The position numbers and the translations under genes are program-made. Under the pieces are notes generated by a model. That model was not told the origin of the DNA. It saw only the letters and a program-made list of their open reading frames with translations, and searched no databases. From the NCBI GenBank assembly GCA_036258095.1, contig DATAEJ010000013.1:20554-84553 (forward strand): a stretch of DNA of 64,000 nucleotides. The letters run 5' to 3'. Below, piece after piece: positions 1-64,000 of this stretch; position 1 is the first letter of the stretch; every line of letters starts with the position of its first letter. The stretch comes from Candidatus Angelobacter sp. Its GTDB lineage: Bacteria; Acidobacteriota; Terriglobia; Terriglobales; Acidobacteriaceae.

Positions 1-330
1 TTGGCCGTATGGCAGGTTCAGCGGCCGCCAATCACTCACAGTTACGTGATGTGCCGGATCGTAAACGCCGCCGCTGCTGTGTCGCCAGAGCACGAGTCCG
101 CTTAGCGCGATGAAAATCGTGCTTACCGAGATGATGCAAAAGAACATTGCTATCCGGCCACGCTGGAGCCTGCTGGTTCGCGACGGCCACGGATCACGAT
201 GGCCGTTGTCGCCGTCGTCGCCCCCGCCGAAGCCGCGCCGGAATGGGATCTTGCCCGGTCCGCCGCCGCCAAGCCTGGGTTTTTCCTCTGCCTTGCGTCG
301 GACGTCAACCTGTTCGCGGGTGATTGGCAT
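1..330 (-). CDS. probable heme-copper oxidase subunit III, N-terminal part (runs off the window edge)
   Basis: Absent from the ORF track because it has no stop inside the window. My manual reverse-strand translation from ATG 330..328 stays open to position 1 (MPITREQVDVRRKAEEKP...RIAMFFCIISVSTIFIALSGLVLWRH...). It starts 6 nt after the coxA stop. A hydrophobic helix and its position after subunits II and I fit subunit III. Confidence 0.5.
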   Translation of the reverse strand, partial: MPITREQVDVRRKAEEKPRLGGGGPGKIPFRRGFGGGDDGDNGHRDPWPSRTSRLQRGRIAMFFCIISVSTIFIALSGLVLWRHSSGGVYDPAHHVTVSDWRPLNLPYGQ

Positions 331-336
331 AACACA

Positions 337-2106
337 TCAGATGGATTTTCCAGCTTCACCGCTGTCCGGCGCATTCTGCATCACGAAATCCGCAGCCTGA
401 CTGGGAAGGCTGTACTCATAGGCACCATGGTGAACTGCTGGGCTTTCATTCCCGAATCCAGAGACCGGCGCGGGTGAGGGAAGTGTCCACTCCAGGCTGG
501 TGCAATCCCAGGGATTAGCCACGCTGTGTTGGCCTTTGAACATGCTGCGGAAGAAGTTCCAGAGGAACACCGCTTGACCGGCAATGGTGACGATGGCGGC
601 CAGCGTAATGAAGCGCTGCAGGGGGACCATGGCTGCCACGTATTGTACGCCGTTTAATTCCGAGTAGCGTCGAGGATGGCCCGCCGCTCCCAGCAAGTGC
701 ATGGGGACGAAAATCGCGTAGGCACCTAGAAAGGTGATCCAGAAGTGAATGGCTCCGAGTCGCTCGCTCATCATGCGACCGAACATCTTGGGAAACCAGA
801 AATGCGTGGCGGCAAAGATGGCAAAGAGTCCCGCCATGGCCATGATCAGGTGGAAATGCGCAACCACAAAGTACGTGTCGTGCAGATAGATATCGAGAGC
901 CGGTTGCGCGAGAAGCGGCCCAGTGAGCCCACCTGTAATGAACAGTGAAACGAATCCAATCGAAAACAGCAGAGGCGTGGTGAAGCGGATTTTCCCGCCG
1001 TAAATTGTCCCTAGCCAATTAAAGACCTTGATGGCCGAGGGAACCGCAATCGCAGTGGTGAGTCCGGAAAAGGCCATTCCTGTATACGGATTCATTCCAC
1101 TCACGAACATATGATGGCCCCAGACCATAAAGCCCATTGCGCCAATCGCGATCGTCGCTCCGACCATGGCTTTGTAGCCAAAAACCGGTTTTCGCGAGAA
1201 GGTGGAGAGCAGGTGGGATGTCACTCCCATTCCCGGAAGAATGGCGATGTAAACCTCCGGGTGTCCAAAAAACCAGAACAGGTGCTGCCACATCAGCGGC
1301 GATCCGCCCTGATGATCGATGACTGGTTTGCCGCTCACAATCAGGCCTGCAGGCACAAAGAAGTTCGTACCGGCGTGACGATCCATCAAGAGCATGACCG
1401 CCGCAACCAGCAGGATGCCGAAAGCCAGCAGAACCAGGATTGAGGTGATGAACCAGGTCCAACAGGTAAGGGGTAAGCGCATCCACGTCATGCCTGGTGC
1501 GCGGCAACTCACCGTGGTAATCAAAAAATTCGCCGCACTCATCAGTGTGCCCAGACAAAACAGCCCGATACTGATCAGCCACAAATCAGTCCCGAGCCCC
1601 TGCCCCGGGCCAGAAGCGGCGATCGCGCTCAGCGGCGGGTATTGCGTCCAGCCGGCAAGCGAAGCGCCCCCGGGAGCAAACAAGGCAATCATGAGGACAA
1701 TAAAGGAAACAAAAGTCGTCCAGAAACCCGCCGCAGTGAGGCGGGGCAAAGCCGTTTCTGACGCCCCGATCTGGAGCGGGAGAAAATACGTTCCAAATCC
1801 ACTCTGCGGGACCGTTGAGAGAACGAAAAAAACCATCAATGTGCCATGAATCGTGAGATAGCCCAGATACTGCTCGGGCTTGACCTGTCCAATGAGGGGA
1901 ATCGTCGCATGCGGCCATACCAGGTGAATTCTCATCAGCAAGGAGAGTAAAGTCCCCACCAGAACAGCCATCAACGACAGAAAAAAGTATTGCAGTCCAA
2001 TGGCTTTGTGATCCGTGCTGAAGATCCAGCGACGCACAAAACTTCGGCTGGAAGCACCAGCACGTATGTCGACGGACGTTGGCGCAGGGTTCGGAGTCAC
2101 TGGCAT
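337..2106 (-). CDS. coxA: cytochrome c oxidase subunit I (heme-copper oxidase)
   Basis: Motifs WFFGHPEVYIAILPGMG and HHMF, with about 12 TM helices. I place the start at MPVTPN (ATG 2106..2104), which overlaps the coxB stop by 1 nt (TGATG), rather than at the track start 2202. Confidence 0.95.
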   Translation of the reverse strand: MPVTPNPAPTSVDIRAGASSRSFVRRWIFSTDHKAIGLQYFFLSLMAVLVGTLLSLLMRIHLVWPHATIPLIGQVKPEQYLGYLTIHGTLMVFFVLSTVPQSGFGTYFLPLQIGASETALPRLTAAGFWTTFVSFIVLMIALFAPGGASLAGWTQYPPLSAIAASGPGQGLGTDLWLISIGLFCLGTLMSAANFLITTVSCRAPGMTWMRLPLTCWTWFITSILVLLAFGILLVAAVMLLMDRHAGTNFFVPAGLIVSGKPVIDHQGGSPLMWQHLFWFFGHPEVYIAILPGMGVTSHLLSTFSRKPVFGYKAMVGATIAIGAMGFMVWGHHMFVSGMNPYTGMAFSGLTTAIAVPSAIKVFNWLGTIYGGKIRFTTPLLFSIGFVSLFITGGLTGPLLAQPALDIYLHDTYFVVAHFHLIMAMAGLFAIFAATHFWFPKMFGRMMSERLGAIHFWITFLGAYAIFVPMHLLGAAGHPRRYSELNGVQYVAAMVPLQRFITLAAIVTIAGQAVFLWNFFRSMFKGQHSVANPWDCTSLEWTLPSPAPVSGFGNESPAVHHGAYEYSLPSQAADFVMQNAPDSGEAGKSI

Positions 2107-2900
2107 CACTCCTGGCTCGAACGCGCCTTCAACCAGGCCGCAAAATCGGCGCCGCTGAGCACGCGTACAAGAGCCCGCATTCGATAGTGGCCGAGCCCGC
2201 AAAGCTCAGCGCACGCAATTTCGTAGTTTCCAACTGACGTGGGTCGCAGATGCATTGGGATCACGCTTCCGGGCACGGCGTCTTGCTTGAATCGCATCGC
2301 GGGAATAAACAGGCTGTGAATTACATCCTGGGAGCGCAGTTGAAGCAGCACGTCACGGTTGACCGGCAGAACCAGCTGCGCAGACACAATATCGTCCTTG
2401 CCGGCCGTATCTTCAGGATCGAGGCCCAACGGATTGCCTTCTTCCGGTGCCGCGAACTTCTGCGCATCCACACGACCCAACTTTCCGTCCGGCCCGGGGT
2501 AGCGGAAATACCACTGGAATTGAGCTCCGGTCACCTCAATCTGCAAACTGTCAGACGGCGCGGCATGAAGCCTCAGATTTCGCCACAGGTGGCCACCGCT
2601 TGCGTGGAACCAGAAGAACAGGGCGGCGATTGCAATGGTCCATGCAATTTCGAGCCGCCAATCACCTCGACTGAAGCCGCTCGCGCCTTTCCTGCGCCAC
2701 GCGCGAAGCAGAAACAACACGAGCAGTAACTGCGCGGCAATGAAGAGCGCACCCAAAATCCAGAATGCATGATGGAAATCGTGATCGATAGCGGCCGCAT
2801 CCGCTGCAACCCCGGCAGGGAACCACCAGGGGTGACTTACAAACAAAAGAATGCAGCCCGCCAGGATCAAAATCAGCGCAAGCAGAAGCGCGATGGCCAT
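2106..2900 (-). CDS. coxB: cytochrome c oxidase subunit II (CuA subunit)
   Basis: CuA ligand motif CAELCGLGHYRM, two N-terminal TM helices, and a position directly upstream of subunit I. Confidence 0.9.
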   Translation of the reverse strand: MAIALLLALILILAGCILLFVSHPWWFPAGVAADAAAIDHDFHHAFWILGALFIAAQLLLVLFLLRAWRRKGASGFSRGDWRLEIAWTIAIAALFFWFHASGGHLWRNLRLHAAPSDSLQIEVTGAQFQWYFRYPGPDGKLGRVDAQKFAAPEEGNPLGLDPEDTAGKDDIVSAQLVLPVNRDVLLQLRSQDVIHSLFIPAMRFKQDAVPGSVIPMHLRPTSVGNYEIACAELCGLGHYRMRALVRVLSGADFAAWLKARSSQE

Positions 2901-3478
2901 CAGTGCCGGGCTGCTCCGTTGTTTACGAGCTTTAGGAACTCTTCATGAACGCGCGGATCAGTGGAAAGTTCCGGGTGAAACGTGGCGGCCATGATCTTAC
3001 CCTGCCGTACCAGGACCGGATCTCCGTTGTGCACAGCCAGAACCTCCACGTTCTTGCCCGTCGCCACAATCTTGGGAGCACGGATGAACACCATCTCAAG
3101 GGGACCGCCCTGAAGTTGGGTTGTGGCTTCATGGATTGAGCTGTCAATCTGCCGCCCGTAAGCATTACGACGAATCCGGATGTCCAGCGCGCCTAGGGAT
3201 GTTTGCGGTGGGTTCTCGACTTCTTTCGCCAGGAGAATCGCCCCGGCGCAAGTCCCGAGTGTGGGCTTGCTGCGCACGAAGTCACGCAGCTTCTCGAGGA
3301 ATCCTCTTTCCACAAGGAAGTTAAGGAACGTGCTGGACTCTCCTCCCGGGATCACTATCGCGTCGAGGGTCTCCAGCTGTTCGGGCTTGCGCACCAACGT
3401 GACATCCACGCCAAGTTGCTCCAGACGAGCCTTGTGCGCCTCGTAATCACCTTGAATGGCTAGTACCCCTATCTTCAT
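2900..3478 (-). CDS. pdxT: pyridoxal 5'-phosphate synthase glutaminase subunit PdxT
   Basis: MKIGVLAIQGDYEAH, catalytic GTCAG, FHPEL near the C-terminus, and a position downstream of pdxS. Confidence 0.93.
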   Translation of the reverse strand: MKIGVLAIQGDYEAHKARLEQLGVDVTLVRKPEQLETLDAIVIPGGESSTFLNFLVERGFLEKLRDFVRSKPTLGTCAGAILLAKEVENPPQTSLGALDIRIRRNAYGRQIDSSIHEATTQLQGGPLEMVFIRAPKIVATGKNVEVLAVHNGDPVLVRQGKIMAATFHPELSTDPRVHEEFLKLVNNGAARH

Positions 3479-3578
3479 TGATCTTGCCCTGTGCCGAGCG
3501 AAGGAACGCCCGTTAGTGGGAATTGCGGTTGGAAGTCATAAGTTGTGATAGGGATCCTCGCTCCGCTCGGGATAGCCC

Positions 3579-4499
3579 TTACCAGCCCCTGGTCTGCAGC
3601 ATGTCGGCTTCGGTCATGGCAGCCACCGCGAGACCTTTCATGGCACCGACCAGGTCCTCACTCACCTCAAGCAGCACTTTAGGATCGTCAAAGTGCGTCG
3701 TGGCGCGGACGATTGCTCGGGCACGCTTTTCGGCTTCTGTGGGTTCACAGAAATTGACTGAATCTGCCATGAAGATGCCTGAACCGACGAACACCGCTTC
3801 AGCCCCGAGCTGGCGAACCAGCGCCGCATCGGCGGGTGTGGCAATGCCTCCGGCGGAAAAGTTGGGCACCGGCAGCTTGCCGGCTTTGGCTACCATCCGC
3901 ACAAGCTCTACAGGAGCCTGGTGTTCTTTAGCCTGGGAATAAAGCTCTTCTTCAGAAAGCACCGTTAAAACCTTCATTTCTCTGACAATTTGGCGCATAT
4001 GCTTGACGGCGTGAACCACGTCTCCGGTACCGGCTTCTCCCTTGGTGCGTATCATGGCAGCGCCTTCGGCGATGCGTCTCAGGGCTTCTCCCAGGTTACG
4101 TGCGCCGCAAACGAACGGCGTCCTGAACGCGTGCTTGTCGACGTGATGGGCCTCGTCTGCCGGCGTCAGAACTTCGGACTCGTCAATGTAATCGACGCCA
4201 AGCTCCTGCAGAATCTGTGCCTCGGCGAAGTGTCCGATACGGCATTTCGCCATCACCGGGATGGAAACGGCCGCCATGATCTCGCGAATCTTCTTGGGAG
4301 AAGCCATCCGCGCAACGCCGCCTTGGGCGCGAATCTGCGCCGGTACGCGCTCCAGCGCCATTACCGCTGCAGCGCCTGCCTTTTCCGCGATCTCAGCCTG
4401 CTGAGCGTCAGTCACGTCCATGATGACGCCGCCCTTGAGCATCTCTGCCAGGCCGACCTTTAGCCTTAGTCCCGTATTGTTGCCGTTAAGTTCTGCCAT
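3579..4499 (-). CDS. pdxS: pyridoxal 5'-phosphate synthase lyase subunit PdxS
   Basis: [42 protein letters not shown] is typical PdxS/SNZ. I chose the start at ATG 4499 because AGGAG lies 7 nt upstream; the track start at 4514 is a GTG inside that SD region. Confidence 0.95.
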
Positions 4500-4646
4500 G
4501 GCGATACTCCTCACCCCGAAGCCCGCAAAAGGCTCTGATTCTGTTGTGTGAACCTACTATTTTAACGCGTTTAGAAGCAGTTCTGGTGCGCAAATTGCTG
4601 TCTACGGTTGGATTAGGGCAAAACGCGAGTGGATTCAGAATGTGGC

Positions 4647-5126
4647 TCAGTCACTGATCTCAAGATGCTCCGCGAATTTCTTTTTCAAATCCACCACCAC
4701 GAAAACGCCCGTGCTGCGAGCGAGCACCTGACCTTCGTGGTTCAAAATCTCCGCGAAGTTCGTATGCTCGCGCCCGACCACCTGCTTCTCCCCGGCGTTC
4801 ACGATTAGTTCCTTATCCAGGGGTACGGGCTTCAGATATTCCACATTCATTGATTTCGTGAGAGCCAGCACGTTGCGCAGCTTATTCACCTTGCCCATCG
4901 CCTCATCCAGTATGGTGGCGATGATCCCGCCATGAGCGTGGCCAGGAGGCCCTTGATATTTTCGCGACAGAGTGAACCGGCAGAACGCCCGGTGTGCCTC
5001 CACTTCAAAGAAGAACTCCAGTTGTAGGCCGTCGGCGTTGTCTTTTCCGCAGGCAAAGCAGTGATTCTGGACAGGATGGTCCTTGCTGTGGGTAACGTGG
5101 CCGTGTGCCGGAACAGGTTTTGACAT
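4647..5126 (-). CDS. PaaI-family hotdog-fold thioesterase
   Basis: HCFACGKDNADGL N-terminal motif, followed by GPPGHAHGGIIATILDEAMG typical of PaaI/4HBT thioesterases. Confidence 0.75.
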   Translation of the reverse strand: MSKPVPAHGHVTHSKDHPVQNHCFACGKDNADGLQLEFFFEVEAHRAFCRFTLSRKYQGPPGHAHGGIIATILDEAMGKVNKLRNVLALTKSMNVEYLKPVPLDKELIVNAGEKQVVGREHTNFAEILNHEGQVLARSTGVFVVVDLKKKFAEHLEISD

Positions 5127-5186
5127 TGTTCGAACTCTGATTCTAGCACTGGGAACTCAGCTCACCTTCCGCGCAAGTCTTTGCGT

Positions 5187-5771
5187 TCACTGGCTCTTTC
5201 TCGCAACCAGCTCGGCCGCGGCTTTTCCAGTTATCGTCTCGTGATAATGCATGACGCGCAGATCGGGAAATGCGCGCAGTAATTCGTTGGCCTGAAGAAG
5301 ATATCTGGGATCATCGGGACCACCGGGGACCTTCATGCGATCGATGGTGTAGGTCCTATATATCAGCCAGCCGCCTGGTTTCAGCGCAGCGGCGATGGCA
5401 GGGAAGAGTTCGCGACGAAGGAAGTAGAAGACCATAATCAGATCAAATTGGGTTCTGCCCAGATTGGTGACGGTATTCAGATCGATCCGCTCAGTTTCCA
5501 ACTTGCCCGGAAAGTGAGAAGGCGTTGTCATCTTCCCTTTTGCCAATTCCAAGCCAACGTCAGAGATGTCCAACAACCTTACCCGCCAGCCACGTTCAAC
5601 AAGGAACGACGAATTTCTGCCGGCGCCGCCTGCAAGGTCAAGAGCGCAACCTGGTGAAACGTCTGAGAGAAATTCTTCGTTAGCGCGCTTGAGGAAATCG
5701 TCGGGCTCCGTCCATGAATGTGGCGACTCTCGATACTTTGTATCCCACCGTGTTTTCTCTTCGGATTCCAT
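5187..5771 (-). CDS. class I SAM-dependent methyltransferase
   Basis: SAM motif I ALDLAGGAGRNSSFL, followed by the acidic LLDIS motif. Confidence 0.75.
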   Translation of the reverse strand: MESEEKTRWDTKYRESPHSWTEPDDFLKRANEEFLSDVSPGCALDLAGGAGRNSSFLVERGWRVRLLDISDVGLELAKGKMTTPSHFPGKLETERIDLNTVTNLGRTQFDLIMVFYFLRRELFPAIAAALKPGGWLIYRTYTIDRMKVPGGPDDPRYLLQANELLRAFPDLRVMHYHETITGKAAAELVARKSQ

Positions 5772-5818
5772 GATGACTGCTTTAAAACCCGCTATTTTCC
5801 TGCGTTATACTGACATAA

Positions 5819-7177
5819 GTGTCTGATCGTCCACAAAACGGGTTCCCGTCAAAGACCTTCTATATTGAGACCTTTGGCTGCCAGATGAACGTCCATGACT
5901 CGGAAAAGGTCATCGGCACGCTCATGCGGCAGGGATATCGCAAGGTCGAATCGGTCGAAGAAGCGGACCTTATTTTCTACAACACCTGCTCCATACGCGA
6001 TAAGGCGGAGCAGAAAGTCTTCCATCGTCTGAACGATTACAAGCGACTGCAGGCGCAGGGCAAGAAGTTTGCCGTCATCGGGTGCGTGGCGCAGCAGGAG
6101 GGCGGGAAGATTTTTGAGAAGGCGCCGCACGTTTCCCTGGTTGCCGGTTCGGCTTCGTATCGGGGTCTTCCTCAGATGCTGGTCCAGATTGAAGCAGGGA
6201 ACCAGCGGGTAACCGGACTGGATGGCCGCCAGACCGAAGAGACATTCGAGACCGAATTCACAGCCCGCAGCAATCCCCATCGCGGATACATCACCATCAT
6301 TGAAGGCTGTGACAAATTCTGCGCTTACTGCGTGGTGCCCTACACGCGCGGAAAAGAGCGCAGCCGGACCTCTGATTCTGTGCTGGTGGAAGCCCGGCAG
6401 ATGGCAGACCTGGGCTATACCGATATTCAACTACTCGGGCAAAACGTGAATGCATATCACGATCCGCTGGGCAAAAAGAGTTTTGCGGAATTGCTTTATG
6501 CGGTAGGAGAGATCGCTGGCATCCGTCGCGTACGCTTTACCACCTCACACCCACGACACTTCACGCGCGACATCGTGGAAGCAATTGACACGTTGCCAAC
6601 AATCTGCGACCACATACACCTTCCCGTGCAGAGCGGTTCCTCACGTGTCCTGAACGCCATGAATCGCGAATACACGCGCGAAATGTATCTGGAGAAAATC
6701 TCCTGGATAAAGTCGGCAACAAGGCAGATTGCTCTTACCACGGACCTGATCGTCGGCTTCCCGGGAGAGACAGACTCCGAATTTGAAGAAACCATCACCT
6801 TGATGCACGAGTGCCAGTTTGATGGTGTCTTCAGCTTTAAGTATTCACCGAGGCCCAACACACCTGCCGTAGGCCTGCCAGACAGCATCCCAGATAAGGA
6901 GAAGTCGCGCCGGCTCCAAATCCTCCAGGAGCGTCAGCGGGAGATTCAGAGGGCAAATTACGAGAAGAAGGTTGGCCAGACACTTGAAGTGATGGTTGAA
7001 GGATTTAATGAGGCCCGTGGCCAGGTGATCGGACGAACCAGCCAGAACATTACCTTGAACTTCACCGTACCAGATTCAGCCGTTCCGGCAGTCGGCAGTT
7101 ATGCTAACGTGCTGGTTACGCGCAGTTTTCCCAACAGCCTCGTGGGCGAAATTGTCCGTGAGGCAGTTCCAAGCTAG
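5819..7177 (+). CDS. miaB: tRNA (N6-isopentenyl-A37) 2-methylthiotransferase MiaB
   Basis: UPF0004 domain FYIETFGCQMNVHDSE, radical SAM CDKFCAYCVVPYTRG, and a C-terminal TRAM domain. GTG start with no clear SD. Confidence 0.9.
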   Translation: MSDRPQNGFPSKTFYIETFGCQMNVHDSEKVIGTLMRQGYRKVESVEEADLIFYNTCSIRDKAEQKVFHRLNDYKRLQAQGKKFAVIGCVAQQEGGKIFEKAPHVSLVAGSASYRGLPQMLVQIEAGNQRVTGLDGRQTEETFETEFTARSNPHRGYITIIEGCDKFCAYCVVPYTRGKERSRTSDSVLVEARQMADLGYTDIQLLGQNVNAYHDPLGKKSFAELLYAVGEIAGIRRVRFTTSHPRHFTRDIVEAIDTLPTICDHIHLPVQSGSSRVLNAMNREYTREMYLEKISWIKSATRQIALTTDLIVGFPGETDSEFEETITLMHECQFDGVFSFKYSPRPNTPAVGLPDSIPDKEKSRRLQILQERQREIQRANYEKKVGQTLEVMVEGFNEARGQVIGRTSQNITLNFTVPDSAVPAVGSYANVLVTRSFPNSLVGEIVREAVPS

Positions 7178-7219
7178 CGTCAGCGAGCCCGGTGCAAGTC
7201 CCGGCATGAGGAGATCGCG

Positions 7220-7708
7220 ATGGAAGTTGAAATGAAAATTCGCGGACTGATGATGGATCCAGTCACGAACATGCCGATTGTGGTACTGAAGGACGTCTCC
7301 AGCGACGCCGTGTTGCCGATTTGGGTGGGTGCCTATGAAGCTAATGCTATCGCCCTGGAGATTGAAAAGGTAACCACGCCGCGCCCTATGACCCACGACC
7401 TGATCAAGAACCTGATGATGAGCTTTGAGGCGCACGTGCACAAAGTCGTCGTCACTGAGCTCCGCGACGACACTTTCTTTGCCGTGATTTGGATGGAAAA
7501 AGAAGGGAAGGTCATCAGTCTGGATTCCCGGCCCTCCGATGCGCTCGCACTCGCGCTCCGGCTTGACTGCCCAATTTACGTCGATGAAGAGGTATTGAAG
7601 AGCTCCAAGATTTCCAGCGCCACTTCTTCTGATCGGGTCTCCACGGAAGACTTGCGCAAATGGCTGGAAGGTCTCAACGACGAGGACCTCGGCCGCTACA
7701 AAATGTAG
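7220..7708 (+). CDS. bifunctional nuclease (BFN/DUF151) family protein
   Basis: PIVVLKD...LPIWVGAYEANAIALEIEKVTTPRPMTHDL is the conserved BFN core. GAGGAG SD lies upstream. Confidence 0.8.
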   Translation: MEVEMKIRGLMMDPVTNMPIVVLKDVSSDAVLPIWVGAYEANAIALEIEKVTTPRPMTHDLIKNLMMSFEAHVHKVVVTELRDDTFFAVIWMEKEGKVISLDSRPSDALALALRLDCPIYVDEEVLKSSKISSATSSDRVSTEDLRKWLEGLNDEDLGRYKM

Positions 7709-7715
7709 AACTCGC

Positions 7716-8036
7716 ATGGTCGATCCCGCCGAACAACTTCAGCGCCTCTACATGGCCGGCTTTGAGCTTGAGACTTTTGAGCGCTTTCCCAAAGCAGTCG
7801 GCGTCGTACGCGAAGGCTTCGTTGCATTCCTCGTTCCCGGACCGGACGGCCTGCAGATTCTCGGCAACATAGGCCGTCGCATGGGAGAAAGCCTGGGACC
7901 TTTAGTCGAACGCGGTGGACGCCGGGTGTTCGTGCACAAGCAGGAAGAGATTGAGGCTACAGACGCTATGGTGGAAGATCTGGACCGGTTTCGCCGCGAT
8001 TTGAAAAACCTGTTGCAAGAAACCGATTTAAGCTAA
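7716..8036 (+). CDS. hypothetical protein
   Basis: 106-aa ORF with balanced composition directly after the BFN gene. I recognise no motif. Confidence 0.55.
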   Translation: MVDPAEQLQRLYMAGFELETFERFPKAVGVVREGFVAFLVPGPDGLQILGNIGRRMGESLGPLVERGGRRVFVHKQEEIEATDAMVEDLDRFRRDLKNLLQETDLS

Positions 8037-8154
8037 CCGTGTGGGAGCAGGCCTTGCTGGATGCGCAATTCACGCCGGGTTTTACTGATTAGACATAATA
8101 TCTGTTATCAGACGTTGCTGGCACAGAAGAGAATAGCGCAGAGATGCGCGCCGG

Positions 8155-9036
8155 CTAGTTTGCGTTGAGCACGATCTTTGGCTGGAACAGCGTTCCTGCC
8201 ACGCGCCGGGCGATGGCCAGCAGTTCCCTCTGGCTGCAAAATACGCGTACGGTTTGCGCCTTGCTGAACTCGGGTAAGTTTACTGCTCCTCCATTCTTGA
8301 TCCGGCTCACAGTCTCAGGCGGAGCCGTAACCGCTGGAAATTCCGGCAATACCAGGCGCGGATGGATAAGTAGATCATCAATGGCGCCTGCAACTACTGC
8401 GGCCCGAACCTCCTCCAGTGAGTGGGCTTCGCTGAGATCGAACTCGCGTACCGTTGTACGCGTCAAAGCTGAAAGGTGCGCGCCCGGACCCAGGAATTGA
8501 CCCAGATCATGTGCCAGAGATCGTAGGTAGGTTCCGGAGCTCACCCAAGCCTCAAAAGTCGCATTGGGACAGTTAAAGCTCTTTATCGTCAGCTGCTTAA
8601 CTTCTACTTCTTTGTGTGTCAGTTCAACTTCCTTGCCTTTGCGAGCCAGCTTGTACGCTGGCACGCCTGCAATCTTCTTGGCTGAAAACGGTGGCGGCAG
8701 CTGCTGGATGGTTCCGGTGAATTTCGCCGCAGCTGCTCTAATCTGCTCAATGGTGAGCGTCACGGGGTGTTCCGGACCGTTCGGATCGCCTTCGGCATCA
8801 TAGGTGCCCGTAGTCTGCCCAAAGCGGATTGTCCCTTCATACCTTTTATCGGCCTCGCGATAGAACTGTGCCAGGCGTGTGAAGCGGCCAAGGACGAGAG
8901 GCAAAACTCCGGTGGCCATGGGATCAAGAGTGCCCAGGTGCCCCACGGATTTCTCGCCGACGATCTTCCGAACCACGGCTACTGCATCATGCGAGGTGAA
9001 TCCTTTCGGCTTGTTCAGGATGAGGACGCCGTCCAC
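8155..9036 (-). CDS. truB: tRNA pseudouridine(55) synthase TruB
   Basis: GVLILNKPKGFTSHD and catalytic GHLGTLDPMATGVL motifs, plus a PUA-like C-terminus. Confidence 0.93.
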   Translation of the reverse strand: MDGVLILNKPKGFTSHDAVAVVRKIVGEKSVGHLGTLDPMATGVLPLVLGRFTRLAQFYREADKRYEGTIRFGQTTGTYDAEGDPNGPEHPVTLTIEQIRAAAAKFTGTIQQLPPPFSAKKIAGVPAYKLARKGKEVELTHKEVEVKQLTIKSFNCPNATFEAWVSSGTYLRSLAHDLGQFLGPGAHLSALTRTTVREFDLSEAHSLEEVRAAVVAGAIDDLLIHPRLVLPEFPAVTAPPETVSRIKNGGAVNLPEFSKAQTVRVFCSQRELLAIARRVAGTLFQPKIVLNAN

Positions 9037-9086
9037 TTGAGCAAGTTCTCCATATCAAGCATGATAAAGGGCGAGCAGCCAAACGA

Positions 9087-9788
9087 ATGTTCCCCATCCG
9101 CGACGACGCTCCGCGCTCGACCACGCCTTTTGTAAATTACTTTCTCATAGCGTTGAACCTGCTGGTCTTTTTCTTCCAATGGAGCCTGGAGCTTTCCAGC
9201 GGCCCGCGCTCGCTCGCAGCGTTTGAAATGCAGTTCGCCCTTGTACCGCATCACGTTACCGAGTGGGCCAACGGTATGGTTCCTGCCAGTTATGCCTTTC
9301 TCCCGCTGCTCACCTCCATGTTTCTCCACGGCGGGTGGCTGCACGTGATTTTCAACATGTGGGGGCTGGCGATCTTCGGCGACAACGTGGAAGACCGACT
9401 GGGACATTTCCCTTACCTTATTTTCTATCTCGCTTGCGGGCTGGGCGCCGGCATTACCCACCTGATGTTCAATTTTGACTCTCGCGTCCCCACCGTCGGA
9501 GCCAGCGGGGCCATCGCGGGTGTGATGGGCGCTTACTTCATCTTGTATCCGCGAGCTCGTGTGCTTACCTGGTGGGGATTTTTTGTCTTCTGGCTGCCCG
9601 CCTGGCTGGTGCTCGGGTACTGGTTTATCTTGAACGCCCTCAGCGGTGCAGCCTCCAGCCTGACCGTGAGTCGAGGGCCGGTCGGCGGTGTTGCGTTCTG
9701 GGCGCATGTGGGCGGCTTCATTACTGGCCTGATCCTGATCAAGGTTCTGCCTACGCGTAAGCAGTACTACTCATTCGACGAATACTAA
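9087..9788 (+). CDS. rhomboid family intramembrane serine protease
   Basis: Six TM helices, HxxxN (HVIFNM), catalytic GASGAIAGVMGAY, and the distal AHVGGF histidine. Confidence 0.88.
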   Translation: MFPIRDDAPRSTTPFVNYFLIALNLLVFFFQWSLELSSGPRSLAAFEMQFALVPHHVTEWANGMVPASYAFLPLLTSMFLHGGWLHVIFNMWGLAIFGDNVEDRLGHFPYLIFYLACGLGAGITHLMFNFDSRVPTVGASGAIAGVMGAYFILYPRARVLTWWGFFVFWLPAWLVLGYWFILNALSGAASSLTVSRGPVGGVAFWAHVGGFITGLILIKVLPTRKQYYSFDEY

Positions 9789-9806
9789 TCACTCGAGCTT
9801 CAAGGT

Positions 9807-10706
9807 ATGAGAGTTGCTGTGCTCGGCGAGATTCTGTGGGACATCGTTGGCGACTCGCGCTACCTCGGCGGGGCTCCGCTTAACTTTGCGATGCATCTGC
9901 AGGGTCTCGGCCACGAAGCCCTCTTGATCAGTGCACTTGGGGATGATTTGCTCGGCGCGGCTGCGATCAAAGAGATCGAGGCTCGGGGGCTCTCCACCAG
10001 GTTCATCCGGCTGGACAACCACCCCACTGGAACCGTGACCGTCCATATGGACGAGCGCGGCGCTCCTGACTACGTTATCCACCGCCCAGCCGCGTATGAC
10101 TTCCCTGCGCTTTCAGCAGAACGTGAGCATGAACTTTTAACACCTTCGCCCTCCTGGATTTATTTCGGCACCCTGCAGCAGATGAGCTCTAAGGCATTCG
10201 ATTTGACAATGACGATTCGGGAAAACCTGCCGTACGCGCGGACCTTTTATGACTTGAACCTCCGCCAGGACTCGTACAACACAGAATTACTGAGCACCCT
10301 GCTGCGGCAAGCTGATGTTGTGAAGCTCAATGAGCCGGAAGCCGCGGTTCTCGCGAACTTCCTGCAGTTCCCCAGCGCAGGGCTGCAGGAGCTCTGTCGA
10401 GCCTTGGCGCACATGTTCACGCTTCAAGCCGTTTGCGTCACCAGAGGCGCCCTTGGCTGCTGCTTGTTGATCGGCGACACCTTTGTGGAAGCGCCCGGAT
10501 ATTGCGTAACTGTTGCCGATACCATTGGCGCGGGAGACGCCTTCGCTGCAGCGTTTCTGCACGGAATGACCGAAGGGTGGCCGCCGCTGCACGTCGCAGA
10601 CTTCGCCAACCGGCTCGGGGCTGTCGTCGCTTCCCTGCCCGGTGGCGCACCTGCGTGGCAACCTGAGCAGCTCGACCGGTTGGCACATCGGCAGGATGCC
10701 CCGTAG
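9807..10706 (+). CDS. PfkB-family carbohydrate kinase (fructokinase-like)
   Basis: N-terminal GGAPLNFA and C-terminal DTIGAGDAFAAAFLHG PfkB signatures. Confidence 0.85.
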   Translation: MRVAVLGEILWDIVGDSRYLGGAPLNFAMHLQGLGHEALLISALGDDLLGAAAIKEIEARGLSTRFIRLDNHPTGTVTVHMDERGAPDYVIHRPAAYDFPALSAEREHELLTPSPSWIYFGTLQQMSSKAFDLTMTIRENLPYARTFYDLNLRQDSYNTELLSTLLRQADVVKLNEPEAAVLANFLQFPSAGLQELCRALAHMFTLQAVCVTRGALGCCLLIGDTFVEAPGYCVTVADTIGAGDAFAAAFLHGMTEGWPPLHVADFANRLGAVVASLPGGAPAWQPEQLDRLAHRQDAP

Positions 10707-10727
10707 AATCCAATCGGTAAAGGAGTC

Positions 10728-11405
10728 ATGGCTGATCCACGTCTTGTGTTCCTGTTCGACGTCGACAACACTCTGCTCGATAATGACCGCATCGCAGCTC
10801 ACCTGAAGAAGTACCTTGAAGACACCGTCGGGGCGGAGCGACAGCAACGCTACTGGGACATCTTCGAACAGCTTCGCAGCGAACTGGGTTACGCCGATTA
10901 CCTCGGCGCCTTGCAGCGTTATCGGATCGAACACCCGCGCGACGAGAGCCTGCTCGCCGTTTCGCATTTCATGATCAATTATCCGTTTGCCATCCGTCTG
11001 TACCCCGAATCACTGGATGCGGTGGAATACGTAAAGCAATGGGGCACTCCCGTGGTGCTCTCAGATGGCGATGTAGTCTTTCAACCGCTCAAGATCGAGC
11101 GCTCCGGGATTGGCGAGACTTTTTCCCGCAACATCCTGATTTACATCCACAAGGAGCGGGAACTGGACGACGTGGAAAAGCGATACCCTGCCGACCACTA
11201 CGTTCTGATCGACGATAAGCTGAGGATCCTCACAGCGGTCAAGAAGATATGGGGTGACAGGGTCACAACCGTCTTCCCTCGCCAGGGCCACTACGCATTG
11301 GACACCACGGCGATTGCCCAGTATCCCAAAGCCGACATCACGATCGAGCGCATCGGCGACCTGATGCAATTGAAGCGGGACGATTTTCTCAGATGTGCGA
11401 CCTAA
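10728..11405 (+). CDS. HAD-superfamily hydrolase
   Basis: Motif I FLFDVDNTLLD, a later SDGD, and AAGGAG SD upstream. Confidence 0.75.
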   Translation: MADPRLVFLFDVDNTLLDNDRIAAHLKKYLEDTVGAERQQRYWDIFEQLRSELGYADYLGALQRYRIEHPRDESLLAVSHFMINYPFAIRLYPESLDAVEYVKQWGTPVVLSDGDVVFQPLKIERSGIGETFSRNILIYIHKERELDDVEKRYPADHYVLIDDKLRILTAVKKIWGDRVTTVFPRQGHYALDTTAIAQYPKADITIERIGDLMQLKRDDFLRCAT

Positions 11406-11839
11406 CTGCGGACGGCTATTCCCTGCACCTCAAACCTCGCGCCGAACAGCAGCTTGCCTGAACCCAGAAATGCGCGTGCGGGATAGTGCTCCTGCTGGAA
11501 AAACGTCCGGTAGACCTCGTTGAACTGGCTGAAGAGTGAAACGTCAGAACAAAAGATCTGGATCTGTACCACGTCTTTTATCGTGAGACCGGCAGCTTCC
11601 ACCGTCTCCTTGAAATCCTGTAGAACCAGCTGGGCTTCTTCTGCAACGGTGGCCGGTGGCTTGTTGGTGCTGGGATCCAGTCCGATCTGTCCGCTGATGT
11701 AAAGCGTGTCGCCGGCCCACACAGCGTCACTGAACGGCAGATTGGCTTTCACGGTACTTTCAAGCCTTATGCGTTTGTGACCACCTGCGGCCGCAAGCGC
11801 CAGTACCGCCGGACCGAACAGAACAAGAGATGAGATCAT
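11402..11839 (-). CDS. RidA/YjgF family protein with N-terminal signal-like segment
   Basis: The YjgF/RidA core is recognisable: TLYISGQIGLDP, ARAFLGSGKL. Confidence 0.8.
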   Translation of the reverse strand: MISSLVLFGPAVLALAAAGGHKRIRLESTVKANLPFSDAVWAGDTLYISGQIGLDPSTNKPPATVAEEAQLVLQDFKETVEAAGLTIKDVVQIQIFCSDVSLFSQFNEVYRTFFQQEHYPARAFLGSGKLLFGARFEVQGIAVRS

Positions 11840-11906
11840 GGCAACTCCTGAGGATGAGATGAACGCATGGGAAGAGATGATTGGAGAACTCCGAAAGGCG
11901 CATTCT

Positions 11907-12563
11907 TTATCGGGGCAACTTTAGCGAAGGGCACTTTGGCGTAGCCAGAGCCTTGATCCGGTCGCGCATGGTGACCCTCACGCGGTCCAGTGCCTTGGTA
12001 TCTTCCAATAGTTGAAATCCCCAATGACCCCCAATTGCGAGAGAGTAAATCTCAAAGGCAAACTGTTCGGGATTCACGCTGGCCTTGAGATGACCTGCCT
12101 TTTTTGCTCCCTCGACCGCGCGCGTGAGCACGCCAAGCCATTCCTGCATGGCATTGGCTATGGCATCTCGGACAGGGCCTTTCCGGCTGTCGAACTCGAA
12201 TGACGCAGCGGCAAAGAAGCATCCGCCTTTAAAGACTTTGCCTTCAACATATTTCACCCAGTGCAGGCAGAGTGCCCAAAGCCGCGGCGCGCCTGCAGGT
12301 TCTGAGAGCGCCGGACGAATGACGTGTTCCGTGAAGATCTCGCGCGCCGCGGACACGGTGGCCAGCTGCAGGTCTTCTTTGGAGCCGAAGTGAGCAAAAA
12401 GGCCGCTCTTGCTCATCTTCAACTCGTCCGCCAGTCGCCCAATGCTCACTCCTTCCAGACCTTCCACGGACGCGAGATCAACCGCAACGCGGAGAATGCT
12501 CTCGCGCGTACGCGCTCCTTTCGGGAGTGCTTCCTTGTCCGGAATGGGGCGGGCGGTAGCCAT
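11907..12563 (-). CDS. TetR/AcrR family transcriptional regulator
   Basis: HTH region TRESILRVAVDLASVEGLEGVSIGRLADELKMSKSGLFAHFGSKEDL. I take the start at MATARPIP (ATG 12563). The 200-aa N-terminal extension in the track ORF is Ser/Arg-rich and overlaps the divergent gene. Confidence 0.88.
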   Translation of the reverse strand: MATARPIPDKEALPKGARTRESILRVAVDLASVEGLEGVSIGRLADELKMSKSGLFAHFGSKEDLQLATVSAAREIFTEHVIRPALSEPAGAPRLWALCLHWVKYVEGKVFKGGCFFAAASFEFDSRKGPVRDAIANAMQEWLGVLTRAVEGAKKAGHLKASVNPEQFAFEIYSLAIGGHWGFQLLEDTKALDRVRVTMRDRIKALATPKCPSLKLPR

Positions 12564-12575
12564 GGTGCTTAACAA

Positions 12576-12614
12576 GAAAATAATACTGCGGAAAATAATA
12601 GCACGAACGTTCGT
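12576..12614. promoter_or_regulatory. candidate TetR operator in the divergent intergenic region
   Basis: Perfect 12-nt palindrome ACGAACGTTCGT at 12603..12614. It is preceded by two direct GAAAATAATA repeats (12576..12585 and 12591..12600) in the 94-nt gap between the tetR and protease-fusion starts. Confidence 0.5.
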
Positions 12615-12657
12615 TTTTTGTGAGATACTGACACCCTGTTCATGGAGGGTCCCCCGA

Positions 12658-13500
12658 ATGCGCTCTCTGTTGGCTGCTCTTGTCTGGATCGTCCTGAGTT
12701 TCAACTCTTCCGCTCGCGCGGAGGATATCCCTCTGCGGACTTGTGACCGCCTTCCGGTCGTTGAAGTAACCATTTCCGGCTCGCAGTTCCTTTTCCTGCT
12801 TGATACCGGGGCAACCTCGATGCTCAATCTGAAGTCGTTCTCGCACGGCGACCCGCGCAGGATCGCAGTGACTTCATGGAGTGGCACGGCTGAAACGCGA
12901 GCCCAGGACGTTACCATTGGAGATCTGACGATCGGGCAGCACCAGCTCAAGTCACTCAGGCTGCCGGCGGTGGATCTGTCCGCCATCGGCAATGCCTGCG
13001 GGCGCCGGATTGACGGCATCCTGGGCGTCGACCTTCTTGCCCGGCTTGGAGCAACTGTGGATGTCCGCAACCGCGTGGCCCACATCGCGCCCGAACCTGA
13101 AGAAACCGAATCTCGCATCGCAGAACTCCACCGTGAACTTACGCATTGTGAGGAACTGTTCAACGCCGCAAATGAGCCTGAGTTTGCTCAGTGCCTTGAT
13201 CCCGACGTCGTGATCTTTACTGCTGGCGGCGATTACTACGGCCGCGAAGCCAGTATGGGTTATTATCGGCAGCGCTACTTCCGGCACGATCCGCGGGCTC
13301 ACCTGCAAATCACCTCGCGCGGCCAGCATGCAATCGGCGATGCGATTTGGGTTGAGTACGATCTTCGCATTACCCTGGGCACACAAGTGATTCTTGCCCG
13401 CGGTACCGCGTTATGCGAAAAGAAGGACGGCCGCTGGCGCATTGTGCACATGAACCACTCCGCTCCTCCTCCGGATGCGTATCAAGCGAAGGAGGACTGA
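12658..13500 (+). CDS. secreted retropepsin-like aspartyl protease fused to a SnoaL/DUF4440-like domain
   Basis: Signal peptide MRSLLAALVWIVLSFNSSARA. Aspartyl protease motif FLLDTGATSML plus DGILGVDLL. The C-terminal half (..VVIFTAGGDYYG...WVEYDL...KKDGRWRIVHMNHS) resembles NTF2-like DUF4440. I place the start at ATG 12658. Confidence 0.7.
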   Translation: MRSLLAALVWIVLSFNSSARAEDIPLRTCDRLPVVEVTISGSQFLFLLDTGATSMLNLKSFSHGDPRRIAVTSWSGTAETRAQDVTIGDLTIGQHQLKSLRLPAVDLSAIGNACGRRIDGILGVDLLARLGATVDVRNRVAHIAPEPEETESRIAELHRELTHCEELFNAANEPEFAQCLDPDVVIFTAGGDYYGREASMGYYRQRYFRHDPRAHLQITSRGQHAIGDAIWVEYDLRITLGTQVILARGTALCEKKDGRWRIVHMNHSAPPPDAYQAKED

Positions 13501-13506
13501 CACAGC

Positions 13507-13965
13507 ATGGCCATGACTGCAAAGAAACTGAAGCGCCGTCTGGCGCTGTATCCACCTTATCTTGGTGCAGGAGTCCGCGTGACGCATCTAGCGGATGATT
13601 TCAGCGCCATGACGGTGGAAATGCCGCTCCGTTTCTGGAATCGCAATTACGTGGGAACACACTTTGGCGGCTCGCTGTACTCGATGGTCGATCCCCATTT
13701 CATGCTGATGTTGATCAACCGGCTCGGTCCGGGCTACATCGTGTGGGACAAGGCAGCGACGATTCGGTTCAAACGACCGGGAAAAGGTCTGGTCAAAGCA
13801 CAGTTTGAAGTTACCGACGCACGGCTTGCCGAAATCAAAGCAGCAGCGGATCAGCAAGGCAGGATCGAACCGCTCTTTCAGGTCTCGATCACCGACGACA
13901 GCGGCCAGGTTGTGGCTGAGGTCGACAAGACGCTCTATGTCCGCAGGAAGGATAACCGGGCTTGA
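13507..13965 (+). CDS. DUF4442 / hotdog-fold thioesterase-like protein
   Basis: YPPYLGAGVRVTHLADDFSAMTVEMPL..NYVGTHFGGSLYSMVDP matches my memory of DUF4442 (YiiD C-terminal like). Confidence 0.65.
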   Translation: MAMTAKKLKRRLALYPPYLGAGVRVTHLADDFSAMTVEMPLRFWNRNYVGTHFGGSLYSMVDPHFMLMLINRLGPGYIVWDKAATIRFKRPGKGLVKAQFEVTDARLAEIKAAADQQGRIEPLFQVSITDDSGQVVAEVDKTLYVRRKDNRA

Positions 13966-13987
13966 GGGATCCCCGATCCGCAATGAA

Positions 13988-14018
13988 GAAAGGCCGGGCG
14001 CCCTCCGCCCGGCCTTTC
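13988..14018. terminator. bidirectional terminator hairpin between convergent genes
   Basis: 13-bp stem GAAAGGCCGGGCG / CGCCCGGCCTTTC with a 5-nt loop. It lies between the stops at 13965 (+) and 14036 (-). Confidence 0.65.
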
Positions 14019-14035
14019 TCACACCAGGAGAAAAG

Positions 14036-14998
14036 TCAGTGCCCAGCCGTACCCGCCACCTGCAGCACCATCTGCGTGCCACTATCCAGCTTGACGGTAT
14101 GGTCTGCTGAGCTAATGACGGACGCTTGAGTCGCTCCCGTGGTCGCCGAGCTGAGGGACAATCCGGGCATACCTAAAGCGCCGCGGCTGGCGCTGGTCAG
14201 AGATCCATTGGCGCCCAGCCCCTGCGTTGCCGAGCCAAGAGTTCCGTTTGTGGCCGCCCCGGCGGCGCTGGTGACCGAACCCGTGGCCCCACCTACTGTG
14301 CTCGTTGCCCCGCTGACGGTCGAGCTCGCAGCGCCGCCTACACCACCCAGCATGCCGCCACCCGCGGGACGCGCTCCGCCACCCGAAGGAGGCGCCATGG
14401 CGCCCAGATCTGCAGATGCCGCCGTTGCACTCTGGACGGGCGGTGCAATTGCCTGAATTACTCCGTTAAAAGCCACGTCTCCGCCACCTTTTGGAACGGC
14501 CTTGTCAAACACGATTCCGAGTTTTGACTGCGCCTGCTCCTTCGTATGCGCCTGCGCCTCAGTCACATGCCCTACCAGCTTTGTGCCCTTGTGCAATACG
14601 ACTTTGCCATCGGCTTTGACATCCTGCGTCAGCTTCGCGGTTACTTCATCACCTGCTTTGGCTTTCTTCGCATCGACCGATTTTGTCAATTCCGCCTGCA
14701 GGGTGCTTCCGCCGCTCAGGGCGGCTGAGCCTCCCGGATTGCCTCCGGAATGATCGTGGCTGTGCTTCTTGTCTGCCGCACTTGCCGGCTTCTCATGACC
14801 GGCCTGCACGTCGCCGGATGTATTCAGTGACGTTGAACCAGCCGGCGTCTGCGCCTGCTGCGCCGCGTCAGTGTGAGCCGAAGCTTGGCTGCCCGATACT
14901 GATGCATTGGTATTGGTCGAACCGCTGGCTGCCGTTTGTGCCTGTGCGACGAATGCGCAGAGGGCTGCTAATGCAATCACAATGATGATCCGTTTCAT
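14036..14998 (-). CDS. secreted low-complexity (Ala/Ser/Gly/Thr-rich) protein of unknown function
   Basis: Signal peptide MKRIIIVIALAALCAFVAQA. The central block (AKAGDEVTAKLTQDVKADGKVVLHKGTKLVGHVTEAQA) is flanked by low-complexity tails. Confidence 0.65.
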   Translation of the reverse strand: MKRIIIVIALAALCAFVAQAQTAASGSTNTNASVSGSQASAHTDAAQQAQTPAGSTSLNTSGDVQAGHEKPASAADKKHSHDHSGGNPGGSAALSGGSTLQAELTKSVDAKKAKAGDEVTAKLTQDVKADGKVVLHKGTKLVGHVTEAQAHTKEQAQSKLGIVFDKAVPKGGGDVAFNGVIQAIAPPVQSATAASADLGAMAPPSGGGARPAGGGMLGGVGGAASSTVSGATSTVGGATGSVTSAAGAATNGTLGSATQGLGANGSLTSASRGALGMPGLSLSSATTGATQASVISSADHTVKLDSGTQMVLQVAGTAGH

Positions 14999-15146
14999 TC
15001 TCTTGTCTGCTCCTTGTGTTTAGCTCAAAAAGTCGGGGGAAACGGTGACAATGCTCAACTTAGATGCAGAGTTGCTGGAATTTGGTTGATCGGAAAAGTA
15101 TGAACTTGTTGCGAATAGACCACCATTCACGTATATAACACAGTGG

Positions 15147-16184
15147 TTAACTGACGTGCAGATTCAGCTTTTCCTCAACCATCCGATCCGCAGCCACTGA
15201 GGTCGGCACGCGCTGTTCTTCAGCCAGGTGAAAGATCTTAAGCAGAGTTTCATAGATTGCGTCGACTTTGGCGGCGGTCCGACCACTGTCCCACCCCAGC
15301 AGTTCGCGACAGGTTCCATTGATCACTCCACCAGCATTGGCGGCATAATCGGGAGCATAAAGAATGCCTCGCTCCGCCAGCACCTCCCCGTGACGCGCTT
15401 CAAGCAGCTGATTATTGGCTCCTCCAACCACCAGATCAGCCTTGAGCTGCGGAATGGTTGCGTCGTTCAGGATGCTGCCCAGTGCGCATGGAGAAAACAC
15501 ATCCGCGGCAATCCTGTATATCTCATCTACCGACGCCCGAGCTGCCCCGAAGTCATTGATGACACGCTGCAGCTTGCCTTCATCTACGTCGCTTGCAATA
15601 ACCAGGGCGCCGGCTCTCGTCAACTCGCCGGCCAGCGAGTAGCCGACATGCCCACAGCCTTGCAAAGCCACTCTCTTGCCACGCAGATCATCGTTCTCCC
15701 AACGATGCCGGGCGGCGGCCTGCATCGCGCGAAACACTCCGCGGGCAGTATGCGGCGAGGGGTCGCCCGAGGCTCCCTGCAATCCGGCCACATGTCTGGT
15801 CTCGAGCAAAACAAATTCCATGTCCGCGGGGCTGGTCCCGACATCTTCAGCCGTTACGTACTTACCGTGAAGGGATTCAACCAGCCGTCCGTGCGCGCGA
15901 AACAGCGCTTCCCTGTTCTCCTTCCCTGGCTGGCGCATGATGATCGACTTCCCTCCGCCGCAGGGCAATTCTGCCAGCGCATTCTTGTATGTCATGCCTC
16001 GGGAGAGGCGAAGACCGTCTGTTATCGCGGCCTCGTCGTTCGGATAACTCCAGTATCGCGTCCCGCCAACAGCCGGTCCCAACGCACTACTGTGCACAAA
16101 TACAAACCCACGATAATCCGCGTCTTCATCTTCACCGCGCACCACACGTTCGTAGCCCGGGACCTTGAGTTCGGTAATTTTCAT
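15147..16184 (-). CDS. Glu/Leu/Phe/Val dehydrogenase family enzyme (leucine dehydrogenase-like)
   Basis: Catalytic-Lys region LPCGGGKSII and Rossmann motif LQGCGHVGYSLAGEL. The size (345 aa) fits Leu/Phe dehydrogenases. Confidence 0.88.
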   Translation of the reverse strand: MKITELKVPGYERVVRGEDEDADYRGFVFVHSSALGPAVGGTRYWSYPNDEAAITDGLRLSRGMTYKNALAELPCGGGKSIIMRQPGKENREALFRAHGRLVESLHGKYVTAEDVGTSPADMEFVLLETRHVAGLQGASGDPSPHTARGVFRAMQAAARHRWENDDLRGKRVALQGCGHVGYSLAGELTRAGALVIASDVDEGKLQRVINDFGAARASVDEIYRIAADVFSPCALGSILNDATIPQLKADLVVGGANNQLLEARHGEVLAERGILYAPDYAANAGGVINGTCRELLGWDSGRTAAKVDAIYETLLKIFHLAEEQRVPTSVAADRMVEEKLNLHVS

Positions 16185-16285
16185 GCATCCCTCTGCGCTT
16201 CCCTGCGTTGGATGGAGTCAACTCCCGAATGTATCAGAGTGATTGAGAGTTTTCCGCGTGCCCGGTCATTTACAATTTCCAGCTT

Positions 16286-19200
16286 ATGTCCAACCCTTGG
16301 CTCAGGGCCGCGCGCCGGCTCATGTTTTTCTCTGTCCTGATCGCATCGTCGTTTCTTTCTGCCCAGCAAGTTGATCCGAGCCTTTACAGCGGCTTGCGCT
16401 GGCGACTCATCGGTCCCTTCCGTGGTGGGCGTACGGTGGCGGTGAGCGGCGTGACTGGGCAGCCAAATCTCTTCTACTTCGGTTCCGTTGGAGGCGGCGT
16501 TTGGAAGACGACCAATGCCGGCGAGACCTGGGAACCAATTTTTGATTCACAGCCGATCGGATCCATCGGTGCGATCGCGGTTGCGCAGTCGAACCCGAAT
16601 GTCATTTATGTAGGCACGGGCGAGCCTGATTTCCGTTCCGATTTAACTTACGGAAATGGTATTTACAGAACCACGGACGGCGGCAAGACCTGGAGCAATA
16701 TTGGACTTAAAGCGTCTCGGCACATTGCGAGGATTGTGATCGATCCGCGGGATCCCAATGTCGTGCTGGTCGCCGCAGTGGGCAGCGCCTATGGATCCGG
16801 CCCAGAGCGTGGTGTATTTCGCACCACCGACGGGGGAAAGACCTGGCAGAAAGTTCTCTACAAAGATCCAGATACCGGAGCCATTGATATGGCTCTCGAT
16901 CCCGACAACTCCAAAACAGTATATGCGGCCCTGGTATACGATCGCCGTCCGCCGTGGAGCACGTATGCTCCCACCACGGATCGCGGAGCCATTTACAAAT
17001 CAACGGACGGCGGCGCGACGTGGAAACAACTCCAAGGTTTACCGAAAACGGGCCTCGGGCGTATCGGCCTGGCGGTCGCGCGCGGCAAGCGTGTGTATGC
17101 CACGGTGGACGCCAAAGAAGAGAAGGACCGCGGCGTTTATCGATCCGATGATGCAGGGCAAACGTGGACGCGTGTCGGGACCGATCCGCGGGTGACCAGT
17201 CGCGGCTGGTATTTTGGCGAGATTTGCGTCGATCCAAAGAACCCGGACGTCCTGTACGCGCCAAACGTCTCGATCTACCGATCGCATGACGGTGGCAAAA
17301 ATTGGGAGGCCATCAAAGGCGCGCCCGGTGGCGACGATTACCACGCGATGTGGATTGATCCTTCAAATTCCCAGCACATGATCTTTGGCAGCGATCAGGG
17401 CGCTGGCGTGAGTCTGGACGGCGCAAACAGCTGGAGCAACTGGTACAACCAGCCCACAGCGCAGTTCTATCACGTGATTGTTGACAACCAGTTTCCGTAT
17501 CACGTTTATGGCGCGCAGCAGGATTCAGGCAGTATTGATACGGCTAGCCGGAGCAACGACGGCTCGATCACGTTCCGCGACTGGCACCCCACTGCTGCGG
17601 GCGAGAGCGGTTACATAGCTCCCGATCCTAAGGATCCCAATATCATTTACGGCGGCAGCACCTACGGCGAACTTTTCCGCTACGACAAGCGAACTGGCGA
17701 GGCGCAGGTAATCGCGCCGGAAGCAGTTCGGACCTTCGGCGGCGATCCCACAGAGGCGGAATTCCGCTTCAGCTGGACTTCCCCGCTGGTCTTTTCACCG
17801 CAGGACTCGCACACTCTGTACTATGGCTCGCAAAACGTGTTGCGCAGCCAGGACCAGGGCAGCAGTTGGCAGAAGATTAGCCCAGACCTTACCGGCACAG
17901 ATCCCAAGGCATCAAGGGAAGGTGATTTGACCGCCGCCAATGCCATGCAGCGCGGCCACGGCGTGGTTTACACAATTGCACCCTCTGCTCTCGCAGCGGG
18001 ACAGATTTGGGCCGGCACGGACACAGGCCTGATCCATTTGACTCGGGACGATGGCAAGACTTGGGCTGAGGTAAATCCACAAGGCCTTGCTGCGTGGAGC
18101 AAGATCAGCCTGATTGAAGCTGGACACTTCGATGCGGGTACCGCATATGTCGCGCTCGACCGCCATCGCATGGACGATATTGCTCCATACATCTACCGGA
18201 CCCACGATTTCGGTAAGAGTTGGACGCGCGTTAACTCCGGGATTCCGAACGGTGCATACGTGCGAGCCGTCCGTGAAGATCCTGTACGGAGGGGGCTGCT
18301 TTATGCCGGAACAGAACTGGGCGTGTTCTTTTCACTCGATGACGGCGACCATTGGCAGCCGCTTCAGCTCAACCTGCCGGTCTCGCCTGTTCATGATCTC
18401 GTAATCAAGGAAAATGACTTGGTCATTGCCACTCATGGTCGTTCATTCTGGGTGTTGGATGACCTGTCGCCACTTCGCCAACTGAAGGCCGAGAACTCAG
18501 GTAACGATACAACACTATTCAAACCGTCGACGGCCATCCGCATTCGTCCCAACACAAACCACGACACGCCGTTGCCGCCTGAAGTGCCTGCCGGTGAGAA
18601 CCCGCCGGCCGGTGCCGTGCTCTACTACTACCTGAATGCTCCCGTACAGGGCGAAGTCAAGATTGAGATTGCGCGTGCGAAGGACCGTGCGGCAGTGCGG
18701 ACATTCTCGAGCAATGACAAAACGTTCGAACCAGCTGCGCCGCCCTCCTTCCCGAATTACTGGTTCCGTCCGGAAGGCCCCCTTTCCACGAAGGCCGGCA
18801 TGCATCGGCTGGTTTGGGACCTGAGGATGGATCCGATCCGGCCGAAGTCCGGGCTGGCGCGGAATGTGGATTACAGCATGTCAACTGCATACGGCACCAA
18901 CGTACCAGTTCAGCCGCGAGGGCCCATGGTTCTGCCCGGTGATTACCTTGTCGTACTCACCGTGAACGGTCAGCAGGTTTCCGTACAGCCGCTGAAGCTG
19001 GTGATGGATCCTCGTGTGCAGGTTCCTGCTGGTGACATGGAGAAAAAATTCGACCTGGAGCAGGACCTGTATCAGGCCATTGTCGTGGGCGACCAACAAC
19101 TCGCCGCAATCCAACAGTTCTATTCCGACGCAAAGCACACCCCTGAAAATCAAAAAACTGAAGCCGTGCTACAGGAGATCGAACCTGCCGGAACTGCAAG

Positions 19201-19396
19201 GGGTGGACGCAGGGCATCCGCAGGCAAGACGACCCTAAGCAGCGTGTTGACCGCCATGGCTCAAATCGCCATTGCCCTGGACGGTGTCGATGCTGCGCCA
19301 ACGGCGGTACAAACCGGAGCTGCCGACAAAGCGTTTGCCAGCTTCAAGTCGATGGTGGATAAATTGGACGCGATGAAATTGCCCGGGGCCAAGTAG
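16286..19396 (+). CDS. secreted BNR/Asp-box repeat beta-propeller protein (sortilin/VPS10- or GH74-like)
   Basis: Signal peptide, plus many Asp-box motifs: TTDGGKTW (twice), STDGGATW, SDDAGQTW, SHDGGKNW, TRDDGKTW, THDFGKSW. Confidence 0.85.
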   Translation: MSNPWLRAARRLMFFSVLIASSFLSAQQVDPSLYSGLRWRLIGPFRGGRTVAVSGVTGQPNLFYFGSVGGGVWKTTNAGETWEPIFDSQPIGSIGAIAVAQSNPNVIYVGTGEPDFRSDLTYGNGIYRTTDGGKTWSNIGLKASRHIARIVIDPRDPNVVLVAAVGSAYGSGPERGVFRTTDGGKTWQKVLYKDPDTGAIDMALDPDNSKTVYAALVYDRRPPWSTYAPTTDRGAIYKSTDGGATWKQLQGLPKTGLGRIGLAVARGKRVYATVDAKEEKDRGVYRSDDAGQTWTRVGTDPRVTSRGWYFGEICVDPKNPDVLYAPNVSIYRSHDGGKNWEAIKGAPGGDDYHAMWIDPSNSQHMIFGSDQGAGVSLDGANSWSNWYNQPTAQFYHVIVDNQFPYHVYGAQQDSGSIDTASRSNDGSITFRDWHPTAAGESGYIAPDPKDPNIIYGGSTYGELFRYDKRTGEAQVIAPEAVRTFGGDPTEAEFRFSWTSPLVFSPQDSHTLYYGSQNVLRSQDQGSSWQKISPDLTGTDPKASREGDLTAANAMQRGHGVVYTIAPSALAAGQIWAGTDTGLIHLTRDDGKTWAEVNPQGLAAWSKISLIEAGHFDAGTAYVALDRHRMDDIAPYIYRTHDFGKSWTRVNSGIPNGAYVRAVREDPVRRGLLYAGTELGVFFSLDDGDHWQPLQLNLPVSPVHDLVIKENDLVIATHGRSFWVLDDLSPLRQLKAENSGNDTTLFKPSTAIRIRPNTNHDTPLPPEVPAGENPPAGAVLYYYLNAPVQGEVKIEIARAKDRAAVRTFSSNDKTFEPAAPPSFPNYWFRPEGPLSTKAGMHRLVWDLRMDPIRPKSGLARNVDYSMSTAYGTNVPVQPRGPMVLPGDYLVVLTVNGQQVSVQPLKLVMDPRVQVPAGDMEKKFDLEQDLYQAIVVGDQQLAAIQQFYSDAKHTPENQKTEAVLQEIEPAGTARGGRRASAGKTTLSSVLTAMAQIAIALDGVDAAPTAVQTGAADKAFASFKSMVDKLDAMKLPGAK

Positions 19397-19403
19397 AGGA
19401 AGC

Positions 19404-20564
19404 ATGCAGACGGCAGATGTTGTCATTGTCGGAGGCGGAATCGTTGGATCCAGCATTGCGTGGCATCTGGCCGAAGCCGGTTGCCGCAATGTGCTGGTGA
19501 TCGAGCGAGAGAGTTCACAGGGCAAAGGGTCGACTGGGAAAAGCATGGGTGGGGTGCGCGCCCAGTTTTCCACCCCAGTGAACATCCAGATGTCGCTTTA
19601 TTCAATTCCCTTCTACGCGGAATTCGATGAGCGGCTCGGGCATCCCGGCGGCTACCGGCCGCAGGGGTACCTGTTTCTCGCCACTAAACCGGCACACCTT
19701 GAATACCTGGGCGTCAATATGATCAGGCAGCAGGCGCTCGGGCTGAAAACCGTTTGCAGTATGGAGCCGGAAGAAATCAGAAGCATGCTCCCCCAGTTGC
19801 GTACGGACGACGTCCTTGGAGGAAACTTCTGTTCGACGGATGGCTTTGTTGACCCCTACAGCGCGATGAACGGCTTCATGGCCAGTGCGGTCGAAAAGGG
19901 CGTTACGCTCTGGAAAAAGACCGAAGTTACTGGCGTGAACAGGGACTCTCAAGGGGTTTGCGGTGTGGAGACGTCCAAAGGGCCGGTGGTGACCCGCGTT
20001 TTGGTTAACGCGGCGGGGGCGTGGGCTGCAGGCGTGGCTAAAATGGCTGGGGTCGATCTTCCGGTCGAGCCCCTCAGGCGCATGCTGGTTCCTTCAGAGC
20101 CCTTTGACGGTTTTCCCCACAGCTCCCCAATGGTTATCGACATGTCCAACGGCTTTCATTTCCGGCCGGAAAGCCGGGGGTTTCTGCTTGCCTGGAACGA
20201 CCCTGAGGAGACTCCCGGGTTCAAAGACGGCTTTGAACCAGCCTTTATCGAAAAAATTCTGGTTCTCGCCGCTGATCGTGTGCCGGATTTCGAGAATCTG
20301 GCCATAAATCCAAAACGGGCCTGGGCTGGACTTTACGAAATGTCACCTGACCACCATGCAATACTGGGTGCCGTGCCCGAAGTCCCCGGATTTTTCCTCG
20401 CGAACGGCTTCAGCGGCCATGGAGTCATGCACGCTCCGTCGACAGGTAAAATATTGAGTGACTTGATCTTAGGGGGGAGAACCGACGTCGTGGATGACGT
20501 CTCAGTACTGGCTTTGGCCCGTTTCGCCAAAGGCGCCCTCATCCACGAAACAGCCCTGCTTTGA
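19404..20564 (+). CDS. FAD-dependent oxidoreductase (DAO / sarcosine-oxidase-beta-like)
   Basis: Dinucleotide-binding VVIVGGGIVGSSIAWHLAEAG and a C-terminal GFSGHGVMHAP motif. Confidence 0.85.
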   Translation: MQTADVVIVGGGIVGSSIAWHLAEAGCRNVLVIERESSQGKGSTGKSMGGVRAQFSTPVNIQMSLYSIPFYAEFDERLGHPGGYRPQGYLFLATKPAHLEYLGVNMIRQQALGLKTVCSMEPEEIRSMLPQLRTDDVLGGNFCSTDGFVDPYSAMNGFMASAVEKGVTLWKKTEVTGVNRDSQGVCGVETSKGPVVTRVLVNAAGAWAAGVAKMAGVDLPVEPLRRMLVPSEPFDGFPHSSPMVIDMSNGFHFRPESRGFLLAWNDPEETPGFKDGFEPAFIEKILVLAADRVPDFENLAINPKRAWAGLYEMSPDHHAILGAVPEVPGFFLANGFSGHGVMHAPSTGKILSDLILGGRTDVVDDVSVLALARFAKGALIHETALL

Positions 20565-20590
20565 GTGCTCTCAGATTTTTTCTCGCCGCC

Positions 20591-20694
20591 CTATATTTTT
20601 CGGCGGAGTGGCCGCTCTACTGCTACAGAAGCAGGCTCATCCGTCGACTGCTATTAAAGGCCAGAGACCCGGAAGCTCTGGCCTTTAACTATTT
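20591..20694 (+). repeat. tandem structured element copy 1 (candidate small RNA gene): TATATTT box, variable segment, 81-nt conserved core with hairpin
   Basis: Core at 20614..20694. 13-bp hairpin at 20653..20665 / 20675..20687. See the first finding. Confidence 0.8.
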
Positions 20695-20744
20695 CCAAAG
20701 CTTTTCTCCTTCGAGAATCTCATCCTTAGAAAATCTTAACGAGG

Positions 20745-20848
20745 CTATATTTTCCCGTGAGTCAGGCGCTCTACTGCTATAGAAGCAGGCTCATCCGTCG
20801 ACTGCTATTGAGGGCCAGAGACCCGGAAGCTCTGGCCCTTAACAATTT
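20745..20848 (+). repeat. tandem structured element copy 2
   Basis: Core at 20768..20848, with 6/81 mismatches to copy 1 by manual alignment. One mismatch pair is compensatory in the hairpin stem (20811 G with 20837 C). Confidence 0.8.
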
Positions 20849-20900
20849 TCTGGCGCCTTTTCGTCCCACAGTCGCAAATCCCGAAAAATCTAACGGTGAG

Positions 20901-21004
20901 GTATATTTCCAGACCCGGTCACCACTCTACTGGTATAGAAGCAGGCTCATCCGTCGACTGCTATTGAAGGCCAGAGACCCGGAAGCTCTGGCCTTTAACT
21001 ATTT
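20901..21004 (+). repeat. tandem structured element copy 3
   Basis: Core at 20924..21004, with 3/81 mismatches to copy 1 by manual alignment. Same TATATTT box 23 nt upstream. Confidence 0.8.
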
Positions 21005-21191
21005 CTGGCATTCCTCACAGCTTCGAATCGACCAGAAATTTTTTTGAATTCTCCTGAAACGGTTCCGCCAGTGCGTTCACTTATAGACAGGATGAACGGA
21101 GAAGTACCTGTGGCCGGCGGCGATTGCCAAGGGGGTGTAGCCGCCGGCCCGGCACTCTAAGTTCATATCTCCTTTGCCTCTTCAGTGATAC

Positions 21192-21230
21192 CGGGCGCGA
21201 GAGCACGCCATCTCGCGCCCTCTGCCTTTT
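21192..21230 (+). terminator. terminator-like hairpin in the tkt upstream region
   Basis: 10-bp stem GGGCGCGAGA / TCTCGCGCCC with an 8-nt loop, followed by TCTGCCTTTTT. Confidence 0.4.
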
Positions 21231-21483
21231 TGTCACAAGTATCTGCGTGGCTGGCAACGCGAGCGAGTCATCGTCCACAGAAACTCGAATTCAGGTTTGC
21301 TCAACAGTTCGGAAGTCAGCAGGCAGGCGATGCAAAACATTGCAGAGATGAAACCTGCACAAGATCGCTGCATCTGTTATGGTGAGGCCTTCGCCAAGAA
21401 CCTTGGTTGTGATGTAGGCTAGTTCTCAGGGACAGCCGCTGTCCTGACTGTCCACTCCCCCTGACAGGAGCGCCAAATACTCA

Positions 21484-23589
21484 ATGGCGGTTTCGCTTTC
21501 AGTACCGCAAGTGGCAGCCCAGACCAAGGACATCAAGCAAGCGGGCGGCATCGATCAGCTCACAATCAACACCATCCGCACGCTTTCGATGGATGCGGTG
21601 CAGCAAGCAAATTCCGGCCACCCGGGGACTCCCATGGCATTGGCGCCACTGGCGTATTGTCTGTGGCAGCGATTTTTACGGTACGACCCGGCGGATCCGG
21701 TTTGGCCGAATCGTGACCGCTTCGTCCTCTCCAACGGGCATGCTTCCATGCTGCTCTACTCGCTCCTGCACCTGACTGGCGTAAGGTCCGTCGATCATGA
21801 CGACCACGTGCAGGCCGAGCCCGCAATCACCCTGGACGAAATCAAGCGTTTTCGTCAAATTGACAGCCGCACCCCCGGCCATCCCGAATACCGACTTGTC
21901 CCAGGCGTTGAGACCACCACGGGGCCACTGGGGCAGGGCGTGGCAAACAGCGTCGGCATGGCCATTGCCGAGCGCTGGAAAGCAGAGTTCTTCAATCGTC
22001 CGGGATACCCGATCTTCGATCACAACGTTTACGCGATCTGCGGTGACGGCGACATGATGGAGGGAGTCTCCGGGGAAGCCGCATCGCTCGCCGGCCATCT
22101 CAAACTCTCAAACCTGTGCTGGCTGTATGACAACAACCACATCACAATCGAAGGTAAGACTTCACTTGCGTTCAGTGAAGATGTGGCCGCGCGTTTCATG
22201 GGCTACGGCTGGAACGTCACCCGCGTCGGCGACGCAAACGATCTTGGCTTAATCTCACGCGCTATCGAATGCTTTCACAATACGCATGACAGGCCAACTT
22301 TCATCATCGTTGACAGCCACATCGGGTACGGTGCGCCCAACCGCCAGGACACCAAGGAAGCCCACGGTGAGCCTTTGGGTGAGGAAGAAGTGCGGCTGGC
22401 AAAGAAATTTTATGGCTGGCCGGAAGAAGCGAAATTCCTTGTCCCGGATGGAGTGCGAGAAAACTTCGCTGAAGGAATCGGCAAGCGCGGTCGCGAATTG
22501 CGGGAACAATGGCAACAGCTCTTCCATAGCTATCGTAAAGAATTCCCGGAAATGGCGTGCCAGTTTGAGCGTATGATGCATCGCGATTTGCCGGACGGCT
22601 GGGACAAGAACCTGCCCAGCTTCCCTGCCGACGCAAAAGGCATCGCTACCCGTGAGTCTTCAGGCAAAGTCGAGAATGCCATTGCAAAGAACGTCCCGTG
22701 GCTGCTGGGCGGGGCGGCGGATCTGGCGCCCTCCACAAAAACGCTTCTCACTTTTGAAGGCGCGGGCAATTTCGAGGCCGACAGCTATGGCGGACGCAAC
22801 TTCCATTTTGGGATCCGCGAGCACGCGATGTGCTCCATTCTGAATGGCATGGCTCTGAGCAAACTGCGCCCGTATGGCGCCGGGTTTCTGATCTTCAGCG
22901 ACTACTCGCGGCCGCCCATGCGCCTGGCGGCGATCATGGAAATCCCGGTCATCTACATTTTTACCCATGACTCAATTGGCGTTGGCGAAGACGGCCCGAC
23001 TCATCAGCCGATCGAGCAGATCGCAGGCCTTCGCTCAGTCCCGGGATTCACTCTGATCCGCCCTTGCGACGCCAATGAAGTCATTGAAGCCTGGAAGGTC
23101 ATTATGCGGTTCCGCGAACGGCCGGCAGCATTGATCCTGACACGCCAGGCGGTTCCAACGCTGGACCGGACGAAATACGCGGCCGCATCGGGCGTGGCAA
23201 AAGGTGCTTACGTATTGGCTGATCCACCGCAGGGGCCGCCGGAACTGATCCTGATCGGTACAGGCAGTGAAGTTTCTTTATGCACTTCAACCTACGAGCA
23301 GCTGACCGCGGAAGGTAAGAAGGTCCGAGTGGTCAGCATGCCGTCCTGGGACCTCTTCGAAAAGCAGTCGAGGGAATACCGCGACAGCGTATTGCCGCCG
23401 CAAATCACGAAACGTATTTCAGTGGAACAAGCTTCAACCATGGGCTGGTCGCAATATGTGGGCTCCGCCGGCAAAACTATCGGTATGACAACCTACGGCG
23501 CATCGGCGCCGCTGAAGGACGTGCTCAAAAAATTTGGTTTTACACCGGATGCGGTTTTGGCGGCCGCACGGGAGATGCTCAACAAATAG
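21484..23589 (+). CDS. tkt: transketolase
   Basis: SGHPGTPMA, the TPP motif GDGDMMEG, and [15 protein letters not shown]. 701 aa. Confidence 0.96.
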
Positions 23590-23591
23590 CT

Positions 23592-24068
23592 ATGCGCGTC
23601 ACCATCGGCTCGGATCATGCCGGTTTCGAATTGAAGAAGGTGCTCACCGATTATCTTCGCCAAAGTGGGCACCAGATCACTGATGTTGGAACCAATAGCA
23701 CCATGCCGGTGGATTACCCCGATTATGCAGAAGCTGTGGCCTTGAGCGTTCTGCGCGGCGTTTCTGAACGGGGCATTCTGATTTGCGGAAGTGGAGTGGG
23801 AGCATCGGTAGCGGCGAACAAGATTCCCGGGATCCGCGCGGGGCTCTGCCACGACGGCTATTCCGCCCATCAGGGCGTGGAACATGACAATGTGAATCTG
23901 TTAGTCCTCGGAGCCCGCGTGATTGGCGTGGAGCTCGCGAAAGATCTTTGCACGGCATTCCTTAACGCCCAGTTCACGCACGAAGAGCGCCACGAGCGCC
24001 GCCTGGGGAAGATCCACAGCATCGAAGAGCGTTATGCAATGCAACCTGCTGCCAAGGAGAAATCATGA
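23592..24068 (+). CDS. rpiB: ribose 5-phosphate isomerase B
   Basis: MRVTIGSDHAGFELK and CGSGVGASVAANK (RpiB/LacAB family). Confidence 0.93.
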   Translation: MRVTIGSDHAGFELKKVLTDYLRQSGHQITDVGTNSTMPVDYPDYAEAVALSVLRGVSERGILICGSGVGASVAANKIPGIRAGLCHDGYSAHQGVEHDNVNLLVLGARVIGVELAKDLCTAFLNAQFTHEERHERRLGKIHSIEERYAMQPAAKEKS

Positions 24069-26974
24069 ATCCCGTATCCACCTTCGAAAAGCAGAGTGAA
24101 ACTCGAACCGCAACACACAACCCTCTGCTCGCGCTGCAGCAGCTTGGACAATCGATCTGGCTCGACTACATCCGCCGTAACCTGATTACCGGTGGAGAAC
24201 TGAAGCGATTGATTGACGAGGACGGCCTGCGCGGGATTACCTCGAATCCCTCCATATTCGAAAAGGCCATCGCCGGCAGCACAGACTACGCTGACATTCT
24301 TGAGCAGCTTCAGGCGCAGAACCTGAGTGCCGGCGAAATCTTCGAACGGATTGCGATCCGTGATATCCAGGATGCCGCCGATATGCTGCGGCCGGTTTAT
24401 GACGCCACCAAAATGGGCGATGGTTATGTGAGTCTTGAGGTCTCGCCTACTTTGGCGCGCCATACAAACGGAACTGTTGAAGAAGCGCGCCGGCTCTGGA
24501 AGGCTGTAGGCCGGCCGAATGTGATGATCAAGGTTCCGGGTACGCCTGAGGGCGTGCCTGCCGTGCGTCAATTGACCAGCGAAGGCATCAATATCAACAT
24601 CACGCTGCTCTTTGCTCAGGAAGCGTACGAGGCAGTTGCGGAGGCCTATACCGCAGGGTTGGAAGACAGGGTAAAGCAGGGCAAGGACATCAGCCGTCTC
24701 GCTAGTGTCGCCAGCTTCTTCGTAAGCCGCATCGACACCCTCGCCGATAGCACCATTCAGAACAAACTGAAAACGGAGACCGATCCGCAGAAAAAAGAGC
24801 TGCTCAATTCCCTGCTCGGAAAAGTGGCGATCGCAAATGCGAAGCAAGCCTACCGTACGTACCAAAAACTGATTGCTGAGAACCGGTGGAAGGCTCTTGC
24901 CGTAAAAGGGGCCACAACACAGCGTCTGCTATGGGCGAGCACGAGCACCAAGAATCCAGCCTATCGCGATGTGCTGTATGTCGAAGAGCTCATTGGCCCG
25001 GACACTGTAAACACCATTCCTCCCGCCACACTCGATGCTTTCCGTGATCACGGAAAGGTCAAGCGCACCATAGACTCTGATCTGCCCGCGGCGGACAAGG
25101 TGATGAGTGACCTGGAGCGGGCTGGGATATCGATGAAGCAGGTAACCGACCACCTGTTAGAGGACGCAATAAAGCTGTTTGACGACGCCTTCCAGAAGCT
25201 GCTCACGGCAGTGGAGCAAAAAAAAAAGCAATCAGATAAATCAAAGCCCCGCGCCGGAGCCCAAACGTTAGACCTGCCGCCAGAATTGAAGCAAGCAGTC
25301 AATGCGACCCTTCAGGACTGGGCCAAGAACGATAAAGTCAAACGGCTTTGGCAGGGCGATGCGTCCCTCTGGACCGGCACGGACGAGCAGAAGTGGCTCG
25401 GATGGCTTCATGTGGCTGAAGATGAGGCCCATGACGTTCCGCAGTTGCTGGACATCGCGCAAACTGCAAAGCAGGAAGGATACACACATGCCCTGCTGCT
25501 AGGCATGGGCGGCTCGAGCCTTTGCCCTGAAGTACTCTCCGTCACTTTTGGAAAGCAACCCGGCTCGCCTGAACTTCACATTCTCGATTCAACCGATCCG
25601 GCTCAGGTCAAGGCAGTTGAAGAAAGTATCGATCCAGCGAAAACTCTCTTCATTGTTGCCAGCAAGTCTGGCAGCACACTGGAGCCGAACATCTTTAAGC
25701 AGTATTTCTTCTCTGTTTCCGAGAGGGCTTTAGGTAAAGGTAAAGCCGGCAAGAACTTTCTGGCCATTACGGATCCGGGTTCGAAGATGCAGCAGGTCGC
25801 CGAAACGGATGGATTCCGTCAGATTTTCTTCGGCGTCCCGAGCATCGGCGGCCGCTACTCGGCGCTTTCGAACTTTGGTCTTGTCCCTGCAGCAGTCATG
25901 GGCCTGGATGTATCTCGTTTTCTTGAGAGCACCGAGCAGATGGTCCACGCCTGCGCGGCTACCGTCCCTGCTGCGGAAAATCCGGGCGTCATTCTTGGTG
26001 CAGTTCTCGGAACCGCGGCCACCCTGGGACGCAATAAAGTCACGATCATCACTTCACCGAAACTCTACGACGTCGGAGCCTGGCTGGAGCAGCTATTGGC
26101 GGAAAGCACGGGCAAGCAGGGTAAGGGACTTATTCCTGTCGATTGCGAAAAGCTCGGAGTTCCACAACTCTACGGCGGCGACCGGGTGTTCGCCTACTTA
26201 CGCCTTTCTGGAGACAGTAACAATGACCGGCAGGCCAAAGTTGATGCGCTGAAGAAGGCAGGCCAGCCAGTGGTCACGATCGACGTCGCTGATGTCTACG
26301 ACCTTGGCCAGGAATTCTTCCGCTGGGAGATTGCGACTGCCGTTGCCGGATCGATTCTTCACATCAATTCGTTCGATCAGCCTGATGTTGAGGCCAGCAA
26401 AGTGGTAACCCGGCAGCTTACGAGCGAGTACGAGAAAACCGGCAGATTACCTTCAGAAACCCCGATTGCCGAACAGGGCGGGATCAAGCTATTTACGGAC
26501 GATCGAAACGCGGAAAATCTGAAAAAACTTGCAGGCGGAAAAACCGATCTTACAAGTCTGCTGAGAGCACATCTCGGGCAACTGAGCGCCGGCGATTACT
26601 TTGCCCTGCTCGCTTACGTCCAGATGAATCCGGAACACGAACAGAGTCTGCAGGCGATACGCGATGAGGTCCTGCAGAAGAAGCGTGTTGCCACCTGTTT
26701 GGGTTTCGGGCCCAGATTTCTGCATTCAACCGGGCAAGCCTACAAGGGTGGCCCAAACACCGGTGTGTTTCTGCAAATCACCTGCGACGACGCCATTGAA
26801 CTGCCCGTGCCCGGCCAGAAATATACGTTCGGCGTAGTGAAGGCTGCACAAGCGCGGGGAGATTTCCAGGTACTGGCTGAGCGCGGGCGCCGGGCGCTGC
26901 GTGTGCACCTGCCGAAGGATGTGACAGAGGCACTCGACAAGCTTGGGCAACTTGTAAGCCATGCTTTGAAGTAG
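24065..26974 (+). CDS. tal-pgi: bifunctional transaldolase / glucose-6-phosphate isomerase fusion
   Basis: The N-terminal ~370 aa are transaldolase-like (LGQSIWLDYIRR, GITSNPSIFEKAI, MIKVPGT). The C-terminal ~590 aa are PGI-like (GMGGSSLCPEV, VASKSGSTLEP, GGRYSALS). Confidence 0.9.
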   Translation: MNPVSTFEKQSETRTATHNPLLALQQLGQSIWLDYIRRNLITGGELKRLIDEDGLRGITSNPSIFEKAIAGSTDYADILEQLQAQNLSAGEIFERIAIRDIQDAADMLRPVYDATKMGDGYVSLEVSPTLARHTNGTVEEARRLWKAVGRPNVMIKVPGTPEGVPAVRQLTSEGININITLLFAQEAYEAVAEAYTAGLEDRVKQGKDISRLASVASFFVSRIDTLADSTIQNKLKTETDPQKKELLNSLLGKVAIANAKQAYRTYQKLIAENRWKALAVKGATTQRLLWASTSTKNPAYRDVLYVEELIGPDTVNTIPPATLDAFRDHGKVKRTIDSDLPAADKVMSDLERAGISMKQVTDHLLEDAIKLFDDAFQKLLTAVEQKKKQSDKSKPRAGAQTLDLPPELKQAVNATLQDWAKNDKVKRLWQGDASLWTGTDEQKWLGWLHVAEDEAHDVPQLLDIAQTAKQEGYTHALLLGMGGSSLCPEVLSVTFGKQPGSPELHILDSTDPAQVKAVEESIDPAKTLFIVASKSGSTLEPNIFKQYFFSVSERALGKGKAGKNFLAITDPGSKMQQVAETDGFRQIFFGVPSIGGRYSALSNFGLVPAAVMGLDVSRFLESTEQMVHACAATVPAAENPGVILGAVLGTAATLGRNKVTIITSPKLYDVGAWLEQLLAESTGKQGKGLIPVDCEKLGVPQLYGGDRVFAYLRLSGDSNNDRQAKVDALKKAGQPVVTIDVADVYDLGQEFFRWEIATAVAGSILHINSFDQPDVEASKVVTRQLTSEYEKTGRLPSETPIAEQGGIKLFTDDRNAENLKKLAGGKTDLTSLLRAHLGQLSAGDYFALLAYVQMNPEHEQSLQAIRDEVLQKKRVATCLGFGPRFLHSTGQAYKGGPNTGVFLQITCDDAIELPVPGQKYTFGVVKAAQARGDFQVLAERGRRALRVHLPKDVTEALDKLGQLVSHALK

Positions 26975-27072
26975 GCCGGCTTTGAATCCCAACCCGGTGG
27001 CACGGATCCAAACATGTTCGTGCAGTTCAGGGTCTAAAGTTTTTCTGCGAAATTTTTGGAAATGAGGAAGAC

Positions 27073-28068
27073 ATGCAATTAGGAATGATCGGACTTGGCC
27101 GGATGGGCGGAAACATGGTCCGCCGGCTGATTCGAGGCGGCCACGAATGCGTTGTTTCTGATCTCAGTCCCGAGACGGTAGCATCGTTTGCAAAAGAAGG
27201 CGCCACAGGCTCAACATCACTTGATGACTTTGCAGCCAGGTTAAAAAAGCCACGTGCTGCGTGGATCATGGTGCCGGCCGGCGACCCAACAGAGAAAACT
27301 GTGGACGCTTTAGCGCAGCGGTTCGAGGCGGGCGACACGATCATCGATGGCGGCAATTCGTATTTCAAAGATGATATCCGGCGCTCACAGAAGCTGAAAG
27401 GTCGAGGAATCCATTATGTTGACGTCGGAACCAGTGGCGGCGTTTGGGGTCTTGAACGTGGCTATTGCATGATGCTCGGCGGTCCCCAGGAAGCTGTCGA
27501 GCGCCTCGATCCCATATTCCACACGCTTGCGCCCGGCATGGGCGACATTCCACGCACTATCGGCCGCGAGAAGCTTGGTGGCACATCAGAACTTGGTTAT
27601 CTGTACTGCGGGCCATCGGGCGCCGGGCACTTCGTAAAGATGGTGCATAACGGAATTGAGTACGGATTGATGCAGGCCTATGCCGAAGGCTTTGACATCT
27701 TTCGCAATGCATCGTCAGAACAGCTCCCAGCCGAGCAGCGATACCAGTTGAATCTGGCGGATATTGCCGAGGTCTGGCGGCGCGGCAGCGTCGTTTCGTC
27801 CTGGCTGCTTGATCTCACCGCGATGGCCCTGGCAGAAAATCCCACTCTCTCTGAGTACACCGGCTTTGTACAGGACTCAGGAGAAGGCCGCTGGACCATC
27901 ATGGCAGCAATTGACGAAGCTGTACCGGCTGACGTCCTTTCAGCCGCTCTTTACACACGTTTCCGCTCCCGCCAGGACCACACATTCGCTGAAAAGATGT
28001 TGAGCGCCATGCGCCAGAAGTTTGGCGGTCATATCGAACAGAACAACAAGAAACAAGCCGGCTCCTAA
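27073..28068 (+). CDS. gnd: decarboxylating 6-phosphogluconate dehydrogenase (short Gnd/YqeC type)
   Basis: [19 protein letters not shown] Rossmann motif, [30 protein letters not shown] upstream. Confidence 0.92.
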
Positions 28069-28084
28069 TCGCGGAGGAGAACTG

Positions 28085-29635
28085 ATGCCACAGCTTGAAA
28101 GAGAACTGCCCACACTAGAACGCACTCCCACCGGCACCCCGCGCCAGACCGGCCCCTGCGTCATGGTGATCTTTGGCGCTACCGGTGACCTCACGGCAAG
28201 AAAGCTCTTCCCTGCTCTATACAATCTTGCCAAGAGCAACTTGATTTCACGTGAATTCGCGATCGTGGGTATAGGTCGCAATGACTATTCCGTGGACCAG
28301 TTCCGGCAGCTTATGGGCCAGAAGTTGCAGAGCTTCGCTACCAGCAGCGTCGACAATGACCTTAAAGATTGGCTGCTGAGACGCGTTTACTACGTCGGAG
28401 GCGACTTCAACGATCCTGAACTTTATGCGCGCCTCGGCACCACCCTTACGCAAGTTGACCAGAACCATAACACTCACGGAAACTACTTTTTCTACCTGGC
28501 TACCAGCCCAACATTCTTTGGCGACATTGCCGAACGGCTCGGAGCGTCAGAACTGATCTGCGAAAAGGACGGCCACTGGCGTCGCATTGTTTTCGAAAAG
28601 CCTTTTGGTAATGACCTTGAATCGGCGAAAGCGCTGAATAAACAGGTAAGCAAGTTCCTGGCAGAGAACCAGATTTTCCGGATTGATCACTACCTGGGCA
28701 AGGAGACGGTCCAGAACATCCTGGTCTTCAGGTTCGCCAACGGCATTTTCGAACCGATCTGGAACCGGCGCTATGTTGACCACGTGCAGATCACGGTGGC
28801 CGAAACAGTTGGAGTGGAACAGCGCGGCGGTTATTTCGATGCCGCAGGCACATTGCGCGACATGGTTCCCAACCACCTTCTGCAACTGCTCTCGTTGACC
28901 ACCATGGAACCGCCGATTTCGTTCAGCTCTGATGCGGTGCATGACGAGCAATCCAAGCTTCTACATGCCATTCAATGCATGAGCGGCGAAGACGTGCTGC
29001 ACAATGCGGTCCGCGGACAATATGGCCCCGGTGAGACTGGCGGCGAGCGGGCCCCGGGCTACCGAGCTGAAGCCGGGGTGCCACCAGATTCCCGCACAGA
29101 AACATTCGTGGCTCTCAAGCTGTTGATCGACAACTGGCGCTGGGCAAGTGTTCCCTTCTACATCCGGACCGGGAAGCGTCTCTCAGCACGGCACACTGAG
29201 GTTGCCATCCAGTTCAGGCGTGCACCGCTCATCTTGTTCCGCGACACACCAGTAAGCAATCTAAAGCCGAATCAGTTAGTTATCCATATCGCCCCGGATG
29301 AAGGGATTTCCATGCGCTTTGGAGCGAAGATCCCGGGTGCCCAGATGAAGATAGGATCGGTGGAGATGGATTTTAACTACAACGACTATTTCGGCACGAA
29401 CCCGAACACCGGGTATGAAATCCTGCTCTATGACTGCATCATGGGCGACCACACGCTGTTCCAGCGGGCAGACATGGTGGAGGCCGGATGGGGGGTTGTA
29501 ACGCCGATCCTCGACGTATGGACAGCGCTCCCGCCCCGCGACTTCCCTAATTACCCTGCCGGGTCCTTTGGGCCGCCTGAAGCTGCGGACCTCATCGCCA
29601 GGGATGGACGCTCCTGGCGCAAGGTCGAGGAATGA
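28085..29635 (+). CDS. zwf: glucose-6-phosphate dehydrogenase
   Basis: [32 protein letters not shown] take the start at ATG 28085, just after the gnd stop. The track start at 28022 would overlap gnd. Confidence 0.95.
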
Positions 29636-30648
29636 TCCTGGCCGGGGACATCGGCGGCACCCACTCCAGAATTGCGCTCTTTGAAGCTGTAAATAACAAG
29701 CTGCGGCTGGTTGTCGAGAGGATTTATCCCAGCCGCGAACACAGCGGGTTGGAAGAGATCATCTCGCTCTTTCTGACCGACCAGGAAACCAGAATAGAGG
29801 CAGTGTGCTTTGGAATCGCCGGTCCGGTGATAAATGGTCGGGTATCAACCCCGAATCTTCCCTGGATTATCGATTCCATCGAACTGGCAAAGCATTCTGG
29901 GTTGCCAATTGTCTGGATCATTAACGATTTGCATGCTCACGCGTCCGGCATTGATGATTTGGGGGCAGCTGACGCAGTTGCGTTGAACGACTCGCCATCT
30001 CAGGCCGGCAACGCTGGCTTGATTGCGGCCGGCACGGGTTTAGGCGAGGCCGGCCTTTACTGGGATGGATCTCGTCGTTATGCGTTCCCATGCGAGGGCG
30101 GACACGCCGATTTCGCGCCCCGCAATGACTTGGAAATTGCCCTGCTCCGTTATCTTTTGAGCAGGTTTGGCCGGGTCAGTTATGAACGTGTTCTATCAGG
30201 TCCCGGATTGGTCAATATTTACGAGTTCCTCCGCGAATCAGGAGCAGAAACCGAACCTGAATGGCTAGCCGACGAACTCAAGAGCTCGAACGATGCAGGA
30301 GCGACGATCTCCCATCATGGGATGTCGGCCGAGGCACCCATTTGCGAACACGCAATTGATCTCTTTGTTTCGATTTACGGGGCTGAAGCGGGCAATCTTG
30401 CGCTTAAGCTGCTTGCTACCGGAGGCATTTTCGTAAGCGGAGGCATCGCCAAACGCATTTTACCCAAGCTGCAACAGGCAGAGTTCAGGCGTGCCTTTAC
30501 CGTCAAGGGCCGGTTACAACCCTTATTAGAGAAGATTCCAGTCCGCGTCATTGTGAATGACGCAGTGGGACTCCTCGGTGCAGCACGCTATGCCCTCAAC
30601 CAGACACAACTCAAAATGCGCGCACAGACGGAAGGAACGGAACAATGA
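29632..30648 (+). CDS. glk: glucokinase
   Basis: [18 protein letters not shown]-terminal ATP motif, glucokinase-family length, and a 4-nt overlap with zwf. Confidence 0.88.
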
Positions 30649-31403
30649 AGGGCGATCCGGCGACTCTCAAGAAACCCGATTTCGTCAAAGTGGTGCCGGA
30701 TGCCGAAGAGCTCAGCCGCACTGCTGTAGAAGAGATTGGGCGGTGCGCGCAGGAGAGCATTTCTGGGCGCGGACGCTTCACGTTGGTCCTCTCAGGAGGC
30801 AACACTCCGCGAGCCATATATGCTCGGCTCGCATCGGAAAAGAAGAACGAGCTGCCCTGGGACAAAGTATTCGTCTTTTTCGGGGATGAACGCCATGTTC
30901 CTCCCGAACATCCTGACAGCAACTTCCGGATGGCCAGGGAGTCACTGCTGGCGCAGGCGCCCATTCCCTCGGAAAACGTGCACAGAATTCCGGCTGAACT
31001 GGATGCGCAGACCGCTGCGGTGAGTTATGCGCAGGACATCACTTCCTTTTTCCGTCTTGCTCCGGGTGCTTTGCCGCGCTTCGATCTCATCCTGCTGGGG
31101 ATGGGCGATGACGGCCATACAGCATCACTTTTTCCCGGAACGACTGCGCTACGCGAAAACAAGCTGTTCGTGGTTGCCAATGATGTTGCGAAGCTGAATA
31201 CTCAACGCATCACCCTGACCTATCCTGTCCTGAACAACGCCGCTGAGGTTATGGTTATGGTCTCAGGGAGTGGAAAGGCGGAAATTCTCGCGGAAGTCCT
31301 GAGGTCCGGGGACTCTAATCGCTTCCCGGTGATCGGCGTCGGCCCTAAGCAGGGCCGACTCATTTGGCTGGTCGATGAGGCCGCCGCTCGCCTGCTTCGG
31401 TAG
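30645..31403 (+). CDS. pgl: 6-phosphogluconolactonase
   Basis: LSGGNTP and GMGDDGHTASLFPG motifs. 4-nt overlap with glk. Confidence 0.92.
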   Translation: MKGDPATLKKPDFVKVVPDAEELSRTAVEEIGRCAQESISGRGRFTLVLSGGNTPRAIYARLASEKKNELPWDKVFVFFGDERHVPPEHPDSNFRMARESLLAQAPIPSENVHRIPAELDAQTAAVSYAQDITSFFRLAPGALPRFDLILLGMGDDGHTASLFPGTTALRENKLFVVANDVAKLNTQRITLTYPVLNNAAEVMVMVSGSGKAEILAEVLRSGDSNRFPVIGVGPKQGRLIWLVDEAAARLLR

Positions 31404-31481
31404 CTTCTGTTCGACTTGCGTTCGCCTTCCTCGCCGGGCTATCCTATAGGCGAAGTCAGAGCGAACACCAGGAGCGCAGCC

Positions 31482-32498
31482 ATGGCCCTATCCTCCCTTT
31501 TCCCCGGGAATCACCTTCAACCACTGGTCGGGATCGCAAAACTTGCAGCCGAGGGGCAGGCAATCTCAGAAGGGCATGATGTCGAGTACTTGACGCTGGA
31601 AAACAGGAGTGTTCTTACCCGCTGTCGCGCACCGCGAATGCCCTTCGAGTGGATGATCAATCCGTACCGCGGCTGTGAATTCGCATGCAAGTACTGTTAT
31701 GCACGGTACACGCACGAATTCATGGAGCTTCGCGACAGTCGCGACTTCGAAAGAAAAATCTATGTGAAGCAGCACACCTCTCGCGTGTTGCGACAGGAAC
31801 TTAAAAAAGTCCGTCCGGGCGAGCAGATCGCGATTGGAACGGCCACAGACCCGTACCAGCCGGCGGAGAGGAAGTTCGGCGTGACCCGTTCCATTATGGA
31901 GGAACTTGCGCAATACGAGGGGCTCGAGATTGGCCTGGTCACCAAATCTACGCTCCTGCTGCGGGACTTGGAACTCCTTCAGGTCATCGCTTGCAAAAGC
32001 CGACTCACCGTTTGCGTGACCGTGACCACGGTCAACGCTGAATTAGCTCGTGCTCTTGAACCGCGCGCTCCGCGGCCAGACCTTCGTTTGCTGGCGGTTC
32101 AGAGGTTGAACGCTGCGGGAGTGAGAGCAGGAGTCAACATAGCGCCGGTCCTGCCGGGGATCACCGATCTCCCCGCAGACATGGACAGCCTGATAGCAGC
32201 GGCCGCTAATTCAGGCGCCAAATTCGTCTGGAGCAATGCGCTCTTCCTGAAGGATTGCTCCGCCAAAGTCTTCCTGCCTTTTGTCGAATCGAAATTTCCC
32301 CACCTTGCAAATCTCTACAAGCAACGTTTTGCGAAGCGGTCATTTCTTCCTGCATCGTATTCGGACCGATTGCGCAATCTCGTAAAACGCCTTTGTGAAA
32401 AGCACAGCCTCGGGGACGGAACAGAGAAGTGGCGGGCACCGAGCGCGGCAAGCGATCCGCATCAGTTGGCAACGAGCGCCCAAATGTCACTTTTCTGA
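31482..32498 (+). CDS. radical SAM protein (PA0069/SPL-like family)
   Basis: CEFACKYCYARY CxxxCxxC cluster motif. I chose the start at ATG 31482, preceded by AGGAGC. Confidence 0.8.
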   Translation: MALSSLFPGNHLQPLVGIAKLAAEGQAISEGHDVEYLTLENRSVLTRCRAPRMPFEWMINPYRGCEFACKYCYARYTHEFMELRDSRDFERKIYVKQHTSRVLRQELKKVRPGEQIAIGTATDPYQPAERKFGVTRSIMEELAQYEGLEIGLVTKSTLLLRDLELLQVIACKSRLTVCVTVTTVNAELARALEPRAPRPDLRLLAVQRLNAAGVRAGVNIAPVLPGITDLPADMDSLIAAAANSGAKFVWSNALFLKDCSAKVFLPFVESKFPHLANLYKQRFAKRSFLPASYSDRLRNLVKRLCEKHSLGDGTEKWRAPSAASDPHQLATSAQMSLF

Positions 32499-33163
32499 GT
32501 TTTAATGAGAATTTTCAGGCCGAACGGAGTGAAATGCTGCGGCAAGCGCGTCGTCCTGAACCCAATCGTGCGACGAAAGCAATTTAAGTCATTGATAATG
32601 AAGGAAATATTTCTCTTGCCAAAATGATTAAAGACCCTTATCGTACTTACGTTGCGAGTAGGTACATGTCCTAAAGGCCATGTACGCTACGACCAAAAGG
32701 ACAGTGATGCTTTTCGGAATCGTGGTTGTGTTACGTGGGCTTGGAACGCCAGACAACAAGAAATTATTGTTCCAATCACACCAAACGTGTGTACGATAGT
32801 TCAACTAGTCAATCTGTCCTAATGCGACACAGGTAGCACACCAAAGGGTTAAGATGCCGGATTTCCCAAACTCAGAATTCAGGGAACTCGGCGAGAAACG
32901 CGTTTGTGAGTAGATGTACAATGGGCGGCCTTTCGGGCAGCCAGCGCACGTCCGAAAGGACAGTACGACACTAAAAAGGCCGTAACGATTTTGTATTAAG
33001 CGTCACTTCAGAGAAGAAGGATTCAGAGATCCGGGGCCGCCGGCACAAGGCAAGTTCGGCGTGATCACTGAAACTTCTTGAACAATCAAAAGCGGATGGG
33101 CATTGCCAAGATTGCTGCACGCAAAAGCAACGGCAAGTGCCGCCACCAAGCGGGAGGTGGGTT

Positions 33164-33835
33164 TTGCGGATTCTGGTCATTGAGGATGAGCCGAAGGTAG
33201 CACGTACACTGGTGAAGGGTCTGGAAGCTGATCACTTCGCTGTCGATTTGGCAGGAGACGGAGAGGAAGGCCTGCAATTAGCCACGGAAATCGATTACGA
33301 TGCCATCGTTCTCGATTGGAACCTGCCCAAGCTGGACGGAATCACCGTCCTGAAGAAACTCAGGAAATCCGGCTCCAACATGCGCATCATGCTGCTGAGC
33401 GCCCGCAAGGACGTAAGTGATCGCGTCATGGGTCTGCAGGCGGGAGCGGATGACTACCTGGTAAAACCCTTCTCTTTTGAAGAATTGCTCGCTCGCGTTC
33501 ATGCGCTGCTGCGGCGGCCACAGGAACTGCTGGATAAGCTAAGTGTTGAGGATCTGGAACTGGACCGCATGCGTCATATGGTCACGCGCGCGGGCAAGCA
33601 GATCCACCTAACCCAGCGCGAGTACGCGGTCCTTGAGTATCTGATGCGCAACGCAGGTCGTACCGTGACCCGCACCATGGTGGTTGAGCACGTCTGGAAC
33701 CTGGGCTTTGAAGGGCTCACGAATATTGTGGATGTATACATCAACTACCTGCGTCAGAAAATCGATCACGGTTTCGAAAAGCCGCTCATCCACACAGCTC
33801 GTGGTGTCGGCTACATGCTTGCTGCAAATCAGTAA
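33164..33835 (+). CDS. OmpR/PhoB-type response regulator
   Basis: Receiver domain RILVIEDEP...VLDWNLPKLDG...K, and winged helix REYAVLEYL...ARGVGYML. TTG 33164 has GGGAGG 6 nt upstream. The track ORF opens at GTG 33137. Confidence 0.9.
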   Translation: MRILVIEDEPKVARTLVKGLEADHFAVDLAGDGEEGLQLATEIDYDAIVLDWNLPKLDGITVLKKLRKSGSNMRIMLLSARKDVSDRVMGLQAGADDYLVKPFSFEELLARVHALLRRPQELLDKLSVEDLELDRMRHMVTRAGKQIHLTQREYAVLEYLMRNAGRTVTRTMVVEHVWNLGFEGLTNIVDVYINYLRQKIDHGFEKPLIHTARGVGYMLAANQ

Positions 33836-35299
33836 ATGAAAGTCCCGCTTCCACGTAGCCTGCGTTTCCGGCTGGTGTTCAAGCAAACCCTCTCGTTCGC
33901 GCTCCTTGTGACATTGCTCGCATGGGGCGCGTACGCTTTTCTTGCCCGGCGGATGAGCAACCAGTTTGATGGTGAGCTCCAAGACCGGTCAATAGCCGTC
34001 AGAAGCATGCTCAACATCCGTGACGGCCAGGTTCGCTGGCTGAATAAAGAGGCCGATCCCGAGGTCCGCGACGAGTTTGAGCGCTCGATCCGCTTCTACC
34101 AGGTGCTGGATGATCATGGCAAGCCCCTGGAAAGCGCGCGGGAGTGGCCTGCGCAGGACTTACCTGCAAGTGCGAAGGCCCGGGAGACGATCGCGACAGC
34201 GCGCACCACCTGGGAAGACATATCGGACGCCAACGGACGGCTACGTGTCCTGAATGCGCCGGTGAGTGGCCCACGGCACCAGACCTACGTTCTTCGAGTC
34301 GGCATGAGTATGGCTGGGGTAGACGAAGACACCTTCTACCTCCGCCTGATGCACAGCATTGTGCTCGCGTTCTTGGTTCTTGTGCATGCCATTAATGCAT
34401 GGCTGATTGCTGGCAAGGAACTACATCCGCTGGAGCAGCTGGCCAGTGCGGCAGAAGAGATTGCGCCGCACGACCGAGATAAACGGCTTCCGACGTTCGG
34501 CACGGGCGACGAATTGGACGAACTGAGCCGTGTACTCAATCAGACCTTGTCCAAACTTCAGGGCTCGCTCCAACGTATGACGGATTTTCTACGCAGCCTG
34601 TCGCATGAAATCCGCCAGCCCCTGACAGTGATGCGGGCCGAAACCGAGCAGGCTCTGCGTATGAGTCAGAGTGACGAGAATTACCGCGAGATGCTCAGCG
34701 GGCAACTGCAAAGAATCGAACTTCTTTCGCATACCGTTTCCGACCTTCTGGAGATGGCCACGGCTGATGAGGAAGTTAAGCTCCATCGTGGTCCAGACGA
34801 TCTTTCGGAGCTGGTACAGGCAGCGGTTGATGGCATGCGGCTGAAGCCGAACGAACTTGACGTCCAGATTTCAGGTAGCATTCAGCAGGGCGTCAGCGGA
34901 AACTTTGATGCAGGACAGCTTTGGCGCCTGCTCCTGAATCTGCTCGAAAACGCAATCAAGTTCAACCGACCTCATGGCAAAGTGGACGTCTCGCTTTCCA
35001 CCCACGATGGCTGGGCCATTCTCTCCGTCAGCGATACCGGCTGCGGTATTCCGGTTGAAGAACAATCACGCATCTTTGAGCGCGGCTATCGCTCGAATCG
35101 AGCGCGGAGCTCTCTGGTCCCTGGAACAGGGTTGGGCCTTCATTTTGTACGCTCGATTGCCCACGCTCATGGCGGCGAGGTCCAGGTCACAAGCATGCCG
35201 GGAGAGGGCACCTGCTTTCGGGTTTCGCTTCCTCTCAATGCAATAACCGAATCGCATGATCCGCCGCGGCTTGCAACCCATGACACATCCGTTCACTAG
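33836..35299 (+). CDS. sensor histidine kinase (2 TM, HAMP, HisKA, HATPase_c)
   Basis: H-box LSHEIRQPLTVM, N-box LLENAIKFN, G-boxes DTGCGI and GTGLGL. The start abuts the regulator stop. Confidence 0.92.
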   Translation: MKVPLPRSLRFRLVFKQTLSFALLVTLLAWGAYAFLARRMSNQFDGELQDRSIAVRSMLNIRDGQVRWLNKEADPEVRDEFERSIRFYQVLDDHGKPLESAREWPAQDLPASAKARETIATARTTWEDISDANGRLRVLNAPVSGPRHQTYVLRVGMSMAGVDEDTFYLRLMHSIVLAFLVLVHAINAWLIAGKELHPLEQLASAAEEIAPHDRDKRLPTFGTGDELDELSRVLNQTLSKLQGSLQRMTDFLRSLSHEIRQPLTVMRAETEQALRMSQSDENYREMLSGQLQRIELLSHTVSDLLEMATADEEVKLHRGPDDLSELVQAAVDGMRLKPNELDVQISGSIQQGVSGNFDAGQLWRLLLNLLENAIKFNRPHGKVDVSLSTHDGWAILSVSDTGCGIPVEEQSRIFERGYRSNRARSSLVPGTGLGLHFVRSIAHAHGGEVQVTSMPGEGTCFRVSLPLNAITESHDPPRLATHDTSVH

Positions 35300-35504
35300 C
35301 ATATTGACTGAGGCGAATACTGACGCTTTTGCAGGGAAGCTTTTATTAGGGAATTTAATAGTTCCCCAATTCGCCTCTAATACCGAACGTTCAATCTGAA
35401 AATGAAAAACAGACCAGTTCTTCCGGCAAGAATTGCTGGTTTACAAGGGCAAACAGGCGCGCAATTCGCCGAACCGAACTCCTTCGGGGTTCAAGAGACG
35501 GAAC

Positions 35505-36269
35505 ATGCATCAATTTTCCAGGCTTGCAGTGTTGTTGTGTTTTAGTGGCGCAGCCGTAGGTTACTCCCAAACTACTTCACAGGTGAGTCCCTCCGGGAGG
35601 CATTTGAGGTCTGTGGTACCGGTCCGCGTGGTTCCGTCGGCGCAGAAACCCTCACCGCAACAAAGTGCGGTCCCGCGGCCTCAGCTCATGGCAATTAAAC
35701 CTGCAGAGATGCCCAAGTTTGCCCCGCTTCCGGTGACTCCACCCCCGGCCCCGCCAGCAGCTCCCGTCGCCCCCCAAGTCGCACCCGCAAGTAATATGGT
35801 GACAGAAAAGCCTAATGTGGCCCAGGCAACCGAGAAACTTGCGACTGAGGACGGCTTGGCTGCAGTTGACTATCGCCAAGGACTGCTGAGCGTGGTGTCC
35901 GAGCATGCCACACTGGACAAGGTTCTTGACCTTGTGGGAGGCAAAATCGGCGCGACTATCGAGCTTTCCAATGATTTAGCCAAGGAATCAGTTGTTGCGC
36001 GTCTTGGGCCGGCTTCGCCGAGTGAAGTACTGCACGATCTGCTTGATGGTCCCACGGTCGATTACATCATCATGGGTGGCGATCAGATCAATCGCGTCAT
36101 TGTGCGCCGGAGGCAGTCATTCGGGCGGCAACCGCTGGCCGGTCCTCCGCAGCACCGGGACGCCGTTGCTGCCATGGCCCAGAGTTCAGCGGAGCCCAGC
36201 CACCAAGAAAATCAAAAGCAGGATGCGGAGAATACGCAGCCACAAGGCGATTCCAACCCGCCACGCTAG
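35505..36269 (+). CDS. secreted proline-rich hypothetical protein
   Basis: Signal peptide MHQFSRLAVLLCFSGAAVGYSQ, a Pro/Ala-rich linker, then a small globular block that is possibly STN-like (my guess only). Start taken at ATG 35505. Confidence 0.6.
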   Translation: MHQFSRLAVLLCFSGAAVGYSQTTSQVSPSGRHLRSVVPVRVVPSAQKPSPQQSAVPRPQLMAIKPAEMPKFAPLPVTPPPAPPAAPVAPQVAPASNMVTEKPNVAQATEKLATEDGLAAVDYRQGLLSVVSEHATLDKVLDLVGGKIGATIELSNDLAKESVVARLGPASPSEVLHDLLDGPTVDYIIMGGDQINRVIVRRRQSFGRQPLAGPPQHRDAVAAMAQSSAEPSHQENQKQDAENTQPQGDSNPPR

Positions 36270-36847
36270 CTCCGGCGATCGTCACCTGCTTTCACCAGAT
36301 CCTGGTCGCGCGGCCAGGATATTTCAACCGAATGCCTGCTGTATTTGAAGTTGGGCGCTAAGAGCCGCCAACTTCGTTTCATCCCGTCAGGTCTCGAAAC
36401 TGCCGAAATTAAAGAGATTAATGTCAAGTTAGTCGGTCTCTAACGACCGGAGCACATGCTCATTACAACGACGGATGGTGATGCTCCGGGACTCCCGCAT
36501 CGAGACATTTCCCGCCAGCGTCCAGTCCAGAAAACCGCTACGGGCAGCCGCAGTTATGGCAGACGGCAAACCAGCCGGTGCATTGGGACGAAGGCGACCG
36601 CAAGCCCTTCCAACTTAAACGGCCGCCCGGAGCAGTTGGATTTTAAAAAGCTTAGTCCACCGCAGCAAGACTTCCGGACCGGAGGACGCAATGGAAACTG
36701 TCGGGAACGTAGGGAAGAAAGTAGAACTAATGGGACGCAATTTGCTTGGCTGGACCCGCCCTCTGGCAGCACGCGTCTGGATTACTGTTTTGGTCTTTTT
36801 TCGTTAACACCGTTCTCCATCATCGGCCCACCTTTCCACATCAGTAG

Positions 36848-36874
36848 AAAAGCCCTTGCGTGGGGCAAGGGCTT
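36848..36874 (-). terminator. rho-independent terminator of the cold-shock gene
   Basis: 11-bp stem AAAGCCCTTGC / GCAAGGGCTTT with a 5-nt loop, 23 nt past the csp stop. On the - strand it is followed by a U-rich tail (UUUUCUACU, counting the stem end). Confidence 0.7.
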
Positions 36875-36897
36875 TAGAATCGGTTTCAAAAACAGCT

Positions 36898-37107
36898 TCA
36901 GTTGGCGCCACGCAGTACGTTGGCTGCAAGATAGCCTTTTGGCCCCTTGAGCAGCTCAAATTCCACGGTTTCACCTTCATTCAGTGTGCGGTAGCCGTTC
37001 TCCTGAATCGCGGAAAAGTGTACGAAAACATCCTCACCGGTGGAGCGCTGGATGAAACCATATCCTTTTGCGCCATTAAACCACTTTACTGTTCCCTTCT
37101 CTCTCAC
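36898..37107 (-). CDS. cold-shock protein (CspA family)
   Basis: [15 protein letters not shown] (RNP1) and VFVHFSAI (RNP2). GTG 37107 has AAGGAG 6 nt upstream. The track start is a TTG at 37128. Confidence 0.93.
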
Positions 37108-37480
37108 AAACAACTCCTTTCGCCTCAATGAGATTCTCCCCTGCCGGAATCAGGAAGAGAGAAGAGGTTGCTGCTTTGCCGCCAGTGTTCCTCATTTACA
37201 AAACGCTGCCCTTCGCACGTCTCGCCTGGAGTCGAGGCAACCGCTAGTTCCTGAAGTTCGACTGCGCTGTACAAACACATCAACCCAAAATCGCTCGGCA
37301 GACTATGTCGCCTAACCGAGCAACGCATAATATTCAGGAATTCCGGTTTTTGTAAAGTACTTTGTTTAGCGAAAGGTGAGGCCTCAGAAGTGAATGATAG
37401 ATAAGTATCTTTAGTGTTAGACTTCGGGCGCTTTTGGCCCTTTCCCGGCGCGGGTCTTCTGGTACCATCGGGTAAATTGC

Positions 37481-38419
37481 ATGCCGCCCATTGCAAACCC
37501 ATCGACCACTGAACCGGCCGCGGAGTTCGAAACCGCAACATATCCAACGCTGCCAGGCCCATGGAAATACATGCTCCGCCAGCGTACACTCGGGGCTGTT
37601 TACTACCTGACTAAAACTGAGGCGCACACCTTCGCTTTTTCAGTCGCGGCAAACGCAATCCTGTCATTCTTCCCTTTCATGGTGCTGATGATCTGGCTGA
37701 TCAGGAATGTTTTTCATTCGCAGCTGATGTTTGACGTAGTCGCCCAGCTTCTCCGGGACCATTTGCCTGTAAGTCAGGATTTCGTTATTCGGAATCTGGA
37801 TTCCCTGGTCAGGAGCCGGCAGCGGGTAAAAATGGCCTCCATAGTGATCCTGCTGATCACGTCGACAGGCGTTTTTCTCCCGCTCGAAGTCGCGTTCAAC
37901 CAGATATGGGGGTTTAGGAAAAACCGATCTTATATTGGGAACCAGTTGATATCTCTTTTCCTGGCCTTCACGTGCGGCGTGTTGGCAATGACGTCAGTTG
38001 GTCTGGCTGCAGGTAACCAGTGGGTTTTAAATTTCATGATGTTCGGCCAGCGAAACTTCCTGTTCACGCTCGTGACGTCAGTGACCCTAAAGATTCTGGC
38101 GACGGCGGCCAGCATCGGGATCTTCTTCATGCTTTATTGGCTGCTGCCCAACGGCAAGATCAGCCCCACGCGGGTATTGCCGGCCGCAATCTGCATGGGA
38201 CTACTCTGGGAAGTTGGCAAGTACGTATACGTTAAAGCTTTGCCCTGGATCAACTTCCCTGAAGTTTATGGGCCATTTTCTGTGTCTGTAACTCTAATGT
38301 TCTGGGCGTTTATATCGGGGCTGATGGTACTGGCAGGAGCCTATCTGGCGTCAGATTATTCAGCCGGCAGTAGCACCAAGGCAGAAGAAGGTGACGAAGT
38401 TCTAGCGAGTTTCAGTTAA
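37481..38419 (+). CDS. YihY/BrkB family membrane protein
   Basis: Six predicted TM helices. The composition and length are typical of YihY/virulence factor BrkB (formerly called RNase BN-like) proteins. Confidence 0.7.
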   Translation: MPPIANPSTTEPAAEFETATYPTLPGPWKYMLRQRTLGAVYYLTKTEAHTFAFSVAANAILSFFPFMVLMIWLIRNVFHSQLMFDVVAQLLRDHLPVSQDFVIRNLDSLVRSRQRVKMASIVILLITSTGVFLPLEVAFNQIWGFRKNRSYIGNQLISLFLAFTCGVLAMTSVGLAAGNQWVLNFMMFGQRNFLFTLVTSVTLKILATAASIGIFFMLYWLLPNGKISPTRVLPAAICMGLLWEVGKYVYVKALPWINFPEVYGPFSVSVTLMFWAFISGLMVLAGAYLASDYSAGSSTKAEEGDEVLASFS

Positions 38420-38616
38420 CGCGACGTGATTTAAACACAGTTTTACCCTCCCCTAGGCTCTGCGAATACAAAAACGCGTTAGACTGCCCTTGCGGCATTT
38501 CGACCTCGCAGCCCTCCTCGGCTTCTGTCCGGCCACTTGAGTTGGGAACCAAGGCTATCCAGCAGAACAGACGTGCTGTTGGGCGTCGGAAGCGTCTTTA
38601 CCCAAAGGAGAAAACC

Positions 38617-38739
38617 ATGAAGAAAACTGCAACTCGGCTGCTTTTGATCAGCTCGTTTTTCACCATTCTCTGCTCTGTCCAGGCCTGTTTAGATGTTCCC
38701 TGGCCGATGCCGTTTCCGACTCCGAAAATCATTTCCTAA
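38617..38739 (+). CDS. small exported peptide (40-aa precursor)
   Basis: AAAGGAG SD 6 nt before ATG 38617. Sequence MKKTATRLLLISSFFTILCSVQA / CLDVPWPMPFPTPKIIS: a signal peptide followed by a 17-aa Pro/Trp-rich tail that begins with Cys. Confidence 0.55.
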   Translation: MKKTATRLLLISSFFTILCSVQACLDVPWPMPFPTPKIIS

Positions 38740-38754
38740 CGCAGCTGATAACAT

Positions 38755-38781
38755 AGGGTGGTCTCCTTTGGCGACCACCCT
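38755..38781 (+). promoter_or_regulatory. stem-loop between the small-peptide gene and the 7TM gene
   Basis: 9-bp stem AGGGTGGTC / GACCACCCT with a 9-nt loop. It ends 2 nt before ATG 38784, and no SD is visible for that ATG. Confidence 0.35.
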
Positions 38782-38783
38782 CT

Positions 38784-39539
38784 ATGAAAACAGCACATCT
38801 CCTGATGGGCTATTCCGGAACCGGTCTGGAACTGGTTTTGCTGATTGTTCTCATATGGCGTAGGGTCCATTGGCGGTTTCCATTCTTCTTTTTTTGCAGG
38901 GCTTTCACGCTGCTTCTTGAAGGAGCGTTGGCGCTGGTCGTACACAAGCAGGCTTTGTATTTCTACATATACTGGATCGGCGAGGCGCTTTACGTTGTCC
39001 TATCCTTCATGGCAATTCGGGAAGGTTTCAACGCCGTCTTTTCCAAACTGTATTCTTCGGTCTGGGTACGGTCCCTTTTCCCTTTCACAGCCGCAGTATT
39101 GTTACTCGCAGCTGCCGTGAGGGCGGCCTCTCACACTGGCTCCCAGATGGGACGTCTTCCGGAAGCAATCGTCTCCGTGGAAGTTGGCGTCCGGTTTCTT
39201 CAGGTGGGAATTTTTGGGCTTTTCCTGCTACTGACTCGCGTTTTCAGGAGTTTCTGGGATCGCTATGCATTCGGAATTCTGCTCGGATTCGGCATTTCGG
39301 GCGCTGGAACACTGAGCGTCTTATTGCTGCGTTCCGAATTCGGAACGAGATTCGATTCTGTTGTCGGAATTACCCCTCCAATCGCTTATCTTATTGCGGA
39401 GACAGTCTGGCTGATTACATTTGTTACCCATTCAGCCGGCCGATCTACCTCGGGTGACTTGTTGTTGGCAGACCCAGATCAAGTGTTAGCAGACGTGAAA
39501 CGGAACACAGACAGTGTTAAGGAAATTCTGAAACGATGA
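38784..39539 (+). CDS. hypothetical integral membrane protein (about 7 TM helices)
   Basis: I count seven hydrophobic segments in the translation. No motif recognised. Confidence 0.65.
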   Translation: MKTAHLLMGYSGTGLELVLLIVLIWRRVHWRFPFFFFCRAFTLLLEGALALVVHKQALYFYIYWIGEALYVVLSFMAIREGFNAVFSKLYSSVWVRSLFPFTAAVLLLAAAVRAASHTGSQMGRLPEAIVSVEVGVRFLQVGIFGLFLLLTRVFRSFWDRYAFGILLGFGISGAGTLSVLLLRSEFGTRFDSVVGITPPIAYLIAETVWLITFVTHSAGRSTSGDLLLADPDQVLADVKRNTDSVKEILKR

Positions 39540-40147
39540 TTTTCGACCTCATCACGATTTTCCTGGTTGGCGTGATTCTGCTGCTTGCTGCCTTCACTAC
39601 CTTGCAGTTTTTGGGCAAGTTCCCCCGCCGAAATGTGGCTGACGTTGTCCCCTATCTGCGTCGCACGGAAATGGAAGAACTCGATTCTCTGTTGGATCCC
39701 ATTCAGGAAAAGAACATCAGATTCCAACTCTCTCGGCTTGAGTTCCGGGAATGGCAGCGCAAGCGCGTGCACCTGATGTACGAATATCTGCTGCGCATGT
39801 CTCACAATGCACTGGTGCTTATTGAATGGGGCAACATGGAGTCTGGTCACGACGCCCTGGCTCCGACCTCTCAGAAGGCGCTGGAACGCCAGGCCCTGGC
39901 TCAAGAGATGGTTCGAGCGGCCACGGAACTGCGTCTCTATTCGGTTTTGGCACTGGTGAAATTGAAGCTTTGGATTGTGCTCAGGATGGACGCCTGGCCG
40001 CTGGATTCAGGAGGGAGTATTCCCGCCCTGCGCGAAGTTTTTGGGATTGACGCCCTCGCAACCTATTCCCGAGTGCGTGAAACAGCGGGTGGACTTGGGG
40101 AGTCTTATGGGCTGGAATACCAGCAACAATTGAACGGCCGCATCTAA
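39536..40147 (+). CDS. hypothetical protein with one N-terminal TM helix
   Basis: ATGA overlap with the preceding gene. N-terminal MIFDLITIFLVGVILLLAAF, followed by a helical soluble part. Confidence 0.6.
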   Translation: MIFDLITIFLVGVILLLAAFTTLQFLGKFPRRNVADVVPYLRRTEMEELDSLLDPIQEKNIRFQLSRLEFREWQRKRVHLMYEYLLRMSHNALVLIEWGNMESGHDALAPTSQKALERQALAQEMVRAATELRLYSVLALVKLKLWIVLRMDAWPLDSGGSIPALREVFGIDALATYSRVRETAGGLGESYGLEYQQQLNGRI

Positions 40148-40179
40148 TTCCAACGAGTACAAACCGCTATAATCCCCAC

Positions 40180-42210
40180 GTGCCCCTGTGGTCCAAAATC
40201 AGCGGCAGGCTTACGCGTATCGGACTGTTCCCTCCCCGTACTCGTCTGGCCCGCTTCACGCTCTATCTGGCGGCTGCGTTCTTTCTGCTTGAATTGGTTG
40301 AAACGGCTTTCCGACTGACCGGGTTCACTGCTGGCGCAGAGCCACTCCAGGGTTGGACGAGCTTTCTCGGCTTTATTCTTGCAATCGTCTTATTGGCCGT
40401 GGCCTTGCGATGGTTCCGATCGCATGTGATGTGGAGCGTCCGCAACCGCCTGATCGTTACGTACCTGTTTATTGGTGGGGTGCCGGTCATCCTGGCTTTT
40501 ACCTTCGCTTTGGGCACTATTTACATGATTGTGGAGCACGTGGCCACCTATCTGACCGTCGCTGAGATCCAGGCACAGGAACAGCGCCTTGCAGCAGCGA
40601 ATGCGGCCGCTGCAGAAGAGATCTTAAAGCGAGGCCGTACTCCGGCAGAGATCATGGCCAGCGACACCGTGTTTCCCGGTCGAACCGTAACCGTTTCTTC
40701 TGCTGACGCTGCACCCAGGTGGATAAAAGGCGATTTCAGTGGTCTGGTGAGTGACTCGGGTGCGCTATATCTTCGTGCGTGCAAGCAGATCAAAACGCCT
40801 GCGCGATCGCAAGTGATTGAGTCGAGCGTGCCTGTAAATGAGGGCTTCCTTGCTGGCGTGGCGGCACATCTTGGAACACTTACGCTTCAAGGTGGGAACG
40901 TGCGAATCCAGCGAGATGGGGACGCCATATCGGCCGAACCGCAGCAGAAATCCCCTACACCGGGCAGTATTTCGGCCGGAACCATTCCCCCCCCGGCGGG
41001 AAAATTCGATCCGGAGTTGGAATTCAGAGGACTTGTCCAGACAACAGATTGGCAATCGGGCGACGCAAATGCGGTTTTCCTTGCTGGAAGCACCCGCGGC
41101 AGCACACTTATTGGGGTTTTCGGTGCAGCGATGGGCATGTGGACGGGTGTTCTCGGCGTCGTACTTCTTGTCATCGCAGGGATCTTTGCTGCTGTGGTTC
41201 TTGTTGCCCTGATCATCGGTGCCCGTCTCACACGTACCATCACCTATTCAGTCGCTAATTTGTACAAGGCCACCCAACATATCAATCGGGGAGATTTCGA
41301 TCATCGCATTCAAGTTCGCGAGAAGGATCAATTGGCCGCCCTGCAGATGTCCTTCAACTCCATGACCGATTCGATCCAGCGCCTCATTCTGGAGCAGAAA
41401 GAGAAAGAACGTCTGCAAAGTGAGTTGGAGATCGCACACGAGGTCCAGGCACAACTTTTTCCGCACGAGTTCTCCAGCACGCGCACGCTCGAGCTACATG
41501 GAATCTGCCAGCCTGCTCGCATTGTGAGCGGGGACTATTACGATTTCCTGTCCTACGGCCCTGACCAGGTGGGACTTGCGGTTGGCGATATCAGCGGCAA
41601 GGGTATTTCCGCCGCTCTACTGATGGCGACGATTCATTCCGCTGTGCGCGCGTATGAACAGGAACAACTAGTCGCAGCAGGAGCGGCTTCCGCGTACGAA
41701 ACTACCGGACGGTCATTGACGATGGCTGCTCCGTTGCAGCCTCCATCACCGGCGCAAATGCTGTGGCTCCTGAACCGGCACCTGTATCGCAGTACGCCGC
41801 CTGAGAAATACGCGACGTTGTTTCTTGGCTTTTACGATGGTGACAAGCGTCGGCTGACCTACTCCAACGGCGGCCATCTGGCACCGATCATTCTCGGAGC
41901 TGATGGATCTGTTCGGCGGCTTGAGGCGGGCGGGATGGTGGTTGGACTGTTCGACAACATGGAATACTCAGAGGAGAGCGTGGAATTCCGCTCGGGAGAT
42001 ATCTTTATCGCATTCAGCGACGGAATGACGGAGCCGGAGAATGAATTCGGCGAGTTTGGAGAAGACCGGCTGCTTGAGACGGTCGTCGCAAACCGCTCGC
42101 TTCCTCTCGATCGCATCAGCGCGCATGCAGTGGCCGCCGTTCAGGACTGGATCGGCTCAACGGAGCAACCGGATGACATCACTCTGGTGCTTGCACGGCG
42201 CCTCGCCTGA
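40180..42210 (+). CDS. membrane-bound HAMP-domain PP2C (SpoIIE/RsbU-type) serine phosphatase
   Basis: Four TM segments with an extracytoplasmic domain of about 190 aa, and a HAMP domain (NLYKATQHINRGDFDHRI). PP2C motifs: SGDYYDF, GDISGKGISAALLM, SDGMTEPEN, DDITLV. Confidence 0.88.
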   Translation: MPLWSKISGRLTRIGLFPPRTRLARFTLYLAAAFFLLELVETAFRLTGFTAGAEPLQGWTSFLGFILAIVLLAVALRWFRSHVMWSVRNRLIVTYLFIGGVPVILAFTFALGTIYMIVEHVATYLTVAEIQAQEQRLAAANAAAAEEILKRGRTPAEIMASDTVFPGRTVTVSSADAAPRWIKGDFSGLVSDSGALYLRACKQIKTPARSQVIESSVPVNEGFLAGVAAHLGTLTLQGGNVRIQRDGDAISAEPQQKSPTPGSISAGTIPPPAGKFDPELEFRGLVQTTDWQSGDANAVFLAGSTRGSTLIGVFGAAMGMWTGVLGVVLLVIAGIFAAVVLVALIIGARLTRTITYSVANLYKATQHINRGDFDHRIQVREKDQLAALQMSFNSMTDSIQRLILEQKEKERLQSELEIAHEVQAQLFPHEFSSTRTLELHGICQPARIVSGDYYDFLSYGPDQVGLAVGDISGKGISAALLMATIHSAVRAYEQEQLVAAGAASAYETTGRSLTMAAPLQPPSPAQMLWLLNRHLYRSTPPEKYATLFLGFYDGDKRRLTYSNGGHLAPIILGADGSVRRLEAGGMVVGLFDNMEYSEESVEFRSGDIFIAFSDGMTEPENEFGEFGEDRLLETVVANRSLPLDRISAHAVAAVQDWIGSTEQPDDITLVLARRLA

Positions 42211-42310
42211 TCTTGTATTAGCTTCCATGGTGACACCAGAAAAAATGGCCTTACTTTTCCGTCACGGTGCGTTTATGTTGTAGCTCTCAATCGCTGATCT
42301 CCGGACAAAA

Positions 42311-42769
42311 ATGAGCATCCATCGCACACAATCGACCATTCTGCCCTGGCAAAAGAAGTCAAATCCTTCCCACCCATTGCTTGAGCGGCTCAACACCATG
42401 ACCTCAGAACTCGAGTTAATCCAGAACGAGCTTTGCGGATTCATGGGAGCGTCTGATGGCACTCCCAAGAAGCGCGGTTCCTTGCCGGAAACCGCCGGCG
42501 CGGATGTGATGAGGTTCAAAGCGGCGGTGGATCAGCTACGCCGCACACTGTGGTTTTATTGCGACGAAGAAGCGCAGGAACTCCTTCACGCTCGCGGACC
42601 GAGCGTAAGTCATTCTTTGACGCCGCAGGTTCAGCCCGGAACCAGCGCCGCCGAGGTCGCTATTGATCAGGGCGGCGGATCGTTTTTCGATCGTCTGAAC
42701 CTGGTCATTGACGGTTACATTCAATCCAATGGTTCGATCAGCCGTTCCACTCGCAAGATTAAGATCTAG
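42311..42769 (+). CDS. hypothetical protein
   Basis: 152-aa ORF with no recognised motif. Its 3' end overlaps the convergent peptidase gene by 4 nt. Confidence 0.45.
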   Translation: MSIHRTQSTILPWQKKSNPSHPLLERLNTMTSELELIQNELCGFMGASDGTPKKRGSLPETAGADVMRFKAAVDQLRRTLWFYCDEEAQELLHARGPSVSHSLTPQVQPGTSAAEVAIDQGGGSFFDRLNLVIDGYIQSNGSISRSTRKIKI

Positions 42770-44367
42770 TTCGCCGCTCCGATCGCCAAACGGTGATCGA
42801 GCTCAGCAACGCGCCATCCTGTTTCGAATACCAGACGGGCGACCTTCGTCATTTTGTCGAAATCGATCTTGTCCACAGTGTCCGTCGGACGGTGATAGTC
42901 AACGTGTGTGCCATCGAAGTAGAAGATCACCGGTATTCCGTGACGGGCATAATTCCAGTGATCTGAGCGGTAATAGATGCGCTCCGGATTGGCGGGATCG
43001 TTATAGTAGTAGTCAAGCTTCAGCTTCTGAAACTGCTGGTTGGTCTGCTCGCTGATGCCGTGCAATTCCCTACTGATTCGGTCAGAGCCCACAAGGTAGA
43101 CCGTATTGGCATCGGTCAGGTGCTCATCCGCGCTTGCAGTGTCCCCTAGAGGCTTGGAGCGGCCGATCATGTCGATGTTGAAATCGGCGACAATCTTCTG
43201 AAGCGGTACCGCTGGATTTACGTCAGTGTTGTAGCTCGATCCAAGGAGGCCCAGTTCCTCGCCAGCATGGAAGATTATGACTATCGAGCGTTTCGGCCGT
43301 TCTTTAGCCATTGCGTGCGCGATCGTGAGGATCGCCGAGGTGCCGGATCCGTCATCATCAGCTCCGTGATAAATCTCCCCGTTCGGCCCCGCCTTCAGGT
43401 GATCGTAATGAGCGCTGAAAGCCACATACTCGTCTTTCAGCTTAGGATCGCTCCCAGGAAGGATGCCGACGACGTTCTGGGTGGCAGTACGCGCCTCAAC
43501 CAGACCGACACCCATTTTCGCTGATGCCTTCATCGGTACAGCTTTAGCGGCTTCCTTGCGCTGTGCGATCTCGAACGCTTTCGTTAGATCCAGTCCGGCG
43601 GATCGCAATAGCTTCTCGGCGAGATCAGGTCCCAACGTCAGCATGGGAATGCGCTTTTCTGCGGATGGCGCTGCCAGGGTGACTCGTTCGCGCGTTGCGA
43701 CTGCTTGCATGACCGACTTCTTCTTCATGTTTTCAAGAAAGCGTTGCGGCGGAATCGTCAAGACACCCACTGCGCCGTGTGCAGCGGCAGCCAGACCACC
43801 TTCCTGCTCGCGCTCGATATGCGATAGGTCCAGACCCACGGGGTTGGCCGAGACCAACAGGGCGATCTTCCCTTTCACGTCCACGCCTTTGTAGTCGTCG
43901 TGCTGTTGCTCAGGCGCGGAGATTCCTGTTCCCAAAAAAACGATTTCGCCCGCGACATCACCGGCGGCGCTGTCAGTTCCGGTTACAAAGTCGTCTCCAA
44001 GCTTCAAGGTTTCTGTTTTGCCGTCCAGAGTGAGTTCAAGCCGTGTTCTGGCCGGATCTGCCTTTGTTGAAGCCACCTCAAAGTTTTGCAGGAAGCTCCC
44101 ATCTTTCGCCCCGCCTACAAAGCCATAACCTTTCAGGTGAGCCGCCAGGTACCTTGCCGCGATTCCAAAACTCGGAGAAAGCGTGTATCGGCCGCCGAGT
44201 TCGTCGGAGGCCAGGAATTCCAGGTGCATACGCAGTTCAGAAGGCGTAATGGTATCCACACTTTCCGGTACGGAGGGCAGAGTTGCAGCCAGAACACCTG
44301 CGGTTAATATGAAGGAAAAAGCACACGCCAGGGCGATTGTGCGTGGAGAACGGCGTTTCAGAGACAT
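42766..44367 (-). CDS. secreted M28-family metallopeptidase with PA domain
   Basis: Signal peptide. Zn-ligand motifs HGADDDGSGTSAIL and FHAGEELGLLGS, plus a later YHRPTD. Confidence 0.88.
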   Translation of the reverse strand: MSLKRRSPRTIALACAFSFILTAGVLAATLPSVPESVDTITPSELRMHLEFLASDELGGRYTLSPSFGIAARYLAAHLKGYGFVGGAKDGSFLQNFEVASTKADPARTRLELTLDGKTETLKLGDDFVTGTDSAAGDVAGEIVFLGTGISAPEQQHDDYKGVDVKGKIALLVSANPVGLDLSHIEREQEGGLAAAAHGAVGVLTIPPQRFLENMKKKSVMQAVATRERVTLAAPSAEKRIPMLTLGPDLAEKLLRSAGLDLTKAFEIAQRKEAAKAVPMKASAKMGVGLVEARTATQNVVGILPGSDPKLKDEYVAFSAHYDHLKAGPNGEIYHGADDDGSGTSAILTIAHAMAKERPKRSIVIIFHAGEELGLLGSSYNTDVNPAVPLQKIVADFNIDMIGRSKPLGDTASADEHLTDANTVYLVGSDRISRELHGISEQTNQQFQKLKLDYYYNDPANPERIYYRSDHWNYARHGIPVIFYFDGTHVDYHRPTDTVDKIDFDKMTKVARLVFETGWRVAELDHRLAIGAAN

Positions 44368-44425
44368 GCTTTATGTTAGCTTCTGATTTGGGTTAAGACA
44401 ACATTACCCGCTTCAGCAGCACGCC

Positions 44426-45160
44426 TTGTGGCGGCTACAATCAGCCCAGCAGGAGACCCCGGACATCACCTTGAAATCAAACATCATCGTGCTGGAGGAC
44501 GATCCCGATATCGCCAACCTGGTGCGTCACCACTTACACCAGGAGGGATTCGCGGTGCATGTGGCATCTGCAGGTGACGGTGTGCTCCCGCTCGCGCGCC
44601 AGAATCCGCCCATTCTTTTTCTACTGGACGTCATGGTTCCCGGCGTGAACGGATTTGAAGTATGCCGCCTGGTCCGCCAGAGCAGCGAACTGGCGAAGAC
44701 GCCTATCATCTTCGTTACCGCCAAGACGACTGAGGATGACCGTGTACGCGGCCTGGATCTCGGGGCAGATGATTACATCAACAAACCGTTCAGCACCCGC
44801 GAACTACTGGCCCGCGTAAGGGCTGTGCTACGTCGTTTTGAGCAGCCAATCGCCAATAGTGTCTCCACGCCGGATTTCGAACTTAACAGCGATTCCATGA
44901 CCCTTACGGTTCGCGGTGAAGCGGTGGAAGCGACGGCCACGGAATTCCGCCTCCTGCATTTCCTTGCTACTCACCCCGGCCGGGTTTACACACGTGACCA
45001 GGTGCTGGATGCAGTCTGGCGGGACATGTCATTCGTGACGCCACGGTCTGTCGACGTGTACATCCGCCGGCTGCGCGAAAAGATCGAGCGCGACCCAGAA
45101 GATCCCAGATACTTAAAGACAATACGTGGTGCGGGATACAAATTTGAGGTTCCCAAGTGA
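44426..45160 (+). CDS. phoB: phosphate regulon response regulator PhoB-like
   Basis: Receiver IIVLEDDPDI..LLDVMVPGVNG and winged helix EFRLLHFL..TIRGAGYKF. It sits upstream of phoR-pstSCAB-phoU. The exact start is uncertain. Confidence 0.88.
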   Translation: MWRLQSAQQETPDITLKSNIIVLEDDPDIANLVRHHLHQEGFAVHVASAGDGVLPLARQNPPILFLLDVMVPGVNGFEVCRLVRQSSELAKTPIIFVTAKTTEDDRVRGLDLGADDYINKPFSTRELLARVRAVLRRFEQPIANSVSTPDFELNSDSMTLTVRGEAVEATATEFRLLHFLATHPGRVYTRDQVLDAVWRDMSFVTPRSVDVYIRRLREKIERDPEDPRYLKTIRGAGYKFEVPK

Positions 45161-46881
45161 GGAACCGCATTTTTCTCAAAGCGCTTGCAGCTTTCGTAGC
45201 GGTGATCGCTGTCGCGACACTGACTCTGGACCTCAGCATACGCGGCTCATGGGAGCGTTCCTATCGCGAGCGCACTGAAAAGACACTGGATGAGCATCTG
45301 GAATGGCTGGCCCAGCGAGTTCAATACGATCATGAGCACTCCTTGCAGCAGATCGCCGCAGACACGGCCCGGATTTCTGAAGCCCGAGCCACAATAATTG
45401 AGCGAGGCGGCAAAGTGCTGGCCGACTCCACCGCAGATGCCAGTTCAATGGAAAACCACGCTGGACGGCCTGAAGTGGTTCGCGCGCTCCAGGGAGGAAC
45501 GGGGTCATCCACCCGGCTTAGCCATACCGTCGGAATCGAGTTCTTATATGTCGCAATGCCGAGCGGTGACAAGGTCGTGCGCCTCGCCTACCCACTATCT
45601 GCGATTCAGCGCTTTGAAACCGAATTGCGCTGGGTACTCCTGCGGTCATCTCTTCTCGCGCTGATGTTTGCGCTCTTACTCTCGCTTGCTGCCGCACAGT
45701 TGATCACGCGACGGTTGCAAAACATCGTGCGCTTTGCCGAGCAGATTGCGGCCGGCAATCTGGGCGCTCGTATTTCGGAAGGAGGAGGAGACGAGATCGC
45801 ACAGGTCGCTGGCGCTCTCGACCGCACCGCGAGACGACTCGAAGAGAACTTCGCCGCGCTGCGCGACAGCCGGGCTCAATTGGAAGCCCTGCTCAACAGC
45901 ATGAATGATGGCGTAATTGCAGTTTCCCAGGAGATGACGGTGCTCTGGGCGAACCGTGCGATTTCCAATATCACTCATCAGCCAGTCCGGCTGGGCGCCC
46001 CGGTAGTCGAAATGATTCGTCACCCGGATTTTCTTTCCACCTTGCATTCCGCGTTGCGGAGCAAGCAACGCGAGACGGCAATTGCTCCGGCGCTGGTCGG
46101 CCGCAAGTCGTTTTCAATCACAGCAGGGCCACTGCCTGAAGGCGGTGCCGTAAGCGTGTTGCATGATATTTCGGAAATAGAGACAGTAGAAAAGATAAGG
46201 CGTGATTTCATTGCCAACGTTTCTCACGAACTGCGCACGCCTCTGACTTCCATCCGTGGATATGCGGAGACACTCATTGAATCATCAGACGACTTCAATG
46301 GCAGCTCCCGTGACTTTCTCCAGGTCATACGCCGAAACGCGGAGCGGATGAGCCGGCTGACCGACGATCTCCTTGTGCTTGCGCGCGTAGAATCCGGAGA
46401 GGAAAAGCTTGATCTCCGTCCCTACTCTGCCCGCGAACTTGTAGCCGAGGCTGCTTCCTCCATGCAGGAGACCGTTCGTACGGCGGAGATGCAACTTGAA
46501 ACACTCGAAACCCCCGATATTCCGGTCATTGCGGATTCCTACGCAATCCATCAGGTGTTCGCGAATCTCATCAGCAATGCAGTGCGTTATGCCCAAACGG
46601 GCAAGAAGCTGGAGATCGGTGCTCAGGAAAAAGGCGGTACTATCGAATTTTTCGTTCGCGATTATGGTCCCGGCATCGCTTTCGAACACCTTCCCCGCAT
46701 CTTTGAACGTTTCTATCGAGTGGACAAGGCCCGCTCACGCGAGACCGGCGGAACCGGGCTGGGACTTGCCATCGTGAAGCATATTGTGCTGAACCACGGC
46801 GGATCCGTACGTGTGGAGAGCGAGGTCGGCCATGGATCCAGCTTCTTGTTTACCCTGCCGAAAGCATCGATAGAGTCCTAG
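45157..46881 (+). CDS. phoR: phosphate regulon sensor histidine kinase PhoR-like
   Basis: TM, HAMP and PAS domains. H-box NVSHELRTPLTSIRGY, then DYGPGI and GGTGLGLAIVKH. 4-nt overlap with phoB. Confidence 0.9.
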   Translation: MRNRIFLKALAAFVAVIAVATLTLDLSIRGSWERSYRERTEKTLDEHLEWLAQRVQYDHEHSLQQIAADTARISEARATIIERGGKVLADSTADASSMENHAGRPEVVRALQGGTGSSTRLSHTVGIEFLYVAMPSGDKVVRLAYPLSAIQRFETELRWVLLRSSLLALMFALLLSLAAAQLITRRLQNIVRFAEQIAAGNLGARISEGGGDEIAQVAGALDRTARRLEENFAALRDSRAQLEALLNSMNDGVIAVSQEMTVLWANRAISNITHQPVRLGAPVVEMIRHPDFLSTLHSALRSKQRETAIAPALVGRKSFSITAGPLPEGGAVSVLHDISEIETVEKIRRDFIANVSHELRTPLTSIRGYAETLIESSDDFNGSSRDFLQVIRRNAERMSRLTDDLLVLARVESGEEKLDLRPYSARELVAEAASSMQETVRTAEMQLETLETPDIPVIADSYAIHQVFANLISNAVRYAQTGKKLEIGAQEKGGTIEFFVRDYGPGIAFEHLPRIFERFYRVDKARSRETGGTGLGLAIVKHIVLNHGGSVRVESEVGHGSSFLFTLPKASIES

Positions 46882-46928
46882 TGCCTTAGGAACCCGATTT
46901 TCATCGTGCATTCACAACCGACGCCGAA

Positions 46929-46961
46929 CGTTTAACACTCGTTTAACATCGCTTTGTTACG
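46929..46961 (+). promoter_or_regulatory. Pho box array upstream of pstS (three 11-bp-phased direct repeats)
   Basis: cgtTTAACAct cgtTTAACAtc gctTTGTTAcg. The hexamers are spaced exactly 11 bp apart, about 40 nt before ATG 47003. They match the TT(A/T/C)ACA-N5 PhoP/PhoB-type box. Confidence 0.7.
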
Positions 46962-47002
46962 TTTCCGCATGACACAGGTGTTGAAAGAATTCAGGAGGAA
47001 TC

Positions 47003-48007
47003 ATGCGGTCAACTCTTCACATGCTGCTTGCCGCGGCGCTGCTCCTGGGAACAGCTAGCGCCCAGAGCTTGAATGGAGCGGGTGCGACCTTCCCCAATCC
47101 GATTTACCAGAAATGGTTCAGCGAATACCACAACGCAAACCAGAACATCACGATCAACTATCAATCTGTGGGCAGCGGCGCCGGCATTGCTCAGCTGACG
47201 GCCGGAACCGTCGACTTTGGCGCGAGCGACGGGCCCATGACCGACGAACAACTCGGTAGGGTGAGCGGGAAGGTTTTTCACATTCCCACGGTTCTAGGCG
47301 CGGTGGTGCTCACATACAACGTTCCCGGAGTCAGCAGCGAGCTGAAGTTTACTCCGGACGCCATTGCCGGAATTTATCTGGGCAAGATCAAGAAATGGAA
47401 CGACGCGGAGCTCACGAAATCGAATCCGGGAGTAAAGCTGCCCGATACGGACATCGTGGTGGTTCATCGCTCCGATGGCAGCGGCACAACCTACATTTTC
47501 ACCGACTACCTTTCCAAAGTGAACCAGGAATGGGCAAATTCAGTGAAGAAGGGCACGTCGGTGAATTGGCCCACCGGCCTCGGCGCGAAGGGCAACGAGG
47601 GCGTTTCGGGACAGGTAAAGCAGACGGAAGGCGCAATCGGCTATGTCGAACTGATTTATGCCCTCTCCAACAAAATGTCGTACGGCGTGGTGAAGAACTC
47701 CGCGGGCAACTGGGTGAAAGCGAGTCTCGACTCAGTGACTGCGGCTGCGGCTTCGTCGAAAGACATGCCGGATGACTTCCGGGTCTCGATCACCAACGCT
47801 CCCGGCAAAGACGCTTATCCGATCAGCAGCTTCACCTGGTTGCTTGTACCGGCAAAGTGGAGCGATGCTTCGAAAGAGAAGGCATTCGTCAATTTCCTGA
47901 ACTGGATGGTTGACAAAGGCCAGACGATGACTACGTCACTTGAGTACGCTCCTCTGCCGAAGAACGTGGCAGCCAAAGTAAAAGCTCGGATCAAAGAAAT
48001 TCAGTAA
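47003..48007 (+). CDS. pstS: phosphate ABC transporter substrate-binding protein PstS
   Basis: Signal peptide, GAGATFPNPIYQKW, YQSVGSGAGI. AGGAGG SD upstream. Confidence 0.95.
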   Translation: MRSTLHMLLAAALLLGTASAQSLNGAGATFPNPIYQKWFSEYHNANQNITINYQSVGSGAGIAQLTAGTVDFGASDGPMTDEQLGRVSGKVFHIPTVLGAVVLTYNVPGVSSELKFTPDAIAGIYLGKIKKWNDAELTKSNPGVKLPDTDIVVVHRSDGSGTTYIFTDYLSKVNQEWANSVKKGTSVNWPTGLGAKGNEGVSGQVKQTEGAIGYVELIYALSNKMSYGVVKNSAGNWVKASLDSVTAAAASSKDMPDDFRVSITNAPGKDAYPISSFTWLLVPAKWSDASKEKAFVNFLNWMVDKGQTMTTSLEYAPLPKNVAAKVKARIKEIQ

Positions 48008-48036
48008 CGCATTGAGTTACTGAGTCGTGGAGAGCA

Positions 48037-48070
48037 CAACCGCCGAAGCGATATTGTCCGGCGGTTTTGC
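48037..48070 (+). terminator. attenuator/terminator hairpin after pstS
   Basis: 8-bp stem AACCGCCG / CGGCGGTT with a 13-nt loop, followed by TTGCGTT. Confidence 0.45.
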
Positions 48071-48128
48071 GTTGTGGAAACTGTTACTCAACAAGGATTT
48101 ACCGACTAAATTCACCTGGCCCTCTCAG

Positions 48129-48161
48129 GCTTTTAACATCCGTTTAACAATCGTTTGTTAG
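48129..48161 (+). promoter_or_regulatory. second Pho box array upstream of pstC
   Basis: gcttTTAACAt ccgtTTAACAa tcgtTTGTTAg. It has the same three-hexamer, 11-bp phasing as the pstS site and ends 10 nt before ATG 48171. Confidence 0.65.
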
Positions 48162-48170
48162 CTTCCAGAC

Positions 48171-49214
48171 ATGCAGACGTCCCCTCCCAGGGTCCTAAAC
48201 GGCGAAGCTGCAGGCAAGCAACAGCTCCCATCAGACGAAGGAAGTACTCCCACGAGCAGCTCGTCGCCTGTGCGGAAGGCACTCGCGAAGGAGCGGAGCT
48301 TTGCCGATCCAGCCTTTCGGACACTGGTGTATCTGTGTGCAGGTGCAGTGCTGGCTATCGTCGGACTGATCGTTTACGAACTTCTGATTCAGTCTCATCT
48401 GGCAATCTCGAAATTCGGGTTTAAGTTTTTGGTAAAGCAGATCTGGGATCCTGTTAACGAGGACTTTGGGGCGCTGCCATTTGTGTATGGAACTCTTGTG
48501 TCGTCGCTTCTGGCGCTGGTCATTGCTGTGCCGCTTTCGGTAGGAACCGCTCTTTTCCTAACCGAAATCTGCCCGCGCGCGTTACGGAGCACCATGTCAT
48601 TGTTAGTGGAGCTACTCGCGGCCATTCCAAGCGTGATTTATGGTTTGTGGGGCATTTTTGTTCTCGCACCGTTCCTGCGCAAATACGTGCAGCCGTTTCT
48701 GGGCAGCTACTTTGGATGGACAGGGTTATTTACGGGCCCGAAATACGGAATAGGAATGCTGGCGGCAGGAGTCATCCTGGCCATCATGATCCTTCCGATC
48801 ATCGCTTCGATCACGCGGGAGGTCGTTCTTGCTGTGCCACAGCAGCAGCGCGAAGCGGCATTGGCACTCGGAGCTACAAAATGGGAAATGCTGCGGATGG
48901 CCGTCCTGCGCAATGCCCGTCCTGGAATTCTGGGTGGAGTGATTCTCGGCCTCGGCCGCGCCCTGGGCGAAACCATGGCCGTAACCATGGTGATCGGCAA
49001 CCGGCCTGAAATTGCGAAATCGCTCTTCGCACCGGGGTACACGCTGGCCAGCGTGATTGCAAACGAATTTACTGAAGCAACCAGTGCCATGTACCTGAGC
49101 TCCCTGGTGGAAATGGCCCTGATCCTCTTCGTATTGACCCTGATCGTGAATGCTCTGGCGGGATTGCTTGTGTGGTCGATTACCCGCGGAATGCCTGCGA
49201 GGGCCCTTGCCTAA
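48171..49214 (+). CDS. pstC: phosphate ABC transporter permease PstC
   Basis: Multi-TM permease with the conserved loop REAALALGATKWEMLRMAVL. The start is uncertain; see the Pho box finding. An in-frame GTG lies at 48270. Confidence 0.9.
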   Translation: MQTSPPRVLNGEAAGKQQLPSDEGSTPTSSSSPVRKALAKERSFADPAFRTLVYLCAGAVLAIVGLIVYELLIQSHLAISKFGFKFLVKQIWDPVNEDFGALPFVYGTLVSSLLALVIAVPLSVGTALFLTEICPRALRSTMSLLVELLAAIPSVIYGLWGIFVLAPFLRKYVQPFLGSYFGWTGLFTGPKYGIGMLAAGVILAIMILPIIASITREVVLAVPQQQREAALALGATKWEMLRMAVLRNARPGILGGVILGLGRALGETMAVTMVIGNRPEIAKSLFAPGYTLASVIANEFTEATSAMYLSSLVEMALILFVLTLIVNALAGLLVWSITRGMPARALA

Positions 49215-50070
49215 ACCGAGCAACAACATTTCACTTCGACGACGATTTACCAATAGTCTCGCCCTCGGCTCGATTACGATTGCCGCAATCATTGTCACGA
49301 TTCCGCTTTTCCTGATACTTGGCACGGTGGTTTACAACGGTGTGGGCGAACTGCACTGGGCTTTCTTCACTCAAATTCCAAAGCCGGTGGGCGAAGAGGG
49401 CGGCGGCATGGCAAACGCGATCGTGGGTTCTCTGGAATTGCTCGGTTTCGCCAGCCTGATCGGAGTGCCACTTGGAATTGGCGCCGGCGTCTATCTTGCG
49501 GAATATGGGCGCAACATGGCAGGCAACATAGTTCGCTTTACCTGCGACGTGCTTAACGGGGTACCTTCGATCGTCATCGGGATGACGGCTTATGCGCTCG
49601 TCGTACTAACGCAAAAGCATTTCTCAGCGGTAGCCGGCAGCGTGGCTCTGGGAATCATGATGATTCCCACCATTGCTCGGACTACCGAAGAAGTGCTCCT
49701 GATGGTCCCGCAGACGATTCGGGAAGCTGCACTGGGGCTGGGTATTCCGCAGTGGCGGACCACACTGTCCGTCGTGGTAAGAACCGCGAGTGCGGGCATC
49801 GTCACCAGCATCATGCTCGCGTTTGCAAGAGTCGCCGGCGAGACCGCACCGCTCATGTTTACAGCTTTCGGGAACATGTACTGGAACGTCAATCCCAACC
49901 AGCCCATAGCCGCGCTCCCGCTGCAAATCTTCAACTACGCAGTGATGCCCTATGACCAGGCGCACAGGCAAGCCTGGACCGGCGCCCTGGTTCTGATCAC
50001 GATCATTCTTTTCACAGTCATCCTCTTCCGCTATCTTGCCAACCGCGGCGTAATGAAGGGAGCCAACTAA
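49207..50070 (+). CDS. pstA: phosphate ABC transporter permease PstA
   Basis: Permease loop [15 protein letters not shown] prefer TTG 49207 (8-nt overlap with pstC) over the track ATG 49150, which lies deep inside pstC. This start choice is tentative. Confidence 0.88.
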
Positions 50071-50831
50071 TGAGCCCGGGAATCCAGGTTCAAGACCTGA
50101 ATGCCTGGTTCGGATCCACGCAGGCTTTGCACAGCATTACGCTTGATATGCCGGAAAAGCGCACAACGGCGATTATCGGTCCTTCAGGATGCGGCAAATC
50201 GACGTTTGTCCGTTGCCTGAACCGAATGCATGAAACACTCCCCAACACGCGGGTGAACGGCAAAGTCACCGTTGGCGATTTCGACGTCTATGGGAAGAGC
50301 GTTTCGCCGGTCACAGTGCGCCGGCGTATTGGAATGGTCTTTCAGAAGCCGAATCCATTCCCGACGATGTCGATCTATGACAACGTCGCGGCTGGGCTCA
50401 AGCTGAACGGTTATAGCGATCGGCGCCAGCTCGACGAAATCGTGGAGCGCTCGCTCCGCCAGGCTGCCCTGTGGGATGAAGTGAAAAACGATATGAAGAA
50501 GAAGTCTGGCGCCAGCCTCTCCGGCGGCCAGCAGCAGCGGCTGTGCATCGCTCGGGCTCTGGCCGTTGAACCGGAAGTCCTGCTCATGGACGAGCCGGCA
50601 TCAGCTCTGGACCCAATCTCGACTTCAAAGATTGAAGACTTGATTTTTGAGCTGCAGAAGCAATACACCGTGGTAATTGTGACTCACAACATGCAGCAGG
50701 CAGCGCGTGTTGCGGAATATACTGCTTTTTTTCTGATGGGCAACCTGGTGGAGTATGACAAGACGGAAAAAATGTTCACCAAACCCTCCGACAAGCGCAC
50801 GGAAGATTACATAACAGGGAGATTCGGATGA
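50070..50831 (+). CDS. pstB: phosphate ABC transporter ATP-binding protein PstB
   Basis: Walker [10 protein letters not shown], signature LSGGQQQRL, Walker B LLMDEP. Confidence 0.96.
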
Positions 50832-51490
50832 CACGGACTCGGTTCCATCAGGGACTGGATGACCTCAAACAAAAGATGCTCAGCATGGGTGGACTGGCCG
50901 AGCAGGCGGTCGAGCGCGCGGTGCGCGGCTTTCAGACGCGCGACACCGCCGTTTGCGAGCTTGTGCTGCGCGATGAGCCGCTGATCAATACCTGCGAGCG
51001 CGAAGTCGACGAACTCTCGATTGACCTGCTGGCGATGCAGCAGCCTATGGCTGTGGACCTGCGTTTCATCATTGCCTGTATCAAGATCAATGCTGATCTC
51101 GAACGCGTTGGCGATCAGGCAGTGAACATCGCCGAACGTGTACTGGACATGGTTAACCGGCCGAAAGCCGACCTGAATGTGGACATCCCGCGCATGGCAT
51201 CACTGGCGATCACCATGGTTCGGGATGCACTCAACGCCTTTCTTGCAGCCGATGCCGAAATGGCTCGCTCTGTGCTGGAACGCGATGATCTGGTGGATAA
51301 TCTCAACCGCGAGATTTTCGAGGCGGTTGATTTCGCTCTGACCCATGCGGTCGAGACGCGGCGCGATGCGCTGGATACGTTGATCATCGCCCGCAACCTT
51401 GAGAGGGTGGCAGATCACGCTACCAACATTGCGGAAGACGTGATCTTCTGGGTGCGGGGCGCCGACGTACGTCATCACGCACAGCTTTAG
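50828..51490 (+). CDS. phoU: phosphate signalling complex protein PhoU
   Basis: Two PhoU repeats ([12 protein letters not shown] and [12 protein letters not shown]). 4-nt overlap with pstB. Confidence 0.94.
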
Positions 51491-51545
51491 AGTTCTCCCG
51501 CTCCGACAGATCGCGTCTATGCCAGCACGGGCATCTAAAGTCTTT

Positions 51546-52076
51546 ATGATCGTCTACTTCCTTCGGCACGCTTCGGCAGGAACCAAAGCTTCGGACCCCA
51601 AAAAGGACGAACGCCGACCCCTGGATGAAGATGGTGTGCTTCAGTCGCGGCACATCGGCCGCTTTCTGGCGACGTTGGGCGTTGAAATAGAAGCTGTCGT
51701 CAGTAGCCCGCTCAAGCGCGCGCTCCAAACCGCTTCACTGGCCGCTGGCGAGCTGAGTTTTGATCGTGAAGTACAGATTGACGACGCTCTGCGCCCGGAG
51801 AGCGAGTATTCCGCTTTTCAATCATTGCTTGCGCGGCTGAGCAAGTACGAATCTGTGGTTATTGTTGGGCACAATCCCAGCATGACAGAGTTCCTGAGCA
51901 AGGCAGTTTCCAACGGAGAGATGGCAGCTCATTTGGAACTCAAGAAGGGCGCGGTCGCCAAGGTGGAGATGAATGGAAGTACCGGAACTCTCAACTGGCT
52001 GGTCACACCGAAGATCGCCCGCACGCTTCAGAGCAGCGTGAAACTGAGTTCCCGTCCGAAAACTTCACGAAAGTAA
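51546..52076 (+). CDS. sixA: phosphohistidine phosphatase SixA-like (histidine phosphatase superfamily)
   Basis: MIVYFLRHASAG (RHG-type motif) and VGHNPSM. I prefer the start at ATG 51546. The track ORF opens at 51519. Confidence 0.8.
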   Translation: MIVYFLRHASAGTKASDPKKDERRPLDEDGVLQSRHIGRFLATLGVEIEAVVSSPLKRALQTASLAAGELSFDREVQIDDALRPESEYSAFQSLLARLSKYESVVIVGHNPSMTEFLSKAVSNGEMAAHLELKKGAVAKVEMNGSTGTLNWLVTPKIARTLQSSVKLSSRPKTSRK

Positions 52077-53545
52077 CTGACCTCTTTTTCCGCCGCCCAC
52101 AACTCCAAGTCAGCACCGCCACGACTAGCTGCAACGTCCATCCGCACGTGGCCGTCCTTCGCCGCCACTCTTACCCTCTGCACGGCATCCCGCCGTCCCT
52201 GATTGAGCGCGCGTGCGACGCGCAGTAGCGCTGTTCCCTTAAGCACATCCGCTCGCATCTGAGCCGGCAAAGCCTTGATTAGACGATCGCGGAGCTGAGG
52301 CCGAGAGTTGCCCTGATAACGCGCGATGGTAGCAATGATCTTGCGCTGGAGAGGCGTGAATCCGAACAGCTCCGACTGCGCGATGATGTAATACGCGTGC
52401 CTGTGCCGGCCCACGGGGTTCACGAACGCCCCGACCTCATAGAGAGAAGCAGCCGTGGCAATCCATTCGCGGAATTCCGTACTGAGTCCATGCACGCGCC
52501 TGGTCTGATCGAAGATGGCGAGTGCTAGATCCCGGACCTGAGTCGCGTTGCCCGTATCAATTCGATACCTCGCAGCCATGCGGGCAAGCGCATCTTCCCG
52601 GTCAGATTCCCATTGCCGGTGTGATCGTGCGCGCTGATCGTATTCGGCCGCCATCTGGGCCAGCAATCCATCGCGTAACCCGAGTGGCGAATAGCGGAAC
52701 GCGCGCGCACCGACGAGGCTCAAGAGCTGCGTATACACGGTGGCCCCGGCGATTACGATTTCAGCTCGTTTGGAATTGATGCCCTTGATTGCAGCGCGCT
52801 GGCGCACAGTGAGCTTGGCAAGTTTCCTGCCCAATTTTGATACAGCCGGCTGGGAAACAAGATTCTTTCGTCCCAGCTTTAATGACCGGGCCGCTCCCGC
52901 CAACGCAGCCGCCGTACCGGAAGTTGCGATTGCGAGCGGGGTCTGTGACCGCAAAATATTGCGTGGAATGCGCCTGCTCTCCTCAGTTATGAAATCCTGC
53001 AGGCGTTTCATTTCCGGCTTGGTAGGCGGATCGTGTTGAATGAACTCCTCGGTCAGCCGGACGGCGCCGAGCGGCAGGCTCACAATGTCCTTAATGTGGC
53101 CTTTCTCGGAAAAAATGAATTCGCAGCTGCCGCCTCCGAGGTCGAGCAGCAGCAACTTTGACGGGATTGAGCGAAGACTGGAGATGACGCCGAGATGGAT
53201 CAACCGTCCTTCTTCCAGGCCGGAGATGATTTCCAGCTTCCATCCAGTGGCAGAGCGCACCCAATCGGCAAAGATATGACCGTTCTTGCTGTCGCGCAAG
53301 GCGCTGGTCGCAACCACGCGCGTGCGCTCAACCGCATAAGTTTGTACTGCACGGTGAAAGCGCCGCAACACCTTCAGGCTGTGGGCCATCGCCTGAGGAT
53401 CGAGGTTGCCGTCTTTGAACACGCCTTCACCAAGACGGGTAACTTCGCGGTCCTGGTGCAGCGGTACCAGGCGGCCACCACGCAGTTCGGCAACACTCAG
53501 CCGGACTGAGTTGGAGCCGATATCGACTGCCGCGAAAGCGGGCAT
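52028..53545 (-). CDS. ppx: Ppx/GppA family exopolyphosphatase
   Basis: AAVDIGSNSVRLSVAE and DLGGGSCEF actin-like ATPase motifs, plus a C-terminal HD-like domain. Confidence 0.92.
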   Translation of the reverse strand: MPAFAAVDIGSNSVRLSVAELRGGRLVPLHQDREVTRLGEGVFKDGNLDPQAMAHSLKVLRRFHRAVQTYAVERTRVVATSALRDSKNGHIFADWVRSATGWKLEIISGLEEGRLIHLGVISSLRSIPSKLLLLDLGGGSCEFIFSEKGHIKDIVSLPLGAVRLTEEFIQHDPPTKPEMKRLQDFITEESRRIPRNILRSQTPLAIATSGTAAALAGAARSLKLGRKNLVSQPAVSKLGRKLAKLTVRQRAAIKGINSKRAEIVIAGATVYTQLLSLVGARAFRYSPLGLRDGLLAQMAAEYDQRARSHRQWESDREDALARMAARYRIDTGNATQVRDLALAIFDQTRRVHGLSTEFREWIATAASLYEVGAFVNPVGRHRHAYYIIAQSELFGFTPLQRKIIATIARYQGNSRPQLRDRLIKALPAQMRADVLKGTALLRVARALNQGRRDAVQRVRVAAKDGHVRMDVAASRGGADLELWAAEKEVSYFREVFGRELSFTLL

Positions 53546-53550
53546 TTAGT

Positions 53551-54417
53551 TCAGGCGCTTACAACCACCGAGCGCTGCACTTTGGCGCGCTGTGGCAGCT
53601 TCTTGGAAGGATTCAGGCCGGCAAGGAATTCGGCAGCTCCTCGAACGGCCTCTCTCCTGTGTGACTCCGCCAGCGAGCGGACCTGTTCGGGCAGGAATGA
53701 GTTGGGATTCGTGTCGAAGAATTTCTCTGCCGTCTGCGCCAGGCTTTCCCAATCGTGCCACTTCCCCAAGACGTCCTGAACACCTTTCAATGATTCAAGC
53801 AGCTGGGTCTGTGCGGGGCTTTCCGAAGCCAACTCTGCGAGATAGCGAATCATCTTCAATTCGACTCGCGTCTTGTGCAGCCGCGCCGGCTTCGGATTCG
53901 GATGCTGGCGGCTCTTTTCGGCGAGCTTTGCCAGTCGCGACTGCGCCTCGACCAGCGCAGAGCTCCCATCCAACTGGCCGCTCGATACCGCCTTCTCTCC
54001 GATTGTCTCCATGTGATCGAGAAGCCGGTTACTGCGCAGGCGAACGCCTTCCGTGGAGAGCTTCTTCACCTGCCGCTGGCGTTTGCGGGCAATGAACTCG
54101 GCCAGAGCGGCCACTTCTACGCCGCTCTGAGAATCACCATTAATATCGTTGAGGAGCGCCAGTTCGATGTCCAGATCACGGACTTTTCCTGCCTTCCGGC
54201 GCAGCTGTTCCAGATCGTCAAGATGGTTCTGCTGCTTTTTCTTGATCCTTTGAGCGCCGTACTCGACAGCAGCGTTGTACCGGCGTGCGCTGACGCGCAG
54301 CTTGTGTACGTGTTCAGGGGTGGGATCGCGGAGGACCTTGCTTAACCGCTCAGAAAAGTTCTCCACAAGCTCGCGAATGCGCTCTTCAGTGGTGCTCATA
54401 AATCGAGGGTCGTACAA
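53551..54417 (-). CDS. CHAD domain-containing protein
   Basis: Repeated CHAD-type motifs VHKLRVSARRY and LHKTRVELKMIRY, plus WHDWES. It sits 5 nt upstream of ppx. Confidence 0.85.
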   Translation of the reverse strand: MYDPRFMSTTEERIRELVENFSERLSKVLRDPTPEHVHKLRVSARRYNAAVEYGAQRIKKKQQNHLDDLEQLRRKAGKVRDLDIELALLNDINGDSQSGVEVAALAEFIARKRQRQVKKLSTEGVRLRSNRLLDHMETIGEKAVSSGQLDGSSALVEAQSRLAKLAEKSRQHPNPKPARLHKTRVELKMIRYLAELASESPAQTQLLESLKGVQDVLGKWHDWESLAQTAEKFFDTNPNSFLPEQVRSLAESHRREAVRGAAEFLAGLNPSKKLPQRAKVQRSVVVSA

Positions 54418-54515
54418 CTAAAAGGGTACCCCATAGCCGCAGTCCCTACAACCATCCAGGGCAGAGCCAATCGGGTTATTGCCCGAGCTGCTCAGGTGCT
54501 GGATAATGTTTCTAC

Positions 54516-54567
54516 AGGCGATGGAGTTCGCCTTAACCGCCGGGAAGCCGGCTGATGACTCCTACCA
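54516..54567 (+). promoter_or_regulatory. fluoride riboswitch (crcB RNA motif)
   Basis: AGGCGAUGGAGUUCGCCUUAACCGCCGGGAAGCCGGCUGAUGACUCCUACC closely matches the remembered crcB-motif consensus (GGCGAUGGnGUUCGCC...AACCGCC...GCUGAUGACUCCUAC). It lies directly upstream of crcB. Confidence 0.9.
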
Positions 54568-54590
54568 AACAACACCTGGAGCCGTCCACG

Positions 54591-54983
54591 ATGCGAACTC
54601 TGATCGAGTGGAGAGCCTACGCCTGGATTTCCGTCGGCGCCATTCTCGGCGCAAACCTTCGTTATTTCCTGAGCAAGATTATTACGCGGTTCAGCGATGC
54701 GGCATTTCCCTACGGCACGCTTGTGATCAACGTAACCGGAAGCCTGCTCCTCGGCTTTTTCCTGATCTGGACCACGGAGCGGGTATTTGCGAATCCGCTA
54801 TGGCGCTGGCTGGTGGCAATCGGTTTCTGTGGCTCCTATACGACGTTCTCAGGTTACGCATTTGAGACCATGGCGTATGTCGAACCGAGAAACTGGGCAT
54901 TGTTCGCCATGAACATTCTGGCGAACAACCTGCTCTGCCTTGGAGCAGTCCTCGTGGGCGGGATGATTGCCCGGGGAATTTGA
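54591..54983 (+). CDS. crcB: fluoride efflux channel CrcB/FluC
   Basis: GAILGANLRYFLS, FPYGTLVINVTGSLLLGF, GFCGSYTTFS. I moved the start to ATG 54591 because the track start 54555 lies inside the riboswitch aptamer. Confidence 0.92.
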   Translation: MRTLIEWRAYAWISVGAILGANLRYFLSKIITRFSDAAFPYGTLVINVTGSLLLGFFLIWTTERVFANPLWRWLVAIGFCGSYTTFSGYAFETMAYVEPRNWALFAMNILANNLLCLGAVLVGGMIARGI

Positions 54984-55036
54984 TCCAAAGTAGTGCGCGT
55001 GTAGAATCCGAGTGAGACTTTGAAGGCACTCTTGCC

Positions 55037-55366
55037 ATGAATCCTGAAGAGACCGCGGTGCAGGTAACGATTTACCTCAACGAAGCCGACCAGTGGAAGC
55101 GCCGGCCCCTGCATCTGGAGCTGCTCAACTATCTTCGCGAGCAGGAGGTCCCCGGCGCTACCGTGCTTCACGCCGTGGCAGGATTTACAGGTCACAGCCG
55201 CGTTAAGACCTCCACGCTGGTGGATGCCGGCGGTAAGCTGCCCTTGGTCCTCACCTTCATTGACAAAGCCGAGCACGTGGATCGCATTATGCCTCACATC
55301 AAGGAAATGGCTGGACACCGGCTGATCGTGCGCGAAAGAGTGGTGATCGAGGGTGAAGCTGAATGA
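55037..55366 (+). CDS. DUF190 domain protein (PII-like, commonly linked to crcB)
   Basis: VTIYLNEADQWKRRPLHLELLNYLREQEVPGATVLHAVAGFTGHSRV is the DUF190 core. Confidence 0.8.
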   Translation: MNPEETAVQVTIYLNEADQWKRRPLHLELLNYLREQEVPGATVLHAVAGFTGHSRVKTSTLVDAGGKLPLVLTFIDKAEHVDRIMPHIKEMAGHRLIVRERVVIEGEAE

Positions 55367-56124
55367 GCTCCCCTGCGCTTGATGTGCTCGCGCTGGCAGC
55401 CCACCGCGATGATGTTGAGCAGACCTGCGGCGGGACGCTATTGAAGATGGCGCAAGCGGGCCAACGGACAGGCATTCTCGATCTTACCCGCGGCGAGATG
55501 GGAACACGAGGAAGTGCGGAGGATCGCGCGCGTGAAGCGGCCGAGGCCGCGAGACTCTTGCGAGCCAGTTTCCGGGACGCTCTGGACATTCCTGACGGTC
55601 GCGTAGAGAACAGCTGGGAGAACCGGCTGAAGATTGCAAAGGTCATTCGCGAGCAACGACCGCGCGTGCTTATCGTTCCCTATTGGCAGGGCCGCCATCC
55701 CGATCACTACACGGCATCAACGCTCGGCTATGAAGCGGCATTCCTGGCTGGATTGACGAAGCTGGGCAACACACCGGGCTCGAGTACAGGTCTGCTGGCG
55801 GATGCAGTAGCCAAGCTGCCGCCGCACCGGCCATTCAAGATCATCTACGCCAGCCTCTATTATGACGTGCGACCCAGTTTCGTGGTTGATATCACCGAGC
55901 AGTTTGAAATCAGGGTGCAGTCGCTACTGGCATACCGGTCGCAATACGCGGATCAGAGCCAGGGCAGCGCTCTTTTCCCTGCCGAAAAAGAGATCCGCGG
56001 CCGCCTGGAAGGCATGGCCAGCTTCTACGGCCTTCTTGCCGGCGTGAGGTACGCGGAACCGTTTGTGCAAAAGGAAGTGGGGCTCGTGCAAGATCTGACC
56101 ACGATCCCAGTCGCCTCGCTCTAA
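55363..56124 (+). CDS. bshB1: PIG-L/LmbE family deacetylase, BshB1-like (bacillithiol biosynthesis)
   Basis: LDVLALAAHRDDVEQTCGGTLLKMAQAG..GILDLTRGEMGTRGS closely matches the remembered BshB1 N-terminus. Confidence 0.8.
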   Translation: MSSPALDVLALAAHRDDVEQTCGGTLLKMAQAGQRTGILDLTRGEMGTRGSAEDRAREAAEAARLLRASFRDALDIPDGRVENSWENRLKIAKVIREQRPRVLIVPYWQGRHPDHYTASTLGYEAAFLAGLTKLGNTPGSSTGLLADAVAKLPPHRPFKIIYASLYYDVRPSFVVDITEQFEIRVQSLLAYRSQYADQSQGSALFPAEKEIRGRLEGMASFYGLLAGVRYAEPFVQKEVGLVQDLTTIPVASL

Positions 56125-56139
56125 CACACACGGCGCCCG

Positions 56140-58206
56140 CTATGGGCCTGTCTCCAGATTTTGATCGCATACACCACTCGTTGGCTGGTCCGGGAGAGGC
56201 GGCGGAGTCGGCCATGAGGGGGTTGTGAAGTCGAAGAAATCCAGCAGATCGTCTGCCGCAGCGTCACGCAAGGTGAGAGCCGGCAGATTGAAACGCTTCT
56301 CCACCATCTTCAACATCGCCGTGTAATCGCGCTGGACGTGGGAAACGTAGTGCGCGCGCACCCATGGCGAGACCACGACAAACGGCACCCGGAAGCCGCT
56401 CAGGGTAAAGTCGCCGGGTCGATCATTAGGCTGAAGTGCGGGAGGAATGGCGTCAGGCGCGGGGAGCGGGATGGGCGGCACGTGGTCGTAGAGGGCTCCG
56501 CCTTCGTCGTAGGTCAGAATGAAGATTGACGACTGCCATGCCGGACTGGCCATAAGCGCGTCAATGATCTTCTTGGTATTCGCAATTCCTGCCTGCAGAT
56601 TCTTGTCAGGATGTTCATCCAATCCGGTTGGTGTTGCCCGTTCGATGAAGACGACCGGGGGCAGCAGATTGTCGGCGTTCGGATCAGCGAGGATGGTGTA
56701 GTAATTCGCAATGTTAAATGCATTGGCCTGCGCAGCGCCGTTGTTGTTCGTCCACGTACCAAACTGGAACAGGAAGAGCCCGTTATCTTGATAGTAGTAA
56801 CGCCACGGAACGTTGTGTTCCGTGAGCAGATCGAAAATTGTCTTCTGCTGATACTGCCCGGCGCTTGAAGTAGGATCGGGGATGATCTTGCCGAACGAAG
56901 TCCCGGTAAAGAGATACATGCGATTCGGATTGGTGTTAGTCAGAACGGGAGAGAACACCGCATCGCCCACGGCGAACTGTGTTGCGAGTTCGTAGTAGTA
57001 CGGCATGTCGCTCTGGTCGTAGTACCCCATGGCGCGATGGCCGTTGGGATCGATGGTTGATGGCAGCGTTGGCAGCATCCAGCCGTCCATTTTGCCGCCG
57101 TCATAAATGATGTGGCTTTCGTTCCATTGAGGGCTGAGGTTCTCTGTGCAAATCGTCCGGTAATGGAACGGCGACACGAGGTTACCTGCCTTGTCTTTGA
57201 CCTGAACGGTTGTGTCGAGCCCATTCACGTCATTCGCAAAGCCATGCGACGCCTTGTACTGTCCCAGGAGGCCGAAATAGTTGTCGAAGGAGCGGTTCTC
57301 CTGGACCAGGATGATGATGTGCTTGATCTTGGTCTGGAAAACGCCTGACTGATCGACTTTCACGGACGCTGTGGAAGTTACGGTGTGTCCGGCTGCATCG
57401 GTTGCCGTGGCCGTGTAGGTGGTGCTAACGGTCGGGGTCACCGTGGCCGTGCCGGTAAGTGGTTCCGTACCGACTCCTTGATCGATGGAGACGGTGGTCG
57501 CGTTCTGTGAAGCCCACGAGAGCGTTACCGGCTGGGCTGGAGACGTGGCTGAAGGAGTAGCGATTATGTTGACCGCCAGCTGTCCCAGCGGGGCGACGTT
57601 GACCGTCGCTTGAGCAGTAATGGTCCCTCCGGGGCCGGTGCCCGTAAGGGTATAAACCGTGGTTGCCGCTGGAGTCACATTTACCGAGCCCGTAGGAACA
57701 ACCACGGCACCAATCCCCTGGTCGATTGAAATGGACGTTACATTCTGCGCCGACCAGCTAATGGTTGCGCTCTGCCCTGCCACCAGTTGGGCGGCTGGAG
57801 TAACCGTGGCGGTTAGAACCGGGGGCGGCTGGTTTACGGTGACGGTCGCCTGGGCCGTGCCTTGCCCGCCAGGACCTGTGGCGGTCAATTTGTAAACCGT
57901 TGTGGCAGATGGTGTCACCGGAACGGACCCACTCAAGGGCAACGCCGTGTCGTCGCTCGGATTTGGGTCAGGCGATATCGCGACTGACGTGGCGTTCTTG
58001 GTCGTCCAGGTAAGCGTGGTTAATCCGCCAGCCGTTATCGTTGCGGGGGCTGCGCTCATTGTCGCAGATGGCCCCGGCCCCGTTGGAGTGGGCGTCGGGG
58101 TCGGCGTGGGCGGACCGGCTTGTACTGTTCCACCGCCGCAGCCGGCGACAACCAATACTGCTGAAACACAAATAATTAAGAGTGCGATATAGGAACGTTT
58201 AAGCAA
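56140..58206 (-). CDS. phosphoesterase-family lipoprotein (phospholipase C / acid phosphatase type) with three N-terminal Ig-like repeats
   Basis: Lipobox VVAGC. Three repeats of about 90 aa (..LTTLTWTTKNATSVAISPD.., ..SATISWSAQNVTSISIDQG.., ..VTLSWASQNATTVSIDQG..). These are followed by the phosphoesterase motif IILVQENRSFDNYFG. Confidence 0.85.
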   Translation of the reverse strand: MLKRSYIALLIICVSAVLVVAGCGGGTVQAGPPTPTPTPTPTGPGPSATMSAAPATITAGGLTTLTWTTKNATSVAISPDPNPSDDTALPLSGSVPVTPSATTVYKLTATGPGGQGTAQATVTVNQPPPVLTATVTPAAQLVAGQSATISWSAQNVTSISIDQGIGAVVVPTGSVNVTPAATTVYTLTGTGPGGTITAQATVNVAPLGQLAVNIIATPSATSPAQPVTLSWASQNATTVSIDQGVGTEPLTGTATVTPTVSTTYTATATDAAGHTVTSTASVKVDQSGVFQTKIKHIIILVQENRSFDNYFGLLGQYKASHGFANDVNGLDTTVQVKDKAGNLVSPFHYRTICTENLSPQWNESHIIYDGGKMDGWMLPTLPSTIDPNGHRAMGYYDQSDMPYYYELATQFAVGDAVFSPVLTNTNPNRMYLFTGTSFGKIIPDPTSSAGQYQQKTIFDLLTEHNVPWRYYYQDNGLFLFQFGTWTNNNGAAQANAFNIANYYTILADPNADNLLPPVVFIERATPTGLDEHPDKNLQAGIANTKKIIDALMASPAWQSSIFILTYDEGGALYDHVPPIPLPAPDAIPPALQPNDRPGDFTLSGFRVPFVVVSPWVRAHYVSHVQRDYTAMLKMVEKRFNLPALTLRDAAADDLLDFFDFTTPSWPTPPPLPDQPTSGVCDQNLETGP

Positions 58207-58490
58207 GGTCCACCCAATTAAGAGTCTTTCTCTTCGTTGAGGTTAGATAGGTAAATGGCGATCAGGGTTGCTGCTGGCCGGAGCTGCAGGATTGCCCGAT
58301 TATGCCGTTTCCAGGCTTTGCAGGGAGGCGTCAAAGCAGAAGCACCTTCTTTTTTGCATTCAGGGTGAAACGGTCTGCCCTTTTAGAACACGTAACAAAT
58401 ACGGAGAACCGTTCGAAGAGGCACGGAGGCCCCATCTGGCTCCTTTCTGCTTCCGTGCTGCTTCTTGTTTTCTTTACCTTGGTGGATTGG

Positions 58491-58531
58491 GTCTTCGCGG
58501 CAGCTCGACCGCCGCGAAGACTTTTTATTTT
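58491..58531 (+). terminator. strong + strand intrinsic terminator with no annotated + strand gene upstream
   Basis: 11-bp GC-rich stem GTCTTCGCGGC / GCCGCGAAGAC with a 9-nt loop, followed by TTTTTATTTT. The T tract is only on the + strand side. Confidence 0.6.
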
Positions 58532-58541
58532 GTTGCTTCGG

Positions 58542-60209
58542 TCAGGCAGGAAACGCGCGATCAAGTACACCCTGAAAGTTGCCGGCGGAAAGCGTGCCGA
58601 AAGTCTGCCCGTGCCCACCGCAGATTCGCGAGACAACGAACATCTCGGCATTCTCAGGTTTGGCATGGCGGACCATCAATACGGCTTGAGTCGCCAAGGC
58701 GAGCCTTTCGGTCAATTGACGGGCACTTGCTTCAATCTCCACCCCATTCGCCTGCTGCTTGCATACCCGAAGCAGCTGGCTCTCGGTCTCATCCAGAAAC
58801 GCATCAAGAGGCTTGCTGGATCCACGGACGGACGCGAATTCTGCTTTTAGAGCCTCAATGCTTTCCGGTTCGCGGCTCAGGGCCCGGAGAACGTCGAGGC
58901 ATATTACGTTTCCGGAGCCTTCCCAAATGCCATAGAGCGGGGCCTCGCGGTAAAGCCGCGGCAAGCCCGACTCCTCGACATAGCCATTCCCGCCTAAACA
59001 TTCAAGTGCTTCACCAACAACGATCGGTACACGCTTGCATAACCAGAACTTAGAAAACGCAGTCACGAGTCTGGCAAAACCACTCTCCTCAGTATTGTCG
59101 GCCTTGCGATCGAAGGCCTCAGCCAAACGCGTTACAAGCAAAGTCGCAGCTTCAGATTCGAGCGCCATGTCGGCCAAAACATTTCGCATCAGTGGATGAT
59201 CGATCAGCAACTTCCCGAAGGCGCTACGATGACGGCAATGATGCAGGGCTTGAACCAGTGCCTGCCTCATCAAGCCGGCGGCAGCAATGGCACAGTCCAG
59301 CCGGGTGTGGTTCACCATCTCGATAATGGTGGAGACGCCCCTGCCTTCTTCTCCTACGATGTGGGCCCATGCCTTCTGGAATTCCACCTCGCTCGAGGCA
59401 TTGGAACGGTTTCCCATCTTGTCCTTCAACCGCTGGATGAAGAACGCGTTCTTCCCGCCATCGGGAGCCCATCTGGGCAGGAGAAAACAGGAGAGCCCCT
59501 TGTCCGACTGGGCCAGGACGAGGAAGGCGTCGCACATGGGTGCAGAGCAGAACCACTTGTGACCTGTGATCAGATATTCTCTTGAGGCGCCGATGCGCTC
59601 AGCACGAGTAACGTTGGCGCGCACGTCCGATCCGCCCTGCTTTTCTGTCATTCCCATGCCTAGTAGTACCCCGTTCTTGCGATCAGGAGGGGCAAATGCT
59701 GGATCGTAGTTCGAGGAAACGATCTGGGGTCCCCACTGTTTTGCCAGTGCTGGTTCCGCTTGAAGCGCGGCCAAGCCTGAAAAAGTCATACTGACGGGGC
59801 AAGTGTGTCCCGCTTCATTCTGAACCGCAAGCATCATGAGAGTGGCCCGCGCCAGCTGTGCGCCCTTTCGTTTTTCCAGCCAGGGCAGGCTGTGCAAGCG
59901 GTGGCCAATCGAGGTGCGCATCAGCTCATGCCATGAAGGATGAAAAAGGACCTCGTCACGACGATCGCCATTGCGATCATACGTGTGAAGAACTGGAGGA
60001 TTCTCATTCGCCTCTACGCCCCAGCGCTGGGCTTCTTCAGTGCCCAATAACCTGCCGAATTCGGCAATGTCTTCATGTGCCCACGCAGCGTCTCCTCGCT
60101 GCACGGCCGCCACCAATGCAGCGTCCGTGACAAACAGGTTATAGCCAGTAAGGATTGGGGTCTGATTCGAGGTGCTTGAGGTGATCGAACTCTGGGCAGG
60201 CGAATTCAT
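58542..60209 (-). CDS. acyl-CoA dehydrogenase family protein (AidB-like)
   Basis: 555 aa. MTEKQGGSDV, GGNGYVEE, and an AidB-type N-terminal extension. Confidence 0.85.
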   Translation of the reverse strand: MNSPAQSSITSSTSNQTPILTGYNLFVTDAALVAAVQRGDAAWAHEDIAEFGRLLGTEEAQRWGVEANENPPVLHTYDRNGDRRDEVLFHPSWHELMRTSIGHRLHSLPWLEKRKGAQLARATLMMLAVQNEAGHTCPVSMTFSGLAALQAEPALAKQWGPQIVSSNYDPAFAPPDRKNGVLLGMGMTEKQGGSDVRANVTRAERIGASREYLITGHKWFCSAPMCDAFLVLAQSDKGLSCFLLPRWAPDGGKNAFFIQRLKDKMGNRSNASSEVEFQKAWAHIVGEEGRGVSTIIEMVNHTRLDCAIAAAGLMRQALVQALHHCRHRSAFGKLLIDHPLMRNVLADMALESEAATLLVTRLAEAFDRKADNTEESGFARLVTAFSKFWLCKRVPIVVGEALECLGGNGYVEESGLPRLYREAPLYGIWEGSGNVICLDVLRALSREPESIEALKAEFASVRGSSKPLDAFLDETESQLLRVCKQQANGVEIEASARQLTERLALATQAVLMVRHAKPENAEMFVVSRICGGHGQTFGTLSAGNFQGVLDRAFPA

Positions 60210-60344
60210 GCCCCAATTATCTGCTCACTGGCAACGGCGTACAACGGTGGTCACATTTCAGCTGTGAGGCTTTGAGGCGGTCATAGCCTTTTGAGTATTG
60301 TGCGATCTGCGAAGAAGAATTAACGTGCTCTAGATGGAGGAACT

Positions 60345-60776
60345 ATGACGAGGAAGTCATTTGCGACTGCCGTGATCGCTCTTGCTCTGAGCGTGCAGGT
60401 TGCATCCTTCGGGCAAGGTAAAGGAAACGGCAAGGGCAAGCATCAGCAACAGAAGGACAGCGGGCGCATCGTGTTCACCTTGCAGGACCAGGATGTTATC
60501 CGCGGGTACTATCATGATCGCTATTCAAACCTGCCTCCCGGACTGGCAAAGCGTGGCGGTAATCTCCCGCCGGGTCTTCAAAAGCACCTCGAGCGCGACG
60601 GCCAACTTCCTCCCGGATTGCAAAAGCGCGTTGAACCGTTCCCGGACGAACTGGAACGTCGACTGCCCCGTCTGCCGGACCAATATTCCCGTGTCACGCT
60701 GGGCGTGGACATCCTGATCCTGGACCGGCGCACACAGCGGATCATGGATATCGTGCGAGACGTGCTGCGGCCCTAG
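60345..60776 (+). CDS. secreted protein with LPPGLxK repeats
   Basis: Signal peptide, then three repeats: NLPPGLAKR, NLPPGLQKH, QLPPGLQKR. GGAGGA SD upstream. Confidence 0.7.
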   Translation: MTRKSFATAVIALALSVQVASFGQGKGNGKGKHQQQKDSGRIVFTLQDQDVIRGYYHDRYSNLPPGLAKRGGNLPPGLQKHLERDGQLPPGLQKRVEPFPDELERRLPRLPDQYSRVTLGVDILILDRRTQRIMDIVRDVLRP

Positions 60777-60782
60777 GCTCGC

Positions 60783-63482
60783 TTACTCATACCGCAGGGC
60801 AATCATGGGATCGATTTTTGCGGCGCGTCGTGCTGGAACAAAAGCTGCCAACAGAGCAACGGCGAGCAATATGAGCGCCACTGAGACATAGGTCAGGGCA
60901 TCGGTGGCGCTCACGTTGTACAGCAATGATCTGAGCCACCGCGTCATCAGAAATGCCATCACCGCGCCAGCCACAACCCCAATGGCGGCAGTCAGCAACG
61001 CTCGTTCCAGAACCAGTCGCACAACGCTCGATGAAGTTGCTCCAAGGGCCATGCGAACACCGATCTCACGCGTTCGGCGCGCGACGGAATACGCCAGAAC
61101 GCCGTATATACCAACGATCGCGAGCAGAAGAGCGGTGATTGAAAAGGCTGCCACGAGAGCCAGGTTGAACCTGCGGCTACTAAGCGATTCCGCGACCACC
61201 TCATCAAGTGTGCTCAGCTTAACTGGGGTATCGGGCTCCAGCTGGCGGATAATCCTGCGCGCGGCCTCAAGCACCGTTCCCGGCGCGACATTGCCATGAA
61301 CCACGATCCCGAATTTCTGGAGTCCACGCGAGCGCTGACGGTAATTGACGTAAATCGTGGGTCGGGGCGGAGCCTCAATACTCGCTTCACGAATATCGCC
61401 CACAACGCCCACAACTGTGAGCAGCCGAAGATCGCCATCCATGTTGCCGAACTCAATTGTGTGCCCGAGCGGATCATCCTTCGGCCACATCTGTCGCGCC
61501 AGCGACTCGCTGATCACGGCTGCGTGAGGAGAATCCGGGCCATCGCTCTCATTGAACAAACGCCCACGCTTCAGCGGGATTCCGAGCGCCTGGAAATAGC
61601 CATCACTCGCTTTTGCGTAGTCTGCGTCAGCGGTGTGTTCTTTGTCCTGAAATAACGGAATGAAGAAGTCAGTCAGGTCCTTCAAGTCGCTTTGGCTGAG
61701 CTCCTCAGTTCCGTTGGCGGCTGACCTGGCAATTAGCTGCCGAGACTTATCGGAGAGTTGTTGAGGATTGAGAACGGCAAAAACGCCATCAGAATAGCCG
61801 CCGTGTGTGAGTGGCAGGGTGTCAGAACCGCCCGCTGCCGTAACTCCGGGCAACGTCCTAAGCTCGCTCAAAAGCTGATCCAACAAAGCCACCCGGCGCT
61901 GCTGGTTGTCAGAGTTCGAGAGAGCAAGCTCCAGGGCGACGATATTGTCCGTTCTAAATCCAGGATCAACCGACAGGACGCGCAGCATACTGCGAGCCAG
62001 AAGTCCGGCGCCAATGAGCAGCAGCATGGTTACGGCGAGTTGACCGGCGACGACTAACCTGCCGGTACTTTCACTGAGACTGGCAGCTCCCTGGGACTTG
62101 CCGCCTTCAGCAAGCGCCCGCTGCGGGTCGGTGGAAGTGGCACGAATTGCGGTCAGCACGCCTAAAGCTACTGCAACGAGGATCGAGAGAGCGATTGCAA
62201 ATAGCAGGACGGGAAGGCTGAGTGAGACCTCTCGCAATCGAGGAATATTTTTCGGGGCCATCTGCAGGAGGACCGGAACGGCGGTGTAGGCCAGAAAGAC
62301 TCCGCCAATTGCGCCGCAGGCACAAAGTACAAAAGCTTCCGCGAGAAACTGACGGATTAGACGCGAGCGTGAGGCACCCAGAGCCGCGCGAACAGCTAAT
62401 TCATTGCTTCGTGCAGCTGCCTGGGCCAGCATGAGGTTGGTCACGTTTGCACACGCTACCAACAGCAGCAAGCCGGCAACAGCCATGAGAACGAGCAAGG
62501 CCGGACGCACATCGTTGGTCAGGGCTTGCCGCAGAGGCTCCATCTGGACGGAAGCCATGTCATTGTCCTGCGGGTTGGCAGCCTTTATTCTTCCGGCAAG
62601 CCCTGCAAGTTCTGCCTGCGCCCGGTTCAGAGAGCTACCGTCGTGAATCCTGCCGATCACCTTCCAGTTATGCGCTGTCCGGCTTGGGGTCTCCGGGTGC
62701 AGTTCGTTCGCGAGCCATATCTGGGTTTGGTCGGGAAAATAAAATCCTGCGGGAAGGACGCCAATCACCGGCGTCGATTGGTTTGAGACCTTAAGTAAAA
62801 GCGAGCTCAGATCGTGGCGTCCGCCCAGCATCTGTTGCCAATAGGCGTAGCTCACCAGTGCCGCGGGGCTTCCGTTCACCTTTTGCTCTTCTGGCGCAAA
62901 TTCGCGACCGATTATCGGATGAATTCCCATGACGTCAAAAAAGTCGCGGGAGACGTATGCGGTGCCGATCCGTTGAGCCTCGTTGTTGAACGTTACAGGA
63001 TCCACACTCGACCAAAATTTGAACACGCCGGCAAGGGACGCGTTCTGGGATCGCAGGTCATTGAAATTCAAATCAGAGAACGACACCCGGTTTCCTTTGG
63101 GATTTACTTCCCAGAGTCGAACGAGTTTGTCCGCATTGCGATACGGCAGGGGACGCAGCAATACGCCATAAACCACGCTGAAAATTGCTGTGGCTGCGCC
63201 GATTCCGAGCGTGAGCGTAGCGATGGAGACGACGGCAAAGACCGGATTGCGGCGCATCAATCGAAAGGCAAAGCGCAAATCCTGATGCAGCCGCTCCCAC
63301 CAGGCCCAACTGTCCATTTCGCGAGCAACTTCCCTGATCTGCGCTTCGTTGCCCAGTTCGCGAAGGGCTGCCGCGGAGGCGTCGGCTGGGCTCTGGCCGC
63401 GGTCAACACGGTCCTGCGCAGCCATTTGCAAGTGACTTTCCAGTTCCTGCTGGAGTTCCTTATCACGGTCGTCACGGTTCAT
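60783..63482 (-). CDS. duplicated FtsX/MacB-type ABC transporter permease (ADOP-like)
   Basis: 899 aa with two MacB-periplasmic plus FtsX 4-TM modules. 4-nt overlap with the upstream padR. Confidence 0.88.
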   Translation of the reverse strand: MNRDDRDKELQQELESHLQMAAQDRVDRGQSPADASAAALRELGNEAQIREVAREMDSWAWWERLHQDLRFAFRLMRRNPVFAVVSIATLTLGIGAATAIFSVVYGVLLRPLPYRNADKLVRLWEVNPKGNRVSFSDLNFNDLRSQNASLAGVFKFWSSVDPVTFNNEAQRIGTAYVSRDFFDVMGIHPIIGREFAPEEQKVNGSPAALVSYAYWQQMLGGRHDLSSLLLKVSNQSTPVIGVLPAGFYFPDQTQIWLANELHPETPSRTAHNWKVIGRIHDGSSLNRAQAELAGLAGRIKAANPQDNDMASVQMEPLRQALTNDVRPALLVLMAVAGLLLLVACANVTNLMLAQAAARSNELAVRAALGASRSRLIRQFLAEAFVLCACGAIGGVFLAYTAVPVLLQMAPKNIPRLREVSLSLPVLLFAIALSILVAVALGVLTAIRATSTDPQRALAEGGKSQGAASLSESTGRLVVAGQLAVTMLLLIGAGLLARSMLRVLSVDPGFRTDNIVALELALSNSDNQQRRVALLDQLLSELRTLPGVTAAGGSDTLPLTHGGYSDGVFAVLNPQQLSDKSRQLIARSAANGTEELSQSDLKDLTDFFIPLFQDKEHTADADYAKASDGYFQALGIPLKRGRLFNESDGPDSPHAAVISESLARQMWPKDDPLGHTIEFGNMDGDLRLLTVVGVVGDIREASIEAPPRPTIYVNYRQRSRGLQKFGIVVHGNVAPGTVLEAARRIIRQLEPDTPVKLSTLDEVVAESLSSRRFNLALVAAFSITALLLAIVGIYGVLAYSVARRTREIGVRMALGATSSSVVRLVLERALLTAAIGVVAGAVMAFLMTRWLRSLLYNVSATDALTYVSVALILLAVALLAAFVPARRAAKIDPMIALRYE

Positions 63483-63844
63483 GTCTCGCTCTCCTGTCCT
63501 TTGGGTTCAAGGATTCCCGCCATGGCTTGCAGGAGGCGTCCCCAACGTGAGCGCTCGGTGGTCAGCCGTTTTTTGCCAGCGGCAGTGAGCCGGTAAATCT
63601 TCACGCGCTGCCTGTTTTCAGAAAGCTTCCATTCCGAATCGATCCACTTCTGCTTTTCCAGCCGGTGCAGTGCCGGATAAAGAGAACCAGTTTCGACGTC
63701 CAGTACATCCCCGGACCTGGAGCGGATAGACTGGCTGATCCCGTACCCGTGGTGCGGTCCCCAGCGAAGCGTTTCGAGGATCAGCAAATCCAGGGTTCCC
63801 TGCAACAGTTCGATCCGGTTCTGGTACGGTTCCTTCTTCGGCAT
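63479..63844 (-). CDS. PadR family transcriptional regulator
   Basis: LLQGTLDLLILETLRWGPHHGYGISQSI winged-helix motif. Confidence 0.9.
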   Translation of the reverse strand: MPKKEPYQNRIELLQGTLDLLILETLRWGPHHGYGISQSIRSRSGDVLDVETGSLYPALHRLEKQKWIDSEWKLSENRQRVKIYRLTAAGKKRLTTERSRWGRLLQAMAGILEPKGQESET

Positions 63845-63880
63845 GTAGATATCCTACATCCATGGCTGTAGGATATCTAC
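63845..63880. promoter_or_regulatory. candidate PadR operator (14-bp perfect inverted repeat)
   Basis: GTAGATATCCTACA (63845..63858), an 8-nt spacer, then TGTAGGATATCTAC (63867..63880). It abuts the padR start codon. Confidence 0.55.
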
Positions 63881-63948
63881 GTCCCGCTTCCGGAAATGGT
63901 TCCATCAAAATTTGTGGCTGTTTTAAGGTGAGGAGTAGACTGGCTGCC

Positions 63949-64000
63949 ATGAAAAAGCTGATCACGGTTGTCACCGCATTGTTGTTCAGCGCTTCCCTGG
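63949..64000 (+). CDS. start of a secreted protein (truncated by the window end)
   Basis: ATG 63949, then MKKLITVVTALLFSASL, which is signal-peptide-like. GGTGAGGAG lies upstream. Confidence 0.4.
   Translation, partial: MKKLITVVTALLFSASL

Follow-up and report, generated by a model that had tools for sequence, protein, structure and literature searches.

In the window (the whole stretch of 64,000 nucleotides that was analysed), the intergenic gap between a DAO-family oxidoreductase gene and the transketolase gene tkt contains three direct copies of a structured element, which are probably (a probability of about 0.6, as judged from comparison of related sequences) three tandem and independently transcribed paralogous genes of an undescribed small RNA (sRNA) family that would act in trans through an invariant hairpin. 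The element that matters is this invariant 23-base hairpin rather than the variable segment located upstream of it, to which the original prediction had given the role of a seed or guide. What is new here is the family, which was previously undescribed, and not the principle.

The array is made of three direct copies of a 104-nt unit that were found by a repeat search of the window to be spaced by 154 and 156 nt (Table 1). A string of 28 nt from the core is present three times and no more in the window, always on the + strand, against 0 occurrences expected from 100 shuffles, and covariance model R1 detected no copy in the window besides these three. The direct-repeat search thus bears out the claim of three same-strand tandem copies at these distances, and comparison of the copies also bears out that the segments lying between box and core and those following the core are dissimilar. 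The coordinates first given were all 1 nt too low (TATATTT truly starts at 20592, 20746 and 20902), and the 6/81 and 3/81 mismatches to copy 1 reported for copies 2 and 3 become 5/81 and 4/81 in a recount at the same coordinates. The gap from the oxidoreductase stop (20564) to the tkt start (21484) does measure 919 nt, but it had wrongly been called ORF-free, as mechanical ORFs of up to 96 aa are present.

Table 1. Coordinates of the repeated units and of their elements in the window
Feature	Copy	Position	Strand	Remarks
Whole unit	1	20592-20699	+	Repeat 20592-20695; covariance-model match 20629-20707, 81.6 bits, E=3.5e-20; box 1, 16-nt spacer, box 2, hairpin 1, linker, hairpin 2 and short T-containing tail
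Whole unit	2	20746-20853	+	Repeat 20746-20849; covariance-model match 20783-20861, 82.8 bits
Whole unit	3	20902-21009	+	Repeat 20902-21005; covariance-model match 20939-21017, 80.8 bits
Box 1 (TATATTT)	1	20592-20598	+	Promoter-like; A/T-rich block 20573-20581 upstream
Box 1 (TATATTT)	2	20746-20752	+	GAAAAT at 20729-20734 upstream
Box 1 (TATATTT)	3	20902-20908	+	GAAAAAT at 20883-20889 upstream
Box 2 (GCTCTAC; family consensus gACTCTAC)	1	20614-20620	+	Exactly 16 nt past TATATT
Box 2 (GCTCTAC)	2	20768-20774	+	Box-distance distribution
Box 2 (ACTCTAC)	3	20924-20930	+	Box-distance distribution
Hairpin 1	1	20630-20652	+	AGCAG (20630-20634), 13-nt loop GCTCATCCGTCGA, CTGCT (20648-20652); invariant core of the family
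Hairpin 1	2	20784-20806	+	Sequence match, family alignment
Hairpin 1	3	20940-20962	+	Sequence match, family alignment
Hairpin 2	1	20654-20688	+	13-bp stem, arms 20654-20666/20676-20688, 9-nt loop ACCCGGAAG, then CTATTTCC; inverted repeat, fold
Hairpin 2	2	20808-20842	+	Inverted repeat; compared with copy 1, G-C in place of A-U and a G·U pair
Hairpin 2	3	20964-20998	+	Inverted repeat; one G·U pair relative to copy 1

The three copies belong to a large family. The exact hairpin-1 21-mer was found in at least 119 genomic stretches from MAGs labelled Terriglobia, Ca. Angelobacter, Acidobacteriaceae or like, and the exceptions among the matches listed are three contigs (two MAGs, labelled Actinomycetota and Limnocylindrales) that are probably mis-binned. 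In soil metagenomes, the family is present on at least 119 contigs, and viral contigs gave 0 core matches. As far as sampled, it does not extend beyond an uncultured clade of Terriglobia (Acidobacteriota) that carries the label 'Candidatus Angelobacter'. In the gene map of the collected loci the elements are intergenic, with at least 4-5 copies per MAG distributed over several conserved syntenic loci and arrays of 2-5 copies that are always head-to-tail. Relatives with a transketolase of 91% and 77% identity also have the array between DAO gene and tkt, in 4, 2 and 3 copies. A Pfam scan of about 12 kb on each side (about 8-20.6 kb and 21.5-42 kb of the window) returned housekeeping or metabolic genes, with no domain returned for three of them.

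Hairpin 1 is the most conserved part of the unit. As RNA, it consists of a 5-bp stem (AGCAG and CUGCU) that closes the 13-nt loop GCUCAUCCGUCGA, and its 23 nt are identical in 277 of the 281 family copies and across genomes with a transketolase down to about 75% identity. When metagenomes were searched with a pattern in which the 13-nt loop was left as N, the same loop was present in 130/130 matches (96 distinct). Relaxed string searches for the hairpin yielded four variants with 1-nt insertions or substitutions, and a search for divergent copies with model R1 in 732 kb of related loci gave L037:2579 as sole new match. The conserved recognition (seed) element that characterizes trans-acting sRNAs is thus found in the shared hairpin-1 sequence. 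Because its sequence never varies, hairpin 1 is without covariation and its folding is therefore predicted. An alternative fold had been proposed in which an upstream CUGCU would pair with AGCAG. Full pairing is available in 15 of the 88 distinct family 5' segments and its centre pair is G-C in just 18/88 distinct members, and this pairing was rejected. Two presumed likenesses, that of GGCTCATCCGTCGAC to the SpCas9 sgRNA nexus and that to the initiator-tRNA anticodon arm, were dropped.

A short A/U-rich linker joins hairpin 1 to hairpin 2, whose 10-bp stem shows many compensatory changes in the family as a whole and whose loop is conserved, CCGGA being present in all types. In this hairpin, 95.8% of cells are paired and 324 cells have both sides changed, a level of covariation that was reached by 0/500 shuffles and is far above that of slid controls. 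Across the family, 98 G·U/U·G pairs were counted versus 13 A·C/C·A pairs and, because the former far outnumber the latter, the + strand is the RNA strand. The claim of a structured and strand-specific RNA on the + strand is therefore well supported by family size, covariation and pair asymmetry. In the window, the 13-bp terminal hairpin with its 9-nt loop was recovered with arms shifted by 1 nt. Copy 2 does carry the compensatory replacement of A-U by G-C (G at 20812 opposite C at 20838), and an A-to-G substitution does create a G·U pair in both copies 2 and 3. A 'helix 3' drawn by RNAalifold (CC/GG within loop 2) is an artefact of alignment gap columns and was left unused. On the contrary, the U-rich tail that had been described is weak. 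The terminator scan called 0/3 hairpins because the T tract is interrupted, with a mean of 5.4 T in the 10 nt past the stem and 3.5 at the anti-sigma locus. As the terminator is weak, transcription could continue past the copies, or they could be processed out of a longer transcript.

Upstream of the RNA, the picture is different in that three unrelated blocks (types A, B and C) precede one and the same core, homology beginning at AGCAG. The type-A consensus, from 83 distinct sequences, is AAAAnTTT-N9-cTATATTT, and the distance between the two type-A boxes is fixed at 16 nt in 215/222 cases. In the collected loci, TATAT[TC]-N16-[AC]CTCT was observed 215 times with the RNA and once without a canonical hairpin, in this case beside a degenerate copy (L207). 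In a regulon test that looked upstream of other genes in the collected loci, the type-A box pair was never found apart from the RNA, which makes it inseparable from the transcript. The type-B block is aTGAaA-N17-TA[AC]TCT and ends 8 nt before AGCAG. Each copy of the window has an upstream box of its own, as predicted, and this box is conserved, but its assignment as a -10 element is less secure since the geometry of a -35 position fits at least as well. No sigma-70 consensus promoter was called by a scan at the three copies and, to our knowledge, no nameable sigma consensus matches TATATT at the -35 position together with ACTCTA at the -10 position. The sole canonical promoter found was TTGACA-N16-TAGAAT before tRNA-Leu in locus L028, and calibration of the promoter geometry on tRNA genes amounts to this one tRNA in 1.7 Mb (n=1). 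The ECF sigma gene at the CHAT locus has an upstream region that lies within or abuts another coding gene and in which no shared motif was seen. Contigs starting a few nt before AGCAG were taken for assembly breaks at the repeat and rejected as transcript ends.

These boxes bear on the role of the variable segment. The original prediction was that transcription starts about 7 nt past TATATTT, taken as a -10 box, so that each paralogue would have its own seed or guide, and thereby its own target, on a common scaffold. This is improbable, even if TATATT matches 5/6 positions of the sigma-70 -10 consensus and is present in almost every type-A copy, the segments do differ among copies, and the stretch from box 2 to AGCAG varies among paralogous loci while being conserved among orthologues. 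The segment is a spacer of fixed length, 16 nt between two conserved boxes, of which only about 8-9 nt would be transcribed, and its sequence drifts from one close species to the next, in contrast to the identical core. Moreover, types B and C carry other blocks and are entirely without it. The promoter assumed by this model also fits poorly, since in a conserved subset of loci the box is TATATC and has lost the final T on which a -10 box normally depends, neither a -35 hexamer nor a TGn was found at a suitable distance, and the A/T block lies about 10 nt upstream of box 1, the position that it occupies relative to the -35 hexamer of the tRNA-Leu promoter (L028; n=1). Finally, no Cas, TnpB or IscB-like gene is located within about 12 kb. 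A CRISPR array or guide-scaffold RNA was likewise rejected, because the 16-nt segment sits between promoter-like boxes and is orthologously conserved with slow drift, and because the core has no match in viral contigs. The variable segment is more readily understood as the spacer of a promoter than as a seed or guide.

If the copies are sibling sRNA genes, the RNA would be made from the + strand with a conserved body of about 65-75 nt comprising the 5' hairpin, the A/U-rich linker, the 3' hairpin and the interrupted U tract. TATATT, exactly 16 nt and ACTCTAC would then form the promoter of each copy with the variable segment as its spacer; with an alternative start just after TATATTT, the segment would become an unconstrained 5' leader. 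Siblings sharing one recognition element would be expected to act in trans on the same partners, and their dosage and input signals may be set by the differing promoter classes and copy numbers. The most likely mode of action would be base pairing begun by the exposed invariant loop, capture of a protein being the main rival. A search for loop-complementary sites in 1.7 Mb of related DNA returned about 18 non-self 10-mers versus 12.6 expected, with no recurrent context. One such 10-mer in the DAO gene (19833-19842) was rejected as a target, being absent as a conserved site in orthologues. In addition, the roughly 470 nt between copy 3 and tkt contain a conserved structured RNA with its own strong terminator (21085-21232), and pairing of the hairpin-1 loop with this second RNA (-16.3 kcal/mol) was no better than that of shuffled loops.

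Sibling sRNAs are known from several bacteria, such as Qrr1-5 in Vibrio, csRNA1-5 in Streptococcus and the tandem pairs OmrA/OmrB, PrrF1/PrrF2 and AbcR1/AbcR2. In common with them, the present family has several paralogues per genome, some in tandem and each with its own promoter (here a promoter-like block), one long stretch that is identical across paralogues and species, a covarying 3' hairpin, and a copy number that varies among related species. The family differs from them in having no sequence or Rfam relationship to them, and in that its invariant stretch is a complete hairpin, stem included, instead of a single-stranded seed. It also differs in its conserved terminator loop, the three promoter classes for one core and the weak U tail. 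A further parallel can be drawn with ECF-sigma-dependent sRNAs such as MicA, RybB and MicL, given that type B has a TGAAAC-containing block, type A a two-box motif with rigid spacer, and that the surroundings of one member are a cluster of ECF sigma, TPR-CHAT and anti-sigma genes. With TATATT and ACTCTA as its boxes, type A however departs from the AAC / CGT pattern that is usual in ECF promoters.

The original prediction could name no RNA family, and this stands, since no Rfam 15 match was found, families Acido-1, Acido-Lenti-1, csRNA, ANTAR and mini-ykkC included. At gathering thresholds, the Rfam 15 scan of the whole window returned only a fluoride riboswitch (54508-54571). At E<=10, the region 20500-21500 gave chance-level matches to csRNA (20.1/57 bits, E=7.4), mir-4435 (14.9/58) and Mu-gpT-DE (14.5/49). 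Literature searches by topic and by sequence string gave no account of the family, with primer coincidences only, and they yielded no described regulatory sRNA family for Acidobacteriota.

The conserved hairpin-2 loop and the member found in an anti-sigma leader are uncommon traits for a plain base-pairing sRNA, and both would suit a protein-binding or cis-acting motif no less well. A regulatory protein may recognise hairpin 1, in both its invariant loop and its stem, as well as the conserved hairpin-2 loop with its GGA. The copies that stand free, among them those of the window, would then serve as decoys or sponges, and the leader copy of the anti-sigma/S8 protease operon would be a direct regulatory site. 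This is a serious if rather unlikely alternative. It would account for a hairpin-2 loop that stays constant while the stem changes by compensation, given that base-pairing sRNAs do not normally constrain the loop of their terminator, and for a hairpin-1 stem that is invariant rather than covarying, as if directly read. An A-Y-C-C-G-K string is common to both loops in the alignment, as seen by inspection. In the same way, one member without a U tail precedes the start of a zf-HC2 anti-sigma-like gene by about 24-35 nt, so that the motif also occurs inside an mRNA leader. No candidate protein was found, though, neighbouring genes vary by locus, and the invariant 23-nt stretch equally suits multi-target base-pairing sRNAs such as Qrr, of which a fully invariant stretch is typical. 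The family shares with CsrB/CsrC and RsmX/Y/Z the existence of multiple and sometimes tandem sRNA genes, a GGA in a hairpin loop (hairpin 2) and a motif that could occur both in mRNA leaders and in decoy RNAs. A sponge of the CsrB/RsmZ type was nevertheless rejected, as there is a single loop GGA per RNA here versus 4-22, and the main conserved element, the hairpin-1 loop, is without GGA on the + strand. ANTAR targets offer a similar parallel, as they also place two hairpins with conserved loops side by side, of which the second overlaps a terminator-like stem, and as their motif is known from leaders and, in one instance (the EutX/Rli55 decoy), from a free sRNA by which the protein is titrated. 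Their hexaloops have A as first and G as fourth nucleotide. An ANTAR target RNA was rejected because the loops here have 13 and about 9 nt and no Rfam ANTAR match was obtained; no ANTAR-domain gene was seen adjoining any locus examined. A more speculative and rather unlikely step is to see in the family the RNA component of a regulatory system of RNA and protein that has so far gone unrecognised in soil Acidobacteriota. A protein would read hairpin 1 and the CCGGA loop in a sequence-specific way, on free decoys that are multiplied into 2-5 copies in tandem ahead of the pentose-phosphate operon, and on the leader of the anti-sigma/protease operon in the ECF-sigma / TPR-CHAT cluster. If true, envelope or protease signalling would be linked to post-transcriptional control.

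A purely cis-acting role of the array, as tandem attenuators or riboswitch-like modules that would control read-through into the tkt-rpiB-tal/pgi-gnd-zwf-glk-pgl operon, is very improbable. The array does lie on the same strand as this pentose-phosphate operon with conserved synteny, the downstream gene is on the same strand for most type-A copies, a terminator-like hairpin ends each unit, and the anti-sigma member shows that a unit can reside in an mRNA leader. Each unit has however its conserved promoter-like block, the array is separated from tkt by the separately terminated second RNA and, in locus L010, by a methyltransferase gene, and the same core is found at loci with unrelated or opposite-strand downstream genes. 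Since the downstream gene is opposite for 8/12 type-B copies and for 13 type-A copies, the elements are not obligately cis-acting. Two simple hairpins are also a thin basis for a ligand pocket. A same-strand 5' leader position is therefore not a family-wide feature, and a riboswitch or cis-regulatory leader was rejected, the anti-sigma locus class alone fitting this description. Least credible of all is that the element is no RNA gene, but a dispersed REP/MITE-like DNA repeat, a cluster of protein-binding DNA sites or a gene for a small peptide. In its favour, the multi-copy element breaks metagenome assemblies, several contigs ending inside the core, hairpin 1 is an inverted repeat with the palindrome GTCGAC inside, and one + frame is open through the three cores. 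On the contrary, the copies occupy a handful of loci that are syntenic across species instead of scattered, orientation is unmixed within arrays (25/25 multi-copy chains have a single orientation), and no terminal inverted repeats or target-site duplications were seen by eye in the flanks. The excess of G·U over A·C pairs moreover denotes selection on one RNA strand, and compensatory stem changes are abundant; a REP/MITE repeat was rejected. As first described, the reverse frames contain stops and the open + frame lacks a common start codon; the remaining + frames are stopped as well. With the 154-nt spacing, the core falls in different reading frames in different copies of the window. In relatives the open frame is lost through length differences of 1-2 nt in linker and stems, and a small-peptide or RiPP precursor was rejected on these frame-breaking indels and on the lack of a common start.

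Acidobacteriota are among the most abundant soil bacteria. The sibling sRNA family proposed here is supported by comparison, with copies in the hundreds, evident covariation and an assigned strand, and its recognition element is unusually rigid. One RNA core under three promoter types and in variable tandem dosage constitutes a natural 'experiment' in regulation. The family also provides a marker and a covariance model that are immediately usable for annotating MAGs of Terriglobia and 'Ca. Angelobacter', and it is an entry point for post-transcriptional control in this uncultured lineage.

The gap between the DAO-family oxidoreductase gene and the transketolase gene tkt measures 919 nt, and a repeat search of the window located in it a 104-nt unit occurring three times, in direct orientation on one strand, at spacings of 154 nt (copy 1 to copy 2) and 156 nt (copy 2 to copy 3). 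A 28-nt string of the core has exactly three occurrences in this 64-kb window and none in 100 shuffles. The three same-strand repeats described in the original prediction are thus confirmed, with its coordinates, all 1 nt too low, corrected and with 5/81 and 4/81 mismatches to copy 1 instead of 6 and 3. Each copy includes a hairpin of 13 bp closed by a 9-nt loop, and sequence comparison recovered the substitutions that had been reported: the compensatory exchange of A-U for G-C in copy 2 and, in copies 2 and 3, the changes to G·U.

Features of the window in and around the array
Feature	Position	Strand	Remarks
DAO-family FAD oxidoreductase gene	19404-20564		upstream of array
TCGACGGATG	19833-19842	+	within DAO gene; 10-nt exact complement of hairpin-1 loop
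Copy 1	20592-20695	+	TATATTT at 20592
Hairpin 2, copy 1	20654-20666 / 20676-20688	+	arms of 13-bp stem, 9-nt loop
Copy 2	20746-20849	+	TATATTT at 20746
Copy 3	20902-21005	+	TATATTT at 20902
Second RNA	21035-21232	+	A/T block, TGAAAC box, invariant CAGGATGAACGGAGAAG
Second RNA, hairpin	within 21035-21232	+	covarying GGCCGGCGG/CCGCCGGCC, invariant loop TTGCCAAGGGGGTGT
Second RNA, 3' part	within 21035-21232	+	CU-rich CCTTTGCCTCTTCAG; strong terminator 21193-21220, then T run
tkt	21484-23589	+	downstream of array
Pentose-phosphate and glucose entry genes	21484-31403	+	one co-directional run
Fluoride riboswitch (crcB motif, RF01734)	54508-54571	+	64.1 bits, E=1.8e-15

In an alignment of 118 distinct members, the homology common to all starts at AGCAG. 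Hairpin 1 (AGCAG, the 13-nt loop GCUCAUCCGUCGA and CUGCU) is followed on the + strand by an A/U-rich linker of 4-12 nt, by hairpin 2, with a stem of ~10 bp and the loop (G)ACCCGGAAG(C), and by a variable tail. CCGGA is found in the hairpin 2 loop of nearly every member. Double changes occur at 9 of the 10 pairs of hairpin 2, 95.8% of cells are paired and both sides are changed in 324 cells; these values were reached by 0/500 shuffles, and slid controls were only 34-55% paired. Stem cells with G·U or U·G number 98 against 13 with A·C or C·A, and therefore selection acts on the + strand RNA, which bears out the strand first proposed.

The genome search used the 21-mer GCAGGCTCATCCGTCGACTGC on species-representative genomes and thus selects for hairpin 1. 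Bias was therefore checked with a metagenome pattern in which the 13-nt loop was left as N, and the same loop was returned in 130/130 instances (96 distinct sequences). The 23-nt hairpin 1 is identical in 277 of the 281 collected copies, the four exceptions being a single insertion or substitution. This invariance therefore indicates an extreme sequence constraint, stem included; as to the pairing of hairpin 1, covariation gives neither support nor refutation. Natural variants were seen only at L207, at L037:2579 and in L160, a soil metagenome contig with five tandem copies (1233-2054, - strand), three of which have a 1-nt insertion on the 3' side of hairpin 1 (GTCGAACTGCT or GTCGACTTGCT).

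Three unrelated upstream blocks precede this common core. Type A, that of the window copies and of 119/148 genome instances, reads AAAAnTTT-N9-cTATATTT-N16-gACTCTAC-N8-AGA, then AGCAG. Type B (12 instances) has a strongly conserved TAAACCTGATGAAACCTTTT...TA[AC]TCT block, readable as aTGAaA-N17-TA[AC]TCT and ending 8 nt 5' of AGCAG, while type C (14 instances) consists of an A/T-rich run, TTGTTCC, ~16 nt and GTGTCC, ~8 nt before AGCAG. TATAT[TC] and [AC]CTCT are separated by exactly 16 nt in 215 cases and by 17 nt in 7, and in the collected loci this box pair was never found apart from the RNA. The variable ~15 nt, originally taken for a seed or guide, are hence a spacer, set in length but free in sequence, that joins two conserved boxes, a pattern characteristic of promoter spacers. 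At some loci, which form a conserved subset, TATATT is replaced by TATATC, a variant that would damage a -10 hexamer, and TATATT has neither a -35 hexamer nor a TGn at the proper spacing. In the single canonical promoter located (TTGACA-N16-TAGAAT, before tRNA-Leu in locus L028), an A/T block lies ~11 nt 5' of the -35 hexamer, the position that the type-A A/T block holds relative to TATATT. Because of these four points, TATATT at the -35 and ACTCTAC at the -10 position is the somewhat likelier assignment, by which the RNA, ~65-75 nt long, would begin only a few nt from AGCAG. If TATATT were instead the -10 box, which is slightly the less probable, the RNA would extend to ~105 nt, and its short 5' end would be free of constraint.

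The alternative fold suggested earlier, AGCAG with an upstream CUGCU, is not conserved: it is complete in only 15/88 distinct type-A 5' segments, and CUACU, the commonest variant, breaks the pairing. Hairpin 2 resembles a terminator stem with an interrupted T tract (in copy 1, CTATTTCC follows the stem), and a consensus terminator scan called 0/3 window hairpins. The 10 nt after the stem contain on average 5.4 T family-wide and 3.5 at the anti-sigma locus, where a start codon lies ~24-35 nt after the element, so that the element must there belong to the mRNA leader.

A transketolase identical to that of the window, also annotated from a 'Candidatus Angelobacter sp.' MAG (Acidobacteriota, class Terriglobia), is encoded on seven metagenome contigs, and the six reaching the intergenic region carry identical three copies. 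The order DAO, gap, tkt is kept on contigs with 91%, 77% and 77% identical transketolases; these have 4, 2 and 3 copies respectively, each lying on the gene strand and preceded by cTATATTT. The core is ~95-100% identical there, in contrast to the diverged sequence between the cores and around them. The 21-mer matched at least 119 stretches. Among the matches listed, the MAGs are labelled Ca. Angelobacter, Terriglobia, Terriglobales, Acidobacteriaceae or Ca. Acidiferrales, bar three contigs (L064, L095, L111) with Terriglobia-like flanks from two MAGs labelled Actinomycetota / Candidatus Limnocylindrales, which are probably mis-binned. Single MAGs have at least 3-5 separate loci among these matches, and viral contigs gave no match to the core.

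Clustering of flanking proteins places the loci at few conserved syntenic sites: 2-4 tandem copies between DAO and tkt (or a methyltransferase, then tkt); one copy with ECF sigma factor and TPR-CHAT genes, in this order, on one side and a zf-HC2 anti-sigma-like gene, then S8 subtilases, on the other; one divergent from holB; one between DinB-like and cysteine-synthase-like genes; and one 5' of an unannotated putative lipoprotein gene. Across all collected loci, chains have 2 (15 cases), 3 (8), 4 (1) or 5 copies (1), with no mixed orientation, a pattern that by synteny is that of a paralogous gene family and not of a mobile repeat. Assemblies of metagenome contigs L193, L195, L201, L204 and L164 break within the invariant hairpin or a few nt ahead of it, as expected of a multi-copy exact repeat, so copy numbers in short-read MAGs are underestimates.

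At L033 (3654-7967, - strand) and ~30 equivalent loci in relatives, one member always lies between the TPR-CHAT and anti-sigma-like genes, ~20 nt past the CHAT stop and without a U tail. In its genes the locus is reminiscent of type III-E CRISPR accessory modules, with their sigma / CHAT-protease / anti-sigma logic; no Cas gene was found there. Around the window array, the Pfam-scanned genes within ~12 kb on each side included no Cas-, TnpB- or IscB-like gene. A BNR/sortilin-like protein gene and the DAO gene lie 5' of it, and on the 3' side is a complete pentose-phosphate and glucose operon (tkt, rpiB, a tal-pgi fusion of 969 aa, gnd, zwf, glk, pgl). The second, unrelated RNA directly after the array holds this place in at least 20 related loci; of the 33 pairs that RNAalifold predicts, 8 have double changes, and a 22-aa ORF is ruled out by single-nt indels. 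It has no Rfam match and no special complementarity to the hairpin-1 loop. Of all Rfam families, only the fluoride riboswitch exceeded its gathering score in the window.

The family is strand-specific, structured and multi-copy. Its first hairpin is invariant and the loop of its second is conserved; the upstream blocks are of three kinds, the loci are syntenic and the tandem dosage varies. In outline the prediction of sRNA genes is supported, but the variable seed or guide and the alternative fold are wrong. Each copy would form its own transcription unit, and the RNAs would presumably act in trans, since the family adjoins unrelated genes and the downstream gene is often on the opposite strand. 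Action of the window copies in cis on the tkt operon is unlikely, as 470 nt separate them from tkt and hold another conserved RNA, which ends in a strong terminator of its own.

The best explanation of these comparative data is a set of sibling sRNAs acting through the invariant hairpin, most likely by base pairing started from its exposed loop. A search of 1.7 Mb of related sequence gave complementary sites at chance level, and TCGACGGATG in the DAO gene is probably fortuitous, as the DAO orthologues at related loci were not found to have it. The chief rival, a two-loop RNA that binds a protein and works as decoy and leader site, is favoured by the conserved terminator loop, the sequence-invariant stem of hairpin 1 and the copy in the leader of the anti-sigma operon. 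No RNA-binding protein gene recurs among the flanking genes. The single GGA in a hairpin loop does not fit a CsrB-type sponge, nor the loop sizes an ANTAR target, and the defining features of a CRISPR or guide RNA, a REP/MITE repeat or a peptide gene were not found. The RNA belongs to no named Rfam family, and a literature search found no account of it. As sibling sRNAs, its members would in manner of working most resemble Qrr1-5, csRNA1-5, OmrA/B and PrrF1/2, to none of which they belong, and the family would be a new one of a known kind, well supported by comparative data.
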